From the NCBI GenBank assembly GCA_964576435.1, contig CAZNUP010000001.1, positions 226,345 through 290,344 of the forward strand: a DNA stretch of 64,000 bases. The letters run 5' to 3'. The notes beneath the pieces were generated by a model. The model made no database searches. It was given only the letters and a program-made list of their open reading frames with translations, and was not told where the DNA came from. Made by a program: the position numbers and the translations under genes. Every line of letters begins with the position of its first letter. Position 1 is the stretch's first letter. Below are positions 1 to 64,000 of the stretch, one piece after another. This stretch comes from an uncultured Gammaproteobacteria bacterium (GTDB lineage Bacteria; Patescibacteriota; Microgenomatia; JAMCZE01).

Positions 1-2
1 CA

Positions 3-812
3 GCAACTGTTGAAAGGTTTACTCAACTAGTTGGCAACACAGGTACTTGTGGTTCAGCTCAAACTGACCTCTGCTTCTCGGAGAGTGGAGAAGGTCCAGC
101 TGAAACCTGTAGGGGTGCAACTGCCTATGCTGATAATGCTTGTGAAACCACCGAAACTGATTTCACTTGTCGATACATTGAATCTGTTCCAAAGGGGATT
201 ACAACAGTCACTCCCGGCCAAACAGTTGGTGTTAAGAATTCTACAGATGGTAGTACTGGAACTTGGGAATCCACTTGGACAGTAACGAGTAGCGGTTCAG
301 AAGTTGGCACTATAACTCCAGGTAACTACAACACAGCTAATTGGGTAGCGCCTTCCACTGCGGTTCCAGGTCAGACTTGGACCATCAAGACTACCGTTAA
401 AGATAAGCAGAAAGGTGATGGGAAAGCAGCTTGTGAGATGACTCTTACATATGGAACAGTCACAACTACACCAACCCCAACTGTAACGCCAACACCAACA
501 GTTACACCAACCCCATCCACACCGCCTTCATATAGGACATGTGAGAACGAAGCTTGTATCACAAAAGACGGCGTCGGACAAAGTTCGTGTGGTGTAAATG
601 CAGATTGTAAGAAAACCACTCATAAAGCTTGTGTTAATAACGCTTGTACCACTGTTAATGGTGGAGGTTCCGACTCTTGTACGTCAGATGCCTCCTGCCA
701 ACCAGCAGCAGTTCCACCTCCAATTCCCGAGTCTGGTAACACAGCTCTAACAATTGTCGGAGTGGTCTCAGGTATAGCAGCCTTAGGTGCCGCCCTCTTC
801 CTAGCCCTATAG
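3..812 (+). CDS. Cysteine-rich secreted/surface protein, 5'-partial (frame open from window edge); Thr-Pro linker, two ~28-aa 4-Cys repeats, C-terminal hydrophobic anchor
   Basis: Frame 3 is open from nt 3 to the TAG at 810-812. Translation is Cys/Thr/Gly rich, with a TPTPTVTPTPTVTPTP linker and tandem CxxxxAC...C...C repeats. It ends PIPESGNTALTIVGVVSGIAALGAALFLAL, a single TM with no basic tail. Confidence 0.55.
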   Translation, partial: ATVERFTQLVGNTGTCGSAQTDLCFSESGEGPAETCRGATAYADNACETTETDFTCRYIESVPKGITTVTPGQTVGVKNSTDGSTGTWESTWTVTSSGSEVGTITPGNYNTANWVAPSTAVPGQTWTIKTTVKDKQKGDGKAACEMTLTYGTVTTTPTPTVTPTPTVTPTPSTPPSYRTCENEACITKDGVGQSSCGVNADCKKTTHKACVNNACTTVNGGGSDSCTSDASCQPAAVPPPIPESGNTALTIVGVVSGIAALGAALFLAL

Positions 813-834
813 AGATAGTCGCAACTCAAAGTTT

Positions 835-858
835 CACACACACACACACATATATATA
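835..858. repeat. Dinucleotide microsatellite (CA)8(TA)4 between convergent 3' ends
   Basis: cacacacacacacacatatatata read directly from the sequence. Confidence 0.9.
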
Positions 859-992
859 AGTCCGTCCCTTATTGGTTTACTAGTTAGTCCTCACAGTTCT
901 TCGATTGGTATTAATGAAGTAGTAGTGTAGATATTGTTTTGAGTTCCAGCGTGCTTGTAACTATTCTGGAGGAGTGAAAGCTTTAAATCTTG

Positions 993-2081
993 TTAGTTCT
1001 TAGCGTTAATTTGTTTCTTGATGTAGCTTTGAATTTGCTTGAAATTTCCATCTTTTGGAAGAAGAATCCATCCTCTTTCATCAATTGGTTGGGGGTTAAC
1101 AAGCATCTTGTCATCTATGACAGCCGTTTTAAACTTGCCTGCTCTGTACTTTAAAGCTAGCCTTAAGAAAAGATTTATTTGTTTTGGGTCAGCATCTGTG
1201 TAGACATGTGCCTTCAAAAGATTGTAGAGCTGTTCAATCTTGGTTGGATTCAAGAAAGTTTGAGTCGAAAAGAACTTGTCCTTCACAGCACTAATTACTT
1301 GCTGTTGTCTAGCTGACCTAGCAAAGTCTGATCCCTCATTCCCGAGTGCATGTCTACTTCTGACAAACTTCAAAGCTGTTTCTCCATTCATATGAGTCAT
1401 TCCGGCATCGAAATGCAAATGTTCATACCAACACGGATCCTCTTCATCTTTTCCGTCGCAGTCTTTAACTTGGTCAAGCGGTAATGGGTATTTGTAATCA
1501 TCTAGTTGTCTTTTAACATCAATGTCCACTCCGCCAACAAGGTCAATAATTTGTTGGAATGCAGAAAAATCAACCACTACTCCGTAGTGAATTGGAAGTC
1601 CTGTAACTTGAGAAACAGTAGCTTTAGATAAAGCTAGTCCCGCATCCCTACTTTTTCCAGCGCCCTTAGCATAAGCATAGTTTATCTTATCTCCCAAAGA
1701 CTCCAGATATAAATCTCTTGGAAGAGAAATTAGAACTACTGGAGGGATTTTTGTATTATCGTCATCAAATTTTGTTTTAACCGACGCAATTAGGATGGTG
1801 TCAGATAGATTGGGGCCATCGTGGTTAGGTCCTCCAATTCCAAGAAGTAAAACATTGGTTCGTCCATTTGTATTTTTAATTTCACTTGTAGTTGGAATTA
1901 AAACTTGTGCAATGCTAATAGGCCCAAAAATAATGTCTTTTGCAACTCTAAGTAGCGGAAGAACTAAAACTGCAATTAAAATGAGTCCCGCCAAGCCAAG
2001 TCCAACAAACACCAATATTCTGGTGGCACGGTAGTTTGATAAAATTCGTCTTTTAATTCGACTGAAGGCTAGCATGGTCAA
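993..2081 (-). CDS. LytR-CpsA-Psr (LCP) family cell-envelope glycopolymer transferase
   Basis: N-terminal TM, then the LCP core (NVLLLGIGGPNHDGPNLSDTILIASV, DFSAFQQIIDLVGGVDIDV). Confidence 0.7.
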   Translation of the reverse strand: MTMLAFSRIKRRILSNYRATRILVFVGLGLAGLILIAVLVLPLLRVAKDIIFGPISIAQVLIPTTSEIKNTNGRTNVLLLGIGGPNHDGPNLSDTILIASVKTKFDDDNTKIPPVVLISLPRDLYLESLGDKINYAYAKGAGKSRDAGLALSKATVSQVTGLPIHYGVVVDFSAFQQIIDLVGGVDIDVKRQLDDYKYPLPLDQVKDCDGKDEEDPCWYEHLHFDAGMTHMNGETALKFVRSRHALGNEGSDFARSARQQQVISAVKDKFFSTQTFLNPTKIEQLYNLLKAHVYTDADPKQINLFLRLALKYRAGKFKTAVIDDKMLVNPQPIDERGWILLPKDGNFKQIQSYIKKQINAKN

Positions 2082-2709
2082 CTAATTTAAAAAATTCCTC
2101 TATATCAAGTGAAGCATGTCCAACAACGAACCCGGAAACAATATCTGCATACGAGCTAACATTTTCTGAATTAACACTGCCTCCATATAATATCTTGACC
2201 CCAACCGGCAATTTTTCTTTCCATTCGGAGACTGTTTTACTAACTAGTTCTGGGTCTACCGCATTTGATTTACCCTCCTTAGATATTGCTTCAAATGGTT
2301 CAAACATTACAAGGTATTTTTCGCCCGGTGTGTTTTTGGCAAGTTCGGGAATTTCGTCAAAATTTTGTGCACAGATAATTGGGGTAATATTATTGGCAAG
2401 TAATTTATCCATCTTCTTACCTACAATTTCTGTAGTTTCTCCAAAATACTTTCGTCTTTCGGAATGACCTATTAGAGTGTATTTGACATCAAGTTCTTTA
2501 AGAAGCCCCGCAGGAATTTCTCCCGTGTAAGCGCCCTCTGGAAAACTAGAGACATCCTGACTAGCTAGTGTAAGTGAACTTGAAGCCAGCAAAAATAACG
2601 CTGTATAAGGAGCCGCAACCACAATTTCAATATTTGGACCCACATCCGGGGTGGTTAGCCACGGAGTCACAGAAACATTATTTGCTTTCCAGTTGGCAAC
2701 AATAATCAT
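2053..2709 (-). CDS. tpiA: Triosephosphate isomerase
   Basis: ANWKAN, IGHSERR, AQNFDE and YGGSVNSEN motifs; 218 aa. Confidence 0.85.
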   Translation of the reverse strand: MIIVANWKANNVSVTPWLTTPDVGPNIEIVVAAPYTALFLLASSSLTLASQDVSSFPEGAYTGEIPAGLLKELDVKYTLIGHSERRKYFGETTEIVGKKMDKLLANNITPIICAQNFDEIPELAKNTPGEKYLVMFEPFEAISKEGKSNAVDPELVSKTVSEWKEKLPVGVKILYGGSVNSENVSSYADIVSGFVVGHASLDIEEFFKLVDHASLQSN

Positions 2710-3377
2710 TTTTGAGCTAAAACAAATAAACTATCCCTTAACTCTGGGACAAGTTGACTAGGGTAAAAAACCAAGGCCTTACCAATCTTAACTCCAAAGC
2801 CCTCCTGATGCAATTTTTGTCGCATTGGGTTGTAAGCTCCAAAATGTTCAGCCTTTTTAACCTCAAATGAAGCCTTTTTAACCTCAGTTTTAACTTCAGA
2901 TAAAGTAAATTCTCTGTTGTGTCTGTGATAAGGTGATCCTTCAAATTGAAATATTGGAAAGTTCTGATTTTTTCCTGCCATAAGTTCCAATCGATGCTTT
3001 ATGTGGACTGCATTTGGTGTGGTAATCAAAAGAAAACCTCCAGGTTTTAAGACTTGGTGAAACTTCTTAAGATAAACTTGTGGATCGTATAGCATGTGTT
3101 CCATAACCTCTGAAAAAAGTATTAGGTCAAAGGTGTCTGCTTTGAATGGCATTTTGTCCGATTCAATATTCAGAGGAATAATATTTTTTTGATTTACCTT
3201 CTCGTGTTCCGAACTAATTCCGTACATGTCAAACCCCATGTCTTTTAGGCTCTTGAATAAATCCAGAGGAAAGCAACCAACGTCCAAAATTTTAGCCCCA
3301 TGAGGAAGATTTAATTCTTTGACTCTCTTTAATATATATTTATATCGATCTTGGTGTATTAAATAGTATTCGCTCAT
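2706..3377 (-). CDS. Class I SAM-dependent methyltransferase (type 11-like)
   Basis: ILDVGCFPLD glycine-rich SAM motif I; LKPGGFLLITTPN motif. Confidence 0.7.
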   Translation of the reverse strand: MSEYYLIHQDRYKYILKRVKELNLPHGAKILDVGCFPLDLFKSLKDMGFDMYGISSEHEKVNQKNIIPLNIESDKMPFKADTFDLILFSEVMEHMLYDPQVYLKKFHQVLKPGGFLLITTPNAVHIKHRLELMAGKNQNFPIFQFEGSPYHRHNREFTLSEVKTEVKKASFEVKKAEHFGAYNPMRQKLHQEGFGVKIGKALVFYPSQLVPELRDSLFVLAQK

Positions 3378-3395
3378 GAGAAAATTGTACTCGAA

Positions 3396-5156
3396 ATGGA
3401 TGATATCTTAAAAGGACTAAACGATCGCCAACAGGCTGCAGTTACTTCAACAGCTGGTCCGGTTTTGATTTTAGCTGGAGCGGGAAGTGGAAAAACTCGT
3501 GTTTTAACTCATAGGGTAGCCTATTTAGCTTCAAAAGGAGTTTCTCCTGAAACTATACTGCTTGTGACTTTCACAAATAAAGCGGCAGTCGAGATGAAAG
3601 ACCGGGTGCAAAAACTATTAGGTTCAACCTCCCAGCCAGTTTCTGGAACCTTCCACAGCCTTTGCGCCCGAATCCTGAGGAAAAGTGGTAAGGAACTTAA
3701 GATTTCTCCAAATTTTGTGATCTATGACGATTCAGACTCTTTAGATCTAATTAAGGATGTTATGACTAGAATGAATCTTTCTCAAAAAGATTTCAACCCA
3801 AGAGCCGTTCTTGGAACAATTAGTCAAGCAAAAAACCAATTAATTTCCTCTTTAGAGTATCCACAATACGCTAGGGGTTTATTCCAAAAGACAGTATCAG
3901 ACATTTATATCTCCTACCAAAAACAACTAAGAGAGAACGAAGCACTAGATTTTGATGATCTTATTATGGACACGGTTCGCCTTTTTAGAACACCGGTTGT
4001 AGAGGAGTATCAAGATCGTTGGAAATATATTTTAGTCGACGAATACCAAGATACTAATTTTGCACAGTTTGAACTGACAAAATTGCTTGCCAAAAAATAT
4101 AAAAATATTTGTGTAGTTGGTGATTTTTCTCAATCAATCTATTCTTGGAGAGGTGCGGATTTTAGAAACCTTCTTAATTTCAAAATTGAGTTTCCTCAAG
4201 TTAAAACATTCAACCTTGAACAAAACTATAGATCAAGTCAAAAAATACTCGATGCTGCTTTCAATGTAATTTCCAAAAACAAGTCGCACCCAATCTTAAA
4301 ATTGTGGACAGAAAACAATGCCGGCGAGAGTTTGGTTCTATTTGAAGCAAGGAATGAACAAGATGAAGCAAAATATATAATTTCAGAATTATCAGATGAT
4401 TACTCAAGGTTTGCAGTTCTTTATAGAACCAATGCCCAATCCCGTGCCATTGAAGAAGCCTTTCTCCACGCTGGTATCCCTTACACACTTGTTGGTGGTA
4501 CCAGATTCTATGACCGAAAAGAAATTAAGGACGTTTTGTCGTATCTAAGATTAATTCACAATCCCAAAGATACCGTTTCCTATAAAAGATTAGAAAAACT
4601 AGGGAAAGGCAGACTTCAGAAGTTTAACGATCATACTTTTTCAGAAGCTCCAACTCTTGAGTTACTAGACAAAGTTCTAGAAATAACTAACTATTTAGAT
4701 CTCTTTGATTTAGAGAACGAAGAAGACTTGGGTCGTCTAGAAAATATTAAAGAATTGAGATCAGTTGCTCAAGAATTTCCAGTTCTTGGGGAGTTTTTAG
4801 AAAATGTCTCCCTTGTTGAAAAAGAAAGCAATAAGAATAAAAGTTCAGGTGGAGCAGTGACTTTAATGACTTTGCATGCTGCTAAAGGTTTAGAATTCCC
4901 AGTTGTGTTCATTGTTGGAATGGAAGAGGGAATCTTTCCTCATTCAAGAAGTCTGATGGATTCGTCTGAGATGGAAGAGGAACGCCGTCTTTGTTATGTA
5001 GGAATAACAAGGGCCCGGGAAAAGCTATATTTAACGTATGCTAGAAAGCGTCTCTTCTTTGGAACTAGAAGTTCAAACCTTCAAAGTAGATTTTTAGCAG
5101 ATATTCCAGAAGAATTATTAGAGACTAAATTTAGCTCCAGTTTAAGTGACTTTTAG
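3396..5156 (+). CDS. pcrA: UvrD/PcrA-family ATP-dependent DNA helicase (compact, 586 aa)
   Basis: Walker A AGAGSGKTRVLTHRVAYL, the DEYQDTN motif, and the C-terminal motif VI region LHAAKGLEFPVVFIVG ... YVGITRAREKLYLTY. Confidence 0.85.
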   Translation: MDDILKGLNDRQQAAVTSTAGPVLILAGAGSGKTRVLTHRVAYLASKGVSPETILLVTFTNKAAVEMKDRVQKLLGSTSQPVSGTFHSLCARILRKSGKELKISPNFVIYDDSDSLDLIKDVMTRMNLSQKDFNPRAVLGTISQAKNQLISSLEYPQYARGLFQKTVSDIYISYQKQLRENEALDFDDLIMDTVRLFRTPVVEEYQDRWKYILVDEYQDTNFAQFELTKLLAKKYKNICVVGDFSQSIYSWRGADFRNLLNFKIEFPQVKTFNLEQNYRSSQKILDAAFNVISKNKSHPILKLWTENNAGESLVLFEARNEQDEAKYIISELSDDYSRFAVLYRTNAQSRAIEEAFLHAGIPYTLVGGTRFYDRKEIKDVLSYLRLIHNPKDTVSYKRLEKLGKGRLQKFNDHTFSEAPTLELLDKVLEITNYLDLFDLENEEDLGRLENIKELRSVAQEFPVLGEFLENVSLVEKESNKNKSSGGAVTLMTLHAAKGLEFPVVFIVGMEEGIFPHSRSLMDSSEMEEERRLCYVGITRAREKLYLTYARKRLFFGTRSSNLQSRFLADIPEELLETKFSSSLSDF

Positions 5157-6584
5157 AATAACCACTCCATCAACGGTTCCAATAATCTCATAAAACTTTG
5201 AAGCAAAATTTTCTAGCTCGGGAAATTTAAAGTGACTCTTTTGGGAAATAAGAATCAATTTAGGTGGATTTTCTTTTAAACTGTCAATTATTAATTGATA
5301 GTTGGTTGGAGATACAGTTGTTAAGTGATGTGCCTGTATGAACTTTGTTGCTGGAGTTCTTTCAGATAGTACATAGACATTTGCTCGATCATCCCAAACA
5401 AAAATTTTATCATCTCGACTAGCGTTGTCCCGAACAATCTCCGCTAGTTTATAAGTTTGTATGGTGTTTGGATCAAAAAAGTTTGTATATTCAGTCCACG
5501 TCTTTCTTTCTGAAATAAAATTGTAGAAATTTTTATAGTAAGGAATGCCATGTAGATGAAATGCCGTATTAAAATTCCAAACCACATAACCAATAAATAT
5601 AAGTGTAATTGCTAAGTACCAAAAATAACTTTTTCTATTCTTAATTAAGTATGTTACAAGAATTACTGCTGCTGGTATAACTTGAATTAGGTAGTGCATG
5701 TAATGTCTGTTCGACAAAAGAGATCCGTACAAAGAAAAGATAAACCATAGTGCAAAAAGAAGTAGTTCCTTAGAAATTTTCTTCTTGAGGAACAATAGAA
5801 TCATTCCAGCTGATGTTAAAACTAAAGCAAGTCCTTTTGTAAAGAGGGGGTTGGATAGATTTGAAAATGGACCAGAGTCAGTTGCCACATAAGATGCATT
5901 TTGAGAAAATGCCGCAGTGACAAAATCGCCAAACGTCTGATTTATTAAAAAATAGAACCCTATAAGTGCTACAGGAATTAAAAATCCAATTCCAATTGGA
6001 AAAAATGTTTCCCAAAGAGCTTTAATAAAGACTTTAGGCTTGTTTTTATTCCAAAGCATTTCAAAAAGAAACACTCCCAGGAAAACAAACATCCCAAGGA
6101 AATCAAAAATCGCTGGGACTTTAATTAGAAATGCAATTCCAGCTAAAGTACCAATGCCAAGAAGTATATTTCTATCTTTCCCAATACCCTTAACTTTCGT
6201 AACTAAGTAAGCTCCCCAGACAATTGGAAGGACAATAAATAGTTCTGCATTAGCAATTGTTCCTTCAAAATAGGGTAGTGAAAGTAAAATCCCTGCAACG
6301 AGTGTTGCTAGCCAAGATTTAGTTATCTTATAAATCCCAACACATGTTATAAGCACAAAAACTGTAGCCATGATTTTTGCAAACCACAAAACTGGAAGAA
6401 TTGCATATATGAAGTAAAGAAGTGGAGTCTTGTTGTCCCAAATGTCCCTATATAGTATTCCTCCCTTGTGAATAACCTGTCCAAGCACTAAATAGATTCC
6501 CTCGTCACCATACCAGTTCGGTTCAAAAAGTGAGGGCAGCCGTAAAATAAAAATGGCCAGTAAAACCAAAAAAAGCTTTTTCAC
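5142..6584 (-). CDS. GT-C fold membrane glycosyltransferase (ArnT/PMT, GT39/83-like) with C-terminal soluble domain
   Basis: About 11 TM segments. YGDEGIY matches the DE motif in the first periplasmic loop typical of polyprenyl-phosphate-sugar-dependent GT-C enzymes. Confidence 0.55.
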   Translation of the reverse strand: MKKLFLVLLAIFILRLPSLFEPNWYGDEGIYLVLGQVIHKGGILYRDIWDNKTPLLYFIYAILPVLWFAKIMATVFVLITCVGIYKITKSWLATLVAGILLSLPYFEGTIANAELFIVLPIVWGAYLVTKVKGIGKDRNILLGIGTLAGIAFLIKVPAIFDFLGMFVFLGVFLFEMLWNKNKPKVFIKALWETFFPIGIGFLIPVALIGFYFLINQTFGDFVTAAFSQNASYVATDSGPFSNLSNPLFTKGLALVLTSAGMILLFLKKKISKELLLFALWFIFSLYGSLLSNRHYMHYLIQVIPAAVILVTYLIKNRKSYFWYLAITLIFIGYVVWNFNTAFHLHGIPYYKNFYNFISERKTWTEYTNFFDPNTIQTYKLAEIVRDNASRDDKIFVWDDRANVYVLSERTPATKFIQAHHLTTVSPTNYQLIIDSLKENPPKLILISQKSHFKFPELENFASKFYEIIGTVDGVVILKVT

Positions 6585-8083
6585 TTATCGGCAATTTTTT
6601 CAGTAACTCTATATCCCATATATTTCCCGAGCATCAGTCTTGTTTGTGATTCCAGTCCAGGTAGAGAACCAAACACAAGTCCCACAAATGGAAGAACCAG
6701 CCACTGAAGGTATGTAAATGGGTGTAGGAAGGTTACGAACTTTCTTTTTTTCCCCGGATCAAGAAGTACATCAACAATAGCAATAGCAATAATTCCAAGA
6801 AGACAAAGTGTCAAAATAAATCCACTAACTCTAGATAAATTAAATCCAAGTGTAGTTCTGGCAAATGTTGGGTTTAAGATAGTTGGAATAAGTGCACCAA
6901 GTGTAATTAAGTACCACGAAGTTCCCCATAAAAAGTGTTGTTCCAAAGCAACTGTAATTTTCAAAAACTTTTGTACAAACGGAATCTTCGTGTCGGAGAA
7001 AAACATCTTTATAGTGTATGGAATATCAACTGCTCCCCATGCCCATCTTTTAACTTGCTCATAGTAGTTTTTGTATGATTTCCACCTACTTGTTGACTCA
7101 GCAGCGTCTAAATAAGTAGGTAAGAATAGTGGTACAACTTCAAGTTGTCCTTCGGTTGCAAAATAAGCCTTAAGATTTATATGCCAGTCTTCTGGAATAA
7201 CATCCAAATCCCAATAACCAACAAAGTCTAGAAGCTTCAATGAAAGAGAATATGTCGAATAGTTCATTATTCTTGACCGAGGTTTAGCAAGAACCGCCAA
7301 ATTATTTATGCTTCCAACAATGTTGGGGACACGAGTTAGGAATGGTAGTCTGTTTATGTTGTTGTAAGCAAGTAAAGCGCTTTGGAAAAACTGGGTAAAT
7401 GGTTTTTTAGAAGCTAAAAATTTAACTGTGAGAAGCGGTAAAAATTGTCTATGGAATACTACGTCAACATCGCAAGTTGTAACAATGATATTTTCAATAG
7501 GTATATGTTTTTTGTTGACTAATAAGTCTTTTGTATATTTTGCTGCAAACGTATTATTGCTGTGTTTTCCAATAGTTTCTCCAACTTTCATAATGTGATA
7601 AGTATCAATAATTCCAGCAAACACATTCTTGTAAGTTTTCTTAACCATTTCAGCCCGTTTCTTAGCAGGTTCTCCTTCGCGTTCCTCCATAGCAAGAACA
7701 ATATAAACTTGCTTCAAGGGAAAGTTTTGATTAGCTAAAGAGGCGACATTTCGCATCAAGATCTCATCTGGTTCAGCTACATTTGGGATTACAATCGCAT
7801 GGACTATCTTTGTGGGATCTTCAATCTTTGAAAGCCAATCTATTTTTACTGTAGCTCTCAAGTTGAGATATCCAACAATAATCCCGATAGTCATCTGCCC
7901 AGATTTATAAAGCCAAAAGACGTTGAAAGCTATAACAAAATAGGCAACAAGCTCTGGGACTACAAAACTCCCAACAATTAAGAATGCTATAAGTAGCCAT
8001 GGAATAAGACCAGTAAGGATCTCCAACCCCCTTTGGGTTTTAACTGGGTGATATGCCATGTAGTCGCGAATGAATTCGCTCAT
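6581..8083 (-). CDS. Processive family-2 glycosyltransferase (cellulose/chitin/PNAG-synthase-like) with N- and C-terminal TM bundles
   Basis: GT2 core with DxD (TTCDVDVVF) and the processive-synthase QxxRW motif (YEQVKRWAWG). TM helices flank the catalytic domain. Confidence 0.7.
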   Translation of the reverse strand: MSEFIRDYMAYHPVKTQRGLEILTGLIPWLLIAFLIVGSFVVPELVAYFVIAFNVFWLYKSGQMTIGIIVGYLNLRATVKIDWLSKIEDPTKIVHAIVIPNVAEPDEILMRNVASLANQNFPLKQVYIVLAMEEREGEPAKKRAEMVKKTYKNVFAGIIDTYHIMKVGETIGKHSNNTFAAKYTKDLLVNKKHIPIENIIVTTCDVDVVFHRQFLPLLTVKFLASKKPFTQFFQSALLAYNNINRLPFLTRVPNIVGSINNLAVLAKPRSRIMNYSTYSLSLKLLDFVGYWDLDVIPEDWHINLKAYFATEGQLEVVPLFLPTYLDAAESTSRWKSYKNYYEQVKRWAWGAVDIPYTIKMFFSDTKIPFVQKFLKITVALEQHFLWGTSWYLITLGALIPTILNPTFARTTLGFNLSRVSGFILTLCLLGIIAIAIVDVLLDPGKKRKFVTFLHPFTYLQWLVLPFVGLVFGSLPGLESQTRLMLGKYMGYRVTEKIADK

Positions 8084-8820
8084 ATCTTAAAAAGTGTTTC
8101 TGTATTTATGGTGGTTTGCTTGCAAATTTCCTCAAAACTCATACCCTTGACCTCTGCCAGTTTCTCTGCCACAATTTTAACATTTTCAGGTGAATTTGGT
8201 TTCCCACGGTGTGGTTCTGGAGTTAAAAATGGACTATCAGTTTCAACTAGGATTCGCTCAATTGGAGCGGCTTTTGCCAAGTCTCTAAGCCCTTGAGCAT
8301 TTTTAAATGTAACATTTCCTGCAAAAGAAATATAAAACCCAGGCATAAGCTTAATAATAGTGTTTAGATAATTTACATCTCCTGAGAAGCAATGAAACAC
8401 TCCCTTGAGTTTGGCTAGTTTGTGTCCAAATATGCTAATTAACTCTTCCTGAGCGTCTCTTATGTGAAGTATTAGAGGTAAATTGTATTTTTCAGCAATT
8501 TCTATTTGCCTTTCAAAAAGTTTTATCTGCCTTTCACTATCTTTTGATCTAGAATAGTCGAGCCCGCACTCACCAATTGCAACAGATTTTTTAGCCAAAA
8601 ATTCGAATTTTTCCCAATCAATTGTTTCGACTTTGGATTTGGGGTCATCATTAGGGTGAATTCCAACTGTAGGGAATAAACCGCCGTGTCTGCCGGCCAT
8701 TTCGATTGCCTTTTCCGAATCTTCAATTGATGTTCCCACAACTACAATCTTGGATACGCCCGCAAAATCAAATTCATTAAAACCAGGGAAGTTTATATGG
8801 GCATGTGAATCAATAAGCAT
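8080..8820 (-). CDS. tatD: TatD-family metal-dependent hydrolase/DNase
   Basis: MLIDSHAHINF N-terminus; ILVETDSPFL motif. Confidence 0.8.
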   Translation of the reverse strand: MLIDSHAHINFPGFNEFDFAGVSKIVVVGTSIEDSEKAIEMAGRHGGLFPTVGIHPNDDPKSKVETIDWEKFEFLAKKSVAIGECGLDYSRSKDSERQIKLFERQIEIAEKYNLPLILHIRDAQEELISIFGHKLAKLKGVFHCFSGDVNYLNTIIKLMPGFYISFAGNVTFKNAQGLRDLAKAAPIERILVETDSPFLTPEPHRGKPNSPENVKIVAEKLAEVKGMSFEEICKQTTINTETLFKI

Positions 8821-8830
8821 TCTACTAATT

Positions 8831-10252
8831 TTAGCTTATTCGTGGGAAAAGGGGAGTTGAAGCTTTAACCTTTCCACTAAATTGTCTTAAAATCTTTTCT
8901 GACGTTTCGGGCAAAAACGGTTGCAAATTATAAGCAATCAAATTTATCTCCCGAACAGCCCCTTTGAGAAAATTACTTAGATCCCTTTCCTCTAATTTCC
9001 AAGGTTCCTTTTCGCTTATAAGTAAGTCCAGTTGCTTGATTCTTTTCCATATATTTTGGATTGCGAAATCAATCCGGTATGTTTTTAGGTTTTCCTCTAT
9101 ATCCTCAAACACATCCACATTTGGACTGCTTTCAAAGCTGGATTTCTCTGCTAGTTTTGCCACTCTCGCAACAAGGTTTCCAAGCCCATTAGCAAGGTCA
9201 GCATTATATGCTTCCTTGAACTTTTCATCAGAGTAATCGCCATCATCAAAAAGTGGAGTTTTAGCAAGGAAATAATATCTAACCGGATCTGTTCCAAACT
9301 TTTCAATAAGTTCAAAAGGGTCTATGGTGTTACCAAGGGTCTTTGATATTTTTTGGCCATTAACTGTGTAGTATCCATGAATTAAGACGGCTTTAGGTAG
9401 TGACAATCCCGCAGATAATAAAAATGCTGGCCAATAAACTGCATGAAATCTGGTGATTCCTTTACCAATTACATGCACATCCGCTGGCCACCATTTTTTA
9501 TAGCTTTTCTCGTCCCATCCAAACCCTACCCCAGTTTGGTAAATATTAAGTGCGTCAAACCAAACATAAATTCTTTGAGAATCGTCTCCAGGAACTGGAA
9601 TGCCCCAATTTTTTGCTCGTTCGTTTGATCTGGAAATTGATAAATCAGGAACATCTCCAGAAAGCCACCCAAGTACTTCATTCTTTCTAAAGTCTGGATA
9701 GATTTTTAGCTCGTTGGAATTTATAATTTCCAAAAGCTTTTCTTTATATTTAGACAGTTTGAAAAAGTAGTTTTCCTCTTCAACTTCATCCAACTTTTTT
9801 CCCGGATGTTCAAAACACTCTCCTTTTTCGTTTAACTCTTCTGGCTCATAAAATTGTTCGCACCCAACACAATAAAGTCCCTTATATTTTTTCTTATAAA
9901 TATCTCCATTTTTGGCACAAAGTTCCCATAGCTTTTGGCTGGCAGCATAATGGTGCCTTTCATCACTACCTCTTTGCCAAATATCGATGGACACATTTAA
10001 TTTCTTAACAAGATCTTCAAACTCACCATTATGTAAATCAATAAACTCTCGAATTGGTTGTCTGGCTTTTTCAGCGGCCTGTACATTTTTGAGCGCATTT
10101 TCATCTGCGCCGGACAAATATCTAACTTCTTTTCCATTAAGTCTATTAAACCTTGCAATTGCATCTGCTTGCACAGACTCGAGTGCCCACCCAATGTGAG
10201 GTTTTGCATTTACATAAGGTATTGCAGCTGTGATATAAAATTTATTATTCAT
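8831..10252 (-). CDS. metG: Methionyl-tRNA synthetase (short form)
   Basis: AIPYVNAKPHIGWALE (HIGH region) and KISKTLGN (KMSKS). AGGAG SD 8 nt upstream. Confidence 0.9.
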   Translation of the reverse strand: MNNKFYITAAIPYVNAKPHIGWALESVQADAIARFNRLNGKEVRYLSGADENALKNVQAAEKARQPIREFIDLHNGEFEDLVKKLNVSIDIWQRGSDERHHYAASQKLWELCAKNGDIYKKKYKGLYCVGCEQFYEPEELNEKGECFEHPGKKLDEVEEENYFFKLSKYKEKLLEIINSNELKIYPDFRKNEVLGWLSGDVPDLSISRSNERAKNWGIPVPGDDSQRIYVWFDALNIYQTGVGFGWDEKSYKKWWPADVHVIGKGITRFHAVYWPAFLLSAGLSLPKAVLIHGYYTVNGQKISKTLGNTIDPFELIEKFGTDPVRYYFLAKTPLFDDGDYSDEKFKEAYNADLANGLGNLVARVAKLAEKSSFESSPNVDVFEDIEENLKTYRIDFAIQNIWKRIKQLDLLISEKEPWKLEERDLSNFLKGAVREINLIAYNLQPFLPETSEKILRQFSGKVKASTPLFPRIS

Positions 10253-10379
10253 AATTTCTCCTATTTTAGCATTAAAAAATCCCGCCGTTTGCGGGATTAA
10301 GAAATGGAAATTCCTTCCCGCATGGGACTATGGTCTTTCCGTCATCATAAAGACTTTATCTTTCATTAGGTTTATTATA
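10253..10379 (-). promoter_or_regulatory. metG 5' leader with mutually exclusive antiterminator/terminator (attenuator). TATAAT at the 5' end; terminator hairpin 10279-10297 plus U6.
   Basis: On the minus-strand RNA, GCGGGA occurs twice (plus 10316-10321 and 10280-10285), flanking a single UCCCGC (plus 10291-10296). The downstream pairing gives AUCCCGC-AAACG-GCGGGAU followed by UUUUUU; the upstream pairing excludes it. AGGAG SD and AUG follow 25 nt later. Confidence 0.5.
10274..10297 (-). terminator. Intrinsic-terminator hairpin (7-bp GC stem, 5-nt loop) plus U6, within the metG leader / downstream of the 10380..10811 gene
   Basis: Plus strand: aaaaaa-atcccgc-cgttt-gcgggat. Confidence 0.55.
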
Positions 10380-10811
10380 TCACCCCTTCCTTCTTCTACC
10401 AACTCTAAATGGCCATCCCTTGGGAAAAAGAATGTCTCTTCTAAGTTCGGCTCTTGGTTCAGTGGGGCCCCCATCCTTGATATCTTCCTTTGGTTTTCTG
10501 AAGTAAAAAATCAGTAGAACAAGGAAAGCAACCAAAAGAACAACATTAATAATAGTTAAGAGGTCGACAGCCTTAAGAAACATAACAAAACTAACTCCAA
10601 AAGCTACTATTAATGCCAACTTTGAACTCACAAAAAAAGATAACAAGGTTAAAGTAGCTAGCCACAATAATATGGCTGCAACAAGAATACTTGTTAGTGT
10701 GGGTGGAGTATACATAACTAAACCAAAAAGACCCATCATGCAAGCAAGAAAAACTGGAATCTTTATCCAGAAAATATATTTTTGCAATCGCCTATAGATT
10801 ATGGTAAACAT
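10380..10811 (-). CDS. Small polytopic membrane protein, unknown function (real start possibly the internal Met at ~10739)
   Basis: Four hydrophobic helices and a basic C-terminal tail. Confidence 0.4.
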   Translation of the reverse strand: MFTIIYRRLQKYIFWIKIPVFLACMMGLFGLVMYTPPTLTSILVAAILLWLATLTLLSFFVSSKLALIVAFGVSFVMFLKAVDLLTIINVVLLVAFLVLLIFYFRKPKEDIKDGGPTEPRAELRRDILFPKGWPFRVGRRRKG

Positions 10812-10822
10812 ACAGCACTAAT

Positions 10823-11728
10823 ATGGACCTGCTCATAATTCTAGCAGCAATCGTGGCTGCGACGGTAGCAATAATTTATTTTACTTCAAAAAAATCAGCT
10901 CCAGATCCCACTCTGGTGGAATGGCTTAAATCAACTGGGTTAAAAATGGATCGCCAAAACGAAGAGATAAATCGCAGACTTCAAGAATCTGCAAGATCGA
11001 TCGGTGAAATGAGCGAAATAGGTAAATCAATGAAGGATCTCCAAAGTTTTCTAGCCTCCCCAAAACTCCGTGGCGGCTTAGGCGAACAATTCCTAAAAGT
11101 TCTTCTTGAAGAAAGTCTTCCAAGAAATTCTTATGCACTGCAGTACGGATTCAAAAACGGCACTAAAGTTGACGCCATTATTAAAACTAGTTCAGGGATC
11201 ATTCCAATCGACTCTAAATTTACGATGGAAAACTTTAAAAAGATGCAGTCAGATAAGTCTTTTGAGAAATATTTTATTAGTGATGTCAAAGATAGGGTTG
11301 ATGAAATATCCAAAAAATATATTTTGACAGACGAGGGTACTGTGGACTTTGCCCTCATGTACGTTCCGTCAGAATCTGTCTACTACGAAATAGTCAATAA
11401 TGGTTCCGATCTTATGACCTACGCCTATAAAAGACGTGTTATGCCGGTTTCTCCAAGTACTTTCTACGCATTTTTAAGGTCAGTCCTCTTATCTTTTGAA
11501 GGACAACAAATTGCCGCTGAAATTAAAAACATCCAAGCTAATTTAAGAGCCATCCATCAAGAAACTAGCAAGTTTTCAGAATTGTTAGCAACTTTGCAGT
11601 CCCACATCAATAATAGCTATGCCATGATGGGTCGAGTCTCTAATCAATTTTCGAATCTCTCTTCAAAAGTCGACAACATCCAAGCTCTTAGCAAAAAGGA
11701 TGAATTGAAAGCAGAAATAGAAGGGTAA
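10823..11728 (+). CDS. rmuC: RmuC-family DNA recombination protein
   Basis: N-terminal TM plus coiled coil. Core resembles RmuC (VDAIIKTSSGIIPIDSKF; DFALMYVPSESVYYEI). Confidence 0.6.
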   Translation: MDLLIILAAIVAATVAIIYFTSKKSAPDPTLVEWLKSTGLKMDRQNEEINRRLQESARSIGEMSEIGKSMKDLQSFLASPKLRGGLGEQFLKVLLEESLPRNSYALQYGFKNGTKVDAIIKTSSGIIPIDSKFTMENFKKMQSDKSFEKYFISDVKDRVDEISKKYILTDEGTVDFALMYVPSESVYYEIVNNGSDLMTYAYKRRVMPVSPSTFYAFLRSVLLSFEGQQIAAEIKNIQANLRAIHQETSKFSELLATLQSHINNSYAMMGRVSNQFSNLSSKVDNIQALSKKDELKAEIEG

Positions 11729-11741
11729 TTACTTTAATTTA

Positions 11742-14576
11742 TTGTATACTCTCCCCATGTCAAAGGATAAAAACTCCCTATTAAATTCCGAGCAAAGATT
11801 AGCAGTTGAACATACCACTGGTCCACTTTTAATTGTTGCAGGGGCTGGAACTGGCAAGACGACAGTCATAACAGAAAGAATTAAGTGGCTTATTGGAACT
11901 AATCTCGCTAAACCAGAGGAAATATTAGCTTTAACTTTTACGGAAAAAGCAGCAAAGGAAATGGAAACCCGTGTTGATGAGGCTCTTCCGTATGGAACCT
12001 TCGGTTTATGGATTTCAACGTTTCATTCATTTTGCGACAGGGTACTTCGAAATGAAGCCTTAAATATTGGTTTAGATTCCTCGTTCAGACTTACAAGTGA
12101 TGCCGAAAGATTTATGTTTGTCAAAAAAAACTTTTGGAAGTTTGAGTTAAATCAATTTAGGCCTCGCGGAAATCCATTTAAGTTTATTGAGGGCATGCTT
12201 AGCCATTTTGATCGTTTAAAAGACGAAGACATTTCAATTTCAGACTACGAAGGATTCGCCAAAAAATGTGGAGAAGGAGAACTTGGAGATAAATATAGAG
12301 AGTTGGCAGCCGCCTTTAAAACATATGAGGAACTAAAAGAAAAAGAAGGGTTAATGGACTTTTCTGATTTAATAGCAAACACTTTAAGACTCTTCAGAGA
12401 CAGAAAGGTGATTTTAGAATCCTACCAGAAACAATTTAAATATATTCTTGTCGACGAATTTCAAGACACAAATTACGCCCAAAATGAAATGCTCAAGCTT
12501 TTGGCTGGCAAAACAAAAAATATTACAGTCGTAGCTGACGACGACCAATCAATTTATAGATTTAGAGGGGCAGCTGTTAGTAATGTCATTCAATTTAGAA
12601 AAACATTCGAAAATACTAAAGTAGTAACTCTTGTTAAAAACTATAGATCTAGCCAAGAAATTCTTGATAGGTCTTATGATTTGATAACAAAAAATAATCC
12701 TGACAGGTTAGAGATTCAAGAAAAGATTGACAAGAAATTAATAGCTTCAGGATCCAATAAGAAGTTCGCCGAGGAAAAAGTTGAAATGATCTATGTTGAC
12801 CGAGTTGAAGACGAAGCTGAAAAAGTTGTCTCAAAAATACTAGAACTTAAGAAAAAACATAAACTTGATTACAAAGACTTTGCAATTTTAGTGAGAGCAA
12901 ATAATCATAGCGAGCCGTTTATCAGGTCACTCGAGCGAACTAGAGTTCCATACCAGTTCTTAGGCCCAGGACAGCTATTTCGCCAACCAGAGGTCAAAGA
13001 TCTTATTGCCTACTTAAAGTTTCTTGCGGATTTTACAGACTCAACCTCTCTCTACCGGGTACTCTCAATGGATATTTTTGACATTTCTCAGCGCGAATTA
13101 ATTGAACTCTTAAATAAAGCAAAGCTCCAAAACGTTTCTCTTTTTGAACTTATGGAAACTTCCTCTAAAGATAACGTCAAAAGGTTAGTCGAGATGATTC
13201 ACAGGAATCAAGAGTTGGTAAAAAAAGAGACTGCCGGTCAAATTTTATTTTTCTTCTTAGAAGATTCCGGATTGATTACTGACTTGGTCAAAAACGAGAC
13301 GCAATCTGAAGAAAAAAAAGCTCAAAACATTTCTAAATTTTTTGACAAATTAAAAGCCTTTGAAACAGCAAATGAGGACGCTAGTGTCTTTGCTGTTGTT
13401 GACTACCTAGATTTGGCTATGGAAATGGGGGAAAGTCCTCTTGCTGCTGAAGTCGATTGGTCACAAAATGATGCCATCAATATTTTGACGATTCATTCTG
13501 CAAAAGGCTTAGAGTTTCCAGTAGTTTTTCTAGTTAATTTAATAGAAGGACGGTTTCCAAGTAGAGAAAGAAAAGAACAAATTCCAATCCCCGATGAACT
13601 TATAAAAGAAATACTCCCAGTTGGGGATTTCCATACTCAAGAAGAGCGGCGCCTATTTTATGTTGGTATGACCCGTGCTAAAGAGCACTTGATTTTCTCA
13701 GCAGCTAACTTTTATGGGGAGGGAAAAAGAGAACGTAAACTTTCACCTTTTGTTATTGAAGCAGTGGGGGAGCAAGAATTTAAAAAAGACATAAGCGCTA
13801 AAAACCAACTTCCACTTTTTGAATGGAAAAAAGAACCAGAGTTAAAATCTGAACCAAAAGAGGCATTTAAAGTCGAGCACCTGTCTTATTCCGCAATTGA
13901 AACCTTCAAAACCTGTCCCTTGCACTACAAATTAAAATATATTGGTAACCTACCAACAGTCCAAACAGCTTCCCAGTCACTTGGAAACTCTATCCATCTT
14001 GCTTTAAGAGATTTTTATGAGAATAAAGATTCAGACATACTGGGTAGTTTAAAAAGAAATTGGATTAAAGAAGGTTATGCTTCAACGGCTCATGAAGAAG
14101 AGTCATTAAAAAAAGCAAAGGTTTTTCTAACAGACTATTTAAAATCTGATTTACATAAAAATGGTAAGCCAATTATTCTTGAACAGTCATTTGTCATTAA
14201 ACTTGATAGCTTAAAAGTGCTTGGAAAAATTGACCGAATTGATGATCTCGGAAATGGAGAGATTGAAATCATTGATTACAAAACTGGAGCAAATATACCA
14301 ACGCAAAGGGAAATAGATTTAGATCTACAAATGGGAATTTATGCTTTAGCAGCAACAGATAAAGGAATTCTAAATCGGAAAATCGACAAAGTTAAAATGA
14401 GTTTTTATTTTTTTGATACAGGATCCAAAATAACTACCACAAGAAAAATAGAAGATTTAGAAAAAATCAAAACTCGAATATTAGAGGTACGGGATGAAAT
14501 AGAAAAATCAGACTTCGAATGTTCTAAAGGAGTATTTTGTCAAAACTGCGAGTATAAAATTCTATGTAGTTGTTAA
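11742..14576 (+). CDS. UvrD-family helicase fused to a C-terminal PD-(D/E)XK (RecB/Cas4-like) nuclease domain with a 4-Cys Fe-S cluster (AddA/AddB-like single chain)
   Basis: Helicase motifs: AGAGTGKTTVITERI, DEFQDTNYAQ, and HSAKGLEFPVVFLVN...YVGMTRAKEHL. C-terminal region: FKTCPLHY...IDYKTG...CSKGVFCQNCEYKILCSC. Confidence 0.75.
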   Translation: MYTLPMSKDKNSLLNSEQRLAVEHTTGPLLIVAGAGTGKTTVITERIKWLIGTNLAKPEEILALTFTEKAAKEMETRVDEALPYGTFGLWISTFHSFCDRVLRNEALNIGLDSSFRLTSDAERFMFVKKNFWKFELNQFRPRGNPFKFIEGMLSHFDRLKDEDISISDYEGFAKKCGEGELGDKYRELAAAFKTYEELKEKEGLMDFSDLIANTLRLFRDRKVILESYQKQFKYILVDEFQDTNYAQNEMLKLLAGKTKNITVVADDDQSIYRFRGAAVSNVIQFRKTFENTKVVTLVKNYRSSQEILDRSYDLITKNNPDRLEIQEKIDKKLIASGSNKKFAEEKVEMIYVDRVEDEAEKVVSKILELKKKHKLDYKDFAILVRANNHSEPFIRSLERTRVPYQFLGPGQLFRQPEVKDLIAYLKFLADFTDSTSLYRVLSMDIFDISQRELIELLNKAKLQNVSLFELMETSSKDNVKRLVEMIHRNQELVKKETAGQILFFFLEDSGLITDLVKNETQSEEKKAQNISKFFDKLKAFETANEDASVFAVVDYLDLAMEMGESPLAAEVDWSQNDAINILTIHSAKGLEFPVVFLVNLIEGRFPSRERKEQIPIPDELIKEILPVGDFHTQEERRLFYVGMTRAKEHLIFSAANFYGEGKRERKLSPFVIEAVGEQEFKKDISAKNQLPLFEWKKEPELKSEPKEAFKVEHLSYSAIETFKTCPLHYKLKYIGNLPTVQTASQSLGNSIHLALRDFYENKDSDILGSLKRNWIKEGYASTAHEEESLKKAKVFLTDYLKSDLHKNGKPIILEQSFVIKLDSLKVLGKIDRIDDLGNGEIEIIDYKTGANIPTQREIDLDLQMGIYALAATDKGILNRKIDKVKMSFYFFDTGSKITTTRKIEDLEKIKTRILEVRDEIEKSDFECSKGVFCQNCEYKILCSC

Positions 14577-15158
14577 CTATAAAACCTTTCTTGGGATAAT
14601 AAATATATAGAGAGCACTCACGATACATAAAGCTGCCATCATAATAAATAATGCATTAAAACCAAATGCAGTAGCAATAACTGCCCCTAAAGCCGCTCCT
14701 ATTGCTTGGCAAAAATAGTTTACGCTTTCCCAAGCTCCCCATTCTCTTCCCTCTGATTTACTTTTAAGGTGTTTGCTATAAACAGAGTCAAAAGCCGGTT
14801 CGTAAATAGCAATTCCTATTCCAATTATGATTTGCACAACTGCTAAAAACCAGACGTTACTTACAAAATTATATAAAATAAATCCTGCGCCAATAATCAG
14901 ATACCCAACTGCAATAATAAGTTCATCGTCTTTGACCTGGTCACTTATTTTCCCTGTAAAGATTACAACAATACCTGCAGTTATTGCCAATGTGCTGACT
15001 GCCAAACCTACTTCAAGGATATCTCCTCCAATTTCCTCCACAAAAATAGCCCAGATCGGAGCAAGCATTGCTATTGAAATCAAAACAGCACTATTTGTTA
15101 ATATGAGGATAATTAGAGGTTTGTTTAAGGAAAATAAATTATCAAAAAACTTCTTCAC
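14577..15158 (-). CDS. 6-TM membrane protein (possible half-size MFS-like transporter), unknown function
   Basis: 193 aa, six hydrophobic helices. Confidence 0.35.
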   Translation of the reverse strand: MKKFFDNLFSLNKPLIILILTNSAVLISIAMLAPIWAIFVEEIGGDILEVGLAVSTLAITAGIVVIFTGKISDQVKDDELIIAVGYLIIGAGFILYNFVSNVWFLAVVQIIIGIGIAIYEPAFDSVYSKHLKSKSEGREWGAWESVNYFCQAIGAALGAVIATAFGFNALFIMMAALCIVSALYIFIIPRKVL

Positions 15159-15907
15159 TACAACATTGTAGCAATTTCTGGGCCGTTTTTGGTTATGATT
15201 ACCGTATGTTCAAATAGTCCAGAAACTGACATGTCTTTTGTAACAATCGTCCACCCGTCGTCGTTAAGATAAACTACCTGTGAACTGCCTTCGTTATAGA
15301 TTGCTTCTATAGCAAAGACCATTCCCTCTTTAATTACTGGTGTGTTTTCAATTTCGCCTCTAAGGTAGCAAGGAATTTCTGGGTCCTCATGGAGTTTGTA
15401 TCCAACTCCATGTCCCACTAGCTGTTTAACTGGGAAATATCCTCCACCCCTTATATTTTCCTCCATTACTTTGGATATATCTCCAACATGTTTTCCAGGA
15501 ACACACTCCTTAATTGAATTTTTAACAGCCATTTCACCTGCTTTTAAAAACTTGTCTAGTTTATTAGTTCCAACCTCAACACTCCATGATGCGTCTGAAT
15601 GGAACCCCTTGTAGACCGTTCCAAGATCCACTCCCAACCTATCTCCTTTTTGTAATTTATAATCTGTGGGAATTCCATGAACGACCATATCGTTAACATT
15701 CATGCAGGTTGTCCATTTGTACCCAGGTTCCATCATAAATGATGGTTCACCACCCATTTCTCTAATAATTTTTTCAGCTAGTTTATCAAGATAGTTGGTG
15801 CTAACTCCAACCTTAACTTCGGCTAAAACTTGCTTCAAAGCCTCCGCGGTAATCTTTCCAGATTTCCTAATTAAACTAATTTCTTCTTGCGAATATATGT
15901 TGATCAT
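15158..15907 (-). CDS. map: Methionine aminopeptidase type I
   Basis: Pita-bread fold signature residues: HGIPTDYKLQKGD, DLGTVYKGFHSD, VGHGVG. Confidence 0.9.
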   Translation of the reverse strand: MINIYSQEEISLIRKSGKITAEALKQVLAEVKVGVSTNYLDKLAEKIIREMGGEPSFMMEPGYKWTTCMNVNDMVVHGIPTDYKLQKGDRLGVDLGTVYKGFHSDASWSVEVGTNKLDKFLKAGEMAVKNSIKECVPGKHVGDISKVMEENIRGGGYFPVKQLVGHGVGYKLHEDPEIPCYLRGEIENTPVIKEGMVFAIEAIYNEGSSQVVYLNDDGWTIVTKDMSVSGLFEHTVIITKNGPEIATML

Positions 15908-16416
15908 AAGTTTATTTGTGCCGCTACTTCTTCTGGCGATCTTGACCCATCAATTTCTAAAAGCTTTCCTTGCTTTCTGTAGAATTCAAGAATTGGTTGT
16001 GTCCTTTCGTGAAATAATTTCAGTCTCTGGGTAATTGTTTCAATTTTGTCATCCGCTCTGCCTCTAGCAAGGAGCCTCTTAATTGCCTCATTATCCGAAA
16101 GACTGATGTAGACAACTTTATCTATTGGGAAAAGCTCTCTCTGGGCTTGTGTCAGAGTCCTCGGAAACCCATCTAAAACAAAGCCTCCTTGAATTTTGGC
16201 TAAATTCTTATCAACAACTTCAAAAGTAGTTTCGTCGTCAACAAGCCCGCCCTTTTCTAAAATATCTTTAATCTTAAATCCAAGTTCTGAGTTTTCTTCA
16301 GCAATTTTTCTATAAACATTGCCTGTCTCAATATGGGGAAGATTCAGTTTCTGTGCTAGAAGCTCAGCTTGGGTAGTTTTTCCCGAGCCTTGTGGGCCCA
16401 TGATGACTATGTTCAT
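15904..16416 (-). CDS. adk: Adenylate kinase (short, 170 aa)
   Basis: P-loop [16 protein letters not shown]; NMP-binding [10 protein letters not shown]. Confidence 0.9.
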
Positions 16417-17699
16417 TTTGAATATTGATCGTAGCTTCTTGTGACAATCATTGTTTCAAACTGTCTTGCTGTTTCCAAAACTACTGATACCACAATGAGC
16501 ATCCCAGTCCCTCCAACTGTAAGGGTTGCCACGTTTGAAATTCCTTGGGCCAAAGAAGGTAAGATTGCAATAATGCCAAGGAAAACTGCCCCTGCTAAAG
16601 TTATTCTTGTAATTATGTAATTTAAATACGACGCTGTTGACGGCCCTGGTCTAATTCCTGGAATGAATCCACCATGTTTCTGTATCTCTTCGGAAATTTT
16701 CTTTGGGTTAAAAATTACGGCTGTATAAAAATATGTGAATCCGATGACAAGAACAAAGTACACCGCATTATAGAAAATGCCATTTGGACTAAACAACTTA
16801 GTCAAAAATTCCCCAATTCTAGAAAGTGCTGGATTTGGTACTTGCGTCAAATATCCTCCAATAAGCGAGGGAAGTAAAACCAGTGAGACTGCAAAAATGA
16901 TGGGAATAACTCCCGCCTGGTTAATTCTTAGGGGTAAGAAAGTTGATTGTCCTCCATACATTTTGTTCCCTCGAACTCTTCTTGCGTAAACAATTGGTAC
17001 CTGCCTTACAGCTTGATTAACAAGCACGATTCCAGCAATAACTGCAAGTCCTACTGCGGCAAATGCCAAAATGTTCAATATCTGATCGCTACTAGCTACT
17101 GTGAATGTTTGTCCAATAAGGATTGGCATTCTCCCAACGATACCAGCAAAGATTAACATTGAAATTCCATTACCAATACCCTTTTCTGTAACAAGCTCTC
17201 CGAGCCACATCAAAAGGACTGTGCCGGCTGTGAGAGTCAATATGAAAGACACTAAAGTTATTGGATCAAGTGCAATGATAATTCCTTGATTCTTAAGAAG
17301 GGCATAGGTTCCAAGTGCTTGGACAGCTGCAAGTGGGATTGTGAGCATTCTGGAATACTGGTTTATCTTCATTCTTCCTTGTTCGCCTTCTTTTGAGAGC
17401 TCCTCAAGTTTAGGGAAGACCATCTGTAAAAGCTGTAAGATGATAGTCGCATTGATATATGGGTTAAGCCCAAGAGCCATTACTGAGAAGTTGGCTAGTG
17501 TACCTCCTGAAAATATATCCAAAAGCCCTAGGAATTCATTGCTGGCAAAAAGGCTTTTGAGTTGTGGCACGTCGACTCCAGGAACTGGAATGTGGGCAAA
17601 GAACCTAAAAACCAAAAAAATCATTGCTGTAAAGAGAATTCTTTGGCGAAGTTCCGGTGTTTGCCAAGCTTTTACAAATGGATCAAAAAATTTGTTCAT
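16413..17699 (-). CDS. secY: Preprotein translocase subunit SecY
   Basis: 10-TM SecY architecture and its conserved position after adk. Confidence 0.9.
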
Positions 17700-17750
17700 T
17701 AGGTGTTTATCTTATCACACCCTGCCCCTTGCTGCTAGAATGTAGTCGAT

Positions 17751-18137
17751 ATGGACCATGTAGCGATCATGAAAAAATCATTGGGTTTTTTGCCAAAAAT
17801 AATCTCAGGAGAAAAGACTATTGAGTCTCGTTTTTATAACTCAAGGCGAGCTCCTTGGGGAAAAATTAAAGCAGGGGACAGAGTATTCTTTAAAAACTCA
17901 GGGGAACCTGTGACTGTCTTAGCTTCAGTTTCCAAAGTTCTATTCAACGCGCCCAACTTAGAAGACTACAAGAAAGAGATTTGTTTAGATCCTTTGCCAA
18001 ACAAAAACTTTTCAATATTAATATTTTTAACAAAAGTCCATAAGACTAAACCGTTTGAAGTAAACAAAAAGGGCTTTGGAACAATGTCTGCCTGGTTAAT
18101 TGTGGATGATATTGATAAAATTAAGACCAATGCTTGA
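17751..18137 (+). CDS. ASCH-domain protein
   Basis: GEKTIESR matches the ASCH GxKxxExR signature. 128 aa. Confidence 0.55.
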   Translation: MDHVAIMKKSLGFLPKIISGEKTIESRFYNSRRAPWGKIKAGDRVFFKNSGEPVTVLASVSKVLFNAPNLEDYKKEICLDPLPNKNFSILIFLTKVHKTKPFEVNKKGFGTMSAWLIVDDIDKIKTNA

Positions 18138-18498
18138 AGAATTCAAAAAATTTGCTGTTCGTGGAAATGCTATAGATTTAGCTGTCGGTGTAGTCATTGG
18201 TGCCGCCTTTACAGCAATCACTAATTCACTGGTAAACGACATAATAATGCCAGCCTTTTCCATGATTTTCGGAGAAGTGGACTTCTCTTCACTAAAATTT
18301 GGACCAATTGCTTATGGGAACTTCTTAAATGCAGTAGTGCAGTTCCTAATAATTTCTTTTGCACTTTTCATTTTTATTAAACAAATTAACATAATGAGAG
18401 GCGAGACTAAAAAAGCAGAAAACAAACTTTGTAAATATTGTAAATCAAGTATTCCAGAAGATGCTACCAGGTGTCCGAATTGTACTTCTAAACTTTAA
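18130..18498 (+). CDS. mscL: Large-conductance mechanosensitive channel MscL with C-terminal CxxC...CxxC zinc-ribbon tail
   Basis: MLEEFKKFAVRGNAIDLAVGVVIGAAF is the canonical MscL N-terminus. Tail CKYCKSSIPEDATRCPNCTSKL. Confidence 0.8.
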   Translation: MLEEFKKFAVRGNAIDLAVGVVIGAAFTAITNSLVNDIIMPAFSMIFGEVDFSSLKFGPIAYGNFLNAVVQFLIISFALFIFIKQINIMRGETKKAENKLCKYCKSSIPEDATRCPNCTSKL

Positions 18499-18929
18499 AC
18501 TATTTTTCCACCAGCTTTTTCAATTTTCTTCTTTGCACTTTCCGAAGTAGGCACTTTAATATTTAAAGCTACTTTCAAATCTCCATCTCCAAGTATTTTA
18601 ACTTTATTCACTCTTTTTCCAATAATTCCAGCTTCCCTCAAAGATTCCAATGTGACCTCACTATTTGCTTTAAGTCCATTCAAATATTTAAGGTTAACTA
18701 CTGTGTAATCTTCTTTGAATGATTTGTTCTTTCCTTTTCCACGAGCTAGTGGCAACCTCTTAAGCCATGATGCCTGGAGAGATGAACCCGCAAAGGTTAA
18801 AGGAATATTTTCTCGAGCCTTTTGTCCCTTAGTTCCTCGACCAGAGGTTTTAACTCGGCCCGAACCATGGCCTCGGCCAATTCGGCGATACTTTTTATCT
18901 GTAATTTTTGGCAAACTATTTAGATTCAT
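18495..18929 (-). CDS. rplO: Ribosomal protein L15
   Basis: MNLNSLPKITDKKYRRIGRGHGSGRVKTSGRGTKGQKAR. Start chosen at the internal Met; the ORF-track start at 19031 overlaps rpsE. Confidence 0.85.
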   Translation of the reverse strand: MNLNSLPKITDKKYRRIGRGHGSGRVKTSGRGTKGQKARENIPLTFAGSSLQASWLKRLPLARGKGKNKSFKEDYTVVNLKYLNGLKANSEVTLESLREAGIIGKRVNKVKILGDGDLKVALNIKVPTSESAKKKIEKAGGKIV

Positions 18930-19485
18930 TTTTCTTTTTACCTTTCTTTGGTTTTTCTTGAGTATTTTCTGTGACGTCTTCTTTCTTCTCAACTTTTTCT
19001 GTTGGTTGGGTAGAGGACACTGGTTGTACAACTGGTCTAAGTTGTCTCAGTGCTTCTAAAGTTGCATAGACATTGTTTGCTTGGTTATTTGTGCCAAGTA
19101 CTTTACTTGAAATGTCTCTAATTCCCGCTGCATCAACAACTGCCCTAACAGCCCCGCCTGCAATAACCCCGGATCCTGGAGGCGCTGGTTTTAACATGAC
19201 CTTAGCTGCTCCAACTTTCATAAAGACTTCATGTGGGATTGTCGTTCCTCTCATGGGAACTGTCAAAAGATGCTTTTTTGCATAGGTAACGCCTTTTCTG
19301 ACAGCGCTTTGAACATCAGGTGCTTGTCCAAGTCCGACCCCAACTCTGCCCTTTTTGTCTCCCACAACAACTACAACTGAAAATCCAATCTTATTACCCC
19401 CAGATGTCTTTTTAGACACTCGGTGTACTTGAACAATTTTTTCTTCAAATTCTTTTGGTTCTTGTGGTATGTTTGGTCTTGCCAT
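18916..19485 (-). CDS. rpsE: Ribosomal protein S5 with Lys-rich C-terminal tail
   Basis: dsRBD/S5 motifs: KIGFSVVVVVGDKKGRVGVG. rplO follows directly, with no rpmD in between. Confidence 0.9.
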   Translation of the reverse strand: MARPNIPQEPKEFEEKIVQVHRVSKKTSGGNKIGFSVVVVVGDKKGRVGVGLGQAPDVQSAVRKGVTYAKKHLLTVPMRGTTIPHEVFMKVGAAKVMLKPAPPGSGVIAGGAVRAVVDAAGIRDISSKVLGTNNQANNVYATLEALRQLRPVVQPVSSTQPTEKVEKKEDVTENTQEKPKKGKKKNESK

Positions 19486-19494
19486 ATTTTTTAA

Positions 19495-19791
19495 CTAAAA
19501 TTTAAGGCCTGCTTCGCGTGCTGCGTCAGCAAACTTTTTAACATTACCATGATATTGGTATCCAGCTCTGTCAAAAACAACGTCTTTGACTTTTGCTTTT
19601 TCAGCGAGTTTTGTTCCAGCTTCACTTGGGTCAGTCATTTTGTTAACTGATGCAAGAGTTGTTCCTTGAACATCGTCAATAAGTTGTGCATAGAAAAATC
19701 TATTAGATTTAAACACAACAAGTCTTGGCCTTTCTGCTGTACCTCTAATCTTCTTTTTAATTACTGCTCGTCTTTGTGTTCGTTTGTTCAT
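19495..19791 (-). CDS. rplR: Ribosomal protein L18
   Basis: [33 protein letters not shown]. Confidence 0.9.
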
Positions 19792-19796
19792 ATGTT

Positions 19797-20357
19797 TTAT
19801 TTAGCTCCAGCGGCTCCGGCAGCTTTTGCTGCTTTTCCAGCTTTCTTGCGAACCACTTCGCCAACATATCTAATTCCTTTTCCTTTGTATGGTTCTGGTG
19901 GTCTTACTCTTCTAATTTGTGCTGCAGTTTCTCCGACCGCCTGTTTATCAATTCCTTTTACATTTATTTTTGTATTTTCAGAAACTTCAAATGTTATGCC
20001 ATTTGGTGCTGGATATTTAACTGGATGAGAAAACCCTACATTAAGAACTAATGTTGTCCCAGAGACTTCCGCTCTATAACCAACTCCAACTAATTCAAGT
20101 CCCTTGTTCCATCCTTGTGAGACACCCATTACAGTGTTTTCCACAAGTGTCCTTGTAAGACCATGTAACGATTTTGCTTTTGCGGTTTCTGAAACTCTCT
20201 CAATTAAAAGGTTTTTGTCTTCAACTGTAACTTTAACTTCTGGTCTAATTTCCAAATTCAAACTACCTTTTGGCCCAGTCGCAGATAGAACATTTCCGTC
20301 CATTTTTACTGTGACGCCTTCGGGAATTTTAACTGGTTTTTTTCCTATTCTAGACAT
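19797..20357 (-). CDS. rplF: Ribosomal protein L6 (Ala/Lys-rich C-terminal tail)
   Basis: [17 protein letters not shown]. The alternative upstream start at 20375 would overlap rpsH. Confidence 0.85.
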
Positions 20358-20361
20358 ATGT

Positions 20362-20742
20362 TTACCAAATTTCACAAATAACTTCGCCGCCTAAGCCCTT
20401 TTTCTTAGCTTCCTTAGCTGTCATTATTCCTGATGGTGTTGAAATAACTGCTGTCCCAAGTCCTCCCAAGACTCTTGGTAATTCATTTTTCCTAACGTAA
20501 ATTCTAAGGCTTGGTTTACTGACTCTTTTAACATCAGTCATAGCAGGAATCTTTTGATTATATTTAAGTTTTAGTGTCATCATGTTGCCATCAACCTGTT
20601 TCTCGCCAACATAGCCTTCTTTAATAAGGACGTCAGTAATTGTTTCTTTAAGCTTTGACCAAGGTAAAGCCACATCACTTCTACCGGCCATATAGCCATT
20701 TTTTATGCGAATGAGTAAATCTGATACTGGATCGTTTACCAT
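20362..20742 (-). CDS. rpsH: Ribosomal protein S8
   Basis: [17 protein letters not shown]. Confidence 0.9.
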
Positions 20743-20924
20743 GATGCTCTTACAACTCCTGGAAGTTCACCCTTATGGGCAAGTTCCCGGAAACAAAGTC
20801 TACATAACCCAAATTTCCTAATATATGCTCTGCTTCTACCACACAACTTACATCGATTCTTTTGGCGAACCGAAAATTTTGGTTCTGCGTTAGTTTTTAC
20901 AACTGATGCTTTTCTTGCCATATG
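20736..20924 (-). CDS. rpsN: Ribosomal protein S14, zinc-binding Z type (61 aa)
   Basis: [10 protein letters not shown]...[23 protein letters not shown]4 motif. Confidence 0.85.
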
Positions 20925-20925
20925 T

Positions 20926-21465
20926 TTAAACTTTTTCAAAAGGCATACCTAAACTTTTGAGAAGTGCCTTTCCTTCTTCGTCATTTTTTGCTGTTGTCGT
21001 TATGGTTATCTCTAAGCCCCGTATTTTATCAATTTTTGAATAATCTATCTCTGGGAAAACGATCTGTTCTTTAAATCCAAGAGAATAGTTTCCTCTGCCA
21101 TCAAAACTCTTTAATGGAACTCCTCTGAAATCTCGAACTCTAGGAAAAACGATTTTAATAAGTTTTTCCAAAAATTCATACATCCTTTTTCCTCTTAAAG
21201 TAACTGCAACTCCAATTGGCATTCCTTCTCTAAGTTTGAAGTTAGCAATTGATTTTGTAGAAATTCTTGTTGATGGTTTCTGTCCGGCTATTGCCCCAAC
21301 TTGATCTGAAACTGCGTCAATGACCTTTTTGTCAGAAACTGCTTCCTTAACTCCAACATTGATAATAATCTTAGAAAGTCTTGGAACTGCCATTACATTT
21401 TCGAATTTTAACTCGTCTTGTAATTTCTTTATAAGTTCTTGATTGTATGTGTCTTGTAAATTCAT
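20926..21465 (-). CDS. rplE: Ribosomal protein L5
   Basis: [14 protein letters not shown]; conserved position. Confidence 0.9.
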
Positions 21466-21473
21466 ATTTTTAA

Positions 21474-21779
21474 CTAAATTTCTGCTTCACATTTTCTACA
21501 AATTCTAACTTTTCCATCTTTAACTATTTTGTAACCAATTCTTGTTTCTTTTTTGCATTTTGGACAAATTAAAGAAACGTTAGAAACTGAGAGTGGGCGG
21601 GGGAGTTCTTTAATTTCTCCCTTTTGACCCTCTGCTCTTGGTTTAAGGTGTCTTTTGTAAAGGTTGACTCCAAGAATAGTTACTTTGTTTTCTTTAAGCC
21701 AAACTTTCTCAACAGAACCTTCCTTACCTTTATCTTTTCCTGCTGTTATTTTTACTTTGTCGCCTTTTTTAAGTTTCAT
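21474..21779 (-). CDS. rplX: Ribosomal protein L24 with C-terminal C4 zinc-ribbon extension
   Basis: KOW region [23 protein letters not shown]. Tail [26 protein letters not shown]. Confidence 0.85.
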
Positions 21780-21789
21780 ATATTTGTTT

Positions 21790-22164
21790 TTAGATAACTT
21801 CTCCTGCCATTGATACTATTTTGTTAAATCCTTTGTCTTTAAGTTCTCTTGCTACTGGTCCAAAAACTCTAGATCCAATTGGATCTTTGTTCTCTAAATT
21901 AGTAATAACTACTCCTGCATTGTCATCGAATCTAATATAACTTCCGTCTTTTCTCTTTGATTCCTTGTGTGCTCTAACTAAAACTACATATACCATTTCA
22001 GAATCTTTAACCATTCCGTTTGGATCTGCTCCATCAACGACGCATCTGACAATGTCTCCAAGATATGACATCTTTCTTGTAGATCCAACATACAAGTGAA
22101 TGACCCTGAGCTTATGAGCTCCCGTATTGTCAGCAACTTTTAAAACTGTTTTTCTTTGAATCAT
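21790..22164 (-). CDS. rplN: Ribosomal protein L14
   Basis: MIQRKTVLKVADNTGA. Confidence 0.9.
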   Translation of the reverse strand: MIQRKTVLKVADNTGAHKLRVIHLYVGSTRKMSYLGDIVRCVVDGADPNGMVKDSEMVYVVLVRAHKESKRKDGSYIRFDDNAGVVITNLENKDPIGSRVFGPVARELKDKGFNKIVSMAGEVI

Positions 22165-22167
22165 TTT

Positions 22168-22395
22168 TTAGATTTTCTTATTTACTTTAAAATGTTTACT
22201 TTTGCTATATGGTTTTGTTTTGATAAGTTCGACTTGATCGCCTTCTTTTATTTCAGGTAATTCGTTGTGAGCCATAATCTTGGTAAGCTTCTTAAGCACT
22301 TTCTTATATTTTGGGTGCTTTTGAAAATATACAATCTCTACAACTACTGTGTCTTTTGTTTTAGCGCTAATAACTGTTCCTTCAAAAATCTGCAT
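22168..22395 (-). CDS. rpsQ: Ribosomal protein S17
   Basis: FEGTVISAKTKDTVVVEI. Confidence 0.9.
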   Translation of the reverse strand: MQIFEGTVISAKTKDTVVVEIVYFQKHPKYKKVLKKLTKIMAHNELPEIKEGDQVELIKTKPYSKSKHFKVNKKI

Positions 22396-22397
22396 AC

Positions 22398-22562
22398 TTA
22401 TTTTTTAATATTTAACTCCGTCAATTTTCTAGCTAATTGTTTTTTCAAATTCTTTGCCATATTTGTGTTTTTAGCTCTCCTTGTTGATATTTCCATCTCT
22501 GCCTTTGCAATTTGCATTCTGAGCTCGTCAACATTTGTGTTATTTGAATCTTTCTTTTTCAT
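22398..22562 (-). CDS. rpmC: Ribosomal protein L29 (54 aa; below the ORF-track cutoff)
   Basis: Translated by hand: MKKKDSNNTNVDELRMQIAKAEMEISTRRAKNTNMAKNLKKQLARKLTELNIKK. ATG overlaps the rplP stop (TAATG). Its own stop is 3 nt before the rpsQ ATG. Confidence 0.8.
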   Translation of the reverse strand: MKKKDSNNTNVDELRMQIAKAEMEISTRRAKNTNMAKNLKKQLARKLTELNIKK

Positions 22563-22981
22563 TATTGTTCTTTTGAAATAAATCTAGTTTTTACTGATAA
22601 TTTGTGTCCAGCTCTTCTAATTGCTTCTTGGGCTTGATCTTTTGCAAGTCCACCCATTTCAAAAAGAATAAGTCCTGGTTTAACAATTGCTACGTATTCA
22701 TTAATTTCTCCTTTTCCGCCTCCTCCGCGGTGATCGAGTGGTTGCTTAGAGACTGGCTTGTCAGGAAATATTCTAATCCAAACTCTGCCACCCTTGGCTG
22801 TAAAATGTGTCAATGTTTTTCTTGCTGATTCAATTTGTTTTGAACTAACTCTTCCTCGCGTTTCAGCTAAAATTCCAAATTCTCCGAATGAAAGTGATGA
22901 TCCTCTTTGTGCAAGCCCAGGCATCTGTCCTTTAAACATTTTCCTGTGCTTCATTCTCTTTGGTTGTAAAACTGCTGGCAT
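22562..22981 (-). CDS. rplP: Ribosomal protein L16
   Basis: MPAVLQPKRMKHRK...; start at the internal Met directly after the rpsC stop. Confidence 0.85.
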   Translation of the reverse strand: MPAVLQPKRMKHRKMFKGQMPGLAQRGSSLSFGEFGILAETRGRVSSKQIESARKTLTHFTAKGGRVWIRIFPDKPVSKQPLDHRGGGGKGEINEYVAIVKPGLILFEMGGLAKDQAQEAIRRAGHKLSVKTRFISKEQ

Positions 22982-22983
22982 GT

Positions 22984-23676
22984 TTATTTGATACTGCTTT
23001 CTATAACTTTGTCGTTTGTTTCTTTCTTTGGTTCCGGTAAGCAAATCCAAACTTTGACTCCAATGTATCCTGATCTTGTGTAAGCAGGAACTGCTGCAAA
23101 GTCAATTCTTTCTTTAACACTTGAGAGGGGAATAATCCCTTGTTGGCTATGTTCAACTCGAGCAATTTCTGCTCCGTTAATTCTTCCTCCAAGCCTGATT
23201 CGAACTCCTCTTGCCCCAGACGTCATTACTTTTTCAATTGATTGCTTAACAACTCTCTTAGATGGCAATCTCTTTGCAAGTTGATCAGCAATTGATGTAG
23301 CAACTAAGTATGCGTCTAGGTTTGGTTCCTTAACTGGTTCTACTTTAAGATCAACTTTAGGTGCATTTTTATCGTTTTCTTTAATTTTTAATAGATTTTC
23401 AACAATATATTTCTTCAAATCGTCTGATCCAGATCCACCTCTGCCAATTACAACACCTGGTCTAGAAACATAAGCAATAATTGTAATTCTATTAATTGAT
23501 CTTTCAATTTCTACTCTAGCAACCCCCGCTGGTTTAAGCTTGAGCATCAGTGCTTTTCTAAGCTTTGCATCTTCAAGAACAAGTGTGCTGTACATTTTTG
23601 GTGATGCAAACCACCTAGATGTCCAGGTATAAACTGGTCCGAGTCTAAATGCTATTGGATGAATCTTATTTCCCAT
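22984..23676 (-). CDS. rpsC: Ribosomal protein S3
   Basis: MGNKIHPIAFRLG and KH domain motifs. Confidence 0.9.
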   Translation of the reverse strand: MGNKIHPIAFRLGPVYTWTSRWFASPKMYSTLVLEDAKLRKALMLKLKPAGVARVEIERSINRITIIAYVSRPGVVIGRGGSGSDDLKKYIVENLLKIKENDKNAPKVDLKVEPVKEPNLDAYLVATSIADQLAKRLPSKRVVKQSIEKVMTSGARGVRIRLGGRINGAEIARVEHSQQGIIPLSSVKERIDFAAVPAYTRSGYIGVKVWICLPEPKKETNDKVIESSIK

Positions 23677-23682
23677 ATCTTT

Positions 23683-24006
23683 TTAGCCTTCTAAAACTAC
23701 TGTTATATTACTTGTCTTCTTTTGAATGACGCCTCCACCATATCTTGCGCCGTGACTCTTGTCTCTTCTCTTCATCTTTATTCCTTCATCAATAATTATG
23801 TTTTTAATTTTTAATTTACTTTCTTCCATTTTTGAATTTGCAACAGCTGATTTCAGTGTTTTCAAAATTTCAGCTGCACCATTTTTTGTCGAAAAAGCTA
23901 ATTTTTCTAAAGCTTCAACAACTGATAATTTTTTGGTACTAGTTGCAACTTCCCTAAGTTTCCTTGGGCTAATTCTGACTGATTTTGATTTTGCAACTGC
24001 TTCCAT
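23683..24006 (-). CDS. rplV: Ribosomal protein L22
   Basis: AKSKSVRISPRKLREV. Confidence 0.9.
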   Translation of the reverse strand: MEAVAKSKSVRISPRKLREVATSTKKLSVVEALEKLAFSTKNGAAEILKTLKSAVANSKMEESKLKIKNIIIDEGIKMKRRDKSHGARYGGGVIQKKTSNITVVLEG

Positions 24007-24012
24007 AAATTT

Positions 24013-24297
24013 TTAAGTTTTACTAACAATTCGAGCAACAATTTTTCCGTGTCCTCTAAATGTTCTAGACGGTGCAAATTCTCCAAGTCTGTGTCCAACC
24101 ATTGCTTCAGTGATGAAAACTGGAATATGTACGCGTCCGTTATGAATACCAAGTGTTACTCCCACAAATTCTGGTGCTATTTGCGAATCCCTCGCCCATG
24201 TTTTAATAGGGGACTTTTCGCCAGTATTTTTAGCTACCTGAATTTTCTTCAGTAATTTGGCATCTACATATGGTCCTTTTTTACTTGATCTAGCCAT
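24013..24297 (-). CDS. rpsS: Ribosomal protein S19
   Basis: [12 protein letters not shown]. Confidence 0.9.
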
Positions 24298-25121
24298 TAT
24301 TTCCTTCTTTCCAAAATATATTTATCACTATGTTTTCCTTTTTTCCTTGTTCTAAGACCACGAGCTGGTTTACCCCATGGTGTCTTTGGTTGTTTAAGTC
24401 CTTCGCCACTTCTACCTTCTCCGCCTCCATGTGGATGGGATCTTGGGTTCATTGCTGTTCCTCGAACTGTTGGTCTAATTCCCTTGTGTCTATTTCTTCC
24501 CGCTTTTCCAATAACAACATTCTTCCATTCAATATTTCCAAGTGATCCGACAGTTGCTAAGTTCTCTTTACTGACAAGTCTTTGTTCACCAGATGGGAGT
24601 TTAATTGTAACATAATCTCCCTCTTTAGAAAGTATAGTGGCGCCATTTCCAGCTCCCCTAACAAGCACTCCACCTTGGCCTTTAGAAAGTTCAATATTGT
24701 GAATTACAGTTCCAATAGGCATGCGGGCTAGGGTAGTGGCATTGCCGAGTTTCACTTCTGCATTAAGTCCTGACATTACTGTGTCTCCGACCTTGAGTCC
24801 TTCTGGATGTAAAATATATCTCTTAGATCCGTCAGGATAATTTATTAAAGCAATATTTGCAGTTCTATTTGGATCGTATTCCACTGAAACAACAATCCCT
24901 TGAATGTCGAATTTGTCTCTCTTGAAGTCAATTTGTCTGTAATATCTCTTTTGTCTTCCACCTTGGTGACGAACAGAAACATGTCCAAAAGCATCTCGTC
25001 CTGAATTCTTTGGCAAGATTTCTGTCAAAGACTTTTCTGGTTCAGATGTGGTTATAGTGGCCTTGAAATCAAGTCCAGTCAAAAATCTTCTACTGAGTGA
25101 ATTTCTATATGTTTTAAGCAT
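24297..25121 (-). CDS. rplB: Ribosomal protein L2
   Basis: [29 protein letters not shown]. Confidence 0.9.
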
Positions 25122-25416
25122 TTGGTTTTTGATCAGCTATATCAAATAAATCTATTTTTTCTCCAGCTTTAAGTTTGACAACTGCTTTTTTCCAATCACT
25201 TTGTGTAACTAATTTTCTTGATCTAGCAGATCTTTTAGTTTTTCCTTTAACATTCATAGTTTGAACTGAAACAGGATTAACTTTGAAAGATTCTTTTACT
25301 GCCTGCATAACCTCGGCTTTATTTGCTGATTTCAAAACTTGAAAAGCAAATTTGCCAATAGCAGCTTCGTTCATTGATTTTTCAGTAATGATTGGTCTAA
25401 TTAAGATTGTGTTCAT
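25114..25416 (-). CDS. rplW: Ribosomal protein L23
   Basis: ILIRPIITEKS. Confidence 0.9.
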   Translation of the reverse strand: MNTILIRPIITEKSMNEAAIGKFAFQVLKSANKAEVMQAVKESFKVNPVSVQTMNVKGKTKRSARSRKLVTQSDWKKAVVKLKAGEKIDLFDIADQKPNA

Positions 25417-26105
25417 TTTGTTTTCTTAGCTGCTGCTTTTTTAACAACTGGTTTTTTTGTAACTTCTTTTTTAACTTTTGATTCTTGAACTGTCTTAGCT
25501 TCCTTTACTTCAACTTTTTCTTCTTTAACTACTTTTGTTTCTTTCATTTCCAAGGCTTCTTCCATGATAATTATTTTGTCAGCTCTCAAAATTTCGTACA
25601 CATTAACTTGGTTCATTGGTAAGACTTCAACTCCTTGAATATTTCTAGCTGCTCGGTAAACATTTTCTCTATACATGTCAGTAACAATTAATGGTTTCTT
25701 TGTTGTAATAAATTCAGCAATATCTTTTGTCTTCCCAGAAAGTTTAGCCATATCTGAAAAGACAACAACTTCACCAGCTCTATTCTTAGATGAAAATGCA
25801 CTCGCTACTGCTTGTTTTCTCATTTTGTCAGAGAGGGTTAGTGAGTGATCTCTTGGTTTTGGTGCAAATGCAATACCTCCACCAACAAAGATTGGGGCTT
25901 TTCTATCTCCATGTCGAGCATTGCCTGATCCCTTTTGTTTTTGATACTTCTTTCGTGTTTTTGCAACTTCTGCTCTTGTCAAAGCACTTTGTGTTCCTTG
26001 TCTTTGATTTGCAAGATAAACTCGAACTGCTTGTGCCACAAGTTGTGGGTTTTCAGTTGTGTTAAACATTTCTTTAGGTAGTGTTGGTTTGTCTACTAAT
26101 TTCAT
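25413..26105 (-). CDS. rplD: Ribosomal protein L4 with Lys-rich C-terminal extension
   Basis: L4 core plus about 50-aa KKEVTKKPVVKKAAAKK tail. Confidence 0.9.
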   Translation of the reverse strand: MKLVDKPTLPKEMFNTTENPQLVAQAVRVYLANQRQGTQSALTRAEVAKTRKKYQKQKGSGNARHGDRKAPIFVGGGIAFAPKPRDHSLTLSDKMRKQAVASAFSSKNRAGEVVVFSDMAKLSGKTKDIAEFITTKKPLIVTDMYRENVYRAARNIQGVEVLPMNQVNVYEILRADKIIIMEEALEMKETKVVKEEKVEVKEAKTVQESKVKKEVTKKPVVKKAAAKKTK

Positions 26106-26680
26106 ATTTTTGTAATTGTCAAAAGTCCTCCATTATTTCCAGGAACTAAACCTCTAACTAAAATCAAATTTTCTTCAGGTAATATTTTGAAAACTTCCAA
26201 ATTTCGAACTGTTGCTATTCCTGTTCCCATGTGTCCTGCCATTTTCTTTCCTTTAAAAACTCTTCCCGGTGTAGTTGTTGATCCAATTGATCCAGGATGT
26301 CTTGGTCTAACTGATTGTCCATGAGTTGCTGGTCCACCATGAAATCCGTGTCTCTTCATGACACCAGCAAAACCCTTACCAATGGTTGTTCCAGAAACTT
26401 TGATTTTATCTCCAGGATTAAAAACGTCGGCAATTGCTATTTTTGTGCCGAATTCTTTTGGTTCTTCGCTTGGTGATTTTTTGATGTATTTTGGAGTAAT
26501 TTGGAGATCTTTAAGTTGTCCTTTGAGAGCTTTAGAAGGGTGTTTTTTAGATCCGAATACAACTTGATTATTAGTTATTACAGTCATTGGTTCAACAAAA
26601 ACAAACGTGACAGGAATTCGCATTCCTTGTGCGTCATAGTCTTGTCCTTGTTTTTGTTTGATTCCGTAAAACTTGTTCAT
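26102..26680 (-). CDS. rplC: Ribosomal protein L3
   Basis: GKGFAGVMKRHGFHGGPATHG. ATG chosen at 26680; the ORF-track start at 26689 is a TTG lying inside the U-tract. Confidence 0.9.
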   Translation of the reverse strand: MNKFYGIKQKQGQDYDAQGMRIPVTFVFVEPMTVITNNQVVFGSKKHPSKALKGQLKDLQITPKYIKKSPSEEPKEFGTKIAIADVFNPGDKIKVSGTTIGKGFAGVMKRHGFHGGPATHGQSVRPRHPGSIGSTTTPGRVFKGKKMAGHMGTGIATVRNLEVFKILPEENLILVRGLVPGNNGGLLTITKI

Positions 26681-26856
26681 AGACAACAAAAAAGTCCCGG
26701 AACGGGACTCAATTTAATGAGTTTTCCCTACTTCCGACTAACAATTGTTAGTGAGTTTAGGTCTCAGTAACATTAGGCTCTATTTTACAATAGAAATGAG
26801 GAAAAATCAACTGAAGTGGTGGTTCTCACTAGGAAACGCCTCACCTGCTCACAAAG
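26681..26856 (-). promoter_or_regulatory. rplC leader: sigma70-like promoter, 16-bp perfect palindrome, antiterminator/terminator switch abutting the rplC AUG
   Basis: Minus strand has TTGATT-N17-TAAAAT (plus 26805-26810 and 26782-26787). Palindrome ACTAACAATTGTTAGT at 26737-26752. GGGA...CUCA...UGAGUCCC helix is alternative to the AGUCCCG-GAA-CGGGACU (26693-26709) hairpin followed by UUUUUUGUUGUCU-AUG. Confidence 0.5.
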
Positions 26857-27297
26857 CTATCTCAGATTAGGTAGAAACTCAGGATCTTTTACATCTCTTT
26901 TTATGGTTTGAGAATGTGCAACAACTTCAGCTAGTGTAATTTTTGGGTCGTTTACAATAAGTTGAACCGCATAGACTTGGCCCGCACCAACATCTTCGTG
27001 TGTTTTTATTTCAACTCCAAGCTTTCGTAGGCCATCTTTTTGGTCATGAAGTCTAAGTGCGGGTGTAGAAGATATATATTTTTTAGTAATCTCGTTTGCG
27101 CGATTTAGCTGGTCTACTAGATAACTGCCTTTAATTTGTAGGGCCTCGTCCCATTTTTTTGATTGCCTATCGCTCTCAGCTGCAATATGTTCTTGGAATG
27201 TTTGACGAGGGTTATATTTATCTTTTTCAAGTTCAGATTCAACTTGCGGAATATCGTGGGTTATTCTGTCAATTTCACTTATCGAAGTCTCGGGCAT
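26857..27297 (-). CDS. Hypothetical protein (147 aa) inserted between rpsJ and rplC; no recognisable domain
   Basis: Clean ORF in its own frame, starting at internal Met MPETSISEID...; non-repetitive K/E-rich sequence. The ORF-track start at 27405 overlaps the rpsJ 3' end in another frame. Confidence 0.5.
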   Translation of the reverse strand: MPETSISEIDRITHDIPQVESELEKDKYNPRQTFQEHIAAESDRQSKKWDEALQIKGSYLVDQLNRANEITKKYISSTPALRLHDQKDGLRKLGVEIKTHEDVGAGQVYAVQLIVNDPKITLAEVVAHSQTIKRDVKDPEFLPNLR

Positions 27298-27316
27298 ACT
27301 AAAAATATACAATAAA

Positions 27317-27625
27317 CTACATCTTAATCTCAATATCCACACCCGCTGGGAGTTCAAGGTGCATGAGTGAATCAATTGTTTTGTCTGTAGGTTCAAGGAT
27401 ATCAATTAGTCTTTTGTGAACTTTAAGGTAAAAATGTTCTTGGGAATTTTTATCAGTGAAAGGGGATTGGTCAACTGTTATAAGTGAAGTGTCTGTTGGT
27501 AAGGGGACTGGACCCACAACTGAAGCACCAGTCCTAATGGCGGCGTCAAGAATAATTTGACAGGTCGAATCAAGGACGCGACCGTCATAAGCTTTTAAAC
27601 GTACTCGAATTCTGCCTTTTGGCAT
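27317..27625 (-). CDS. rpsJ: Ribosomal protein S10
   Basis: IRVRLKAYDGRVLD...; GGGAGGG SD upstream. Confidence 0.9.
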   Translation of the reverse strand: MPKGRIRVRLKAYDGRVLDSTCQIILDAAIRTGASVVGPVPLPTDTSLITVDQSPFTDKNSQEHFYLKVHKRLIDILEPTDKTIDSLMHLELPAGVDIEIKM

Positions 27626-27657
27626 TGGTCATTAATGACCCTCCCAAGTGGTCAAAG

Positions 27658-27688
27658 TGCAAAAGAAAAAGGCCGTTTGGCCCTTTTC
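27658..27688 (-). terminator. Intrinsic terminator/attenuator downstream of tuf (AAAAGGGCC-AAAC-GGCCUUUUU-CUUUUG on minus strand)
   Basis: GGCC/GGCC stem extended by A-U pairs, then a U-rich tract. Located between the tuf stop and the rpsJ start. Confidence 0.45.
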
Positions 27689-27708
27689 TCCTTAAGTTTT
27701 ATCTAACC

Positions 27709-28896
27709 TTAAGCTGTAATCTTAGAGACAACTCCTGCTCCAACTGTGTGTCCACCTTCTCGGACTGCGAATCGCATTCCTTCTTCGAGGGCCACTGGTT
27801 GAATGAGTTTAACTTTCATTTTTGCATTATCTCCAGGCATCACCATTTCGACGCCTTCTTGTAGTGTGACTTCACCAGTTACATCAGTCGTTCTGATATA
27901 AAACTGTGGTCTGTATCCACTAAAGAATGGAGTATGTCGTCCGCCTTCTTCTTTTGAAAGAATGTAAACTTCTGCTTCAAACTCAGTGTGTGGAGTAATA
28001 GATCCTGGCTTAGCCAAAACCTGTCCTCTTTCCACTTGGTCTTTTTCAACTCCTCGGAGTAAAAGTCCAACGTTATCTCCAGCTTGACCTTCATCAAGTT
28101 GTTTTCTGAACATTTCAACTCCGGTGACGACTGTCTTTTGAGTTGGTTTAAGCCCAACGATTTCAAGTTCTTCGTTGACCTTAACAACACCGCGCTCAAT
28201 TTTTCCAGTAACCACTGTTCCTCGACCTTTGATCGAGAAAACGTCTTCAACTGGCATAAGCATTGGCTTATCAAGTTCTCGAACTGGTGTTGGAACGTAT
28301 TCGTCAACAGCGTTCATAAGCTCCATGATTTTCTCTTCCATGGCGGCATCGCCTTCAAGAGCTTTAAGAGCTGAACCTTTGATAACTGGTGCTTTATCAC
28401 CATCGAATCCGTATTTAGTCAAAAGTTCTCGAACTTCGACTTCAACGAGATCCAAAAGTTCTGGATCAGATACCATGTCAACTTTATTAAGGAAGACAAC
28501 GATAGCTGGTACGTTAACTTGTTTGGCTAAGAGAAGATGTTCTCTTGTTTGTGCCATTGGACCATCAGCAGCGGACACGACCAAAATGGCTCCGTCAACT
28601 TGAGCGGCCCCAGTAATCATGTTCTTGATATAGTCAGCGTGACCTGGCATATCAATGTGTGCATAATGTCTTTTTTCTGTTTCGTACTCGACGTGAGTAA
28701 TGTTAATGGTGACTCCTCGAGCTTTTTCTTCTGGGGAGTTATCAATTTGATCATAAGCTCTAGCTTGGGCTAAACCCTTCTTTGCTAAAACTGTTGTAAT
28801 TGCGGAAGTTAATGTAGTCTTTCCATGGTCAACGTGACCCATGGTCCCAATATTAACGTGGGGCTTGTTTCGTGTGAATTTTGCTGCATCTGCCAT
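27709..28896 (-). CDS. tuf: Elongation factor Tu
   Basis: [23 protein letters not shown] motifs; 395 aa. Confidence 0.95.
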
Positions 28897-28994
28897 ATGT
28901 TTTAAAAATTAAAATTTAGACAATAATTAACTACCTTTTGTCAAGGTTACTCAATTATAAAGTAGGCTTGAGCTTGTTGCAAGGGGTAATTTTA

Positions 28995-31088
28995 TTACTT
29001 TTTTGCAACAATTTGCTCCTGAATATTCTTTGGAGTTTCTTCGTAGTGTGATGGTTCAATATAAGCACTTGCTCGGCCTTGAGTAAGTGATCTAAGTTTT
29101 GTTGTGTATCCAGAAATTTCAGCAAGTGGGACAAGAGCTAGAACAATTGTTGCATTGCCTCTTTGATTAGTTCCTAAAATTTGTGCTCTCTTCGAGGAAA
29201 GATCACCGATAACATCTCCCATGAATTCATCAGGAGTTGTTACTTCCACTTTCATGATTGGTTCCAAAAGAACTAGTTCTGCATTTTTAGCTCCGTCTTG
29301 AAGAGCCATTGACCCTGCAATTTGGAAAGCAACATCTGAAGAGTCAACATCATGGAATGACCCATCAAAGAAAGTAACTTTAATATCAGTTAATGGATAT
29401 CCAGCTAATACACCATTGAGAGCTGCTTCTTTTGTTCCTTTTTCGACAGATCCAAAGAATTCTGAAGGAACTGCTCCACCTTTAATTTCATTAACAAATT
29501 CCCATCCTTCACCACGTGGTTTAGGTTCGACTTTAATAACGGCGTGACCATATTGTCCACGACCTCCAGTTTGTCTAATATATTTTCCTTCGCCTTCTGC
29601 TGCTTTCTTAATTGTTTCTTTATAAGCAACTTGTGGTGCACCAACATTTGTATCAACTGACATTTCATCTTTCATTCGTCTCACCCACACCTCAAGTTGT
29701 AATTCCCCAACTCCAGAAATAATTGTTTGTCCAGTTTCTTTGTCACTCTTTACATGAATTGTTGGATCTTCTTCCATGACTCTTTGAAGTGCAAGTCCGA
29801 GTTTTTCCTGATCAGATTTTGATTTTGGTTCAATAGCAAGAGAGATAACTGGTTCTGGGAATGTAATACCTTCAAGAACTATTGGATTTGCTTGTTCTGT
29901 AAGTGTGTCCCCAGTTCTTGTTTCTTTAAGTCCAACTACTGCAACAATTTCTCCAGCAAAAGCTTCTGTAATTTCTTCTCTATTATTTGCGTGCATTAGA
30001 AGTAATCGGCCGATTCTTTCCTGTGTTCCTTTAGTAGCATTCCAAACATAGGATCCAGATGTTAATTTTCCGGAATAAATTCGAACGTAATAGAGTTTTC
30101 CAACGTGTGGATCGAGTTGTACTTTGAAAGCCATTCCAGTAAATGGTTCTTCGACTTTTGCTTGTCTTGTAACTTCTTCTTTTGTTTTTGGATTAATCCC
30201 AGCGGTAGCAGGTTTATCAAGAGGCGATGGTAAGTAATCAACAATTGCGTCGAGTAATGGTTGCACACCTTTATTTCTAAGTGATGTGCCTGTGTATGTT
30301 GGAACCAATTTATAATCAACAACGGCTTTTCTAAGTGCCGCTTTAAGTTCCGAGATGGTTGGGATTTCTCCATTGAGATATTTCTCAAGAAGTTTCTCAT
30401 CAGTTTCAGAGATTCTTTCAACAAGTTCTTGTCGATATTTTTTAACAAGTTCTGGATCAAGTCCTTCTGGAATTTCTTTCTTGATCTCATATTTGGCTCC
30501 AAGCTCATCTCCGCCCCAAATCCAAGCCTGTTCTTCCATGAGGTCATAAACACCTTTAAATGTATTTTCAACACCAATTGGTAAAACCATTGGAAGGGGA
30601 GTGATGCCAAGCCTTTCTTTAATAGCTTCAAGTGTTTTATAGAAGTTAGCACCAAGTTTATCAATCTTATTGATGTAGATAATTCTTGGAACTTTATATT
30701 TGTCAGCCTGTCTCCAAACTGTTTCAGTTTGTGACTGCACTGTTTCCTCAGCATCAAGAACTGTAACAGCTCCGTCAAGGACGCGAAGTGATCGTTCAAC
30801 TTCAGCTGTAAAGTCAACGTGACCAGGTGTATCAATGATGTTAATTCGGTGATCTTTCCAAAATGTAGTAGTTGCGGCAGAAACAATTGTGATTCCTCTT
30901 TCTCTTTCCTGCGTCATCCAGTCCATCTGTGTGTCACCTTCATCAATATCACCAATTTTGTAAGTTTTTCCAGTGTAGTAAAGAAGTCGTTCTGTTGTAG
31001 TAGTTTTTCCGGCGTCAATGTGAGCAATGATTCCGATATTTCGGACTTTGTCTAAAGGTGTATTTCTATTTTTTGTTTGATCGGACAT
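28995..31088 (-). CDS. fusA: Elongation factor G
   Basis: AHIDAGKTTTTERLL, DTPGHVDF; 697 aa. Confidence 0.95.
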   Translation of the reverse strand: MSDQTKNRNTPLDKVRNIGIIAHIDAGKTTTTERLLYYTGKTYKIGDIDEGDTQMDWMTQERERGITIVSAATTTFWKDHRINIIDTPGHVDFTAEVERSLRVLDGAVTVLDAEETVQSQTETVWRQADKYKVPRIIYINKIDKLGANFYKTLEAIKERLGITPLPMVLPIGVENTFKGVYDLMEEQAWIWGGDELGAKYEIKKEIPEGLDPELVKKYRQELVERISETDEKLLEKYLNGEIPTISELKAALRKAVVDYKLVPTYTGTSLRNKGVQPLLDAIVDYLPSPLDKPATAGINPKTKEEVTRQAKVEEPFTGMAFKVQLDPHVGKLYYVRIYSGKLTSGSYVWNATKGTQERIGRLLLMHANNREEITEAFAGEIVAVVGLKETRTGDTLTEQANPIVLEGITFPEPVISLAIEPKSKSDQEKLGLALQRVMEEDPTIHVKSDKETGQTIISGVGELQLEVWVRRMKDEMSVDTNVGAPQVAYKETIKKAAEGEGKYIRQTGGRGQYGHAVIKVEPKPRGEGWEFVNEIKGGAVPSEFFGSVEKGTKEAALNGVLAGYPLTDIKVTFFDGSFHDVDSSDVAFQIAGSMALQDGAKNAELVLLEPIMKVEVTTPDEFMGDVIGDLSSKRAQILGTNQRGNATIVLALVPLAEISGYTTKLRSLTQGRASAYIEPSHYEETPKNIQEQIVAKK

Positions 31089-31110
31089 AAAATATTTTTA
31101 AACTTGTTTT

Positions 31111-31140
31111 CAAAAAATTAGTGCCGACTATTTACGGCAC
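31111..31140 (-). terminator. Intrinsic terminator/attenuator between rpsG and fusA (GUGCCG-UAAAUAGU-CGGCAC then UAAUUUUUUG)
   Basis: 6-bp GC-rich stem at plus 31121-31140; A6 at plus 31112-31117 gives U6 on the transcript. Confidence 0.45.
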
Positions 31141-31183
31141 ATATTGATTATACAGGCTCCGTAGTAAATTTAAAATACAGAAT

Positions 31184-31666
31184 TTACCAGCGAAGGTGAG
31201 CAAATGCCTTATTAGCTTCTGCCATTTTATAAACCATGTCTCTTTTCTTGATTGCTCCACCAAGTCCTTGAGTTGCATCAATCATTTCAGCTGCCAATTT
31301 TTCTGAATAAGAATGATATTCTTTGTTTGATCTAGCTCTTGCTGCCTCGATAAGCCATTTTAAAGCCAAGTGAGTTTTTCGGTCTCCACGAACTTCCATT
31401 GGAACTTGATATGAAGCTCCACCAACTCTTCTTGGTCTAACTTCCATTTTTGGAGCAATAGTGTTGATCACTAAATCAAGATACTTTGATGCTTCCGCGT
31501 CTGGTTGTTTTTCTTTAACAATTTCGAAAGCTCTATAAACTTGAGTTGCTGCAACACTTTTCTTGCCGTCCTTCATGGACTTATTGATAAGTTTAGTCAT
31601 GAGTCTATTTCCATAGACTGGATCCATTGGTGTTAATGCTTTAGTGATTTTCTTCGATCTACTCAT
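31184..31666 (-). CDS. rpsG: Ribosomal protein S7
   Basis: S7 family sequence; conserved position. Confidence 0.9.
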   Translation of the reverse strand: MSRSKKITKALTPMDPVYGNRLMTKLINKSMKDGKKSVAATQVYRAFEIVKEKQPDAEASKYLDLVINTIAPKMEVRPRRVGGASYQVPMEVRGDRKTHLALKWLIEAARARSNKEYHSYSEKLAAEMIDATQGLGGAIKKRDMVYKMAEANKAFAHLRW

Positions 31667-31672
31667 ATATTT

Positions 31673-32128
31673 TTATGCTGCTGGTGTGGCGGCTGCTTTT
31701 GGAGCTGCTGCTGGACCAGTATCTCCAGCCTTTGTGCCATACTTACTTCTTGATTGTTTTCTTCCAACTACTCCACCTGCGTCAAATTTACCTCGAACAA
31801 TGTGATAACGAACACCAGGAAGATCCTTAACTCTTCCTCCTCGAACCATAACAATTGAATGTTCAGCTAAAGTGTGACCAATACCCATGATATAGGCGGT
31901 CACTTCTTGCTTGTTGGAAAGTCTAACTCTTGCAACTTTTCGAAGTGCTGAGTTTGGCTTTCTTGGTGTCATTGTTTTAACAACAGTACAAACACCCCTT
32001 TTAAAAGGTGAGTTCACAACAGACATTTCTCGTGTTCGGGCATTGAAATACTTCCGAAGTCCAGTTGTTCGGCTCTTTTTAACTTTGCTGTGTCTCCCTT
32101 TTTTGATGAGTTGATTTACTGTTGGCAT
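31673..32128 (-). CDS. rpsL: Ribosomal protein S12 with about 18-aa Ala/Pro-rich C-terminal extension
   Basis: [12 protein letters not shown]...PNSALRKV...[14 protein letters not shown]. Start at the internal Met; the ORF-track start overlaps rpoC. Confidence 0.85.
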
Positions 32129-32129
32129 A

Positions 32130-35100
32130 TTAGTTTTGAATTTGTTTTGCTCCTTCACCCATTCGAGCGCGTTCGCTAGATGTTGGGATGAGGCGCCCAA
32201 TTATGACATTTTCTTTAAGTCCAATCAAGGGATCTTCCGAAGCTCGGAGCGCTGCGTCAGTCAAAACCTCTGTTGTACGCTCAAATGATGCTGCTGACAA
32301 CCATGAATTTGTGTAAAGTGCCGCCCTTGATACTCCAAGAATTGTTACAGTTGCTGTTGCTGGTTCTCCGCCTGATGCAATAACTCTAGAATTTTCTTCG
32401 TCAAATCTTGCTCTATCAACAAATTCTCCAGGAAGGAAACTTGTATCTCCAGCAGTTTCAATTCTAACTTTATCAGCCATCTTTCGGACAATCACTTCAA
32501 AGTGTTTGTCATTGATAGGAATATTTTGTGATTCGTAAACCTCTTGTAGTTGAGCAATGAGATACTTTTGTGCTTCAAATAAGCCTCTTACTGCAAGGAC
32601 ATCTTTAATATCAAGTGACCCGGATGATAGTTGTGTTCCAGCTGCTACCAAGTCGCCTTCACTAACTGTAAGTTGTGATGTAAGTGGAATAATATATTCT
32701 CTTTCTTCAGCGGGTTTTACACTTGTATTTCTGATTCTGACTTTATATCCATCAGTTGTTTCAGCAACTTCAACTTTTCCTGAAATCTCAGCGATAGGTG
32801 AGAATATCTTTGGTGATCTTGTTTCAAATAGTTCTTCTACTCGAGGTAACCCCTGAGTAACGTCTTGGGAAACAACTCCTCCTGTGTGTTTTGTTCTAAG
32901 TGTAAGTTGTGTTCCAGGTTCTCCAATTGATTGAGCTGAGACGATTCCAACAGGCATTCCAAGTTCCACAAGTTTCCTGGTTGCAAAGTCTCTTCCGTAA
33001 CAAAGTTGGCACATTCCATACTTAGCTTGGCAGGTAAGTGGTGATCTAATTACCACTGATTCAAGCTTTGCTTCTTCGATTTCAGCAAGAACTTTTTCAT
33101 CAATTTCAGCTCCAGCTTCGGCAATTGTTTTCTTTCCATCCTTAATCTCGTTTACTAGGATTCTGCCAAGTAATCTATTTGGGAAACTTGTTCCCCGTTT
33201 CTCATCTCTTCTAATTTCAATTCCTTCAGTTGTTTCGCAGTCATGAAGTCTAATGAGACAATCATGAGCAACGTCCACAAGCCTTCGTGTTAAGTATCCA
33301 GCGTCAGCTGTTCTAAGCGCTGTGTCAGCAAGTCCTTTTCTTGATCCTCTAGTTCCCGTGACATATTCAAATACTGAAAGTCCCTGTCTAAAGTTTGATT
33401 TAGTTGGCATTGGAACGATTTTTCCAGTAGGATCAACCATAAGTCCGCGCATTCCAGAAACCTGTTTGACGTTGTCTTTACTTGATTTACCGGCTCCAGA
33501 TTCCAAGATAATTTTGACTGGATTGTTTTTGTCATATGCAGTCCATGTAAGTTCAGTGACTTTATCAGTGATTTCAATCCAGACGTCATTTTGAAGCCTT
33601 CTCATTTCGTCATGAGTAATAAGACCTTGTCCAAAGTTGTCTTCAATTTCAGTAGCTTGTGTTTCGCCTTCCGCAATAATTTCATCCTTTTCAGCAATTT
33701 GAGTAAGATCAAAAATACCAACTGAGATACCTGAGTTCATTGATCCGTCAAATCCAATATCCTTCAAATTATCCAAAAGACCAAGTAATTCTTCTCTGGA
33801 AAGAATATCCATGGCTTTATTCAAAACGCCTCGGAGTTTTGATCTTGTAAGTGTTTCATTGATGAATCTAAGTTTTTCTGGGATAGATCTATTAAGAATA
33901 ATTCTTCCAGGTGTGGTCTCCATCATCTTTCCATCGTGTCTAACTTTGATAAGCTGTCTCATGTGAATCTTGTTCTCTTGATAAGCTAGGATTACTTCGT
34001 CAAAGTCAGAGAAAATAGTTTCAACCTTTGGTAATTTTTCATCGATATTGGTGTAGTAGTTAATGCCAAGGATCATTTCTTTACTTGGATCAACAACAGG
34101 CATGCCGTCAGATGGCTTCAAAAGGTTGTGTTCAGCCATCATAAGTGATGCTGCTTCTGCTCGTGCGTTTCCAGAAAGTGGTACGTGAACGGCCATTTGG
34201 TCTCCATCAAAGTCCGCATTATATCCAGCGCAGACAAGTGGGTGAACTTGAATAGCTGATCCTTCAATAAGGATTGGATAAAACGCTTGCATACCAAGTT
34301 TGTGAAGTGTTGGTGCTCGGTTCAAAAGAACTGGATGGTTCTTTGTAATTTCTTCCAAGATATCAAATACTTCTGGTGATCTCTTTTCAAGGATTACCTT
34401 TGCACTTCTAACGTTTGGTGCCATTCCTCGAACAATAAGTTCTCGGAGAACGAAAGGCTTAAACATTTCAAGCGCCATTTCTTTTGGAATTCCGCATTCG
34501 TGGAGTTTAAGGTGTGGTCCAACCACGATAACTGATCGTCCAGAATAGTCCACGCGTTTACCAAGGAGGTTTTGTCTGAATCGCCCCTGTTTTCCACGAA
34601 GCATGTCTGAAAGACTCTTAAGTTCAATTGCAGATGCTCTTGACGATGTTCTTTGTGAAGCATCAATAAGAGAATCGACAGCTTCTTGAAGCATTCTCTT
34701 TTCGTTTCGAAGAATAATTTCAGGTGCTCCAAGATCAATAAGGTGCTTAAGTCTATTATTTCTATTAATAACTCTTCTATAAAGATCATTCAAATCTGAA
34801 GTAGCAAATCTTCCTCCAGAAAGTTGCACCATAGGTCTAAGATCTGGTGGAATAACTGGCAAAGCTGAAAGAATCATCCATTCTGGTCTGACTCCTGCTT
34901 TTCTCATTCCGTCAACAATTCGAAGTTGTTTAATAGCTTTGATTTTCTTTTGTGCACTTGCTTCAGCAACTTCAACTCGAAGATCAGCCGCCATTTTTCC
35001 AAGGTCAATTTGTCCAAGTGCTTCGGAAATAGCTTCTGCACCCATTCCAACACTAATGAAGTCAGATGCTCCGTATTCATCAAGTTTGAGATATTCTTCC

Positions 35101-35870
35101 TCAGTAAGTTGTGTAAGTGGTCTAACACTCTTAACAAGATCTGAAAGTGTTTTATAAATTTCTCCTAGTCTGTTTTTCTCCAAATTGAATTCATCTTCAA
35201 CTTTGGCAATCTTTTGCTTGTTTGAAAGTTCCACTTCAGAAAGAACCATTTCAAGTCTAGTTGTGTCGTTTTTGATCTTTTCTTTTTGGTCTTTAATCTT
35301 TTCTGCGGCTTCTTCTTTAGCTTCTTTGAGTTTTACTTCAAAGTCTTTTTCCATGGTTTTTTGTCTATCTTCCATGGTTTTAGTAAGTTCAGTCAAAACT
35401 GAATCTCTTCTATCTTCGTCAACTGACAACACAAGATAGGAAGCAAAGTAGACTACGTTCTCAAGAGCTTTTGGTGACATGTCCAAAAGAAGTGACAATT
35501 TAGAAGGTGCGCCTTTGAAATACCAAACGTGTACGATAGGTACCGCAAGGGTAATATGGCCCATTCTTTCGCGTCTAACTTTAGATTGTGTGACTTCGAC
35601 TCCGCACTTGTCGCAGATAATTCCTCTGTATCTGATTCTCTTATATTTTCCACAATAACATTCCCAATCTTTAGTTGGTCCAAAGATATTTTCAGAAAAT
35701 AGTCCATCCTTTTCTGGCTTTAATGTTCGGTAGTTGATTGTTTCAGGTTTTGTAACTTCACCATATGACCAATCCAAAATATCGGTTGGCGAGGCAAGTA
35801 TAAGCTTTAGTCCCCTAAAATCGACTAAGTTTGCAAAATTATCTGAAACTTTATTACTATTTGTCTTCAT
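32130..35870 (-). CDS. rpoC: DNA-directed RNA polymerase beta' subunit
   Basis: [12 protein letters not shown] catalytic motif and Zn-binding cysteines; 1246 aa. Confidence 0.95.
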
Positions 35871-38800
35871 TTGTTGAAACCTCCTCTGTTATTTCTATTC
35901 CTGATGCTTCACTAATTGGTGTTTCTTCTGCATTAACTTCAGCATCCAAAACTTCTTTCATTTCATTAACTTCCTTTTCAACCTTTTCCTCTTGTTTGTC
36001 AGCTGCTGTTCCAGTTGCAGTTGGGATTGCGTTAGCAACAACCGCTCCACTTGGTGTAACTGAAAGAGCCAAACTTTGTAATTCTTTAACCAAAACCTTG
36101 AATGATTCTGGAATTGTTGATTGTGGAATATCAACACCTTTGACAATTGCTTCAAATGCTTTAGCGCGTCCCACAACGTCGTCTGATTTTATCGTAAGCA
36201 TCTCCTGAAGTGTATAGGCAGCTCGGTGTGCTTCAAGTGCCCAAACTTCCATTTCTCCAAGTCTCTGTCCACCCATTTGAGCTTTTCCGCCAAGTGGTTG
36301 TTGAGTAACAAGTGAGTATGGTCCTGTTGATCTTGCGTGTGTCTTATCCTCAACCATGTGCATGAGTTTGAGGATATAGGTTGTTCCAACCATGACTTTT
36401 TGATCAAGTTTTTCACCAGTTCGGCCGTCAATAACAGTTGTTTTTCCATCAGCTGGAAGACCCGCATCGGTTAAAGCCTTAGAAAGCCATTCTTCGGAAA
36501 TCTTTTCAAAAACTGGTACTGTTACTTTCTTGCCTTGGTGACTCATTGCCCAACCAAGATGTGCTTCCAAAATTTGTCCCAAGTTCATACGACCAAGAAC
36601 TGAAAGTGGGGAAATGATGATGTCGATTGGTGTTCCATCTTCAAGATGTGGCATGTCAGCTTGAGAGACAATTCTTGAAATAACACCTTTGTTCCCGTGT
36701 CTTCCGGCCACTTTGTCTCCAACTGAAACTTTTCTAACTTGTGCAACTTTAACTTTAATAAGTTTTGTTGTTCCTGGTGAAAGTTCATCTCCCTTTTCTT
36801 TGTCTAAAATATTGATTCCAATAACAGTTCCTTTTTCGCCGTGTGGCATGCGAAGTGATGTATCTCTGACTTCTCGTGCTTTTTCTCCAAAGATAGCTCG
36901 GAGTAGTCTTTCTTCTGCTGAAAGTTCAGTTTCACCTTTTGGTGCAATCTTTCCAACCAAAATATCATTTGGCCCAACTTCAGCACCAATTACGACAATT
37001 CCGTTTTCATCTAAGTTAGCAAGATCCATTTCGCCAACATTTGGAATATCTCTTGTAAGTTCTTCAGGTCCAAGTTTTGTATCAACTACTTCGCAGTCAT
37101 GTTCTTCAACGTGGATACTTGTCAAAAGGTCATCAGTAACAAGCCTATCAGAGACAATAATGGCGTCTTCGTAACCATAGCCTTCAAAGTGCATGTAGGC
37201 GATAGTCATATTGGATCCAAGTGCGAGCTCCCCATTTTCAGAAGATGGCCCATCAATAATTGGTTGTCCAACCTTAATTTTGTCTCCAGTTACAACTAAA
37301 GCTCTTTGTGAATAGCATGTTCCGTTTGGATCAGTTCTCTTGAATTTAACAAGTGAATAAGTTTCTAAATCGCCAACAATCTTAATGTTTTCATCCTGGT
37401 TTTTATCTTCCTTTGCTTTTTCAGCTTCCTTTTTATCAATTTTAATTACGACTTTATTTCCATCAACAAAAGCTACTTCTCCAGCATGTCTTGCTTTAAC
37501 AACCCATCCCATGGAAGTTGCTACATCTGCTTCAACTCCAGTTCCAACGTAAGGGGATTGTGGTCTAATAAGTGGCACTGCTTGAGCTTGCATATTTGAA
37601 CCCATCAGGGCGCGAATTCCGTCGTCATGTTGTAAAAATGGAATAAGGGCTGCTGCTGTTCCAACTACTTGTCTTGGAACAACATCCATAAGTCCAACTT
37701 CATCAGAATTTGCTGAAACGAATTCTCCTCTGAATCTAACTGGCACTCTTGAGTCTGTTATGTATCCATCTGAATCCATTCCAACCTCCGCATGAGTAAT
37801 TTTTTGGTCTCTTTCATCGTCAGCTGCCAAATAGACGATTTCTTCAGTCATTTTTACACCCTTACTGTCTTTTGCTAGTTTTCTGTATGGAGCCAACAGG
37901 AAGCCATATTCATCAACCTTGGTAAATAAGCTCATAAAGGTCACAAGACCGATATTTGGGCCTTCTGGAGACCTTACAGGGCAAATTCTACTGTATTGTG
38001 AAGAATTGATGTCTCGAATTGAGAAACTGGCTCTTTCCCGAGAAATTCCCCCAACCCCCATAACTGACAACTTTCTGAGTGTGTCGACCTCAGAAAGAGG
38101 GTTTGTTTGGTCCAAAATTGCTGATAATTGGGATGTCCTAAAGAATTCGTTTGTAGCTGAAATAAGAGGTCTGGCGTTCACAACTTGGTTAGGCATGACT
38201 TTAGATTTTGGATCTAAAAGGCTCATTCTTTCCTTAACAGCTCTTTCAAGTCTCATAAGACCTGATCTGAAAGCCACGTTTCCAACGAGTTCTCCAACTC
38301 TTCGTACTCTTCGATTGGCTAGGTGGTCAATATCATCTGTAAATGTTTCAGAATCTCCATTTTGAAGTCTAATGAGGTATTTGACAGTTTCAATTATATC
38401 CTCTCTCTTAAGTACCCAATTTTCAATTTCATTTGGGATATCAAGTCCAAGTCTTTTATTGATCTTATATCGTCCAACTTTTCCAAGATTATATCTTCGA
38501 ATATTGAAGAAAAGATCATTGATGTAATCAATTGCAGTTTCAACAACAACTGGTTCTCCAGGTCGCATCTTCTTATAAATTTCAGTGGCAGCTTCAGCAG
38601 ATCCATGTGTTGGGTCTTTTTTAAGTGTTGCTTCGATGAATGATTCAGTCCCCGTATCAACTCCAGAGAAAAGTTTCTTAATTTCTTCATCAGATCCAAT
38701 TCCAATAGCTCTTAAGAATGTAGTAATTGGGAATTTTCTGCGTCTATCAATTCGGACTGAAATAATTCCATTTCTGGAAATATTAAATTCCAACCAGCTT

Positions 38801-39330
38801 CCTCTAAAAGTTGGTCTAATTTCTGCAAAATAAAGCATTCGGCCAGTAACTGGATCAACTTCACCTAGGAAGTAGGTCCCAGCTGATCTAACGAGTTGAT
38901 TAACAACTGCTCTTTCAATTCCATTAATCACAAATGTTCCAGATTTTGTCATCATTGGCACTTCGCCAAAGAAAACTTCTTGAGTGGTGACTTCGCCAGT
39001 TTGTTTATTAAGAAGTCTTGCTTCAATTCTCATAGGAACGTCATAAGTGACGCCTTTAAGAGCTGCTTGTGATGCAGTGTACTTTGGTTTACCAAATGTA
39101 TATTTACCAAGTGATAACTCCCAATTTTTACCAGTAAAATCAGAGATAGGGGAAATTTCTGAAATTAAACTACCAATGCCTTCATCTAAAAATTGTTGAT
39201 AGGATTCTTGTTGAACGGAGAGGAAATCGAGTTCTGGAAGAGAGGGGTAATTTTTGCCCCAATACACGCGTGGAGCAAAAGCGTTTTCAGTGTTCTTATT
39301 TTGAGTTTGATTGTTAGTTTTATTAGCCAT
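35857..39330 (-). CDS. rpoB: DNA-directed RNA polymerase beta subunit
   Basis: Conserved rpoB blocks; 1157 aa. Overlaps the rpoC start by 14 nt. Confidence 0.95.
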
Positions 39331-39340
39331 TACTTACAAC

Positions 39341-39372
39341 AAAAAAGACAAGCGAACCCACAAAATGTTCGC
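39341..39372 (-). terminator. Terminator-like hairpin (GCGAAC-9 nt-GUUCGC) then UUGUCUUUUUUGUUGUAAGUA immediately before the rpoB AUG (attenuator, or terminator of the upstream gene)
   Basis: Plus gcgaac 39352-39357 and gttcgc 39367-39372; A6 at 39341-39346. Confidence 0.4.
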
Positions 39373-39428
39373 CATTTATTTCTATTAAGATGCTCTTAGT
39401 TTACCAAACTTTTCCCAAAATGCAAGGG

Positions 39429-40085
39429 TTAATTGGTGAATTTAAATGTAGAGAGAATTTGATTTAAATTTTCTAAATCTGAGCTTTGTATATCTCCCTG
39501 CCAAGTGATTTTTAAAAACTTTGATTCATCTTTACCAAACGGCAGGTAGAGAAGCTGTACTGACCCTTCACCTTCGCGTAAATATTGGAATCCAGTTTTC
39601 CCACCAGTTGTTTTCATCACAACAGAGCCGACTTGATAAACATTTTGGTCAAAATCTCGATTATATTGAGCAATTTGTTGAACCGTTTTGTCTAATGGTT
39701 TTTCCGATACGGTGAATGTGAATAAATTTTGATTCGGCTGATTGTTCAATATTATGTCTAATAGGTTCTTAGTTTTAACGCAATTTGGCAGTAGTGGAGC
39801 TTTTGAAACTCCGTCACAATTGTCTTGGTCAGACAAGCCACCTGGCATAATATTTATACTATTTGGATAATTAAAAGAAAAACCATATTCATTATTGGTA
39901 TAACTTTTCCAATTTTTATTTCCATTTTCTACCGGGGTGGGTATAGAGTTAATTCTTTCATCGTCAACTGCATAAGTTATGTCGGCTGTGCTTTGTTCCA
40001 TGTGTCGTCCATTCCACCAGAAAAAACCTGCCGCACCTATAGCAATTACTAAAAGAATCCCTAAGATGATTGATGCTTTATTCAC
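39429..40085 (-). CDS. Membrane-anchored extracytoplasmic protein, unknown function
   Basis: N-terminal signal-anchor helix (IILGILLVIAIGAAGFFWW), then a 190-aa soluble domain with no recognised motif. Confidence 0.4.
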   Translation of the reverse strand: MNKASIILGILLVIAIGAAGFFWWNGRHMEQSTADITYAVDDERINSIPTPVENGNKNWKSYTNNEYGFSFNYPNSINIMPGGLSDQDNCDGVSKAPLLPNCVKTKNLLDIILNNQPNQNLFTFTVSEKPLDKTVQQIAQYNRDFDQNVYQVGSVVMKTTGGKTGFQYLREGEGSVQLLYLPFGKDESKFLKITWQGDIQSSDLENLNQILSTFKFTN

Positions 40086-40100
40086 AATTTCAGTGTTGCA

Positions 40101-41072
40101 CTACTGGAGATACTTTGCAATGTTTGCATTTTGCTGATCGTTAGTCACAGCATAGTGCATATTTCCCTCCTTGTCAGAGATATAGAAGAAGTAGTTACTT
40201 TTTTGAGGATAAATTACAGATTTAATTGCAGCAAGGCTTGGATTTCCAATTGGTCCAGGCGGTAATCCTGGATTTAAATATGTGTTATATGGTGAGGGGA
40301 TCTTTAAATCTTCTGACAGTACTTCTTTTGGCCACCAGTCATTTTTCGAATTCCCGAGCATGTAATGAATAGTTGCATCCACTTGAAGTGGATGATCATC
40401 ATTTAATCTGTTAAGTAAAATTCCAGCAACAATTGGCATATCCGCTTCACTTCCAGCTTCTTTTTCTACAATTGAAGCGAGTGTTACAACCTGTTCTGGA
40501 GTTAAATTTTTAGCTTTGGCTTCAGCCTGGAGTTTAGAATCAAACTTTTTGTTATAGATACTAACTAAGTATTCTCTGATTTGGTCAATTGTCCAGTTCT
40601 TGGGAATGTCATAAGTTTCTGGGAAATATTTGCCTTCATCAGCTTTCCAAATGGGGATTTGTTCTTGAACAGTCCAATCATCTCCACCAAAACCTTCTTC
40701 TTTAAGGTAGGTGAGAATATTTTCAAGTCTCCATCCTTCTTTAATTGTCATCCTATTATCGCTTCGGCCAACTTGAAGCTCTTCAGTAATTTGTTCAGCG
40801 GACATTGATGGTGACAAATTAAATTCGCCAGCCTGGACATTTTTTTCAATTCCTAGTTGCTTAACTAAAAGGAAAAAGGCAATTTGGTCCCGAATTAAGC
40901 CTTGGTCGTGAAGTTTTTTGGCAATTTCCCTGACACCATCACCAGTTTCAATAGTAAAGTCTCTATTTTTTGTGTCAGTTGAGTTAGCGGGGGACAAAGA
41001 AATATTCCACCAACCAAAAACAACAACAACTACAACCACAATAACTATTCCCGTAATAATGTATCTTTTCAA
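40101..41072 (-). CDS. mltG: Endolytic murein transglycosylase MltG (YceG-like)
   Basis: N-terminal TM; YceG motifs (ASIVEKEA). TTG start preceded by GAGGAGGTG SD. Confidence 0.75.
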   Translation of the reverse strand: MKRYIITGIVIVVVVVVVFGWWNISLSPANSTDTKNRDFTIETGDGVREIAKKLHDQGLIRDQIAFFLLVKQLGIEKNVQAGEFNLSPSMSAEQITEELQVGRSDNRMTIKEGWRLENILTYLKEEGFGGDDWTVQEQIPIWKADEGKYFPETYDIPKNWTIDQIREYLVSIYNKKFDSKLQAEAKAKNLTPEQVVTLASIVEKEAGSEADMPIVAGILLNRLNDDHPLQVDATIHYMLGNSKNDWWPKEVLSEDLKIPSPYNTYLNPGLPPGPIGNPSLAAIKSVIYPQKSNYFFYISDKEGNMHYAVTNDQQNANIAKYLQ

Positions 41073-41077
41073 ATTAC

Positions 41078-41257
41078 CTACACCTCCTCAAGTTTTGCTC
41101 GTCTAAATTTCCCGTTCTCAACAATATAAATTCTTTTGCATTTACAAGTAACTTTATTCTCATCCTTCTTGCCCTTAGAAAGTGGCATACCACATCCAAC
41201 GCATTTTCCTTGACTAAGTAACCAACTCTGGACTGGGGAAATTAAGTTTTTTAACAT
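41078..41257 (-). CDS. Possible small zinc-ribbon protein (59 aa; below the ORF-track cutoff)
   Basis: Hand translation: MLKNLISPVQSWLLSQGKCVGCGMPLSKGKKDENKVTCKCKRIYIVENGKFRRAKLEEV. CxxC...CxC; no SD. Confidence 0.25.
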   Translation of the reverse strand: MLKNLISPVQSWLLSQGKCVGCGMPLSKGKKDENKVTCKCKRIYIVENGKFRRAKLEEV

Positions 41258-41281
41258 GTTTCGTTGATATTAATTAACACT

Positions 41282-41560
41282 CTAAAAAACATAATACATA
41301 GCTGCAGTCAAAATGACCGCTACACCATATGAAATTGTCGGTACATTAACTATTTTTGACAAAATCCTATTCCAAAAGGCCATAAGCCACCAGGCGGTTA
41401 ATGGAAACTCAATTGCAAAAAGTAGAAACATTGATCCTACATTGTAGTTCTGTGGTGGTATAAGTTTGGAAATATATGCCAAGAAGGCGAGGATTATTGT
41501 AACGGCAATAAGCAATTTGTTTTGCTTGAAATCTTCCGATGTTATTTTTCTCTTATCCAT
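41282..41560 (-). CDS. Small 2-TM membrane protein, unknown function
   Basis: Start placed at the internal Met (MDKRKITSEDFK); the longer track ORF overlaps ruvX by 80 nt. Confidence 0.35.
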   Translation of the reverse strand: MDKRKITSEDFKQNKLLIAVTIILAFLAYISKLIPPQNYNVGSMFLLFAIEFPLTAWWLMAFWNRILSKIVNVPTISYGVAVILTAAMYYVF

Positions 41561-41900
41561 TGTTGTCCAAATATCTCTGTAAAATGATTGCTGCCGCTTT
41601 TTGATGATCATTTTTGCTATTTCCTGCTTCAATTGAGCTCAATGTTTCATCAACAAACTTCACTGGCAATCTTAACACATGTTCTAATTCCTTTCCAAAA
41701 TCCATTGCGTTTTGCGCACTCTTTCCCTCAGAAACACCAATCACAATTGTTTCGATGTAAAGTTTTTTACAGACTTCATCAATCTGTTTGATGGCTCCAT
41801 TTTGGTCCTTAACTGTGAGTGTAGAATATGGCTCTGCTAGCATTCCTTCTGAAGTTGCTAGTCCAATGTGGGCAAGGCCAAAGTCGATACCTAAAATCAT
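41553..41900 (-). CDS. ruvX: YqgF/RuvX Holliday-junction resolvase-like nuclease
   Basis: MILGIDFGLAHIGLATSEG (RNase H-like fold, N-terminal Asp). Confidence 0.75.
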   Translation of the reverse strand: MILGIDFGLAHIGLATSEGMLAEPYSTLTVKDQNGAIKQIDEVCKKLYIETIVIGVSEGKSAQNAMDFGKELEHVLRLPVKFVDETLSSIEAGNSKNDHQKAAAIILQRYLDNNG

Positions 41901-42679
41901 ATTTCAGCAAGCCTTCCTCTAATTATTCCTCGTTGCCAAACAGTTCCAGGTGGAACGCAAGTAATGAGGGTTATATAGGCAGAATCAAATCTTTGTTCCA
42001 AAACTGACAGATCAGTTGGTTGTACTACCGTCTTATCAATTACTTCATATTTATATCTCACTCCGTCAAAATCAACAAAAATTTCATCGCCCATTGTCAA
42101 ATCCATTAGGTGAGTAAAAATCCCTGAATAATCTTTTGGATTAGCAAATTGAGGAAGCTCTGAATGTCCAAAGATAATATTGTTTCCAAACTGTCCAGGT
42201 AGTGGTGACGTCGGCCAGCCAATAAGTGATTTCTTAAGATCCGATCCACCTGCTTCAACAATTGCTTGGTCGATACCAACTTTTGGAATTGATAAGTTAT
42301 AAATTTTTATAGCTGAAGTTCCAAGCGTTGGACTATTTGGTTTAGCTCCAACAAACCAAGTTTTTGCATCAAACGATGAACTTGGTGATTTTGGTAATGT
42401 TGCTGCCGATTCACTAACTGCAAAAACCTGGCCCTTAGATCTAAATTCAGATGACAAAGGGGATTGTATTTTTGCACTATACCCAGGAAGAACAAACACA
42501 TACCATTGGGCAAGTGGATAGGCAACAACTCCGAGGAGAAGAAGCCCTGCTAGAAAAAAACTAGCAGAAAACATCATCAAAAACTTCCTTGGCACCTTTT
42601 TCTTTTGTGCACTAGGTGAGGGAAGTCGTGACAAAACACTATTCTTATTTTTCTTTTTAACGTAAACGTAAAGTGCCAT
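41897..42679 (-). CDS. Sortase-family transpeptidase
   Basis: N-terminal TM. Catalytic His (IIFGHSE), TLITC Cys motif and the downstream Arg (GIIRGR). Confidence 0.8.
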   Translation of the reverse strand: MALYVYVKKKNKNSVLSRLPSPSAQKKKVPRKFLMMFSASFFLAGLLLLGVVAYPLAQWYVFVLPGYSAKIQSPLSSEFRSKGQVFAVSESAATLPKSPSSSFDAKTWFVGAKPNSPTLGTSAIKIYNLSIPKVGIDQAIVEAGGSDLKKSLIGWPTSPLPGQFGNNIIFGHSELPQFANPKDYSGIFTHLMDLTMGDEIFVDFDGVRYKYEVIDKTVVQPTDLSVLEQRFDSAYITLITCVPPGTVWQRGIIRGRLAEI

Positions 42680-42680
42680 A

Positions 42681-44918
42681 TTAGTTTTTTACAATGACAA
42701 CATTAATGTTTTCACTGCGAAGTGGCAATAACATACTTGTCAGTGGGCTGAAAAACCCAGGAGTAACTTCATATCTCACATCAGAAATTCCAGGTGTCTT
42801 TTTAATTAAAGCTGTTGCTGCAGATTCATTTTTTCCCGCTATCTCCGATGCAATTTGAGATGGATTAGTCTTTGGAACAAGCGGCGCTGAAAGTTGTAAG
42901 TCTAAAGTGGTATTTTCATTTTTATCAGTTTTTGCCTCAACCACTGATACGCTAGCATCATCATTAACTAATTCGTATCCTTCAGGAATATCAGAGCTGA
43001 ATTTATCTTTAAAAAGTTTAATTACATCATCTTGAGAAAAAACCACTCCTTCAAAATCCATTGTTAAATCTAAACTTACGGTATCACCTTCAGCATCAAT
43101 ATCTTTAGAGAATTTTTTCTTTGATACTGTCGAGGTTACAGCTTTTGGTAAAAGCTGTTGATCGGCATCTAGTTTTGCTTGTAGATCAACAAGCGCTTTC
43201 TCAGAAAGTTCTGCTGATAAACTGGCCATTAGTCTGTCCTGGTCAGCTTTTGTCACAACGGTAGCCATATGACTTTCTCCACCAGTTAGTGCCGATTCAT
43301 TTTTGGCTAAGTAGTTTTGTGATGCGTCTCCAATTGAAAACTTAGTTCCAGAAGCAAGGTTGAATGAGTCACCAATGTTTGCAGCTTCAACTGGGGCAGT
43401 CACCGTTGCCGCTGATACTGCATCTCCAGAAGCAACTGACACATCTTTAGTCAGTGTAAATTTAAGTCCACTTGGGGAAGTTAAAACCGTGCCTTCGTCG
43501 AAACTTCTACCTTCAGATACACTATATATAGTAACGTTGCCTTTAGCTTTTTTCCCAACAAGCTTCTCGCCAGTTGCCACGCTTCTTTTGGTTCCAATTT
43601 CAGAAGCTTCCACAAAGCTTGCTGCCACAGTTTCATCAACACCTTCTATTTCTTCACCGTTTGAAATCCCAACAGTCATATCTTTATTAAACTCCTGGCT
43701 ATCAACGGTGGTAATAACATTAACCTTTGGGACAAAATACCAACTAGCTGCAACTCCTCCAATAATAAGTACTAGTAAAACCAGTCCGATCGGTACAATT
43801 TTTGGTATCCCGCGGGTTTTCTTAGCTGTCGCTGTTTCAATTTCTGACCCCACTTTTTTCTTTGGAATTAAAGATTTAATAAATGCGCCAATCCCTGCGA
43901 ACATAGCAAAAGGTGCTACCTTTTCTCTTTTTTCTTCCTGTTTCTCCTCATCTATTACGAGTGGTGCCTCATTGGGTTCAACTTCAGTGACAAAGCCTGC
44001 TTCCTCAGGACTAACCTCCATAAGTTCTGGAGATGATTCTTCAACAGCGTTCTCTAAATGTTCTTCAGGTGTTTGCTCCTGCTCTTTAATTGCAACAGCA
44101 GCGGCAGCCACTGGAACGGTATGATCTGATTCCATTCCATCACTAAGTGTCAACTTTCCCCCCATTTGCATCCCTCCTGCAGCTGAAACTGCTTTGACAA
44201 CAAACTCTGAAGATACAGTCTCAACTTTTGGAAAATGTAGAAATGGTAATCTCCCCGTCCATGGGTAAGCTGTTATCTCATTTGCCGTTTTAGAAAGATC
44301 ACTATCTCCGTCATAAAGAATGATTCGTGACGGGAGCGCATCTATATGTCTAAATTCTTTAAGAGCCTTTTCAATTTCTGCTGGCATTGCAAGGTTTGAA
44401 GAAGGAACTTTGTCAATTGTCATTGTCCCAATTTCTTTTCCAGCTTTGTAAACTGTAATAGATACCTTTTTGCCATCAAGTCCCACTAATATTGCAGATA
44501 GTGGTGCTCCCTCAGTTTCTTTGAAATATTGCTCCAAAGCTTCTGAAACAACTACATACCCAAGAGGAGAAAAATCTAATTCCTTACATAGTCTTCTAAG
44601 TTTGGTTAGTTCCTCGTGGTCAATATTTCCATCAGCCGCATACTCAAGAGGAACTGCAAAAATTACTTTAGTAATGTCAGGATAATCAATCGAAGCATTA
44701 GTAACGGCTTTATCAACCGCATGAAGTAGTCCATCAAAATTGTTTGTTAAAATTTTTTCGGATTCTACTTTGCCAATTTGCACTGACCCTTTTTCAACTG
44801 ACCAGACAGTTGCAGACACGCTATGTTGAGAAATTTTAACCGCTAAGAAATGTTCCACTGGCTCTTCTTTTGAGCCAAATCTATTTGCAATAGGAGAAAA
44901 AACCTTTGAGAGGTCCAT
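42681..44918 (-). CDS. Chimeric membrane protein: cytoplasmic actin-like (FtsA/PilM-like) N-domain, single TM, and about 400-aa Ser/Thr/Ala-rich extracytoplasmic domain
   Basis: N-domain shows ASKHA-like glycine-rich segments (FLAVKISQHSVSATVWSV; ILVGLDGKKVSITVYK). TM PKIVPIGLVLLVLIIGGVAASWYF. Start placed at the internal Met (MDLSKVF); the ORF-track start is 45017. Confidence 0.45.
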   Translation of the reverse strand: MDLSKVFSPIANRFGSKEEPVEHFLAVKISQHSVSATVWSVEKGSVQIGKVESEKILTNNFDGLLHAVDKAVTNASIDYPDITKVIFAVPLEYAADGNIDHEELTKLRRLCKELDFSPLGYVVVSEALEQYFKETEGAPLSAILVGLDGKKVSITVYKAGKEIGTMTIDKVPSSNLAMPAEIEKALKEFRHIDALPSRIILYDGDSDLSKTANEITAYPWTGRLPFLHFPKVETVSSEFVVKAVSAAGGMQMGGKLTLSDGMESDHTVPVAAAAVAIKEQEQTPEEHLENAVEESSPELMEVSPEEAGFVTEVEPNEAPLVIDEEKQEEKREKVAPFAMFAGIGAFIKSLIPKKKVGSEIETATAKKTRGIPKIVPIGLVLLVLIIGGVAASWYFVPKVNVITTVDSQEFNKDMTVGISNGEEIEGVDETVAASFVEASEIGTKRSVATGEKLVGKKAKGNVTIYSVSEGRSFDEGTVLTSPSGLKFTLTKDVSVASGDAVSAATVTAPVEAANIGDSFNLASGTKFSIGDASQNYLAKNESALTGGESHMATVVTKADQDRLMASLSAELSEKALVDLQAKLDADQQLLPKAVTSTVSKKKFSKDIDAEGDTVSLDLTMDFEGVVFSQDDVIKLFKDKFSSDIPEGYELVNDDASVSVVEAKTDKNENTTLDLQLSAPLVPKTNPSQIASEIAGKNESAATALIKKTPGISDVRYEVTPGFFSPLTSMLLPLRSENINVVIVKN

Positions 44919-44957
44919 AAAGGTAGAGTAGCATAAATAAAGGGTATAATTAAAGAC

Positions 44958-45905
44958 ATGGTTAAAGTTGAAACCAAAGAAGATAGTTTTGATAAATATG
45001 CTGACCATATAACCCAAAGTTGGGTTTGGGGTGAATTTCGTTCCAAAACTCCCTCCATTAAAAAAGTTTTGCGACTATCTGCCGGCAAAAAAGTCTGGCA
45101 AATATTTTTTTCTAGGGTCCCAAAAACTAACTTTACTGTTGCCTACCTGCCAAGAGTAACTCCACCAACGGTTGAGGAATTGGAAGAACTTAAAAAATAT
45201 TGCAAAGCTGAAAAAGCTCTTTTCCTAAAAATTGAACCATTAGAAGAAGCCTGCTATGGTTTACCATCAAAATCAATTCTTCCAAGACATACTATTTATT
45301 TAGATCTAAAAAAGACTGAAAACGAGCTCCTAAAAGAAATGCACGAAAAGACTCGTTACAACATTAGACTTGCCGAGAAAAAGCACGTTGTAGTTAAAGA
45401 AGAGTCAACCTCAGAAGATCTTGACAGGTTTATTGCTCTTTTAGAATCAACCGAAAACCGCCAAGGGTTCTATTCGCACTATCCTGAATATTACAGACAA
45501 ATGTGGTCAACATTGAGACCTAAAAATATGGTCTACCTTCTTAATGCTTACGTAGATGGGAAACATGCGGCTGGCCTAATTCTTTTTCATTTTAAGAACA
45601 TGCTTTACTATCCTTATGGAGCTAGTAATCCTGAGTTTAGAGAATATATGGCGCCAAATCTCCTACATTGGCACGCAATTAAGTTTGGTAAAAAATTAGG
45701 ATGCACTTCATATGATCTTTGGGGTTCGTATAAAAACACTCCCACTGACAAAGATCCTTGGTGGGGTATTTACCGCTTTAAAAAAGGCTTTGGTGGAAGT
45801 GAAATAACGTTCCCAAAATCAATTGATATTCCACTCTCTCCTCTTTATAGACCATTAGTGTTGGCGGAAAGAATTCATTGGAAAATTCTCAAGCTTAAGA
45901 AATAA
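44958..45905 (+). CDS. FemAB-family peptidyltransferase (peptidoglycan interpeptide-bridge aminoacyltransferase)
   Basis: FemAB (GNAT-like) signature region: YYRQMWSTLRPKNMVYLLNAYVDGKHAAGLILFHF...YYPYGASN. Confidence 0.7.
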   Translation: MVKVETKEDSFDKYADHITQSWVWGEFRSKTPSIKKVLRLSAGKKVWQIFFSRVPKTNFTVAYLPRVTPPTVEELEELKKYCKAEKALFLKIEPLEEACYGLPSKSILPRHTIYLDLKKTENELLKEMHEKTRYNIRLAEKKHVVVKEESTSEDLDRFIALLESTENRQGFYSHYPEYYRQMWSTLRPKNMVYLLNAYVDGKHAAGLILFHFKNMLYYPYGASNPEFREYMAPNLLHWHAIKFGKKLGCTSYDLWGSYKNTPTDKDPWWGIYRFKKGFGGSEITFPKSIDIPLSPLYRPLVLAERIHWKILKLKK

Positions 45906-46684
45906 TGGACATTCGCCAATCATCAAATTACGCCTCCTACATGCGTCTAATTGGTTGGCAAATAGAAAAATTACCAGGTTGTAATATTTTTGTTAGACAT
46001 CTTCCGTTAGTCTCTTTTTTGTCAGTCGCAAAAGTGCAGCGCGCGGAAAAGGTTGATCTAGAAGCAATTAAGAAAATATCAAAAAAACACCGTTCTATTC
46101 TGACAAAAATTGAGCCATTAACTGAAATTTCTTTAAAAAAAGATAATTGGCCCCTTTTGCCTTCTAAAACATTAATTCTAGATTTAAAATCACTAAATTT
46201 ACCAAAAGACACTCGTTATGAAATAAGAAAGGCAGACAATTTAAAAGTAGAGTTGTCAACTAATATTGATTTGTTTTACAAACTTCTCGAAGAAACTATG
46301 AAAATCGGCCATTGGTCTGTGCCAATTAAAAAAGAAGTTAAAGCTCTTTGGCAAGCCTTTCAACCCAAAAACTCTCAAATTCTACTTATTCCCAATTTAG
46401 CTGCCTGTTTAATAATTTGGGAAGGAAATACCGCTCATTACATGTACGCCGCTTTGACAAAAGAAGGTAGAAAAGTGGGGGCGGCATACAAGCTTCTTTG
46501 GGAAACTATTGAGTTTTGTAAAACAAAAAATATCGACCACCTTGACCTCGAGGGAATATATGATGATAGGTACAAAAGTCAGACCAAAAACTGGCAAGGT
46601 TTTACTAAGTTCAAAATGGGCTGGAATGGCAGGGAAGTAGTCTATCCTGGAAGCTATTGCTTATATCGAGTTCCTATCATATAA
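45905..46684 (+). CDS. FemAB-family peptidyltransferase, second tandem paralog
   Basis: LIIWEGNTAHYMYAALTKEGRKVGAAYKLLWETIEF; ATG overlaps the previous stop. Confidence 0.65.
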   Translation: MDIRQSSNYASYMRLIGWQIEKLPGCNIFVRHLPLVSFLSVAKVQRAEKVDLEAIKKISKKHRSILTKIEPLTEISLKKDNWPLLPSKTLILDLKSLNLPKDTRYEIRKADNLKVELSTNIDLFYKLLEETMKIGHWSVPIKKEVKALWQAFQPKNSQILLIPNLAACLIIWEGNTAHYMYAALTKEGRKVGAAYKLLWETIEFCKTKNIDHLDLEGIYDDRYKSQTKNWQGFTKFKMGWNGREVVYPGSYCLYRVPII

Positions 46685-46695
46685 TATATCTCATA

Positions 46696-46732
46696 GCCCA
46701 AACAAGAGTAAACACTTGGGCAGGTTTTTTTT
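46696..46732 (+). terminator. Putative intrinsic terminator after the FemAB pair (GCCCAA-14 nt-UUGGGC then U8)
   Basis: Read from the sequence; the large loop lowers confidence. Confidence 0.4.
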
Positions 46733-46747
46733 GTCGAAAACACATAG

Positions 46748-46966
46748 ATGGCACATCAGGGAACAACAGAATTTGAAGGGGTAGTTTTAGAAAATCTACC
46801 TAACACAATGTTTAAAATTGAGCTTTCTGACGGGCGAGTTGTACTTTGTACTCTTTCCGGAAAGATGCGCATGAACTACATTAAAATTTTGCCTGGTGAC
46901 AAAGTAAGAGTCGAAATGACTCCATACGATGACACAAAAGGCCGAATAGTTTACAGATCAAAATAA
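46748..46966 (+). CDS. infA: Translation initiation factor IF-1
   Basis: [16 protein letters not shown]...[25 protein letters not shown]. Confidence 0.9.
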
Positions 46967-46967
46967 T

Positions 46968-47081
46968 ATGAAAGTTCAAGCAAGCGTCAAACCAAGATGT
47001 ACCAAATGTAAAATCGTCAAAAGAAACGGAAGACTTTATGTTGTTTGCGAAAACCCAAGGCATAAACAACGCCAAGGATAA
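46968..47081 (+). CDS. rpmJ: Ribosomal protein L36 (Zn type; 37 aa, below the ORF-track cutoff)
   Basis: Hand translation [37 protein letters not shown]. Confidence 0.85.
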
Positions 47082-47086
47082 AAATT

Positions 47087-47503
47087 ATGGCAAGAATTGC
47101 TGGAATTGATCTTAATAATGAAAAACGAGTCGACATCGCTCTAACAAAGATTTTTGGTGTAGGCAGAAAAAATGTTGTTGGAATTTTGAAAAATGCCGAT
47201 GTTGAGCCACAAAAAAGAGTTAAGGATCTTCTTGAAGAAGAACTTTCAAGAATTCAAAAAGCTCTTGAAAGCATAAAGCTCGAAGGCGATTTAAGATCAG
47301 ACATCCACGCAAATATTACAACCTTAAAACAAATTGGAAGTTATAGAGGTTTAAGACACACCAGAAACTTGCCGGCAAGAGGTCAAAGAACAAAATCAAA
47401 TGCCAGAACTAAGCGCGGTAAGAGAGTCACAATCGGCGCGATCAGAAAAGAAATGGCTGAAAAACTTGGATTAAATGCTAAAGAAGAACCAAAGAAGGAG
47501 TAA
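47087..47503 (+). CDS. rpsM: Ribosomal protein S13
   Basis: [20 protein letters not shown]. Confidence 0.9.
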
Positions 47504-47507
47504 GCAT

Positions 47508-47927
47508 ATGCCAAAACAAAAAACAGAAAAAACAGAAAAAAAGGAAGAATCAAAAGTAGTTAAAGCTAAAACAAATAAAAATGTAGCAAGCGGTAGAGTT
47601 TATGTTACCGCTACATTTAATAACACATTAGTTACTTTAACTGATGATTCAGGTAATGCTCTTTATTCAGGAAGTTCAGGAGCATCTGGTTTTAAAGGTG
47701 CTAGAAAATCAACTCCTTTTGCAGCTACAACTGCAGTAGAAGCTGTTGGTAAAAAAGCTTGGGATTCAGGAATGCGCGAAGTTGAAGTTTATATAAAAGG
47801 TCCAGGAGCAGGAAGAGACGCAACACTAAGAGCCCTCAAAGCACTTGGTTTTGGCATAACGTTAATTGCTGACGTCACTCCAATCCCACACAATGGGCCC
47901 AGACCTAAGAAGAAAAGAAGAGTTTAA
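47508..47927 (+). CDS. rpsK: Ribosomal protein S11 (Lys/Glu-rich N-terminal extension)
   Basis: ATG after AAGGAG SD; [18 protein letters not shown] core. Confidence 0.9.
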
Positions 47928-47932
47928 AGCAT

Positions 47933-48541
47933 ATGGCAAGATATAGAGGACCAAAACACAGATTAGCAAGACGAGAAGGTGTCAATATTTTGGAAAAGCA
48001 AAGCGCTTCGTTATCTCGTCGCATGGCTGTTCCACCAGGAATGCATGGTCCAAAAGGTAAATTTGGAAAAGTTTCCGATTATGGTAAACAGTTAAGAGAA
48101 AAACAAAAGGCCAAGAGAACCTATGGCCTTATGGAAAAACAATTTAGGAGCTATTTCACAAAAGGGTTAAAAGTTAAAGGAAAAACTGGCGAAGCTTTAC
48201 TTCAACTCCTCGAGAAACGCCTCGATAACACTGTATATAGATTGGGATTCTCTCCATCGAGATCGATGGCCAGACAAATGGTTTCTCATGGTCATGTTCT
48301 TGTTGACGGCAAAAGAGTCACAATCCCATCCTACAATTTAGATATTGATCAAGTTGTAACTTTGAGTCCAAAATCAATGAAAATCCCAGCAGTTGCCAAA
48401 CTTCTCGAAGGTGAAGTTGCTAATTTGCCAAGTTTCCTCGAAAGAAAAGGCGCAGCAGGCAGAATTACAAAATTGCCAAGTAGAGAAGAAATTCCAGTTG
48501 AAGTCAACGAACAGTTAATTATTGAATATTATTCAAGATAA
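47933..48541 (+). CDS. rpsD: Ribosomal protein S4
   Basis: MARYRGPKHRLARREG. Confidence 0.9.
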   Translation: MARYRGPKHRLARREGVNILEKQSASLSRRMAVPPGMHGPKGKFGKVSDYGKQLREKQKAKRTYGLMEKQFRSYFTKGLKVKGKTGEALLQLLEKRLDNTVYRLGFSPSRSMARQMVSHGHVLVDGKRVTIPSYNLDIDQVVTLSPKSMKIPAVAKLLEGEVANLPSFLERKGAAGRITKLPSREEIPVEVNEQLIIEYYSR

Positions 48542-48545
48542 CGGG

Positions 48546-48581
48546 TTCAAAAAAAGGAAAGTTTTTTGAATTTTTTATTTT
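48546..48581 (+). terminator. AT-rich hairpin plus U-tract between rpsD and rpoA (possible attenuator)
   Basis: ucaaaaaa-aggaaag-uuuuuuga then auuuuuuauuuu; only one GC pair. Confidence 0.3.
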
Positions 48582-48593
48582 GAACTTTAAAAA

Positions 48594-49514
48594 ATGTTAG
48601 ATCCAAATTTCAAGGTTAGGGTAGATGAACAATCCGAAGGGTTCGGAAGGTTAGTTATTGGACCACTCGATCCAGGTTATGCCCACACATTGGGTAACGC
48701 CTTGAGAAGAGTTCTTTTGTCCTCACTTCAAGGAGCCGCTGTTACAAGCGTCACCATTGATGGAGTCAAACATCAGTTCCAAACTTTAGACGGTCTCAAA
48801 GAAGACGTCATTGAGTTTGTTCTTAATTTGAAAAAATTAAGAGTCAATATTACTGATGGCAACAAGGCGGTTTTAAAACTTTCCAAAACCGGACCGGGCC
48901 AAGTTACAGCAGGCGACATTGAAGCACCATCCAATGTTGAGATCATTAATACTGATCTTTATCTGGGATCTTTGTCTGATAAAAAATCAGAATTGAATGC
49001 TGAAATCACAGTTGAAACTGGATTTGGCTATTCAATGGGCGAAGAAAGAAAAACAGGAGTCATTGGAGTTATTCCAGTTGACGCCTCATTCACTCCAATT
49101 GTTAGAGTGAACTATCGCCAGGAAGCAACCCGAGTTGGCCGAGAAACCAACCTTGATAGCTTAGTTCTTGAAATCTGGACAGATGGATCAATTTCTGGAC
49201 TCGATGCCTTAAAGCGCGCTTCCAAGATTTTGGTCTCATATTTCCTCCAGATTTATGAACCAAAAGCTGAAAGTTCTCAAGTTAGTGTTGCAGTAACACC
49301 CTCTGTTTCAGATGATGTGTTGAAGATGCTCATTGAAGAGCTCGACCTGCCAACAAGACTTGAAAATGCTCTTAAAAACGGCGGAATTGAAACCGTCGGA
49401 CAACTTCTTGGAACTCCAAGAAAAGAGCTGTTAAAGATTAAGAACTTAGGCGGCAAATCCCTTGGAATCGTCGAAGAAAAACTTCGCGAAAAAGGTGTCG
49501 CTTTAAACGTCTAA
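48594..49514 (+). CDS. rpoA: DNA-directed RNA polymerase alpha subunit
   Basis: N-terminal dimerisation domain plus C-terminal domain (GKSLGIVEEKL). Confidence 0.9.
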   Translation: MLDPNFKVRVDEQSEGFGRLVIGPLDPGYAHTLGNALRRVLLSSLQGAAVTSVTIDGVKHQFQTLDGLKEDVIEFVLNLKKLRVNITDGNKAVLKLSKTGPGQVTAGDIEAPSNVEIINTDLYLGSLSDKKSELNAEITVETGFGYSMGEERKTGVIGVIPVDASFTPIVRVNYRQEATRVGRETNLDSLVLEIWTDGSISGLDALKRASKILVSYFLQIYEPKAESSQVSVAVTPSVSDDVLKMLIEELDLPTRLENALKNGGIETVGQLLGTPRKELLKIKNLGGKSLGIVEEKLREKGVALNV

Positions 49515-49518
49515 ATCT

Positions 49519-50031
49519 ATGAAACATAGGGTTAAACATAATCAGTTAGGTAGAAACCATAACCAAAACAAAGCCTTAAAAAGAGGCCTCGTTTCTGCCG
49601 TATTTGAGTATGGGAGGATTGAAACCACCCTTGCCAAAGCTAAATTTGTAGTCCCTCATGTTGATAAAGTGATGGGTTTTGCCAAAGGCGGCGGAGTTCA
49701 TGGAAGACGCCAAATCGAAAAGATTCTTGGTAGTGACTTGTTAGTAGAGCACATCGTAAGTGAAGTAGCTCCAAAAACAGGCTCCAGGACATCTGGTTTC
49801 ACAAGAATCATAAAGACTGGTCCAAGATTTTCAGATGCAACGGATATGGCAATTTTGGAACTTGTCGATTACCAACCAGCACAAAGTTTGGTAAAAGTTG
49901 AAAAAGAAGAAGATATAAAAGAAGAAAAGAAAGCAGTCGAAAAGCCAAAGACTGAAGCTATTAAACCGCAGAAAGTCCAAAAAGCTAAACCACAAACTAC
50001 ACAAAAAATTAAAGCAGTAGGTAACAAATAA
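49519..50031 (+). CDS. rplQ: Ribosomal protein L17 with Lys-rich C-terminal extension
   Basis: MKHRVKHNQLGRNHNQNKALKRGL. Confidence 0.9.
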   Translation: MKHRVKHNQLGRNHNQNKALKRGLVSAVFEYGRIETTLAKAKFVVPHVDKVMGFAKGGGVHGRRQIEKILGSDLLVEHIVSEVAPKTGSRTSGFTRIIKTGPRFSDATDMAILELVDYQPAQSLVKVEKEEDIKEEKKAVEKPKTEAIKPQKVQKAKPQTTQKIKAVGNK

Positions 50032-50035
50032 AAAT

Positions 50036-50413
50036 ATGGCAATGAATACAAAAGCATCAGATATAAAACGAGCAACTCACACAGTCGACGCCAAGGATCA
50101 AGTCCTAGGCAGACTTTCAACAAAAGTGGCCCAACTTTTAGTAGGCAAAAGTAAACCCTATTTTGTTAGGCATTTAGACTGTGGAGATTTTGTTACAGTA
50201 ACAAATGCTAAAAGCGTTAAAGTTACAGGTAAAAAAGAATCTCAAAAAGTTTATACGAGGTATTCAGGTTACCCAGCGGGTCTCAAAAAGACCACCCTTG
50301 GCGACTTGAGAAAAGATAATCCAACTGAGATAATCCACCATGCTGTTTGGGGAATGCTCCCAAACAACAAACTTAGAGACATTTGGATTACAAGATTAAA
50401 GATTGAAGCCTAA
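50036..50413 (+). CDS. rplM: Ribosomal protein L13
   Basis: VDAKDQVLGRLSTKVAQLLVGKSKPYF. Confidence 0.9.
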   Translation: MAMNTKASDIKRATHTVDAKDQVLGRLSTKVAQLLVGKSKPYFVRHLDCGDFVTVTNAKSVKVTGKKESQKVYTRYSGYPAGLKKTTLGDLRKDNPTEIIHHAVWGMLPNNKLRDIWITRLKIEA

Positions 50414-50417
50414 AAAT

Positions 50418-50927
50418 ATGCCAACAAAAAAGAAAGTTGAAAAAACAGAAAAAGTAGAAAAAGTCGAAAAAGTTGAGGAAGTAAAAACCCTCAAAGAGCC
50501 AGAAAGAGGCTTCTGGCAAGCTATGGGCAGAAGAAAGACTGCTACAGCAAGAGCCAGACTTTATACAGGAGTAACAGATGTAATGGTTGGCGATAAAAAA
50601 CTCGAAAAAGGCGATGTTTACGTAAATTCTCTTCCAATTGATACCTATTTCAACGATCCATTTGCAAAAGAACAATACACAGAACTCTATAGAACAACAA
50701 ATACCATGGGTCGCTTTATAACCACAGTCAAAACAGAAGGTTCAGGCAAATCTGGCCAACTTGGTGCAACCACATTGGCAATTGCTAGAGCTTTAGTTGA
50801 AGTTGATCCAAAATTCAGAGCAACTCTTAGGAAAAAGGGTTACATGACAAGAGACCCAAGAGCTAAGGAAAGAAAGAAGCCAGGTTTAATGGGGGCAAGG
50901 AAACAAAAATCATCTCCAAAGCGTTAA
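50418..50927 (+). CDS. rpsI: Ribosomal protein S9 with KVEKVEK-repeat N-terminal extension
   Basis: GRRKTATARARLY...KSSPKR. ATG at 50418; the ORF-track TTG start at 50403 overlaps the rplM stop. Confidence 0.85.
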   Translation: MPTKKKVEKTEKVEKVEKVEEVKTLKEPERGFWQAMGRRKTATARARLYTGVTDVMVGDKKLEKGDVYVNSLPIDTYFNDPFAKEQYTELYRTTNTMGRFITTVKTEGSGKSGQLGATTLAIARALVEVDPKFRATLRKKGYMTRDPRAKERKKPGLMGARKQKSSPKR

Positions 50928-50936
50928 AATACCTCT

Positions 50937-51335
50937 GTGACCAAATTTCAGGAATCCGTTATCAATGTTGTAAGTCTAGTTCCCGAAGGGAAAGTGGTTT
51001 CCTATGGTCAAGTTGCCTTATATGTTGGTTTACCACGAGCTGCAAGAGAAGTGGGCTGGGTATTAAAAAGCCTTGAAGAAGCAGTGGATCTACCATGGTG
51101 GCGTGTAATCAACAATGAAGGAAGAATTTCCATTAAAGGTAATAAATATAATGACGCGGATACCCAAAGAAAACTATTAAAAGCAGAAGGTGTTGAAGTG
51201 TCAGATCTTTACGAATTAGACATTGAAAAATATCGTTGGGTAGCTTCCAAAGAAGAACTCCAAAAACTCCAACTGGAAAATGACTACATTGATATGGTGC
51301 TAAAAAAATACTCACTTGCCAATACTCCATTCTGA
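50937..51335 (+). CDS. Alkyltransferase-like (ATL) protein: MGMT DNA-binding fold lacking the catalytic Cys
   Basis: YGQVALYVGLPRAAREVGWVL helix-turn-helix, then PWWRV in place of the MGMT PCHRV active-site motif. Confidence 0.55.
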   Translation: MTKFQESVINVVSLVPEGKVVSYGQVALYVGLPRAAREVGWVLKSLEEAVDLPWWRVINNEGRISIKGNKYNDADTQRKLLKAEGVEVSDLYELDIEKYRWVASKEELQKLQLENDYIDMVLKKYSLANTPF

Positions 51336-51349
51336 GGAAAACATGAATC

Positions 51350-51846
51350 TTATTGTTTGCTTTCTTCTTGAAGATTTTTAGCCCAAATCTCGATGAGATT
51401 TAAAACTCCGGCCTCATACGCTTGTTTTATTATTGGGTCATCTTTAAACTCTTGTGGAGCCATCATTATTATTTCATTGAAGCCTTTTTCAAATGCACGA
51501 TATTGACTATTTAATTCTGGATCGCCATTTAATTGTTCTCCAATTTGTCTCATATTCTCCAACACCATCTCCTCTTTTAATTTCCTTTTATTTTCAGCCC
51601 AATCTTTAGCTTCGACACCTCCAGCCGCATGTGCTGCTGGCTCCAGAACAGTCCTGCTTGTCTTGTTTGCGTTGCCAATGCTATTAGATGTTCTAAAAAT
51701 TTGAAATGCTTGGAGACCTCTAGGTTTGTCTACAACCTCACGAGTTAAAACAGCTGTTGCAGACAAGGTCTGAATGTCTAATAATTCGTAATTAAAGGCT
51801 CCGAGTTTTGGTTCAGGTAAATCTTTCCAGCTCATATGTTTGACCA
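51350..51846 (-). CDS. Hypothetical protein (165 aa). The annotated N-terminus (to 51955) is a spurious read-through of the tRNA gene.
   Basis: Start at MVKHMSW...; no recognised motif. Begins 13 nt downstream of the tRNA 3' end. Confidence 0.45.
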
Positions 51847-51859
51847 TTTTAACATATTT

Positions 51860-51933
51860 TGGTCGGGGAGCCGAGAATCGGACTCGGACTGCCAGACCCC
51901 CAGCCTGGCGCGCTACCACTACGCCACTCCCCG
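51860..51933 (-). tRNA. tRNA-Pro (anticodon GGG), CCA encoded
   Basis: Hand-folded cloverleaf: acceptor CGGGGAG/CTCCCCG (C1-G72), discriminator A73, D-arm GCGT-AGTGGTA-GCGC, anticodon arm CCAGG-CTGGGGG-TCTGG with U33-GGG-G37, T-arm CCGAG-TCCGATT-CTCGG, 3' ACCA. Confidence 0.8.
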
Positions 51934-52024
51934 GTAACAAACATGATTTTAACATAATAAATCGGGCGTGATCTCTTTTGACCCAATTGACTAGTCATCT
52001 TATAGGAGTTTAAATACGGCCATT

Positions 52025-53122
52025 ATGGCAAAGAGTAAATCTTCCGATGACCTAGCACCAGTTTCCCAAGCTTCTGATCAAAGTGCCAAGCTTTCCGCAG
52101 TAAAAATAGCCATGGAGCAAATTGAAAAGCAATATGGCAAAGGTTCGATTATGAAGATGGGAGAAGCCGCTCCAAAAATGACAACTGACGTCATCTCAAC
52201 AGGGGTCATGCCTCTCGATCTAGCCTTAGGTGTGGGCGGACTTCCAAGAGGAAGAATTATTGAAATATATGGCCCTGAGGCCTCAGGTAAAACTACAGTT
52301 ATGCTTTCTGCAATTGCCCAAACTCAAAAAGCTGGCGGTGTCGCCGCTTTCATTGATGCCGAGCATGCTCTTGATCCACAATGGGCAGAAAAATTAGGAA
52401 TTAATCTCAATGAACTTTTAATTTCTCAACCAGACACTGGAGAACAAGCATTGGAAATTGCAGAAACATTAATTCGTTCTGGTGGTGTTGATTTAATTGT
52501 TGTTGACTCAGTTGCCGCCTTAGTTCCAAGAGCTGAAATTGAAGGTGAAATGGGAGATTCTGTAATGGGTCTTCAAGCAAGGTTAATGTCTCAAGCTTTA
52601 AGAAAGCTAACAGGTGTCATTAATAAATCTAAAACAGTTGTTATCTTTACAAACCAACTTCGCCAAAAAATTGGTGTCATGTTTGGTAATCCTGAAACCA
52701 CACCAGGTGGATTGGCAATGAAGTTTTATGCTTCAATTCGCATGGACATTAGAAAAATTGAACAGATAAAAGATGGGGATAATGTCATTGGTTCAAGACA
52801 TCGTGTCAAAGTTGTTAAAAACAAAGTTGCTCCACCATTTAGAGTTGCTGAGTTTAATATTTATGGAGCAACTGGTCCTTCTTATGAAGACGGGTTAATT
52901 GATGTTGGTGTAGAACTTGGAGTTATAAACAAGTCAGGGGCATTCCTAAAATATAAAGATCAAATGCTTGGTCAGGGAAGAGATGCCGCAAGAATGTATC
53001 TTGTGGAGAATAAAAAGATTTCAAAAGATATTTACGAAGAAATCATAAAGAAAGTTAAAGATGGTGGTGCTTCAGAAAAAGTAGTTCTTGGTGAAGAAGG
53101 CGAAGAAGAAGCCGAAGAATAG
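52025..53122 (+). CDS. recA: Recombinase RecA
   Basis: GPEASGKTT Walker A, L1/L2 loops, acidic C-terminal tail. Confidence 0.95.
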
Positions 53123-53123
53123 T

Positions 53124-53906
53124 TTAAGAAGCACTCGTATAATTTTTTAATCCCCATCTCCACATATATTCTGAAAGAATTGTAAATACTCCTATTATCA
53201 CAAAGTAAATTAAAACAAAGTTGGTGTATTGACTCTTTTGCAAAAATACAATTGTTGGAACAGTAGTTAGAAGAGCGATTGGGAAAATAATAATAGCTGA
53301 CAAATAAGCCTTTCCTAAAAATGAATCTGCTGGGTATTTCATGGCCTGCTGAAAATTAAAAAGTGGTCCTTTAGTTGCTTCAATTTTTCCGTACTTAAAA
53401 TTCAAAGACAAGCAAATTACATCAATACAATGAATTAACCAAATAGAAGTTGCAATGACTAAGACATATAAAATAGCCGTAAAAGCAGAAAATCTTATGT
53501 TAAATGTTGAAACCACATAAAAAAGTAGGGTGATCCCTAGGGCGACAGCTACCAAATTATTTATATTTCCACCTCTAAGGAAAGCTTTTGCCCTAGAATT
53601 TACAGGGGTTGTTAGGACATAATCAAAGGTTCCCTCGGCAATATCTTTGTATGTTACATTGACTCCTCTCCATAAAAAGAAAAAAGCAGCATATGTAAAT
53701 ATCTCAAATGTAGCAATCAAAACCCAATAATCACCAAGGCTCCATCCAGGAAAATGAAAATTTATTGAGATTAAGTAAGCAGTTATTAAATGTAAAACAA
53801 AAAAACAGAGCGATCCAGCTAACTCCATTATCAGGTTAAATTTAAGAGAAAGACCTTTCTCAAGGCGCATTTTATAAACATAAAATAGATATTTATTATT
53901 TTTCAT
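53124..53906 (-). CDS. Polytopic membrane protein, ABC-2-type permease-like
   Basis: Six TM helices, about 260 aa; no adjacent ATPase. Confidence 0.35.
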   Translation of the reverse strand: MKNNKYLFYVYKMRLEKGLSLKFNLIMELAGSLCFFVLHLITAYLISINFHFPGWSLGDYWVLIATFEIFTYAAFFFLWRGVNVTYKDIAEGTFDYVLTTPVNSRAKAFLRGGNINNLVAVALGITLLFYVVSTFNIRFSAFTAILYVLVIATSIWLIHCIDVICLSLNFKYGKIEATKGPLFNFQQAMKYPADSFLGKAYLSAIIIFPIALLTTVPTIVFLQKSQYTNFVLIYFVIIGVFTILSEYMWRWGLKNYTSAS

Positions 53907-54676
53907 TAATTAGCAGTAAATGAATATTTTTTAATCGCTCGTCCAAAAAACAAGTGAATAGAAATAGCACTAATTATTAGCCAAACAATTGCAATAACAA
54001 CTTCATTTATTTGAAGCCCTGTCGTTAAAACTCGAGTGGGCCAACTAACGAGGTAGGGGAAAAATGTTAGTTCCAAAATTTGATTAATTTGCAGGGGAAA
54101 AAGTACATAAGGCAAAGCTATACCTCCAAGTAAAAGTACTAGGACATTTTTTACATTACTAATTGTCCAAAATTCATCAATCCAAAAAGAAAATATCCCA
54201 ATAAAGAAAGCGAAATTAAAGGATAATATAAAGCACATAACAACAGAGAAAATTAGTTGTGATATAAGTAACGGGCTGAAAACCAAGCTAGTTCTATCAA
54301 GAAAAATCCAAAGTAAAACTATAGCTGCAGGAATGAAAAAGATCATTGAAACAGTTTTTTCAGAAATCTCCTTAACTAAAATCCATTTATACAAACTAAT
54401 TGGTTTCATTAAGAAGTTATTTATCTCTCCGGAAGTCGTTAATTGGCTAATATAGTCTTGAACATTAACATTCAAAATTGGTAAAAACAGGAGAAGAATC
54501 AAATAATAGTTAACTATTCCAGGTAGAGCCACACCTGAAATTGATTGGGCTTGTGACAATGCCAAAATTGTAATCGTTGGTGCAATAAAATTATAAAGAA
54601 TTAATGATATTACATGAAGTCTATAACTAATAAACTGCGAAAAAACTTGCTGGAAGAGGATGTTGTATTTTCGCAT
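53906..54676 (-). CDS. Polytopic membrane protein, ABC-2-type permease-like (paralog of the previous gene)
   Basis: Six TM helices; start overlaps the downstream gene's stop (TAATG). Confidence 0.35.
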   Translation of the reverse strand: MRKYNILFQQVFSQFISYRLHVISLILYNFIAPTITILALSQAQSISGVALPGIVNYYLILLLFLPILNVNVQDYISQLTTSGEINNFLMKPISLYKWILVKEISEKTVSMIFFIPAAIVLLWIFLDRTSLVFSPLLISQLIFSVVMCFILSFNFAFFIGIFSFWIDEFWTISNVKNVLVLLLGGIALPYVLFPLQINQILELTFFPYLVSWPTRVLTTGLQINEVVIAIVWLIISAISIHLFFGRAIKKYSFTAN

Positions 54677-54690
54677 GTTAATATTATCTC

Positions 54691-55302
54691 ATGAAGATCA
54701 CTAAGCTCGAATATCAAAAAAAGGATCCAAATAGGGTCAACATCTTTGTTGACGACAAATTTGCAACTGGTATCACGGCAGACGACCTTTTAAGGCTCGG
54801 TCTCTATAAAGATAAAGAAATAACCCACGAGGAACTAGTAAAAATAATTGATACCAGCGATTTTGGAAAGTTGTTCAATAAAGCACTTAACTTCCTTTCT
54901 TATAGACCCAGAAGTGAATGGGAAATTCGTTTCAAATTTAGGACAGAAGACAAAGATTTGTTAGATAAAGTGGTTGAAAAGTTGAAATCAATAAATCAGA
55001 TAAATGACGAAAACTTTGCCAGGTGGTTTGTGGATCAAAGACTGACATTTAAACCAGAAGGAAAACGCGCTCTTAGGTTTGAGCTAAAGAAGAAGGGAAT
55101 TGACGACAAGACCATTGCAAAAGTCTTAGAGGAAAACCAGTCATCAGACTATGAATTAGCCCTCCTTGCACTAAAAAAGAAGTCTCGTATCAAAGATCGG
55201 GAAAAGCTTCAAAGATACCTTGCTTCCAGAGGTTTTTCTTGGGATGTTATCAATGAGGCACTGGCAAAAGTGCCTAAAAAGGAGTATGATATAGACAGTT
55301 AG
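54691..55302 (+). CDS. recX: RecX family regulator
   Basis: Three-helix repeat architecture: ALNFLSYRPRSEWEIRFKF...WFVDQRLTFKPEGKRALRFELKKKGI. Confidence 0.65.
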   Translation: MKITKLEYQKKDPNRVNIFVDDKFATGITADDLLRLGLYKDKEITHEELVKIIDTSDFGKLFNKALNFLSYRPRSEWEIRFKFRTEDKDLLDKVVEKLKSINQINDENFARWFVDQRLTFKPEGKRALRFELKKKGIDDKTIAKVLEENQSSDYELALLALKKKSRIKDREKLQRYLASRGFSWDVINEALAKVPKKEYDIDS

Positions 55303-55421
55303 TAAAACATATTATCTAGAGTCTTTTTGCTACACATGAAAGAAATCAGGGCCAAAATCGCAGGCATCTTCAAAAGGAAGTAAACCTCCTTTTCTTTCTT
55401 TGGGCAAAAAACTAAAAATTA

Positions 55422-56933
55422 ATGGCATTTTTTTCTCGTCTCACCAATTCAGTTAATAAATCAAAAAAGAAATCCCAACCAAAGCAACAATCTGTTCACA
55501 CCCCAAGGCAACCTCAAGTAGCTTCCCCAGAGGTTCTATTTCAAGCACAGACCGAAGCACGAGAAATTGTGTTCGCCGCCAAAGAGGAAGCAATAAAAAT
55601 AAAGTCTCAAGCCGAGGAAGAATCACGAAAAATTCGTGCTGAGATTGTTGAAATTGAAAGACATGTTGCCCAAAAAGAACAATCCTTAGATCAACGCTTA
55701 AAAAAGTTAGAGACAGACGAACTACACGTTATAGAAGAAAAAAAGCAGATTGAAGAGCTTCGTGAAGAGTCAGAAAAAACAAAAGCAGAACTTCTGGTTA
55801 GATTGCAAAAGATTGCAGGCCTTTCTGTAGAGGAAGCTAAAGAAAAGATTCTCACAGCTGTCGAAGAAAAATCTAGAAATGAAGCTGGAAAAGTTGCCAA
55901 GGGAATTATTGATGAGGCAAAGGAAGATGCAAAAGCAAAAGCTAGAGAAATTCTAGTCACTGAAATGATGCATGGCGCAACTGATTATGTTGCTGAATAT
56001 ACAGTTTCAGTGGTAAGTGTCCCGAACGAAGAAGTTAAGGGAAGAATCATTGGAAAAGAAGGTAGAAATATTAGGGCCTTTGAAAAAGCAACTGGCGTTG
56101 ATGTGGAACTTGATGAGGAAGGAGTCATTAGACTTTCAAGCTTTGATGCAGTCAGAAGAGAAATAGCTCGAGTGTCTTTGGAAAGATTAATGAAGGACAC
56201 CAGGATTCAACCAGTTCGTATTGAAGAAGTAGTCTTGCAGGTTAAAAAGGAGTTGGAACGAATCATGTTTGAAGAAGGCGAGAAACTTTGTCATGCAGTT
56301 GGAGTCTACAATTTACCAAGACAAATTGTAGAAGTCTTGGGTAAATTTAAATATCGTTTCTCTTATGGTCAAAATATGATCCTCCACACTTTAGAAGAGA
56401 CTAAAGTTGGAATTGCTATTGCTCAAGAAGTGGGTGCGGACGTCAATGTAGTCAAACTTGGTTGTCTTCTTCATGACATTGGAAAAGTCATAGATTCTGA
56501 AGAAGGTTCCCATGTGACCTTAGGTGCCGAATATCTAAGAAGAATGGGGATTCCAGAGAAAGTAGTAGCTTGTGTTGAGGAACATCACGAAGACAAACCT
56601 TTCTCATCTGTTGAATCCATGATTGTTTATCTTTCGGATGCAATTTCTGGAAGTAGACCAGGAGCAAGATATGAAGACCTTGAAAAGTACCTTGCTAGGA
56701 TGAAACAACTAGAGGAAATTTGTAATAGTTTCCCAGGTGTTACAGAGTCTTGGGTTTTCCAAGCAGGTAGGGAAATTAGAGTTCTGGTTGATCCAGAAAA
56801 AATGACAGACAACGAATCTGTTATTTTAGCTCAAAAAATTAAAGAGCGAATTGAAGCAGAGATAAAAGAATTCCCAGGTCAGATTAAAGTCACTGTAATT
56901 AGAGAGCTAAGGATAACTGAAACTGCCAAGTAA
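55422..56933 (+). CDS. rny: Ribonuclease Y
   Basis: N-terminal coiled coil, KH domain (IGKEGRNIRAFE), HD domain (LLHDIGK...HHE). Confidence 0.9.
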   Translation: MAFFSRLTNSVNKSKKKSQPKQQSVHTPRQPQVASPEVLFQAQTEAREIVFAAKEEAIKIKSQAEEESRKIRAEIVEIERHVAQKEQSLDQRLKKLETDELHVIEEKKQIEELREESEKTKAELLVRLQKIAGLSVEEAKEKILTAVEEKSRNEAGKVAKGIIDEAKEDAKAKAREILVTEMMHGATDYVAEYTVSVVSVPNEEVKGRIIGKEGRNIRAFEKATGVDVELDEEGVIRLSSFDAVRREIARVSLERLMKDTRIQPVRIEEVVLQVKKELERIMFEEGEKLCHAVGVYNLPRQIVEVLGKFKYRFSYGQNMILHTLEETKVGIAIAQEVGADVNVVKLGCLLHDIGKVIDSEEGSHVTLGAEYLRRMGIPEKVVACVEEHHEDKPFSSVESMIVYLSDAISGSRPGARYEDLEKYLARMKQLEEICNSFPGVTESWVFQAGREIRVLVDPEKMTDNESVILAQKIKERIEAEIKEFPGQIKVTVIRELRITETAK

Positions 56934-56935
56934 AA

Positions 56936-57829
56936 GTGACTAGAAAAAAACTTGCGATCATTCTTCTTGTTTTAGTTGTGCTTCTTGGGGCAGGTCTTCT
57001 CATAAAAACATTTGCCTTAGATCGTGGAGTTAATGCGTTTTCAGGGTTAAAAGTCGACTCGATTCCCCAGGCCGATGTCTACGTTGATGGAAAGGTAGTA
57101 GGAAAAACCCCGTACGAAAACGCCAAAATGACACCTGGAGAGTATTCTTTGAAACTTGTTGTAACTGGAACTACTGGGAGTTTTTTTCCTTGGGAAACCA
57201 AAGTTAAATTAGTTCCTGAAAGCCTGACTTATGTGAATAGAACTCTTGGCGAAACTAGTAGTTTGTCAGGTCATCAAATTGTCTGGCTTGAAAAACTATC
57301 AGACCCAAATGGTAAAGAAATTGCCGTTGTTTCAAATCCAGACGGCGCCACGATTGAAGTTGACGGACTTGATGAAGGAACTGCACCCAAAATAATAACT
57401 AACGTAGCGCTTGGTGATCACACCATAGTCATCTCTAAAACTGGTTACGGAGATCAAGTGATTAGTGGTAATGTGGCTAATGGATTTAGGTTAAACATCT
57501 CCGTAAAGCTTGCTAAAGCAGATGACGATCTTAAGTTGGACGACGAAAAGATATCCTCAGATAGTGCCAAACTAGCTTCAGTGTCAGCTACACCTACTAA
57601 GACTGCTAGTTCTTCAGGAGGAATGGCCACGCCTTATGTCCTAATTGAAGATACCGGATTAGGTTTCTTAAGGGTTAGAAGTGAAGCTTCATCTGGAAGC
57701 ACTGAAATTGGGAAAGTAAATGTGGGCGAAAAATTCCCTCTACTTTCAGAAAGTTCTGGTTGGACGGAAATAAAAATTGGAACAAGCTCCGGCTGGGTTA
57801 GTGATCAATACGTCCAGAAGTTCAAATAG
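56936..57829 (+). CDS. Membrane-anchored PEGA-domain protein with C-terminal SH3b-like domain
   Basis: N-terminal TM. Two PEGA-like repeats (YVDGKVVGKTPYENAKMTPGEYSLKL; EVDGLDEGTAPKIITNVALGDHTIVI). Bacterial SH3-like tail (GFLRVRSEASSGSTEIGKVNVGEKFPLL). Confidence 0.55.
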   Translation: MTRKKLAIILLVLVVLLGAGLLIKTFALDRGVNAFSGLKVDSIPQADVYVDGKVVGKTPYENAKMTPGEYSLKLVVTGTTGSFFPWETKVKLVPESLTYVNRTLGETSSLSGHQIVWLEKLSDPNGKEIAVVSNPDGATIEVDGLDEGTAPKIITNVALGDHTIVISKTGYGDQVISGNVANGFRLNISVKLAKADDDLKLDDEKISSDSAKLASVSATPTKTASSSGGMATPYVLIEDTGLGFLRVRSEASSGSTEIGKVNVGEKFPLLSESSGWTEIKIGTSSGWVSDQYVQKFK

Positions 57830-58771
57830 CTATCTGAGAATATAGATTATTCCAAACAACATTCCCCCAACAATCATAGCGGTAATAATGAGGGGTCTAT
57901 CAGATAATAAGACCTTTTCTGGAGATTCTCCTTCGTTCTTTTCATAAATTAATTGCAAATACCTCATGATTCCATAAATAACAAATGGAATGGTAAGAGT
58001 AAGCCATTTTCTATCTTGAAGAAGCGATTGTGTATCGGCATCAAAAAGATTACTTATACTCCTTGGTAAGTTTGGTGTTGGTGCTAAAAATGCATATAAA
58101 GAGTATGTGATCCATGTTGAGTTAGCAAACATTGAAATATAAACATCAAGCATCTTCTCACTGTAATGAGAAAGTGTTGCCCTTGTTCTAGCTGGCACTC
58201 CATCAGTTCCCGATAGAAGCGTTAATTCTGATCGTCTTTTTCCAATAGCAATAAATAGTGATGCTGAAATCACAGTGAGTAAAAGCCAAATGTTAATGTG
58301 GTACCCAGTTGCCACCTCACCTGCATAAACCCTAATAATAAATCCAGCAGCGATTGTCATTATGTCGAGAAGTATGATGCTCTTCAAATAGAACGAGTAT
58401 CCAAGTTGTAAAGCGACAAATGCTAATACAACGAGTAGAAATGGAAGCGAAATTAAACTGGCTACCAAGCAAGCCCCTATCCCCAAAAGGACGGCCGTAA
58501 AAATACCCAAGTTTTTAGAAATTTTCCCGGCTGCAATTGGTCTGTTTTTCTTAAATGGATGAAGTCGGTCTTTTTCAGCATCGACTAAATCGTTAATATA
58601 GTAGATTGATGAAGAAGCTAAACAGAAAGCAATAAACGCCAGAACTGTTTTGAATAGTAGATCAACATTAAATAATTGGCCAGCAAAGAAAATTGCAGTA
58701 AAGACAATTAGGTTTTTGATCCACTGCCTTGGCCTGGCTTCCTTAAAGAGGTAGTAGAGAGTTTTAGCCAT
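57830..58771 (-). CDS. UbiA-family prenyltransferase, decaprenyl-phosphate phosphoribosyltransferase-like
   Basis: RPRQWIKN N-terminal motif and NDLVDAEKDRLHP Asp-rich motif; 8-9 TM. Confidence 0.7.
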   Translation of the reverse strand: MAKTLYYLFKEARPRQWIKNLIVFTAIFFAGQLFNVDLLFKTVLAFIAFCLASSSIYYINDLVDAEKDRLHPFKKNRPIAAGKISKNLGIFTAVLLGIGACLVASLISLPFLLVVLAFVALQLGYSFYLKSIILLDIMTIAAGFIIRVYAGEVATGYHINIWLLLTVISASLFIAIGKRRSELTLLSGTDGVPARTRATLSHYSEKMLDVYISMFANSTWITYSLYAFLAPTPNLPRSISNLFDADTQSLLQDRKWLTLTIPFVIYGIMRYLQLIYEKNEGESPEKVLLSDRPLIITAMIVGGMLFGIIYILR

Positions 58772-59835
58772 ATAATTGTTCCTAAAAGAGCTACCGCCAC
58801 CACTAAAACTGTAAAGAATTTCTGTTTTGAGTTAACGTTTAGCGCGACTACACCCAATATACCAGACACACCCCAGTAAAACAATGCAATTTGTCTTTTG
58901 CTCCAACCAGCCTCCAAAAGCCGGTGGTGTAAGTGGTTCCTTCCTCCAACTGTTGGATTTTGACCCTTTGATATTCTAGAAAGACCGACATATATAGAAT
59001 CGATTGCAGGTATTGCAAGAACAAGGAGTGCTGTCCCGAATTTAACTGACGATAAGATAGCAAGAGTTCCTAGAAGATACCCAGCCATTGCCTTTCCCCC
59101 ATATCCAGGCATTATTTTTTGAGGGAAAAAATTCCAAGGTAAAAATCCTAAGTACGCTCCAGCTGTAATAAAGGCAAGAGTTGTTCCTGTCCAAGCAGGA
59201 AAATTGTCAATTGAAATTTGGCTAAATGATAAAAGTCCAATCACAATCGCAGTAATAACCACAAAGCCTGGCATCTGCCCATCAACTCCAGAGCTCCACC
59301 CAATCATATTCATTGACCAGACTAGCCAAATAATCGCCAGAATATCTGCAATTGGTAAGATACTGTGAGGGCCCAAAAAGTCAAAAGAAATTCGCCAGGT
59401 ATCAAATCTAAGAATCGACCCATCAAGTGGGTTAGTAACAAACCCAAGGCTAGCTCCTCCCGCTACAGCCAAAACTGCTGCAAATATGTTTACTCCAAGT
59501 CGAACATACGGAGGAACATCTTTCTTATCATCTAAGAGCCCTATGAATGTTAGAAGGAGAGCTCCAAGCATAATTCCAGCAATTCCCTTTGCAAATGGAA
59601 TAAAGATTACTGTTGTAATAAAAAGTCCAAGAAAAATAGCTAGTCCCCCCGCTCTTGGAATAACCCGCGTTTCTGTATGAGCTGGATGAGGTCTTTTTTT
59701 GGGATCGTCAACAAGTCCAAAATATTTAGCGATCTGAATAACGGCCGGGACAGAAATGCAAACCAGTATCGCACTCACGAAGAGGGGAAGTGCAGCAATA
59801 TTTCTAAAGAGAGGTGACAAAATTAAATTTTCCAT
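58708..59835 (-). CDS. MraY/WecA-family polyprenyl-phosphate sugar-1-phosphate transferase (GT4 membrane family)
   Basis: About 10 TM; GLLDD motif. 64-nt overlap with the downstream UbiA gene. Confidence 0.65.
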   Translation of the reverse strand: MENLILSPLFRNIAALPLFVSAILVCISVPAVIQIAKYFGLVDDPKKRPHPAHTETRVIPRAGGLAIFLGLFITTVIFIPFAKGIAGIMLGALLLTFIGLLDDKKDVPPYVRLGVNIFAAVLAVAGGASLGFVTNPLDGSILRFDTWRISFDFLGPHSILPIADILAIIWLVWSMNMIGWSSGVDGQMPGFVVITAIVIGLLSFSQISIDNFPAWTGTTLAFITAGAYLGFLPWNFFPQKIMPGYGGKAMAGYLLGTLAILSSVKFGTALLVLAIPAIDSIYVGLSRISKGQNPTVGGRNHLHHRLLEAGWSKRQIALFYWGVSGILGVVALNVNSKQKFFTVLVVAVALLGTIIWLKLSTTSLRKPGQGSGSKT

Positions 59836-59838
59836 TCT

Positions 59839-60270
59839 TTAGCTAATTAAGTTAACTATATTTACAACAGTTATTGTTGTAAGAATCGAAAGACAAGCGG
59901 CCGTAGCAAGTAAAAGATAACTAAACACTTTGTCTTCCTCTTTTATAAAAAGTGTAATTACAAAGTTAATTATTCCAAATAAGAATGTTGCAATAAGAGG
60001 CAGGAAAATATAATTTTTATTAGCTAGTTGTCCCTCACCCCAAATATGGCTATAGAATAGAGGGATTTGTGAAGGTAGATTACTAATATTGATTCCAACA
60101 TATATTAAACCGATAGCTAGTGTTAAGGCCCAAACTAGGCATAAGGCGACAACATACTTGTCACTAAATATTTTCTTAATCATTGTCACCTGCGGGTTTT
60201 GAAAACTTGCCGCAGGAGACATGTCACTGATGCCTTTAAACCTTGATGGAAAGGTTTTAAATTTTTGCAT
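59839..60270 (-). CDS. Small membrane protein, unknown function
   Basis: Three hydrophobic helices. Confidence 0.3.
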   Translation of the reverse strand: MQKFKTFPSRFKGISDMSPAASFQNPQVTMIKKIFSDKYVVALCLVWALTLAIGLIYVGINISNLPSQIPLFYSHIWGEGQLANKNYIFLPLIATFLFGIINFVITLFIKEEDKVFSYLLLATAACLSILTTITVVNIVNLIS

Positions 60271-62038
60271 AGACTCTTCGGATTCCAGATGACACTGCTT
60301 CTTCTTTTATGATTTTAATTTGTCCAATCTCTTTAGTATTTTGAACATGTGGTCCGCCACATATTTCCTTTGACACATCACCAAATGAATATACAGTGAC
60401 TTTTTCAGGATATTTCTCTTTAAAAAATGCCATCGCCCCTTCTTTAATTGCCTCTTCATAAGTCATTGTCTCAACTTTTCTTTCTAGTCCTTCACTAATC
60501 CATTTATTGATTAAATCTTCCACCTGTTTAATTTCTTCTGGAGTCAGTTTATTTGGATAAGAAAAATCAAATCGCAATCTTTCTCCTGTTAAATTAGATC
60601 CTTCCTGTCGGACCCCATTTCCTAAAACTTTTCGAAGTGCAGCTTGCAAAAGGTGTGTGGCAGTATGATATTTCACAACTTCATCTGAGTGGTCAGCGAG
60701 TCCTCCTTTAAACATTCCCTGGCTAGCAGTTCGAGATTTTTCTTTATGTTTAGAATAAGCTTCATCATATTCTTCCTTTGTCGCAACCTTAATGTTCTTG
60801 GCTTTACCCTCCTCCTCAGTCAACTCATAAGGGAACCCAAATGATTCATAAAGATAGAACACTTCTTCGGCAGACAACTCTCCACTTGCAGATAATTTTT
60901 CAAATTCTTTAAGTCCTTTAGAAAGTGTATTCCTAAATTTGGTTTCCTCTTTGGAAATAACCTCCTTAATATTTATTTTGTTTTCCAAGAGTTCTGGATA
61001 AACTTCAGCATATGTTTCTGCTACTGGGTCAACAACTTTCTCAATGAAATTTTCTTCAACACCTAAATTTTTACTATACCTAATAGCTCTTCTAATTAGT
61101 CTACGAAGCACATAACCTCTGTCTGTGTTACTAGGAAGTACTCCTGCTGAAATAAGGAATGTTGCGGAACGAATATGATCAGCGACAATCCGGAAGTCTT
61201 TAGATTCACCACCATATTGTTGTCCAGATATCTTTTCAATTGTTTTAATTATTTCAGAAAATACATCAGTCTTAAAAACATCCATGTCATTATTAAGCGC
61301 AGCCAGTGTTCTTTCTATGCCCCCTCCAAAATCTACGTTTTTTTGTTTCAGCTCTTCAAATCCATCAGAAGTTTTTTTATAAGTTATAAAAACACAATTT
61401 CCAATTTCAATGAATCTTCCACAATCACAATTTGGATGGCACTTTTCTCCAAATTTTGGATCATGTGGTACATGAGTGAATTCATAAAACACTTCGGAAC
61501 TTGGTCCGCCAATTTCTCCAACAGGCATTTTTTCAGGTGGGCCACTTCTGCTCCACCAATTTGATTTTCCACTGTAATAAAAAATCCTTTCTTCTGGAAA
61601 TCCTAGTTTTTTCCAAATATCCGCAGAGTATGTGTCTTTAGGGACATAGTCATTCCCCTCAAAACAGGTTGCATAAAGATTTTCTAATGAAAATCCTAAT
61701 TCTTTAGTCAAAAATTCAAAGTACCAAGGGATTTGTTCATCTTTAAAATAATCACCAAGTGACCAATTTCCCATCATCTCAAAAAAGGAGTCATGCCTAT
61801 TATCTCCAACCTCGTCAATATCCTGCCCTCTGAAGCACTTTTGAATATCCACAATTCTATTACCAAGTGGGTGTTTCTCTCCAAGTAGATATGGGATTAG
61901 AGGTTGCATTCCTGATCCCGTAAAGAGGGTAGTAGGATCATTTTCTGGGACCAATGAGCTAGAAGGCACAATTACCGAATTTCTCGGGGTTTGGGTCCAA
62001 AAGTCAAAATATTTCTTCCTAAGATCTAAGTGTTTCAT
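60257..62038 (-). CDS. alaS: Alanyl-tRNA synthetase, short form (catalytic, tRNA-binding and editing domains; no C-Ala domain)
   Basis: IVPSSSLVPENDPTTLFTGSGMQP... class II catalytic core; editing-domain HxxxH (HTATHLL) and CGGPH. 593 aa. Confidence 0.85.
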   Translation of the reverse strand: MKHLDLRKKYFDFWTQTPRNSVIVPSSSLVPENDPTTLFTGSGMQPLIPYLLGEKHPLGNRIVDIQKCFRGQDIDEVGDNRHDSFFEMMGNWSLGDYFKDEQIPWYFEFLTKELGFSLENLYATCFEGNDYVPKDTYSADIWKKLGFPEERIFYYSGKSNWWSRSGPPEKMPVGEIGGPSSEVFYEFTHVPHDPKFGEKCHPNCDCGRFIEIGNCVFITYKKTSDGFEELKQKNVDFGGGIERTLAALNNDMDVFKTDVFSEIIKTIEKISGQQYGGESKDFRIVADHIRSATFLISAGVLPSNTDRGYVLRRLIRRAIRYSKNLGVEENFIEKVVDPVAETYAEVYPELLENKINIKEVISKEETKFRNTLSKGLKEFEKLSASGELSAEEVFYLYESFGFPYELTEEEGKAKNIKVATKEEYDEAYSKHKEKSRTASQGMFKGGLADHSDEVVKYHTATHLLQAALRKVLGNGVRQEGSNLTGERLRFDFSYPNKLTPEEIKQVEDLINKWISEGLERKVETMTYEEAIKEGAMAFFKEKYPEKVTVYSFGDVSKEICGGPHVQNTKEIGQIKIIKEEAVSSGIRRVYAKI

Positions 62039-62232
62039 AAAAAAACCTCGTTCCAGTATTAAATTAACTTAATACAAGGACGAGGAATTCTCGTGGTACC
62101 ACCTTGCTTGCTTCTTATTTTCTGCTTTACGGGCAGTTCCGGCAAACTCTTCGCTTGCAGCTCTTGGGTTGGCATCCCAATCAAACGCTTTTATACAACG
62201 TCTTTATTATATCAAATCCGACGGCCTCAATC
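62039..62232 (-). ncRNA. T-box riboswitch leader of alaS
   Basis: Minus-strand RNA: ...GCAAGG-UGGUACC-ACGAG-AAUUC-CUCGU-CCUUG... Helix A1 is CAAGG/CCUUG, the 7-nt bulge is UGGUACC, and helix A2 is ACGAG/CUCGU. GGUGGUACCACG matches the T-box consensus GGUGGNACCGCG. A competing terminator is CCUCGU...(GUAUUAA/UUAAUAC inner helix)...ACGAGG then U7 abutting the AUG. Confidence 0.65.
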
Positions 62233-62508
62233 TTACTTTGCTGCTTTTTGGATTTGTTTACCCAGTGATTCTGTTGCTTTGCCAGCTTCTTTGACATTAT
62301 CCTTTGCTAATTTTTGTGCGCTAGAACCGATTTGGTTTAGTTTTGCACCGGTTTTGTCAAAAAGTTCTGGGTACTCATCGTAAATTCTTCTTCTAATTTT
62401 TCTGCCTTGATCTGTTCCAAACAAGAAAGCTATCCCTCCCGCAATTGCAGCACCAAAGATTGCACCAGCCATAAAATCCGAACTTCTATTATCAGACATT
62501 ATTTTCAC
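62233..62508 (-). CDS. YtxH-like small protein (N-terminal TM, C-terminal coiled coil)
   Basis: FMAGAIFGAAIAGGIAFLF helix followed by a K/A-rich helical region. Confidence 0.4.
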   Translation of the reverse strand: MKIMSDNRSSDFMAGAIFGAAIAGGIAFLFGTDQGRKIRRRIYDEYPELFDKTGAKLNQIGSSAQKLAKDNVKEAGKATESLGKQIQKAAK

Positions 62509-62752
62509 TTCCTTTCGAAAAAAGTCTTGTCAGCAGTTTTCCATTTAAAATTTGCATAAGCATGTCTGAAATTGAACTAATTGGTAAGTTTACAGACTGA
62601 GTAATACTGTCTGTGTTATCAAGAACTCGATTTGCCTTTTCTATGGTGACCCGAAGATCCTTTAAAACATGGTAAGCCTGAATTCCAACAATGACAATCA
62701 TTGTTGTTAAGATGCCGAGCATAAATATTAAAATTGCTGCGGTTGCGTCCAT
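62492..62752 (-). CDS. DUF948-like small membrane protein
   Basis: Single N-terminal TM, then a helical domain; paired with the YtxH-like gene. Confidence 0.35.
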   Translation of the reverse strand: MDATAAILIFMLGILTTMIVIVGIQAYHVLKDLRVTIEKANRVLDNTDSITQSVNLPISSISDMLMQILNGKLLTRLFSKGSENNV

Positions 62753-62764
62753 ATTTCTAGTATA

Positions 62765-63397
62765 TCACTTTTCCAGTCGAATGTTTTTAATAATTGTAGT
62801 TTCCTTTTGATATTTATTTTTGGCTGAAATTGTAAGTGTGTTAAGTCCCGACTGAAGTGGAATGTCCACACTAAAAGTACCATTTTCGGAAATAAGTACC
62901 GGTTGGCTATTAATTGTTAAAGTCGCATCAGGATCAGATGTTCCACTAACTTTGACTACCTCTTTTGTCACGACACTATTATTTTGTGGAGTTTTAACAT
63001 TAAGTGCCGGTGCTCCGGCAAATGCAAAATATGAAAAACCTAGATATGCAAAAAACAGTACAAGGAAAACTGCAACTATAGTTCCTGTGAATAGTTGGGG
63101 TGTTAGTTTGAATCTTTTAACAAGAGGTTGAAAGCCCCGTGTTGGTAAATGTCTTGCTTTTCCTTCATCAACTTGGCGCCTATAAAACGCCATTGCATCA
63201 GTCGCAGATAATCCCAAAAAAGTTGCATAATTTCTAATAAAGCCTTTTGTAAAGGTTTGGTCCGGCAATTTGTCAAATTGGTTTTTTTCTAACGCATCCA
63301 AGAACTTAGCCCGGATCTTGGTGGCCTTTTCCACTTGTTCAATTGTCAGCCGTTTTTTATTCCGGCCGCTTTGTAGATATTCTCCAACGGTGATCAT
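62765..63397 (-). CDS. rodZ: RodZ-like cytoskeleton protein (XRE-type HTH, TM, C-terminal domain)
   Basis: N-terminal HTH (RLTIEQVEKATKIRAKFLDALEKNQFDKLP...TFTKGFIRNYATFLGL), then a TM helix. Confidence 0.6.
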   Translation of the reverse strand: MITVGEYLQSGRNKKRLTIEQVEKATKIRAKFLDALEKNQFDKLPDQTFTKGFIRNYATFLGLSATDAMAFYRRQVDEGKARHLPTRGFQPLVKRFKLTPQLFTGTIVAVFLVLFFAYLGFSYFAFAGAPALNVKTPQNNSVVTKEVVKVSGTSDPDATLTINSQPVLISENGTFSVDIPLQSGLNTLTISAKNKYQKETTIIKNIRLEK

Positions 63398-63403
63398 AAT
63401 TTT

Positions 63404-64000
63404 TTATGGGGTTGGTGTGGCTTCGGCCGGAGCGCCGCCATTTCTTTGTGCAAAATATTCATCTGCATTTCGAACAAGAACATCTCGTGGTTTGCTGCCT
63501 TCACCGGGTCCCACTATACCCATTTCTTGGAGAGTGTCAAGGATTCGAGCGGCTCTAGCATACCCAATTGATAGTTTCCTCTGGAGAAGTGACGCGCTAG
63601 CCCTGTCATATTGGCAGACTGTTCTAATAGCATCATCAATAAATGGATCTCCTCCATTTGGATCAGCTTGTTTCCCGCCAGGTCCAGGTTTGGCTGCAAT
63701 TGGCATACTTGTGACTTCTTCAGTGTACTGAACAGGTCCGCCTTTGGTTTTAAGCCAATCAACTACTTTGTGAACTTCCGAGTCAGACAAGAAAGCACCT
63801 TGTACGCGAGCGGGTTTGCTTTGATCTGGTGGGACATACAGCATGTCTCCTCGTCCAAGAAGTTTTTCCGCTCCCGGGTTATCTAGAATAACGCGCGAGT
63901 CAATCATCGATGTAACGTTAAAGGCAATTCGGCACGGAATATTTGCCTTAATAAGTCCAGTTAAGACATCAACACTTGGTCTTTGTGTTGAAAGAATCAA
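63404..64000 (-). CDS. ftsK: DNA translocase FtsK, C-terminal part (motor end plus gamma winged-helix); 5' end beyond the window
   Basis: DPFIDDAIRTVCQYDRASASLLQRKLSIGYARAARILDTLQEMGIV is the FtsK gamma domain. The ORF is open to the window edge. Confidence 0.8.
   Translation of the reverse strand: MILSTQRPSVDVLTGLIKANIPCRIAFNVTSMIDSRVILDNPGAEKLLGRGDMLYVPPDQSKPARVQGAFLSDSEVHKVVDWLKTKGGPVQYTEEVTSMPIAAKPGPGGKQADPNGGDPFIDDAIRTVCQYDRASASLLQRKLSIGYARAARILDTLQEMGIVGPGEGSKPRDVLVRNADEYFAQRNGGAPAEATPTP

What the first reader, a model, noticed from the sequence alone, without database searches (positions are those of the whole stretch)
26681..27297. Unknown 147-aa gene and a 176-nt structured leader inserted between rpsJ and rplC in the S10 operon
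rpsJ-rplC adjacency is among the most conserved gene linkages in bacteria. Here a clean 441-nt ORF (MPETSISEIDRITHD...EFLPNLR, no known motif) sits between them. A 176-nt non-coding stretch follows it, directly upstream of rplC. A protein co-located here is a candidate ribosome-associated or regulatory factor. Its presence also splits the S10 operon into two transcription units.
Basis: partly seen in the sequence, partly recalled or inferred. Interest (0 to 1): 0.7.

Follow-up and report, generated by a model that had tools for sequence, protein, structure and literature searches.

The report
Strain-specific orphan gene plus conserved rplC attenuator
Between two ribosomal protein genes of a tiny uncultured (Microgenomates/CPR) bacterium sits a one-strain orphan gene that is merely cargo in a swap-prone slot, while the short untranslated stretch next to it is a conserved, previously undescribed RNA switch that probably controls transcription of the main ribosomal protein operon.

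Summary
All genes are on the minus strand. The order is rpsJ 27317-27625, a 146-aa ORF 26857-27297, a 176-nt gap, then rplC 26102-26680.

ORF146 looks like a real gene by codon usage. It has no homologue in 5.8 billion proteins. In relatives with nearly identical flanks the same slot holds at least eight other ORFs, none detectably similar to it, or is empty. It is therefore strain-specific cargo, not a conserved ribosome factor, and it did not split the operon.

The conserved element is the last ~97 nt of the gap (26681-26775). It consists of:
- a -10 box 6-10 nt before a 5'-terminal AUG,
- a 9-11-codon upstream ORF (uORF),
- a nearly invariant ~40-nt irregular hairpin,
- an intrinsic terminator abutting the rplC start.

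This element is present in every relative examined whose L3 is at least 52% identical, including one where rplC is not next to rpsJ. It matches no Rfam 15 family. Folding shows mutually exclusive anti-antiterminator, antiterminator and terminator pairings.

Best reading: a new transcription attenuator for the rplC-rplD operon. The sensor is unresolved: either a ribosomal protein (uL4 or uL3) or ribosomes translating the leaderless uORF.

The parts
27317..27625 (-). rpsJ (ribosomal protein S10), the left conserved flank of the variable slot
   Evidence: Pfam PF00338, E 1e-30. It belongs to a 90%-identity cluster of 31 members.
27304..27333 (-). Promoter-like site for ORF146: TTGAGA, 18-nt spacer, TATATT. 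The -10 ends 6 nt before the ORF146 ATG, which suggests a leaderless mRNA.
   Evidence: Best consensus match in the region, 10 of 12. The spacing resembles other putative leaderless genes of the window. Function is inferred.
26857..27297 (-). ORF146, a strain-specific orphan gene: acidic (pI 5.7), hydrophilic, with a predicted long helix at residues 30-77
   Evidence: Codon usage is gene-like. There is no homologue and no family or structure match. The AF2 model has pLDDT 55.
26811..26856 (-). Non-conserved spacer after ORF146, the right end of the variable slot
   Evidence: It is not alignable with relatives. BLASTN similarity resumes only around the promoter.
26782..26810 (-). Promoter of the rplC operon: -35 TTGATT at 26805-26810 and -10 TAAAAT at 26782-26787
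   Evidence: Found by the consensus scan. A TAnnnT box lies 6-10 nt before the leader AUG in all 19 distinct leaders. A cTTGyyTTTT -35 region recurs in relatives.
26738..26773 (-). Leaderless upstream ORF: AUG at the predicted TSS, peptide MLLRPKLTNNC, stop at the invariant UAG
   Evidence: An ORF of 9 or 11 codons is present in 19 of 19 leaders, with AUG changed to GUG and an in-frame 3-nt indel in L101. In the five leaders where the invariant UAG is out of frame, a UAA, UGA or UAG directly follows codon 9. Translation is inferred.
26722..26774 (-). Conserved leader core, proposed anti-antiterminator or ligand site. P1 is CCUA/UAGG. An internal loop AAC/AAG follows. P2 is UC-ACUAAC/GUUAGU-(C)-GG. 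An alternative 5' hairpin P0 pairs GUUACUGAG with CUCACUAAC.
   Evidence: Covariance model R1 gives 76.5 bits, E 2e-18, and a single hit in 64 kb. The P1/P2 model pairs 95.8% of cells and P0 77%. The core is 68-98% identical where 4-fold sites of rplC are 25-60% identical.
26698..26736 (-). Antiterminator alternative: CGGAA..GGGA of the core 3' strand pairs with UCCC.UUCCG of the terminator 5' arm and loop, enclosing hairpin P3 (26707-26722)
   Evidence: It appears in the MFE of the full window leader. The equivalent pairing is the MFE of the nascent RNA in 14 of 15 lineages. Summed duplex energy is -105.9 against -78.8 +/- 6.8 for shuffled partners.
26686..26710 (-). Intrinsic terminator (attenuator): GAGUCCCG-UUC-CGGGACUU followed by a U-run, ending 5 nt before the rplC AUG
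   Evidence: Found by the terminator scan. Every relative has a GC-rich hairpin plus U-run at this place, with different stem sequences.
26102..26680 (-). rplC (L3), the first gene of the regulated operon rplC-rplD-rplW-rplB-rpsS-rplV...
   Evidence: Pfam PF00297 and gene order. The ATG at 26680 matches the N-termini of relatives (MNxFYG). The TTG at 26689 lies inside the terminator U-run.

Best explanation
Two separate things lie between rpsJ and rplC.

(1) ORF146 is a genuine but strain-specific orphan protein gene. It sits in a permissive, recombination-prone slot that begins right after the rpsJ stop codon and ends just upstream of the rplC promoter. Different lineages carry different small genes there, or nothing. 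Its function is unknown. It is most likely an accessory protein expressed from the end of the rpsJ unit or from its own leaderless promoter. It is not part of ribosome biology.

(2) The conserved element is a ~97-nt promoter-proximal leader that works as a transcription attenuator for the rplC-rplD-... operon. Transcription starts at about 26773-26775, at an AUG. The RNA can fold in two ways. In the OFF fold, the nearly invariant irregular hairpin P1/P2 (anti-antiterminator) forms together with the intrinsic terminator. In the ON fold, the 3' strand of that hairpin (GGAWGUAGGG) pairs with the terminator's 5' arm and loop (antiterminator), helped by a 5' hairpin P0 that ties up the other strand. 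I infer that a ribosomal protein made by the operon, uL4 or uL3, binds and stabilises P1/P2 when in excess, which causes termination 5 nt before rplC. Translation of the 9-11-codon leaderless uORF, which runs through the 5' strand of P1/P2, would oppose this and favour read-through.

Shown here: the conservation, the promoter and terminator signals, the alternative pairings in silico, and the uORF pattern. Inferred: the ligand, the direction of regulation, and whether the uORF is translated.
For: Slot:
- ORF146 has no homologue.
- Nine ORFs of 146, 167, 162, 116, 90, 73, 72, 71 and 60 aa occupy the slot. The seven compared pairwise share no BLASTP similarity. The 167- and 162-aa ORFs may be distant homologues on a 24%-identical MAFFT alignment.
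- At least six lineages have an empty slot.
- L083 and L087 have 98% identical DNA flanks but unrelated slot contents, 294 against 546 nt.
- Slot genes are real. ORF146 has gene-like codon usage. The 90-aa ORF has dN/dS 0.16, with dS equal to that of its flanks.

Leader:
- There is one R1 hit per locus in all 16 relative loci searched, including L101 where rplC is detached from rpsJ. There is none in 80 loci of other phyla.
- The core is more conserved than the L3 protein, while neighbouring 4-fold sites are saturated.
- A -10 box lies 6-10 nt before the AUG in 19 of 19 leaders.
- Terminator stems differ between lineages but are always present and abut rplC. No room remains for another promoter, so rplC expression needs read-through.
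- The nascent-RNA MFE contains the antiterminator in 14 of 15 lineages, and the full-length OFF state is 3-11 kcal/mol more stable.
- Complementarity between the core 3' strand and the terminator exceeds shuffled controls.
- The variable core positions (C/U at 26736, A/U at 26732) change together with their partners in the terminator loop.
- The spacing between the P2 half-sites varies from 4 to 8 nt, which fits an RNA hairpin and not a DNA operator.

Genome context: the same genome uses terminators abutting start codons as attenuators elsewhere, for example a truncated T-box before alaS (E 5e-11).

Precedents: B. subtilis rplJL has anti-antiterminator, antiterminator, terminator and a leader peptide (PMC4538822). 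uL4 with NusA attenuates in the E. coli S10 leader (PMC10931766). An L4 leader candidate lies before rplC-rplD in Archaeoglobi (PMC7247131).
Against: - The core is almost invariant, so covariation support for P1/P2 is weak: one compensatory pair, and 120 of 500 shuffles do as well.
- The sequences are phylogenetically related and few (19 distinct). Six were fetched by a pattern taken from the core itself, so the statistics are not independent tests.
- No significant similarity to E. coli 23S rRNA was found (p 0.17-0.97). No 23S of this clade was available, so rRNA mimicry, and therefore the ligand, is untested.
- The OFF state is thermodynamically favoured without any ligand, so a protein may not be needed.
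- No expression data exist for the promoter, terminator, uORF or ORF146.
- The ORF146 structure model is unusable (pLDDT 55).
Confidence: 0.6

Rival explanations
1. Pure ribosome-mediated attenuation. No protein ligand exists. The leaderless uORF is loaded directly by free 70S ribosomes. A ribosome translating through the 5' strand of P1/P2 frees the 3' strand to form the antiterminator, so transcription of the ribosomal protein operon reports translational capacity.
For: An AUG (GUG in L101) sits at the predicted +1 in 19 of 19 leaders. The indel in L101 is in frame. The stop always falls at or before the invariant UAG, with UAA, UGA or UAG substituted where that UAG is out of frame. The genome is essentially Shine-Dalgarno-less, and many first genes look leaderless. 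A non-homologous Daviesbacteria leader also has an AUG 8 nt after its -10 box. Leaderless uORF attenuators exist in mycobacteria (bioRxiv 10.1101/834739).
Against: Third codon positions of codons 5-9 are invariant, which points to RNA-level constraint and not to selection on the peptide. There are no repeated 'sensor' codons. A 9-11-codon ORF is not rare by chance in AT-rich sequence. The predicted sign (more ribosomes, more r-protein) is a positive feedback. No translation data exist.
Confidence: 0.2
2. The conserved element is an independent ~85-90-nt small RNA gene with its own promoter and terminator. It acts in trans and merely lies in front of rplC.
For: Promoter and terminator delimit a discrete short transcript. 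Its sequence conservation exceeds that of typical leaders. Attenuator-derived sRNAs acting in trans are known (PMC6614838, listed).
Against: The element is always 0-25 nt from the rplC start, on the same strand, in 19 of 19 cases. It stays with rplC when rplC is separated from rpsJ (L101). rplC has no other promoter, so read-through must occur. The alternative pairing involves the terminator itself. A trans role could coexist with the cis role.
Confidence: 0.1
3. The core is a small-molecule riboswitch aptamer, for example glutamine-riboswitch-like, because of the hairpin followed by CGGAAGUAGG.
For: There is a weak Rfam match to RF01739: 17.7 bits, E 0.6, model positions 9-40 of 53.
Against: The score is far below the gathering threshold of 35. 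The closing P1 helix of that family is not matched. The score falls to 12.8 bits in L083 and there is no hit at all in L104, where the motif reads GGAUGUAGG. Nothing links the gene context to nitrogen metabolism.
Confidence: 0.05
4. One reading: ORF146 is a ribosome-associated or regulatory factor that belongs functionally with the leader and the S10 operon.
For: The only support is its position directly after rpsJ and its gene-like coding signal.
Against: It has no homologue in 5.8e9 clustered proteins or in a full HMMER scan of 1.84e9 representatives. Relatives carry ORFs with no detectable similarity to it, or none, in front of the same leader. It has no domain or fold match.
Confidence: 0.04

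Closest known systems
Bacillus subtilis rplJL leader, autoregulated by L10(L12)4 through transcription attenuation (Yakhnin et al. 2015, PMC4538822)
   Same: Both lie directly upstream of a ribosomal protein operon. Both have three mutually exclusive structures (anti-antiterminator, antiterminator, intrinsic terminator). Both have a short leader peptide ORF whose translation raises expression in B. subtilis.
   Different: There is no sequence or Rfam relationship. The operon differs (rplC-rplD... instead of rplJL). The ligand is unknown. The uORF here is leaderless and overlaps the anti-antiterminator. Nothing has been tested experimentally.
Escherichia coli S10 leader: uL4- and NusA-dependent attenuation plus translational repression (review PMC10931766)
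   Same: Both give feedback control of the operon that contains rplC and rplD through a terminator in the 5' leader. uL4 is the obvious candidate ligand.
   Different: The E. coli leader precedes rpsJ, is about 170 nt long and has a different structure. It is confined to some Gammaproteobacteria (PMC3616713). Here the leader sits between rpsJ and rplC, so rpsJ is outside the regulated unit.
L4 ribosomal leader candidate of Archaeoglobi, upstream of rplC-rplD-rplW-rplB (Eckert & Weinberg 2020, PMC7247131; in Rfam)
   Same: Both are placed directly before rplC-rplD, and both are predicted r-protein leaders found by comparative genomics.
   Different: The Archaeoglobi motif is archaeal. No Rfam family matched this window at gathering score or at any convincing E-value. 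The Archaeoglobi motif is not described with a promoter-proximal uORF or terminator.
Leaderless short-ORF attenuators of mycobacteria (polycysteine uORFs, bioRxiv 10.1101/834739)
   Same: In both, a 5'-terminal AUG starts a very short ORF as the first cistron and is proposed to control downstream operon expression.
   Different: The mycobacterial uORFs sense cysteine through runs of Cys codons. The uORF here has no repeated codon and precedes ribosomal protein genes.
Flexible genomic islets: replacement of small accessory genes between conserved core genes (general pangenome concept, own knowledge)
   Same: Both show sharp boundaries in highly conserved flanks, unrelated contents in near-identical backgrounds, and orphan genes.
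   Different: The location is unusual: inside the str/S10 ribosomal cluster, between rpsJ and rplC. The cargo is single ORFs of 60-167 aa. No integrase, repeat or mobile-element signature flanks the slot, apart from an IS66-like fragment in one relative.

Membership tests
Any described RNA family (Rfam 15, including all curated ribosomal protein leaders) | Covariance-model score at or above the family's gathering threshold | tested here: not met
   The whole window gave only a tRNA-Pro at gathering score. A permissive scan of 26600-27400 gave a best E of 0.6. Scans of the relatives L104 and L083 gave only chance-level hits.
Glutamine riboswitch (RF01739) | Full three-stem aptamer with the conserved E-loop GGAAGUA, scoring at least 35 bits | tested here: not met
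   The score is 17.7 bits over model positions 9-40 of 53. It is 12.8 bits in L083 and absent in L104, where the motif is GGAUGUA.
Protein-dependent transcription attenuator of an r-protein operon (rplJL, infC and S10 types) | Intrinsic terminator in the 5' leader between the promoter and the first gene | tested here: met
   The terminator at 26692-26710 plus U-run ends 5 nt before the rplC ATG, and the promoter -10 lies at 26782-26787. Both are present in 19 of 19 leaders.
Protein-dependent transcription attenuator of an r-protein operon (rplJL, infC and S10 types) | Mutually exclusive antiterminator and anti-antiterminator structures | tested here: met
   This was tested in silico only. The antiterminator is the MFE of the nascent RNA in 14 of 15 lineages. 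Complementarity exceeds shuffles. P1/P2 pairs 95.8% of cells.
Protein-dependent transcription attenuator of an r-protein operon (rplJL, infC and S10 types) | Binding of an operon-encoded ribosomal protein to the leader, usually through rRNA mimicry | tested here: inconclusive
   Binding cannot be tested with these tools. Similarity to E. coli 23S is not significant. An 11-of-12 match of GUUAGUCGGAAG to 23S nt 290-301 is within chance. No 23S of this clade was available.
Ribosome-mediated (leader peptide) attenuator | Short ORF overlapping the alternative structures, with conserved start and stop | tested here: met
   A 9- or 11-codon ORF starts at the 5'-terminal AUG or GUG in 19 of 19 leaders, and the stop is always at or before the invariant UAG.
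Ribosome-mediated (leader peptide) attenuator | Regulatory codons (runs of the sensed amino acid) and demonstrated translation | tested here: not met
   The peptide ML(L/V)x(P/S)(K/R)LTN.. has no repeated codon. Translation itself cannot be tested here.
Known protein families (Pfam, NCBIfam, PHROGs, PADLOC, PDB sequences and folds) for ORF146 | Significant profile or fold match | tested here: not met
   The best hits are all sub-threshold: Pfam E 0.064, NCBIfam E 0.041, PADLOC E 0.018 at 11.8 bits, PDB sequences E 0.15 and Foldseek E 1.0 on a model with pLDDT 55. PHROGs gave no hit.
Palindromic DNA operator (rival reading of ACTAAC-N4-GTTAGT) | Fixed spacing of the half-sites | tested here: not met
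   The spacing between the half-sites varies from 4 to 8 nt among lineages, and the upper stem decays to ACTA/TAGT. That is the behaviour of an RNA hairpin loop.

The most novel reading that the evidence does not exclude
The rplC leader is a 'ribosome-sensing' attenuator. Its transcript starts with an AUG, so free 70S ribosomes load directly. Their translation of a 9-11-codon uORF through the anti-antiterminator decides whether RNA polymerase reads into the main ribosomal protein operon. This would be a direct coupling of ribosomal protein transcription to translational capacity, in organisms that largely lack Shine-Dalgarno initiation. Non-homologous versions occur in other Microgenomates classes.
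Probability: 0.2. Interest if true: 0.8.

Novelty: new member of a known kind. Interest (0 to 1): 0.5.

Why it matters
Autogenous control of the S10/L3-L4 ribosomal protein cluster is understood mechanistically only in some Gammaproteobacteria. Almost nothing is known about gene regulation in Patescibacteria (CPR), and I found no paper describing an r-protein leader there.

A compact leader of under 100 nt, with a defined promoter, uORF, invariant hairpin and terminator, is directly testable in vitro. It could reveal how these reduced genomes balance ribosome synthesis.

The variable slot after rpsJ shows that even the most conserved gene linkage in bacteria can host a turnover of orphan genes. 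The slot marks a tolerated, probably highly expressed insertion site, which could be useful for genetic tools in CPR bacteria. It is also a caution for annotators: in several relatives the rplC start has been called inside the leader.

Tried and rejected
- Homology searches for ORF146 all found only itself or nothing. These were the word-indexed search, the full HMMER scan, viral contigs, Pfam, NCBIfam, PHROGs, PADLOC and PDB, and a single-sequence AF2 model with Foldseek (the model is too poor to use).
- A profile of the 162- and 167-aa slot ORFs also found only themselves.
It was useful only as a negative control for the leader.
- The pattern scan of viral contigs for the leader gave nothing.
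- rRNA mimicry was tested only against E. coli 23S and was not significant. Papers on the L4 site (PMC4692380, PMC309543, PMC305621) were not available.
- Covariation on the core is uninformative because the core is invariant.
- A boxA-like reading (CUCACUAAC against CUCUUUAAC, 7 of 9 matches by eye) was rejected. The U-rich centre that defines boxA is missing, and the match is within chance.
- The DNA-operator reading was rejected because of the variable half-site spacing.
- Flanking direct repeats or target-site duplications around the slot were not found.
- Folding of the whole 196-nt gap is not significant.
Full report
**What is there.** All genes of the region are on the minus strand. In transcription order they are:
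- fusA 28995-31088
- tuf 27709-28896
- rpsJ 27317-27625
- an ORF 26857-27297
- a 176-nt gap 26681-26856
- rplC 26102-26680
- then rplD, rplW, rplB, rpsS, rplV

The ORF is 441 nt including its stop, so 146 aa. A longer TTG-initiated version would overlap rpsJ out of frame and is unlikely.

**Is ORF146 a gene?** Yes, very probably.
- A stop-free run of 146 codons has probability 4e-5 at this composition.
- Its in-frame codon-usage score is 0.25 bit/codon. That lies within the range of 25 long genes of the window (0.33 +/- 0.13) and far above off-frames (-0.78 +/- 0.23).
- GC at codon positions 1/2/3 is 0.59/0.32/0.26, as in the genes of the window.
- The arrangement recurs in two independent assemblies.
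- The strongest promoter-like site of the region is TTGAGA-18-TATATT. It ends 6 nt before the ATG. In this genome that spacing suggests a leaderless mRNA.

**What ORF146 is not.**
- It has no homologue among 5.8 billion clustered proteins, in a full HMMER scan of 1.84 billion representatives, or in viral contigs.
- Pfam, NCBIfam, PHROGs, PADLOC and PDB sequences give nothing above noise.
- A single-sequence AlphaFold model is poor (pLDDT 55: a long helix at 30-77 followed by a small alpha/beta unit). Foldseek finds nothing with it.

**Synteny in relatives: a variable slot.** The organism belongs to the Microgenomates (Patescibacteria/CPR), judged from source names of L3 and S10 relatives. I fetched loci through S10 cluster members, L3 homologues and one DNA pattern scan. 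The space between the rpsJ stop and the rplC promoter is occupied very differently from locus to locus:

| Slot content | Loci |
|---|---|
| 146-aa ORF | window |
| 167-aa ORF | L087 |
| 162-aa ORF | L091, L093, L097 |
| 116-aa ORF | L106 |
| 90-aa ORF | L090, L092, L095, L096 |
| 73-aa ORF, after an IS66-like fragment | L098 |
| 72-aa ORF | L104 |
| 71-aa ORF, with a strong Shine-Dalgarno | L099 |
| 60-aa ORF | L088, L089 |
| non-coding filler of 70-300 nt | L083-86, L094, L103 |
| 12-15-nt spacer, no slot | L100, L105, L107, L108, L110 |

The seven slot ORFs compared show no pairwise BLASTP similarity. The 167- and 162-aa ORFs may be distant homologues, on a 24%-identical MAFFT alignment only. 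The profile of those two finds nothing else in the database.

The boundaries of the slot are sharp. L083 and L087 are 98% identical in rpsJ and again from the promoter through rplC. Between those flanks, 294 nt in one and 546 nt in the other are unrelated.

The slot genes are functional. The 90-aa ORF has dN/dS 0.16, and its dS (0.25) is like that of its flanks (0.27-0.36). No repeats flank the slot in the window.

I conclude that ORF146 is strain-specific cargo in a permissive, recombination-prone site. How cassettes arrive is inferred, not shown. The likely route is illegitimate insertion followed by spread through homologous recombination in the extremely conserved flanks. Natural competence is documented in Saccharibacteria (PMC10633639).

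**The conserved element.** The last ~97 nt of the gap are conserved in all relatives. In the window the parts are:
- -35 TTGATT at 26805-26810
- -10 TAAAAT at 26782-26787
- AUG at 26773-26771
- core at 26774-26722
- variable hairpin P3 at 26722-26707
- terminator GAGUCCCG-UUC-CGGGACUU at 26710-26692, followed by a U-run
- rplC AUG at 26680

Further evidence for conservation:
- A covariance model of the core (R1) finds exactly one hit in the 64-kb window, at 76.5 bits.
- It finds one hit in each of the 16 relative loci searched and none in 80 S10-operon loci of other phyla, including Daviesbacteria.
- It also hits L110, whose L3 is 52% identical, but not Gottesmanbacteria L111 at 48%.
- In L101 and L102, rplC is not next to rpsJ at all, yet the leader is there. 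The annotated rplC start in those loci lies inside the leader.
- Against the window, the core is 68-98% identical, while 4-fold degenerate sites of rplC are 25-60% identical and the L3 protein is 56-80% identical.
- No Rfam 15 family matches.

**Anatomy and mechanism.** RNAalifold and my own counts give an irregular hairpin. P1 is CCUA/UAGG. A 3x3 internal loop AAC/AWG follows. P2 is UC-ACUAAC/GUUAGU-(Y bulge)-GG. This model pairs 95.8% of cells.

The paired positions are invariant. The three variable core positions are unpaired in this model, so covariation cannot prove it: there is one compensatory pair, C-G to A-U in L101.

The 5' strand can instead pair with the first nucleotides of the transcript to form hairpin P0, with 77% of cells paired.

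The core 3' strand, YGGAWGUAGGG, is complementary to the terminator's 5' arm and loop.
- In 14 of 15 lineages the MFE of the nascent RNA, cut before the terminator's 3' arm, contains this antiterminator.
- The full-length fold with P1/P2 plus terminator is 3-11 kcal/mol more stable.
- Summed duplex energies are -105.9 kcal/mol, against -78.8 +/- 6.8 for shuffled partners.
- The A/U and C/U variable positions of the core change together with the terminator loop. Examples are GGAAG with CUUCC or UUCC, GGAUG with CAUC or AUCC, and UGGAU with GUCCA.

This is the anti-antiterminator, antiterminator and terminator logic shown experimentally for B. subtilis rplJL (PMC4538822).

The terminator ends 0-25 nt before the rplC start. 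No promoter fits in between, so the essential operon can only be expressed by read-through. That makes this terminator an attenuator by position.

**The upstream ORF.** In all 19 distinct leaders a TAnnnT box lies 6-10 nt (mostly 7-8) before an AUG, or a GUG in L101. The transcript therefore probably starts at the start codon.
- The reading frame encodes M-L-(L/V)-x-(P/S)-(K/R)-L-T-N and ends after 9 or 11 codons.
- L101 differs by an in-frame 3-nt indel.
- In the five leaders where the invariant UAG of P2 is out of frame, codon 10 is UAA, UGA or UAG.
- The genome is essentially Shine-Dalgarno-less: 7 of 70 genes have an SD-like motif. Many first genes have a -10 box 6-9 nt before the ATG. A 5'-terminal AUG is therefore likely to be used.
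- Against a peptide function, third codon positions of codons 5-9 are invariant, and there are no sensor codons.

**Which sensor?** I could not decide this.
- A ribosomal protein ligand is the best prior, by analogy with the E. coli S10 leader and the Archaeoglobi L4 candidate. uL4 or uL3 are the obvious candidates.
- Similarity to E. coli 23S is not significant. No 23S of this clade was available.
- A purely ribosome-mediated switch is the main rival.
- A trans-acting sRNA role, a metabolite riboswitch and a DNA operator are less likely, for the reasons given under rival explanations.

**Broader pattern.** Daviesbacteria (L003) and Gottesmanbacteria (L111) have non-homologous rpsJ-rplC spacers of 217-250 nt. 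Each carries a promoter-like site and a terminator abutting rplC. L003 again has an AUG 8 nt after its -10 box. A separate, attenuated rplC transcription unit may therefore be general in Microgenomates.

**Verdict.**
The ORF is real but is strain-specific cargo. The leader is real, older than the ORF and independent of it.
- The leader is a new member of the known class of ribosomal protein operon attenuators. Its leaderless uORF is unusual.
- The slot of orphan genes inside the rpsJ-rplC linkage is a curiosity that deserves a pangenome-scale survey.

Noticed in passing
window 62073-62194 (-), upstream of alaS 60257-62038: There is a truncated T-box leader: Rfam RF00230 at 54.4 bits, E 4.8e-11, below the gathering score of 93 and so missed by the default scan. 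Stem I is reduced from about 74 model positions to 5 nt. The T-box sequence AAGGUGGUACCACG is intact. The terminator U-run abuts the alaS ATG.
   Followed up: partly
window 10263-10383 (-), upstream of metG (MetRS) 8831-10252: An extended -10 (TGATATAAT) lies 7 nt before a leaderless 12-codon ORF, MKDKVFMMTERP (10365-10327), which has tandem Met codons. Competing hairpins follow (GCGGGA can pair with UCCCAU.. or with the terminator arm UCCCGC), then a terminator. This could be a Met-sensing leader-peptide attenuator, but a second -10 (TGCTAAAAT) lies between the terminator and metG.
   Followed up: partly
window 39331-39420 (-), upstream of rpoB 35857-39330: A promoter-like TTGCAT-17-TAAACT is followed by a hairpin (GGCGAAC...GUUCGCU) and a U-run ending 10 nt before the rpoB ATG. 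The tail UUUUUUGUUGUAAGUAAUG resembles the one before rplC.
   Followed up: no
whole window (70 gene starts): The genome is essentially without Shine-Dalgarno sequences: 7 of 70 starts have an SD-like motif. Start contexts are A/U-rich. 11 starts have a TAnnnT box 5-9 nt upstream, which suggests frequent leaderless mRNAs.
   Followed up: partly
window ~27655-27690 (-), between tuf and rpsJ: The hairpin AAAAGGGCC-AAAC-GGCCUUUUU lies directly after tuf. rpsJ, with ORF146, may therefore be a transcription unit separate from fusA-tuf.
   Followed up: no
L003 3750-4000 (Daviesbacteria) and L111 2284-2500 (Gottesmanbacteria): Both have enlarged rpsJ-rplC spacers with promoter-like sites and terminators abutting rplC, not homologous to the leader studied here. 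L003 has TGTTAAAAT, then 8 nt, then AUG UUU AAA AAC ACU UCU UAA. L111 has UCGGAUGAGUAG and competing hairpins.
   Followed up: partly
L101 2501-2571; window 26681-26689; L082 413: Gene callers place the rplC start inside the leader. L101 gets a 228-aa product that starts at the uORF-proximal ATG. The window's TTG start at 26689 gives a 195-aa product. The conserved N-terminus MNxFYG marks the true start.
   Followed up: yes
L083/L090 1940-2542; L088 1253-1713; L098 464-1150: The neighbouring fusA-tuf junction is also variable in relatives. It holds peptide deformylase in some loci and two small ORFs in L088/L089. An IS66-like transposase fragment precedes the slot ORF in L098.
   Followed up: no
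window 26714-26724 and 26748-26758: An 11-nt direct repeat lies within the leader: AAACUCAUUAA and AAACUCACUAA on the RNA strand. The 5' arm of hairpin P3 nearly duplicates the 5' strand of the core. The significance is unknown.
   Followed up: no

Follow-up and report, generated by a model that had tools for sequence, protein, structure and literature searches.

The ribosomal protein gene rplC (uL3) in the stretch of DNA analyzed here (64,000 nucleotides [nt] in total; hereafter, the window) is preceded by a conserved leader that very probably acts as a regulated attenuator of transcription. Our best reading is that this leader is a ribosomal-operon transcription attenuator of a new structural class, which would gate, in cis, the entry of RNA polymerase into the large ribosomal-protein operon beginning with rplC. 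Its parts (a promoter, an intrinsic terminator, an antiterminator overlapping the terminator, and a nearly invariant hairpin) recur in 19 of 19 distinct copies of the element, each directly 5′ of rplC; how these parts switch, and what they respond to, we infer from their arrangement. As effector, a ribosomal protein (r-protein) is the leading candidate, an assignment that we regard as tentative, and the explanation as a whole (a cis-acting attenuator, an r-protein effector, and a defined switching logic) comes close to an even chance without reaching it.

Within the window, whose GC content is 38%, rplC occupies positions 26102-26680 of the minus strand, with its ATG at 26680 (taken from the list of open reading frames [ORFs]; PF00297; 100% match to P0001). 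It is the first gene of a co-directional run of ~12 kb on the minus strand that extends down to about 14577: as read from ORF translations, rplC is followed by rplD, rplW, rplB, rpsS, and rplV, and beyond rplV the run is defined by the direction of its ORFs. On the 5′ side, and likewise on the minus strand, lie fusA (28995-31088), tuf (27709-28896), rpsJ (27317-27625), and an unannotatable ORF of 146 aa (ORF146, 26857-27297; no match in a Pfam search), which is separated from rplC by a gap of 176 nt. Terminator-like hairpins are also present in the window 5′ of fusA and of rpsJ. By protein database match, the nearest named relatives of the window L3 belong to “Candidatus Microgenomates” and “Patescibacteria group” bacteria.

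The conserved element spans 26687..26777 on the minus strand, as delimited by its match to a covariance model, R1 (93.9 bits, E about 1e-22). A consensus scan of the same strand places a −35 box, TTGATT, at 26805..26810 and a −10 box, TAAAAT, at 26782..26787, with a spacer of 17 nt; the TTGATT-N17-TAAAAT promoter of the preliminary description is thus present (26810-26782), and transcription is predicted to start at ~26774 (26775-26773). Across the family, a TAnnAT box stands at a fixed distance, 7 to 9 nt, upstream of a start codon near the transcription start in all 19 copies; this codon is AUG throughout, except for GUG in L090 and L091. About half of the family members have an extended −10 (TGn), and a by-eye reading of the relatives’ loci finds TTGnnn −35-like hexamers 17 to 18 nt 5′ of the −10 box. 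These features support a dedicated promoter, apparently of the sigma-70 type, driving the rplC leader. In every copy, the terminator is located 3′ of the −10 box, so that transcription initiated here has to pass through it.

Taken singly, no piece of the leader exceeds chance: promoter-like sites number 24 against 26.5 expected from shuffles, perfect 16-nt palindromes in the window number 3 against 1.8 in simulations, and the z-score of the leader fold is only −2.0. We judge the element to be real because it is conserved across relatives. Copies were collected from the contigs of 13 L3 homologues (52 to 83% identity) and by a metagenome scan with the core pattern, giving 19 distinct copies, with that of the window included. 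R1, built from the first 17 of these, scores 51 to 95 bits on all members and finds a single site in the 64-kb window (the next best match scores 15.6 bits); R1 searches detected the element nowhere else in the window or in the related loci. Nor did R1 match any of 18 nonmember rplC loci, one Daviesbacteria locus among them. The rplC locus of Daviesbacteria (L002) came from a scan of the genome collection for L3, which returned only distant L3 proteins (about 40% identity), and it lacks the motif. So far, the element is restricted to a clade of the ultra-small Microgenomates with L3 proteins at least 52% identical.

Conservation is concentrated in the first ~50 nt of the transcript, which are almost invariant across copies. 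The core, of ~52 nt, reads AAUGUUAGUUAG-CCCUAAACUCACUAAC-[loop]-(GU)UAGUYGGAWGUAGGG, and its mean identity is 80%, against which the rplC coding sequence (first 240 nt) reaches 50% and the upstream 60 nt reach 37%. A correlation of alignment column 11 (C or G) with the variable base of GGAWG (A or U), which might reflect C.A/G.U isostery, was considered and dropped, as L092 and L100 depart from it. In most copies, 1 to 10 nt separate the U-tract from the rplC ATG, and in three the interval is longer, up to 45 nt. The upstream neighbor is rpsJ itself in six loci and, in the others, a short ORF, a phosphoglucomutase gene, or a divergent gene; those ORFs in the slot between rpsJ and rplC that were compared are unrelated to one another. 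With ORF146 also lacking a Pfam match, a conserved protein in this slot was ruled out. Since the upstream neighbors vary and the leader and rplC are constant, promoter, leader, and rplC move together as a unit.

The 3′ end of the element is an intrinsic terminator, GAGUCCCG-UUC-CGGGACUU plus U6, at 26688..26710 of the minus strand (hairpin, 26710-26692; U6, 26693-26688), that is, a stem (8 pairs, 5 of them GC) followed by a U-tract; no other terminator-like site in the 12 kb scanned ranks as high. The GC-rich hairpin and its U-tract had been recognized in the preliminary description, which gave the loop as GAA, the plus-strand complement of the UUC present in the RNA, and had the U-tract running straight into the rplC start codon. 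The U6 is present, but it ends 8 nt before the rplC ATG, and the tail reads UUUUUUGUUGUCU-AUG (GUUGUCU-AUG). That rplC has no SD is likewise correct, but this is not special to the gene: SD-less genes are common in the window, with fusA, tuf, rplW, rplB, and rplV also lacking one. The terminator is present in all 19 copies, its U-run being interrupted in some (L088, L092, and L097), and its arms differ by lineage (AGUCCC/GGGACU, GCCCCG/CGGGGC, UCCCGCC/GGCGGGA, CCCCG/CGGGG, and CCCGC/GCGGG). Covariation among relatives, which had been named earlier as a check on the leader, bears the terminator out: both partners are altered in 4 pairs of the stem, pairing holds in 94.7% of cells, and none of 500 shuffles reached the covariation score.

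Upstream of the terminator, and sharing its 5′ arm, is an antiterminator hairpin, GGGA-AAA-CUCA-UUAAAU-UGAG-UCCC (26704..26728, minus strand; −9.1 kcal/mol), which matches the helix described earlier. Its outer arms in the window are GGGA (26728-26725) and UCCC (26707-26704), and it engages 7 of the 8 nt of the terminator 5′ arm; an alternative helix built on the terminator 5′ arm is what makes the pair an attenuator. Such an antiterminator is possible in 19 of 19 copies, where it pairs 4 to 9 nt of the terminator 5′ arm. Its sequence is lineage specific, as is the hairpin that it encloses, and its starting point is nearly constant: the GGG of a conserved UAGGG in 17 copies and a few nucleotides downstream in L099 and L100. 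The earlier claim of a regulated-attenuator architecture 5′ of rplC thus appears well founded, being consistent with a promoter in 19 of 19 copies, a covarying terminator, and an overlapping antiterminator in each. A boxA-like UGCUCUAAAC in L097 and L088 was considered separately and rejected: compared by eye, it agrees with the E. coli boxA at only 6 nt and lacks the U-rich core.

The almost invariant 5′ portion folds into what we term the sensor hairpin (26726..26762, minus strand; RNAalifold consensus). Its basal helix, P1, pairs CCUA (26761-26758) with UAGG (26730-26727), and above P1 are a 3×3 internal loop (AAC/AAG), a UC:GG helix, a bulged C (C26736), and an apical stem, ACUAAC:GUUAGU. 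The family consensus retains this build, with a 3×3 loop RAC/AWG, UC:GG, a bulged pyrimidine, ACUA(AC):(GU)UAGU, and an apical loop of 3 to 8 nt. When the 5′ domain was folded by itself, in 17 sequences, this hairpin was the MFE structure each time, and its stem pairs are kept in 100% of cases. P1 displays one series of pairs, from C-G to U.G (L088 and L097) to U-A (L099, CUCUA:UAGAG); otherwise, the stems of the sensor hairpin are invariant and show no covariation among the 19 copies. The invariance of the helices, internal loop, and bulge suggests sequence-specific recognition, judging from the alignment; overlapping constraints could also be its source, given that each strand would have two partners and lie within an ORF. 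A further closing helix (“P0”), in which several MFE folds join the 5′ strand to the nucleotides that follow UAGGG, was discarded because cognate duplexes proved no more stable than noncognate ones (−2.13 versus −2.14 kcal/mol).

Strands of the sensor hairpin have a second possible partner. Region 1, GUUACUGAG (26763..26771, minus strand), can pair with CUCACUAAC (26755-26747), resulting in an alternative 5′ hairpin, H1; most members have GUUAGUUAG as region 1, which is likewise able to pair with CUCACUAAC. For H1, 83.5% of cells are paired among the 19 sequences, against 13 to 40% when the partner is slid, and no double-sided covariation was found in these sequences. H1 plus the antiterminator is the MFE of the nascent RNA in the window (i.e., before the terminator 3′ arm is added), at −15.7 kcal/mol, and the sensor hairpin with a free arm is that of L082, at −15.6 kcal/mol. 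The two nascent folds are nearly isoenergetic in the window subgroup (within about 1 kcal/mol), and the mean probability that the terminator 5′ arm is unpaired in the nascent RNA ranges from 0.33 to 0.95 across the family. Near equality of this sort would be the expected look of a ligand-tipped switch. Full-length MFE folds are mostly hairpin plus terminator in the absence of any ligand. The whole would amount to a switch anatomy, in which pairing 1:2 with 3:4 yields read-through and pairing 2:3 with 4:5 yields termination.

The mechanism that we favor would then operate as follows. A transcript started at about 26774 from the sigma-70-type promoter could fold its first ~50 nt in two ways. When the switch is on, region 1 (GUUACUGAG) would pair with CUCACUAAC as H1, leaving UAGGG free, and the GGG(A) of UAGGG would pair with the (U)CCC of the terminator 5′ arm, allowing read-through into rplC. 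When the switch is off, CCUA..CUCACUAAC would pair with GUUAGU-C-GG..UAGG as the extended sensor hairpin; with the GGG locked in this hairpin, the GC hairpin and U-tract would form, and transcription would therefore stop 8 nt before the ATG. The choice may be set by a factor acting in trans, most likely an r-protein of the operon present in excess over free rRNA, which would stabilize the sensor hairpin, increase termination, and so produce an autogenous, homeostatic feedback. As in autogenous leaders, a conserved structured RNA occupies the 5′ untranslated region of an r-protein operon, here in 19 instances. Several points tell against an r-protein: the hairpin stems never covary, as those of a protein-binding hairpin usually would; the model gives no reason for an invariant start codon where transcription begins; and the full-length folds predicted without ligand already mostly favor hairpin plus terminator.

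Were an r-protein to bind, mimicry of its rRNA site might be expected to show, and the comparisons, made with E. coli rRNA, offer a lead only. Smith-Waterman alignment of the leader against E. coli 16S, 23S, and 5S rRNA gave nothing better than shuffled sequences. The sensor hairpin has a likeness to helix 35 (H35) of E. coli 23S rRNA and its flanks (GAAC-CG-A-CUAAU..AUUAG-CGGAUGA versus AAAC-UC-A-CUAAC..GUUAG-U-CGGAUGU in the leader), which random hairpins of the same composition equal in 35% of trials (P about 0.35 in a hairpin-aware test), and the upper stem that matches the leader is a variable region in the Rfam consensus for bacterial LSU. The H35 loop comprises positions 745-752 (PMC4605293), and the H33-H35a region is stabilized by uL2, uL22, and bL34 (PMC9687910). 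Two further resemblances, one to 5S loop E (GAUGGUAGU/CGAGAGUAGGGAA) and one an 8-mer common to the leader and 16S rRNA (AGUCGGAA), were rejected as being at chance level.

Ranked second, behind an r-protein as effector, is the possibility that the leader senses ribosomes directly, a reading that merits weighing even if we think it rather improbable. The minus strand contains, at 26738..26773, a possible leaderless mini-ORF recognized from sequence (AUG UUA CUG AGA CCU AAA CUC ACU AAC AAU UGU UAG, encoding MLLRPKLTNNC and a stop), and the corresponding ORFs of the family would have 8 to 12 codons and begin at the transcription start, with the AUG at or 1 nt after +1. If attenuation were ribosome mediated, a 70S ribosome on this leaderless ORF would decide between antiterminator and terminator: by covering region 1 and the hairpin 5′ arm (CCU AAA CUC ACU AAC), it would prevent the hairpin, free UAGGG, and let the antiterminator form, such that rplC is transcribed, and with no ribosome, or with fast termination of translation, the hairpin and then the terminator would form, the operon thus being gated by translation status. 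The ORF does have the placement of a leader peptide, its start codon and short frame overlapping the strands with which the alternative structures begin. All 19 copies retain a start codon, in two of them GUG, at 7 to 9 nt from the −10 box; in every member, the frame stays open across the hairpin 5′ arm and closes either in the apical loop or at the invariant UAG; and L090 has an in-frame deletion of 3 nt. Leaderless initiation is compatible with the many window genes that lack an SD, and at loci where rpsJ abuts the element, the rpsJ stop codon lies 12 to 20 nt before the AUG, which would permit reinitiation. Set against these points is the behavior of the frame itself. The window would encode MLLRPKLTNNC and most members MLVSPKLTN, but in L099 the conserved nucleotides are read in a shifted frame (MLSSLNSL), and no peptide is therefore conserved. 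Third codon positions are invariant, from which it follows that the constraint acts on RNA, and no regulatory codon or amino-acid run was found in the mini-ORF. Two of the three frames through the core are open, and we estimate the probability that the four core stop triplets all miss the AUG frame at about 0.2, so the openness of the mini-ORF is not significant. The distance from its stop codon to the GGG differs among members (12 versus 17 nt), and a trp-like logic of a ribosome at the stop would therefore not be uniform. Finally, a rule by which translation on means transcription on would give positive, not homeostatic, feedback on ribosome synthesis. The invariant hairpin might additionally bind an r-protein, in which case the leader would have two inputs.

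A second leader in the window has a matching layout and is cited in favor of the mini-ORF. Located at 10253-10375 and brought to notice by a weak R1 match, it contains TATAAT, 7 nt, and then ATG AAA GAT AAA GTC TTT ATG ATG ACG GAA AGA CCA TAG, in which two Met codons stand in tandem. Downstream, before the gene for methionyl-tRNA synthetase (metG), come classical 1:2/2:3/3:4 hairpins and a U6 tract. To judge by its sequence, this would be a textbook-looking Met-sensing leader peptide, and its layout makes it plausible that the organism uses leaderless leader-peptide attenuation. Leader-peptide attenuators are known from trp, from pheST/pheM, and from the leaderless polycysteine short ORFs of mycobacteria. 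The rplC leader is like them in placing a short 5′ ORF over strand 1/2 of 1:2/2:3/3:4 hairpins, with the terminator last, and unlike them in having no regulatory codon run and, as L099 attests, neither frame nor peptide conserved; its nucleotide conservation is far above what a leader peptide needs.

Regulation might also be absent altogether or depend on something other than r-proteins or ribosomes, each of which we consider unlikely. The least unlikely of these alternatives is that the terminator is merely leaky, acting as an insulator against transcription from the upstream tuf-rpsJ(-ORF) genes and accompanied by an internal promoter, or that the ~85 nt form a stand-alone sRNA, with rplC transcribed by read-through. 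The terminator-like hairpins 5′ of fusA and rpsJ fit this account, as does the promoter-to-terminator unit of about 85 nt, which is sRNA sized; furthermore, rpsJ abuts the element in six relatives, and upstream transcripts therefore enter it. However, a pure insulator would be expected 5′ of the promoter rather than 3′ of a conserved −10 box, it would need neither a 52-nt invariant domain nor a conserved antiterminator overlap, and the element occurs only 5′ of rplC, usually 1 to 10 nt from its ATG. We give slightly less credence still to a small-molecule riboswitch, in which the invariant internal loop and bulge would bind a growth-state metabolite (e.g., an alarmone or a nucleotide) and cause termination. 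An aptamer-like build that overlaps an antiterminator/terminator platform with near-isoenergetic states, together with invariant unpaired nucleotides, would suit such a device, but a 35-nt hairpin whose stems do not covary fits known aptamers poorly, no Rfam family reached threshold in the 19 loci, and riboswitches are not known 5′ of the S10/spc r-protein cluster. The one specific candidate is the glutamine riboswitch (glnA RNA, RF01739), with which the window subgroup has in common a hairpin, CGGAAGUAGG, and a second hairpin. The partial match around CGGAAGUAGG is weak (17.7 bits against a gathering score of 35) and covers model positions 9-40 of 53 only: the 3′ strand of P1/E-loop (positions 41-53) is missing. 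Most members have GGAUG instead, and no match was obtained in the GGAUG-type member L087 even at an E value of ≤10 (141-nt search); the identification was accordingly rejected. Least credible of all is a role of the leader’s palindrome as a DNA operator. The perfect 8+8 palindrome ACTAACAATTGTTAGT (26752-26737, minus strand; repeat finder), about +22 from the predicted start, lies just 3′ of the promoter, both in the window and in four close relatives. Its presence ~20 nt after the transcription start was correctly noted in the preliminary description, which took it for the operator of a dimeric repressor. It proves to be the apical stem and AAUU loop of the sensor hairpin: outside this subgroup, the center consists of 3 to 8 nt of unrelated sequence, half-sites shrink to ACUA/UAGU, and only this RNA stem is kept. 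The spacing of half-sites thus varies by 5 nt or more, and since the loop length ranges from 3 to 8 nt, the palindrome is not a fixed-spacing DNA operator. Moreover, perfect 16-nt palindromes are about as frequent as expected by chance (3 versus 1.8), and the window contains no second copy of this one even with 3 mismatches allowed.

We return, then, to a regulated attenuator with a candidate r-protein effector, which works like attenuators of the S10 or L20 type and is outside any described family. At gathering thresholds, Rfam 15 yields only one tRNA for the window, situated elsewhere, and 0 matches in 19 related loci; at an E value of ≤10, the leader obtains six chance-level matches only. 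Because Rfam 15 has no entry for the E. coli S10 leader, this negative is silent on S10 homology. We compared that leader directly: on its sense strand, R1 scores 8.1 bits (E 1.2), amounting to no detectable homology. The resemblance to the L4-controlled S10 leader put forward in the preliminary description consequently extends to architecture and not to homology of sequence or structure.

The E. coli S10-operon leader mediates uL4-dependent attenuation, which requires NusA, together with translational repression (PMC3616713, PMC10931766). Both it and the rplC leader are 5′ leaders of an S10-type cluster with a terminator and U-run just before the first cistron and a control hairpin upstream, and by analogy, an autogenous logic would be expected for the rplC leader as well. 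They differ in position, the E. coli leader preceding rpsJ and the present one rplC, with rpsJ located upstream by tuf and often an unrelated ORF between; in size and composition (172 nt with hairpins HA-HE versus about 87 nt with one sensor hairpin); and in the explicit antiterminator alternative of the rplC leader. Closer in mechanism may be the B. subtilis infC-rpmI-rplT leader, where L20 stabilizes one of two exclusive folds, leading to an intrinsic terminator (PMC1865079). By analogy, this is the mechanism that we propose for the rplC leader, although the operon, RNA, and clade are different, and L20 has a documented mimicry of 23S rRNA, with none established for the rplC leader. Closest in position is a candidate L4 r-leader of Archaeoglobi, located directly 5′ of rplC-rplD-rplW-rplB (Eckert & Weinberg 2020; PMC7247131, Table 1), which is archaeal and has a different motif.

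Bacteria of the candidate phyla radiation (CPR) have reduced genomes, smaller ribosomes, and about half of the usual ribosome biogenesis factors (PMC12641178). One full-text literature search, which combined r-protein leaders with the CPR, brought up no paper dealing with cis-regulatory RNAs or with ribosome homeostasis in these bacteria. The element described here would add a new structural class to the r-protein-operon leaders, one that Rfam 15 does not contain and whose conservation exceeds that of the proteins that it putatively controls, 5′ of rplC and its ~12-kb run. Consisting of a defined 35-nt hairpin and an 87-nt switch, it is testable in vitro with recombinant r-proteins. The placement of an attenuator 5′ of rpsJ in E. 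coli and of an unrelated RNA with the same layout 5′ of rplC here suggests an independent origin. Should the mini-ORF reading be right instead, the leader would embody a new coupling of ribosome synthesis to translation: the transcription of nearly all core r-protein genes would be gated by translation in these minimal-genome bacteria, and, as the Met-Met leader of metG hints, control by leader ORFs could be a general style in the lineage.

The invariant sensor hairpin of the rplC leader was compared, over window positions 26733-26762 (minus strand), with Escherichia coli 23S rRNA nucleotides 733-764 (L098, 2791-2823), where helix 35 and its flanks read GAAC-CG-A-CUAAU[GUUGAAAA]AUUAG-CGGAUGA. 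The hairpin in the window reads AAAC-UC-A-CUAAC[loop]GUUAG-U-CGGAAGU, the last element being CGGAUGU in most members. The two resemble each other, but with the E. coli 23S as reference the match is not significant when set against random hairpins (P ~0.35).

A short ORF lies between rpsJ and the rplC leader in many relatives: besides the 146-aa ORF146 of the window (26857-27297, minus strand), ORFs occupy this slot at positions 1216-1437 of locus L081, 2153-2368 of L082, 1361-1648 of L085, 2223-2441 of L086, and 227-532 of L087; in six loci, the slot holds no ORF. These ORFs have no detectable similarity to each other, and ORF146 has no Pfam match. Either the gene cluster, rigid elsewhere, has a hypervariable site of insertion here, or the ORFs are spurious.

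ORF146 may be leaderless, since a TATATT box lies 6 nt before its ATG. For most genes of this stretch (at the starts of fusA, tuf, ORF146, rplW, rplB, and rplV), upstream regions are A/U rich and lack a Shine-Dalgarno motif, and translation initiation in this organism appears, judging from sequence, to be largely Shine-Dalgarno independent. Two further minus-strand GC hairpins with U-rich tails, one 32 nt upstream of fusA (31121-31140) and one 42 nt upstream of rpsJ and 24 nt past the tuf stop codon (27668-27685), are probably partial terminators dividing the str/tuf/S10 gene string.

Upstream of metG (8831-10252), the window contains a second attenuator-like leader, on the minus strand at 10253-10375. 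Its −10 element, TATAAT, is followed after 7 nt by the ATG of a mini-ORF (ATG AAA GAT AAA GTC TTT ATG ATG ACG GAA AGA CCA TAG) that encodes MKDKVFMMTERP*, includes tandem Met codons, and is possibly leaderless. Downstream lie a UCCC-AUGC-GGGA hairpin, a GCGGGA:UCCCGC antiterminator, a terminator (UCCCGC-AAAC-GGCGGGA with U6), and then the Shine-Dalgarno sequence and ATG of methionyl-tRNA synthetase (PF09334). From this arrangement, the leader looks like a Met-sensing attenuator of the leader-peptide type, serving an aminoacyl-tRNA synthetase gene.

The rplC locus of a Candidatus Daviesbacteria genome (L002), whose L3 is 40% identical, has a distinct leader of ~155 nt (2838-3003; fold z = −3.5), parallel in layout to that of the window but different in sequence. 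Here, TTGCAT-17-TAAAAT is followed after 8 nt by AUG UUU AAA AAC ACU UCU UAA, an 8-bp palindromic hairpin (UUCUUAAG-UUUA-CUUAAGAA), and a long hairpin with U6 immediately 5′ of rplC. Many Microgenomates may share a design of AUG at +1, hairpin, and terminator before rplC, built from unrelated sequences. The annotated rplC genes of L086 (2501-3151) and L090/L091 (2501-3187) begin within the leader, where gene callers chose the ATG in GUAGGGAUGACC (L086) or ACUAAAUGGUG (L090); the L3 proteins so annotated, 216 and 228 aa long, respectively, run across the terminator. L3 truly begins further downstream, at MNTF(Y/F)G, and this mis-annotation conceals the leader in databases.

Follow-up and report, generated by a model that had tools for sequence, protein, structure and literature searches.

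In the 64,000-nucleotide stretch of DNA analysed here (the window), alaS lies on the minus strand at 62038..60257 and encodes a short-form alanyl-tRNA synthetase (AlaRS) of 593 aa. The product matches Pfam tRNA-synt_2c (E 5e-119) and tRNA_SAD, and its N-terminus, beginning at the AUG at 62038, aligns with homologues from residue 1. Upstream of the gene is an intergenic gap of 194 nt (62039..62232), in agreement with the leader length of about 194 nt given in the initial annotation, and the YtxH-like gene on its far side ends at 62233. Two contigs assembled from separate sequencing runs, L081 and L082, carry the leader without a single difference (100% identity), which argues that it is not an assembly artefact. 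Attenuation by a leader peptide was considered and rejected, as the leader's 41-aa ORF begins with TTG, contains only one Ala and lacks a ribosome-binding site. The AlaRS itself (593 aa, 60257-62038) stops at the SAD domain, without the C-terminal part found in typical bacterial AlaRS; its homologues, in the best 120 listed, are of comparable length, mostly 556-650 aa.

All named AlaRS matches at 55-59% identity belong to the Microgenomates group, and the gene order around alaS (FtsK, HTH_25 protein, small proteins, alaS, glycosyltransferase 4) is common to the window and its relatives. A tentative assignment of the genome to CPR/Microgenomates, anticipated when it was first described as CPR-like, is supported by this AlaRS similarity and shared gene order. 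Several MAGs deposited as ‘uncultured Gammaproteobacteria’ (L004-L006, L009, L010, L036, L052, L064, L065) encode short AlaRS that are 44-53% identical to that of the window and interleave in rank with Patescibacteria matches. The taxonomic labels of several co-assembly MAGs (‘uncultured Gammaproteobacteria’, ‘Saccharibacteria’) look unreliable.

The initial annotation placed a T-box antiterminator in the alaS leader. Against the Rfam T-box model RF00230 we found that the leader scores 54.4 bits, with a match running end to end from 62194 to 62073 and an E-value of 2.6e-11 on a 401-nt region, or 4.1e-9 when all 4227 families are run against the whole window. The region is therefore recognised by the covariance model (E 4e-9 window-wide), but at a score below the Rfam gathering cut-off of 93 bits. 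When the whole window was searched at the gathering threshold, only a tRNA was reported and no T-box; with E-value reporting, the leader is the only T-box in the 64 kb. The shortfall in score follows from the deletion of distal Stem I, distal Stem II and Stem III. In the Rfam alignment 5 nt stand for 74 Stem I model positions and 0 nt for 17 Stem III positions, and distal Stem II is also missing. The elements that are matched comprise the 5' AAAAGCG, the GA/K-turn strands, an F-box-like CCGUAA, the purine string and the T-box sequence. Since the gathering threshold misses the window leader, L084, L167, L173, L047 and L081/L082, standard annotation probably under-counts reduced T-boxes. A promoter and terminator scan flagged only the A2 hairpin as ‘terminator-like’, missed the bulged terminator described below and left the putative -10 promoter uncalled.

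For the 9-mer GGTGGTACC, 0.09 occurrences per window are expected and two were observed. The second, chance copy (4494-4502) lies within the CDS of a UvrD-type helicase (3396-5156), which also holds a sub-threshold Rfam match (4949-5047; 44.7 versus 65.2 bits) to the C. difficile ‘sRNA included into helicase gene’. Both the sRNA match and the 9-mer copy most likely reflect coding-sequence conservation or chance.

All elements of the leader lie on the minus strand. A putative extended -10 promoter, TGATATAAT (62206..62214), can be read some 12 nt before the T-box begins, and TGATACAAT is found immediately upstream of the T-boxes of L084 and L047. Stem I (62160..62188) is ultrashort, being made up of a GC/GC base helix, a K-turn, a 5-bp UUGGG/CCCAA helix and a 7-nt terminal loop, AUGCCAA. 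At its base, GC-GUUUGA...GA-GC aligns at the sequence level to the K-turn columns of the model, with G-A opposite G-A. The long Stem I with its AG bulge and distal-loop elbow platform is absent, and the helix ends in the 7-nt loop. The GCCA that had been noticed in a small hairpin loop lies here, at 62173..62170. Its GCC (62171..62173) belongs to the terminal loop and is separated from the helix by A-A; on comparison with nine other alaS T-boxes the predicted specifier is this GCC, an Ala codon. The nearby GCUG, also pointed out earlier, is not a specifier but the point where the base helix of Stem I meets Stem II. An Ala codon is present at the 3' end of the specifier loop in 10/10 alaS leaders with a T-box; together with the next bases it reads GCC-AA in the window and L167, GCC-A in L084, L173, L139, L022 and L080, GCC-C in L024, GCU-AC in L047 and GCA-G in L062. 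A third-position C is common in specifiers (PMC7778990), and GCC obeys this preference.

Nearest-neighbour MFE folding prefers another register of Stem I, in which UUGG/CCAA is capped by a GAUG loop and the CC of the GCC specifier is paired. The UUGGG/CCCAA register is favoured by comparison with L084 (CCAAAG/CUUUGG) and L047 (CCAGA/UCUGG) and by the K-turn alignment, and across six leaders (the window, L084, L167, L173, L047 and L062) all five Stem I helix pairs change on both sides. A Stem I that presents an Ala specifier in its loop can thus be folded, with comparative support. The top of Stem I (62160-62188) has the geometry of an anticodon stem-loop, with a 5-bp stem, a 7-nt loop (AU-GCC-AA), U at ‘33’ and a purine at ‘37’. 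From this geometry, recognition of tRNA-Ala could resemble an anticodon-anticodon loop-loop complex. The geometry is not kept in L084 (6-nt loop) or L047 (12-nt loop).

Downstream of Stem I, the Rfam alignment places a truncated Stem II hairpin, GCAAGC-GAAGA-GUUUGC (62142..62158). In the window, L173 and L062, Stem II is a short helix capped by GCGA(A/U)GAG(U/C), a loop motif that aligns to both S-turn strands with the distal helix deleted, and L047 has a shorter form. In the Rfam alignment it is the conserved GCGAAGAGU loop that falls on the S-turn strands, and three Stem II pairs change on both sides. Stem II is followed by Stem IIA (CGG/CCG; 62122..62141, Rfam alignment), which carries the F-box-like CCGUAA and a possible IIB pseudoknot, CUGC/GCAG; the IIB strands can pair in the window, L084 and L047 but not in L173 or L062. 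Of the Stem III motif, 5'-RRRxG-Stem III-AA-3', the flanks AGAAG and AA are present in the window as a purine string, AAGAAG-C-AA (62108..62116), and both the Rfam alignment and folding indicate that the hairpin between them is absent. The 22-nt linker at this site folds to 0.0 kcal/mol, i.e. with no predicted structure. A hairpin is inserted at the Stem III site in L084, L047, L167 and L173, leaving the window alone without one.

Counted from where the Rfam match begins to where helix A1 ends, the window T-box measures about 121 nt, the smallest found here. The Rfam match itself is 122 nt; in the four further reduced leaders it spans 166-215 nt, and in L062 and the Chloroflexi-type loci, which make up the rest of the alaS leaders, 190-294 nt. 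The specifier lies in a terminal loop in the window, in L084 and in L047, where that loop is 12 nt, and in an internal specifier loop under a 5-6-bp hairpin cap in L167 and L173. All five of these leaders lack the elbow-binding platform, and a full Stem I is found in L062 and the Chloroflexi-type leaders. The earlier suggestion of a reduced T-box therefore went less far than the leader does, as the distal Stem I platform and the Stem III hairpin are gone and Stem II is truncated.

The antiterminator, AAGGUGGUACCACGAG...CUCGUCCUU (62107..62074), reads GCAAGG-UGGUACC-ACGAG-AAUUC-CUCGU-CCUUG as originally claimed, and A1, the 7-nt UGGNACC bulge and A2 are all present. Helix A1 pairs GCAAGG (62107..62102) with CCUUGU (62079..62074), the bulge is UGGUACC (62101..62095), and A2 is ACGAG-AAUUC-CUCGU (62094..62080), pairing ACGAG with CUCGU; the A1 and A2 pairs are kept across the six leaders. 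Within the bulge, UGGU (62098..62101) would pair with a tRNA 3' ACCA bearing discriminator A73. This match to tRNA-Ala, which had been proposed from the outset, agrees with characterised alaS T-boxes (PMC4695836), though it says little alone as A73 is common. The UGGU bulge is shared by all alaS T-boxes found here.

Overlapping the antiterminator is a second hairpin (62046..62085; 5' arm CCUCGUCC..., 3' arm ...GGAACGAGG), directly followed by a U7 tract (62039..62045) that directly precedes the AUG. The competing terminator with U7 abutting the AUG had been described in the initial annotation, and we found it as described: its 5' arm is formed by the 3' strands of A2 and A1, making the two folds mutually exclusive. 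Inside its 3' arm, 7 nt before the AUG, is GAGG (62046..62049), likely the Shine-Dalgarno sequence. The predicted energies are -10.2 kcal/mol for the antiterminator alone and -16.2 kcal/mol for the competing hairpin, suggesting that the default state is ‘off’, as in known T-boxes. Folding of the whole leader gives the terminator hairpin in both the MFE and centroid structures. In all six leaders (the window, L084, L167, L173, L047 and L062) the 3' strands of A2 and A1 form the 5' arm of a hairpin that is then followed by 6-7 U, and by homology the window hairpin would be a terminator.

For comparison of the six leaders, MAFFT misaligned Stem I and was replaced by a model, R1, made from the window sequence and a hand-drawn structure, to which the homologues were aligned. 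In the resulting alignment 99.3% of cells are paired, versus 85.6% in shuffles (0/500 reach 99.3%), and 13 pairs change on both sides versus 6.6 expected (0/500 shuffles), counts that come from an alignment fitted to the model and so favour the structure. As a control, sliding the partners by 1-3 columns lowered pairing to 30-47%.

Together, the gene, the specifier, the bulge and the two exclusive folds suggest that the leader is probably a working alanine-specific T-box riboswitch, miniaturised and controlling alaS, that would bind tRNA, sense its charging and terminate transcription. By homology to T-boxes that have been characterised, the inducer is most likely uncharged tRNA-Ala(GGC), which the leader would bind and whose charge it would sense. 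The anticodon of tRNA-Ala(GGC) would pair with GCC in the 7-nt terminal loop, presented by the 5-bp Stem I on its K-turn, and the truncated purine loop of Stem II together with Stem IIA(/B) would probably steady this short codon-anticodon duplex. When the tRNA is uncharged, its 3' ACCA would pair with UGGU and stabilise the antiterminator, permitting read-through into alaS and leaving GAGG free. With a charged tRNA, or with none, the stronger hairpin and U7 would form and transcription would stop just before the AUG. A second layer of control may act on any transcript that escapes in the absence of tRNA, in which GAGG would be buried and translation blocked too. That some antitermination is needed is indicated by the position of U7, which abuts the AUG of the window's only alaS and leaves no room for a downstream promoter. 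More tentatively, a minimal T-box of about 121 nt may still sense tRNA-Ala charging and control transcription with neither elbow platform nor Stem III. If so, a terminal-loop codon, a Stem II/IIA stub and bare discriminator purines suffice, and T-box control operates in CPR/Microgenomates bacteria.

We compared the alaS loci of 80 genome and 80 metagenome relatives, among the matches listed, and of the 11 closest AlaRS relatives. T-boxes in these loci were detected with the 9-mer, a broader pattern, Rfam and the R1 model (about 1 Mb searched), all of which agree. The genome and metagenome relatives among the matches listed are at most 62% identical in AlaRS, and nearly all are without a T-box. 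Carriers of an alaS T-box are the window, L084 (AlaRS 77% identical), L167 (70%), L173 (68%), L047 and L062, and further the Chloroflexi-labelled L022, L024 and L080, together with L139, which by its AlaRS falls nearest to the Anaerolineaceae locus L024. Within the closest clade the T-box is kept in 4/12 leaders, and the other eight (L083, L166, L168-L172, L174) are without one, as judged by Rfam at E <= 1 for seven leaders and by eye and the R1 model only for L174. The intergenic gap is about 20-50 nt in most T-box-less relatives. In L083, a 176-aa ORF (2452-2982) occupies the site of the window's leader. On a neighbour-joining tree of AlaRS, carriers and non-carriers are interspersed, including within a 100%-supported group in which the window and L084 have the T-box and L083 and L170 do not. 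This suggests that the T-box was lost repeatedly in the closest clade, and the interspersed losses point to weak or variable selection for it there. The clade would then hold a series of intermediates in which Stem I becomes short, then ultrashort, and finally the whole leader is lost.

These losses bear on the possibility that the window leader is a decaying relic, a T-box descendant that lost tRNA sensing along with Stem III and the platform and acts at most as a leaky constitutive attenuator. Absence of the T-box from 8/12 closest relatives interspersed with carriers would fit such decay, as would the progressive reduction of the retained copies (a short Stem I in L167 and L173, an ultrashort one in the window and L084) and the view that Stem III is necessary for binding of the tRNA 3' end (PMC7583486). 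However, the remaining core is intact, with the specifier, K-turn, F-box, purines flanking the Stem III site and exact T-box sequence all in place and compensatory changes in its helices. An unrelieved -16 kcal/mol terminator with U7 at the AUG of the window's only alaS should also be strongly counter-selected, and relatives without the switch have lost the whole leader, not the sensor alone. We therefore regard a relic as unlikely, chiefly on account of the need for some antitermination.

A T-box acting on translation only, like the actinobacterial ultrashort class, would use the hairpin to sequester GAGG, with U7 serving as an A/U-rich spacer and no termination taking place. The location of GAGG in the hairpin 3' arm, 7 nt from the AUG in the window and likewise within the 3' arm in L084, is compatible with this, and descriptions of an ultrashort Stem I are confined to T-boxes that act on translation (bioRxiv 10.1101/2023.02.28.530422; PMC7583486). 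Yet U7 coming immediately after a G+C-rich stem base is what marks an intrinsic terminator. In L173, L047 and L062, moreover, about 20-50 nt separate the hairpin and U-run from the AUG, so that the likely ribosome-binding site is left free and the hairpin could act only on transcription. Control of translation alone is thus also improbable, and termination relieved by uncharged tRNA-Ala stays the preferred reading, with sequestration of GAGG as its possible second layer.

The specifier of a genuine T-box might instead be other than GCC, either because it is read in the CCA (Pro) frame or because the loop pairs differently. The usual TBDB rule counts the specifier 2-4 nt back from the loop's 3' end, which in the window gives CCA, and GCC lies 3-5 nt from the loop end, i.e. 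1 nt further from the helix. The same source also considers the -1 and +1 frames (PMC7778990), the gene is alaS, and only GCN is conserved in the 10/10 leaders; the frame that gives CCA in the window gives CUA in L047, and the GCC of L084 is in the standard frame. A specifier other than GCC is accordingly very improbable. That the leader merely resembles a T-box by chance, as its score below the Rfam gathering threshold might imply, is hardly credible given the window-wide E of 4e-9 and the homologous leaders upstream of alaS in independent genomes.

The alanine T-box proposed here shares much with the class I alaS T-boxes (RF00230) of Bacillus subtilis and Clostridium acetobutylicum, which have a GCU specifier and a UGGU bulge for A73 (PMC4695836). 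Gene, Ala specifier and UGGU for A73 are the same, and so are the GA/K-turn, the region of Stem II, IIA and a possible IIB with its F-box, the T-box sequence and the opposition of an antiterminator to a terminator with a U tract. Unlike these, the window leader is without distal Stem I (the AG bulge and distal-loop platform), has its specifier, GCC rather than GCU, in a terminal and not an internal loop, lacks the distal helix of Stem II and the Stem III hairpin, and scores below gathering; its terminator also abuts the AUG and contains the ribosome-binding site. With the ultrashort, class II ileS T-boxes of Actinobacteria (e.g. Mycobacterium) it shares a short Stem I, a terminal-loop specifier and the absence of a platform, and presumably the anticodon is likewise held by way of Stem II and IIA/B. 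That ultrashort class has been described as confined to ileS and tRNA-Ile and as working by Shine-Dalgarno sequestration (bioRxiv 10.1101/2023.02.28.530422), whereas the window has alaS, GCC, a Microgenomates-like genome and a terminator-like hairpin with U7. It also differs from translational T-boxes, which often have an enlarged Stem III or A2 (PMC7583486), in having no Stem III at all. In the classic ‘minimal’ T-boxes, those of glyQS, part of the standard architecture has likewise been dropped, but these keep the long Stem I platform and Stem III and are without Stem II and IIA/B, the opposite of the window leader (PMC7583486).

The leader thus misses the gathering score, Stem I platform and Stem III hairpin of canonical T-boxes, and it also misses the ileS target of the ultrashort class, whose translational-only control it does not clearly share. 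In our estimation it is likely to be a terminator-type alanine T-box with an ultrashort Stem I and no Stem III, descended from a T-box and, on the grounds given above, still sensing tRNA. Stem III has been reported to be present in all T-boxes, and in transcriptional T-boxes the long platform of Stem I is generally required, short or ultrashort forms being those of translational ones (PMC7583486). The architecture of the leader contradicts both of these published generalisations, that the platform is required and that Stem III is universal. In the literature searched we found no description of T-boxes without Stem III and no paper on T-boxes in CPR/Patescibacteria.

T-boxes serve as the model system for RNA that recognises both which tRNA it meets and whether that tRNA is charged. 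In current structural models the Stem I platform and Stem III are both essential: the platform provides for fast tRNA capture in transcriptional switches, and Stem III helps to build the discriminator that senses aminoacylation. A natural terminator-type leader without platform and Stem III would define a smaller functional core, useful for the study of mechanism and for engineering compact tRNA sensors. As read from the sequence, the leader would also show that a CPR-like lineage regulates an aminoacyl-tRNA synthetase by means of a riboswitch.

Several further features were observed in the window and the loci compared with it. No T-box was found upstream of metG (8831..10252, minus strand), which encodes a short-form methionyl-tRNA synthetase; the region upstream of it (10253-10380) has a terminator-like hairpin (AATCCCGC...GCGGGATTTTTT) following a 143-aa ORF, which reads as hydrophobic and possibly encodes a membrane protein. 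L062, from a low-GC MAG labelled ‘uncultured Candidatus Saccharibacteria’, has an AdoCbl-II riboswitch match above Rfam gathering (1599-1685; 38.0 versus 36.5 bits) about 1.1 kb upstream of its full-length alaS T-box. L080, a Chloroflexia chromosome, has a second T-box of 91.6 bits (2144-2449, minus strand), divergent from its alaS T-box and about 80 nt away. A search for tRNA-Ala found none in the 64-kb window and none in 55 related loci. The sole tRNA in the 64-kb window is tRNA-Pro(GGG) (51860-51933, minus strand), and in the Microgenomates-type metagenome loci L106, L108, L109 and L118 a tRNA-Glu(CUC) lies on the opposite strand about 1.3 kb downstream of alaS.
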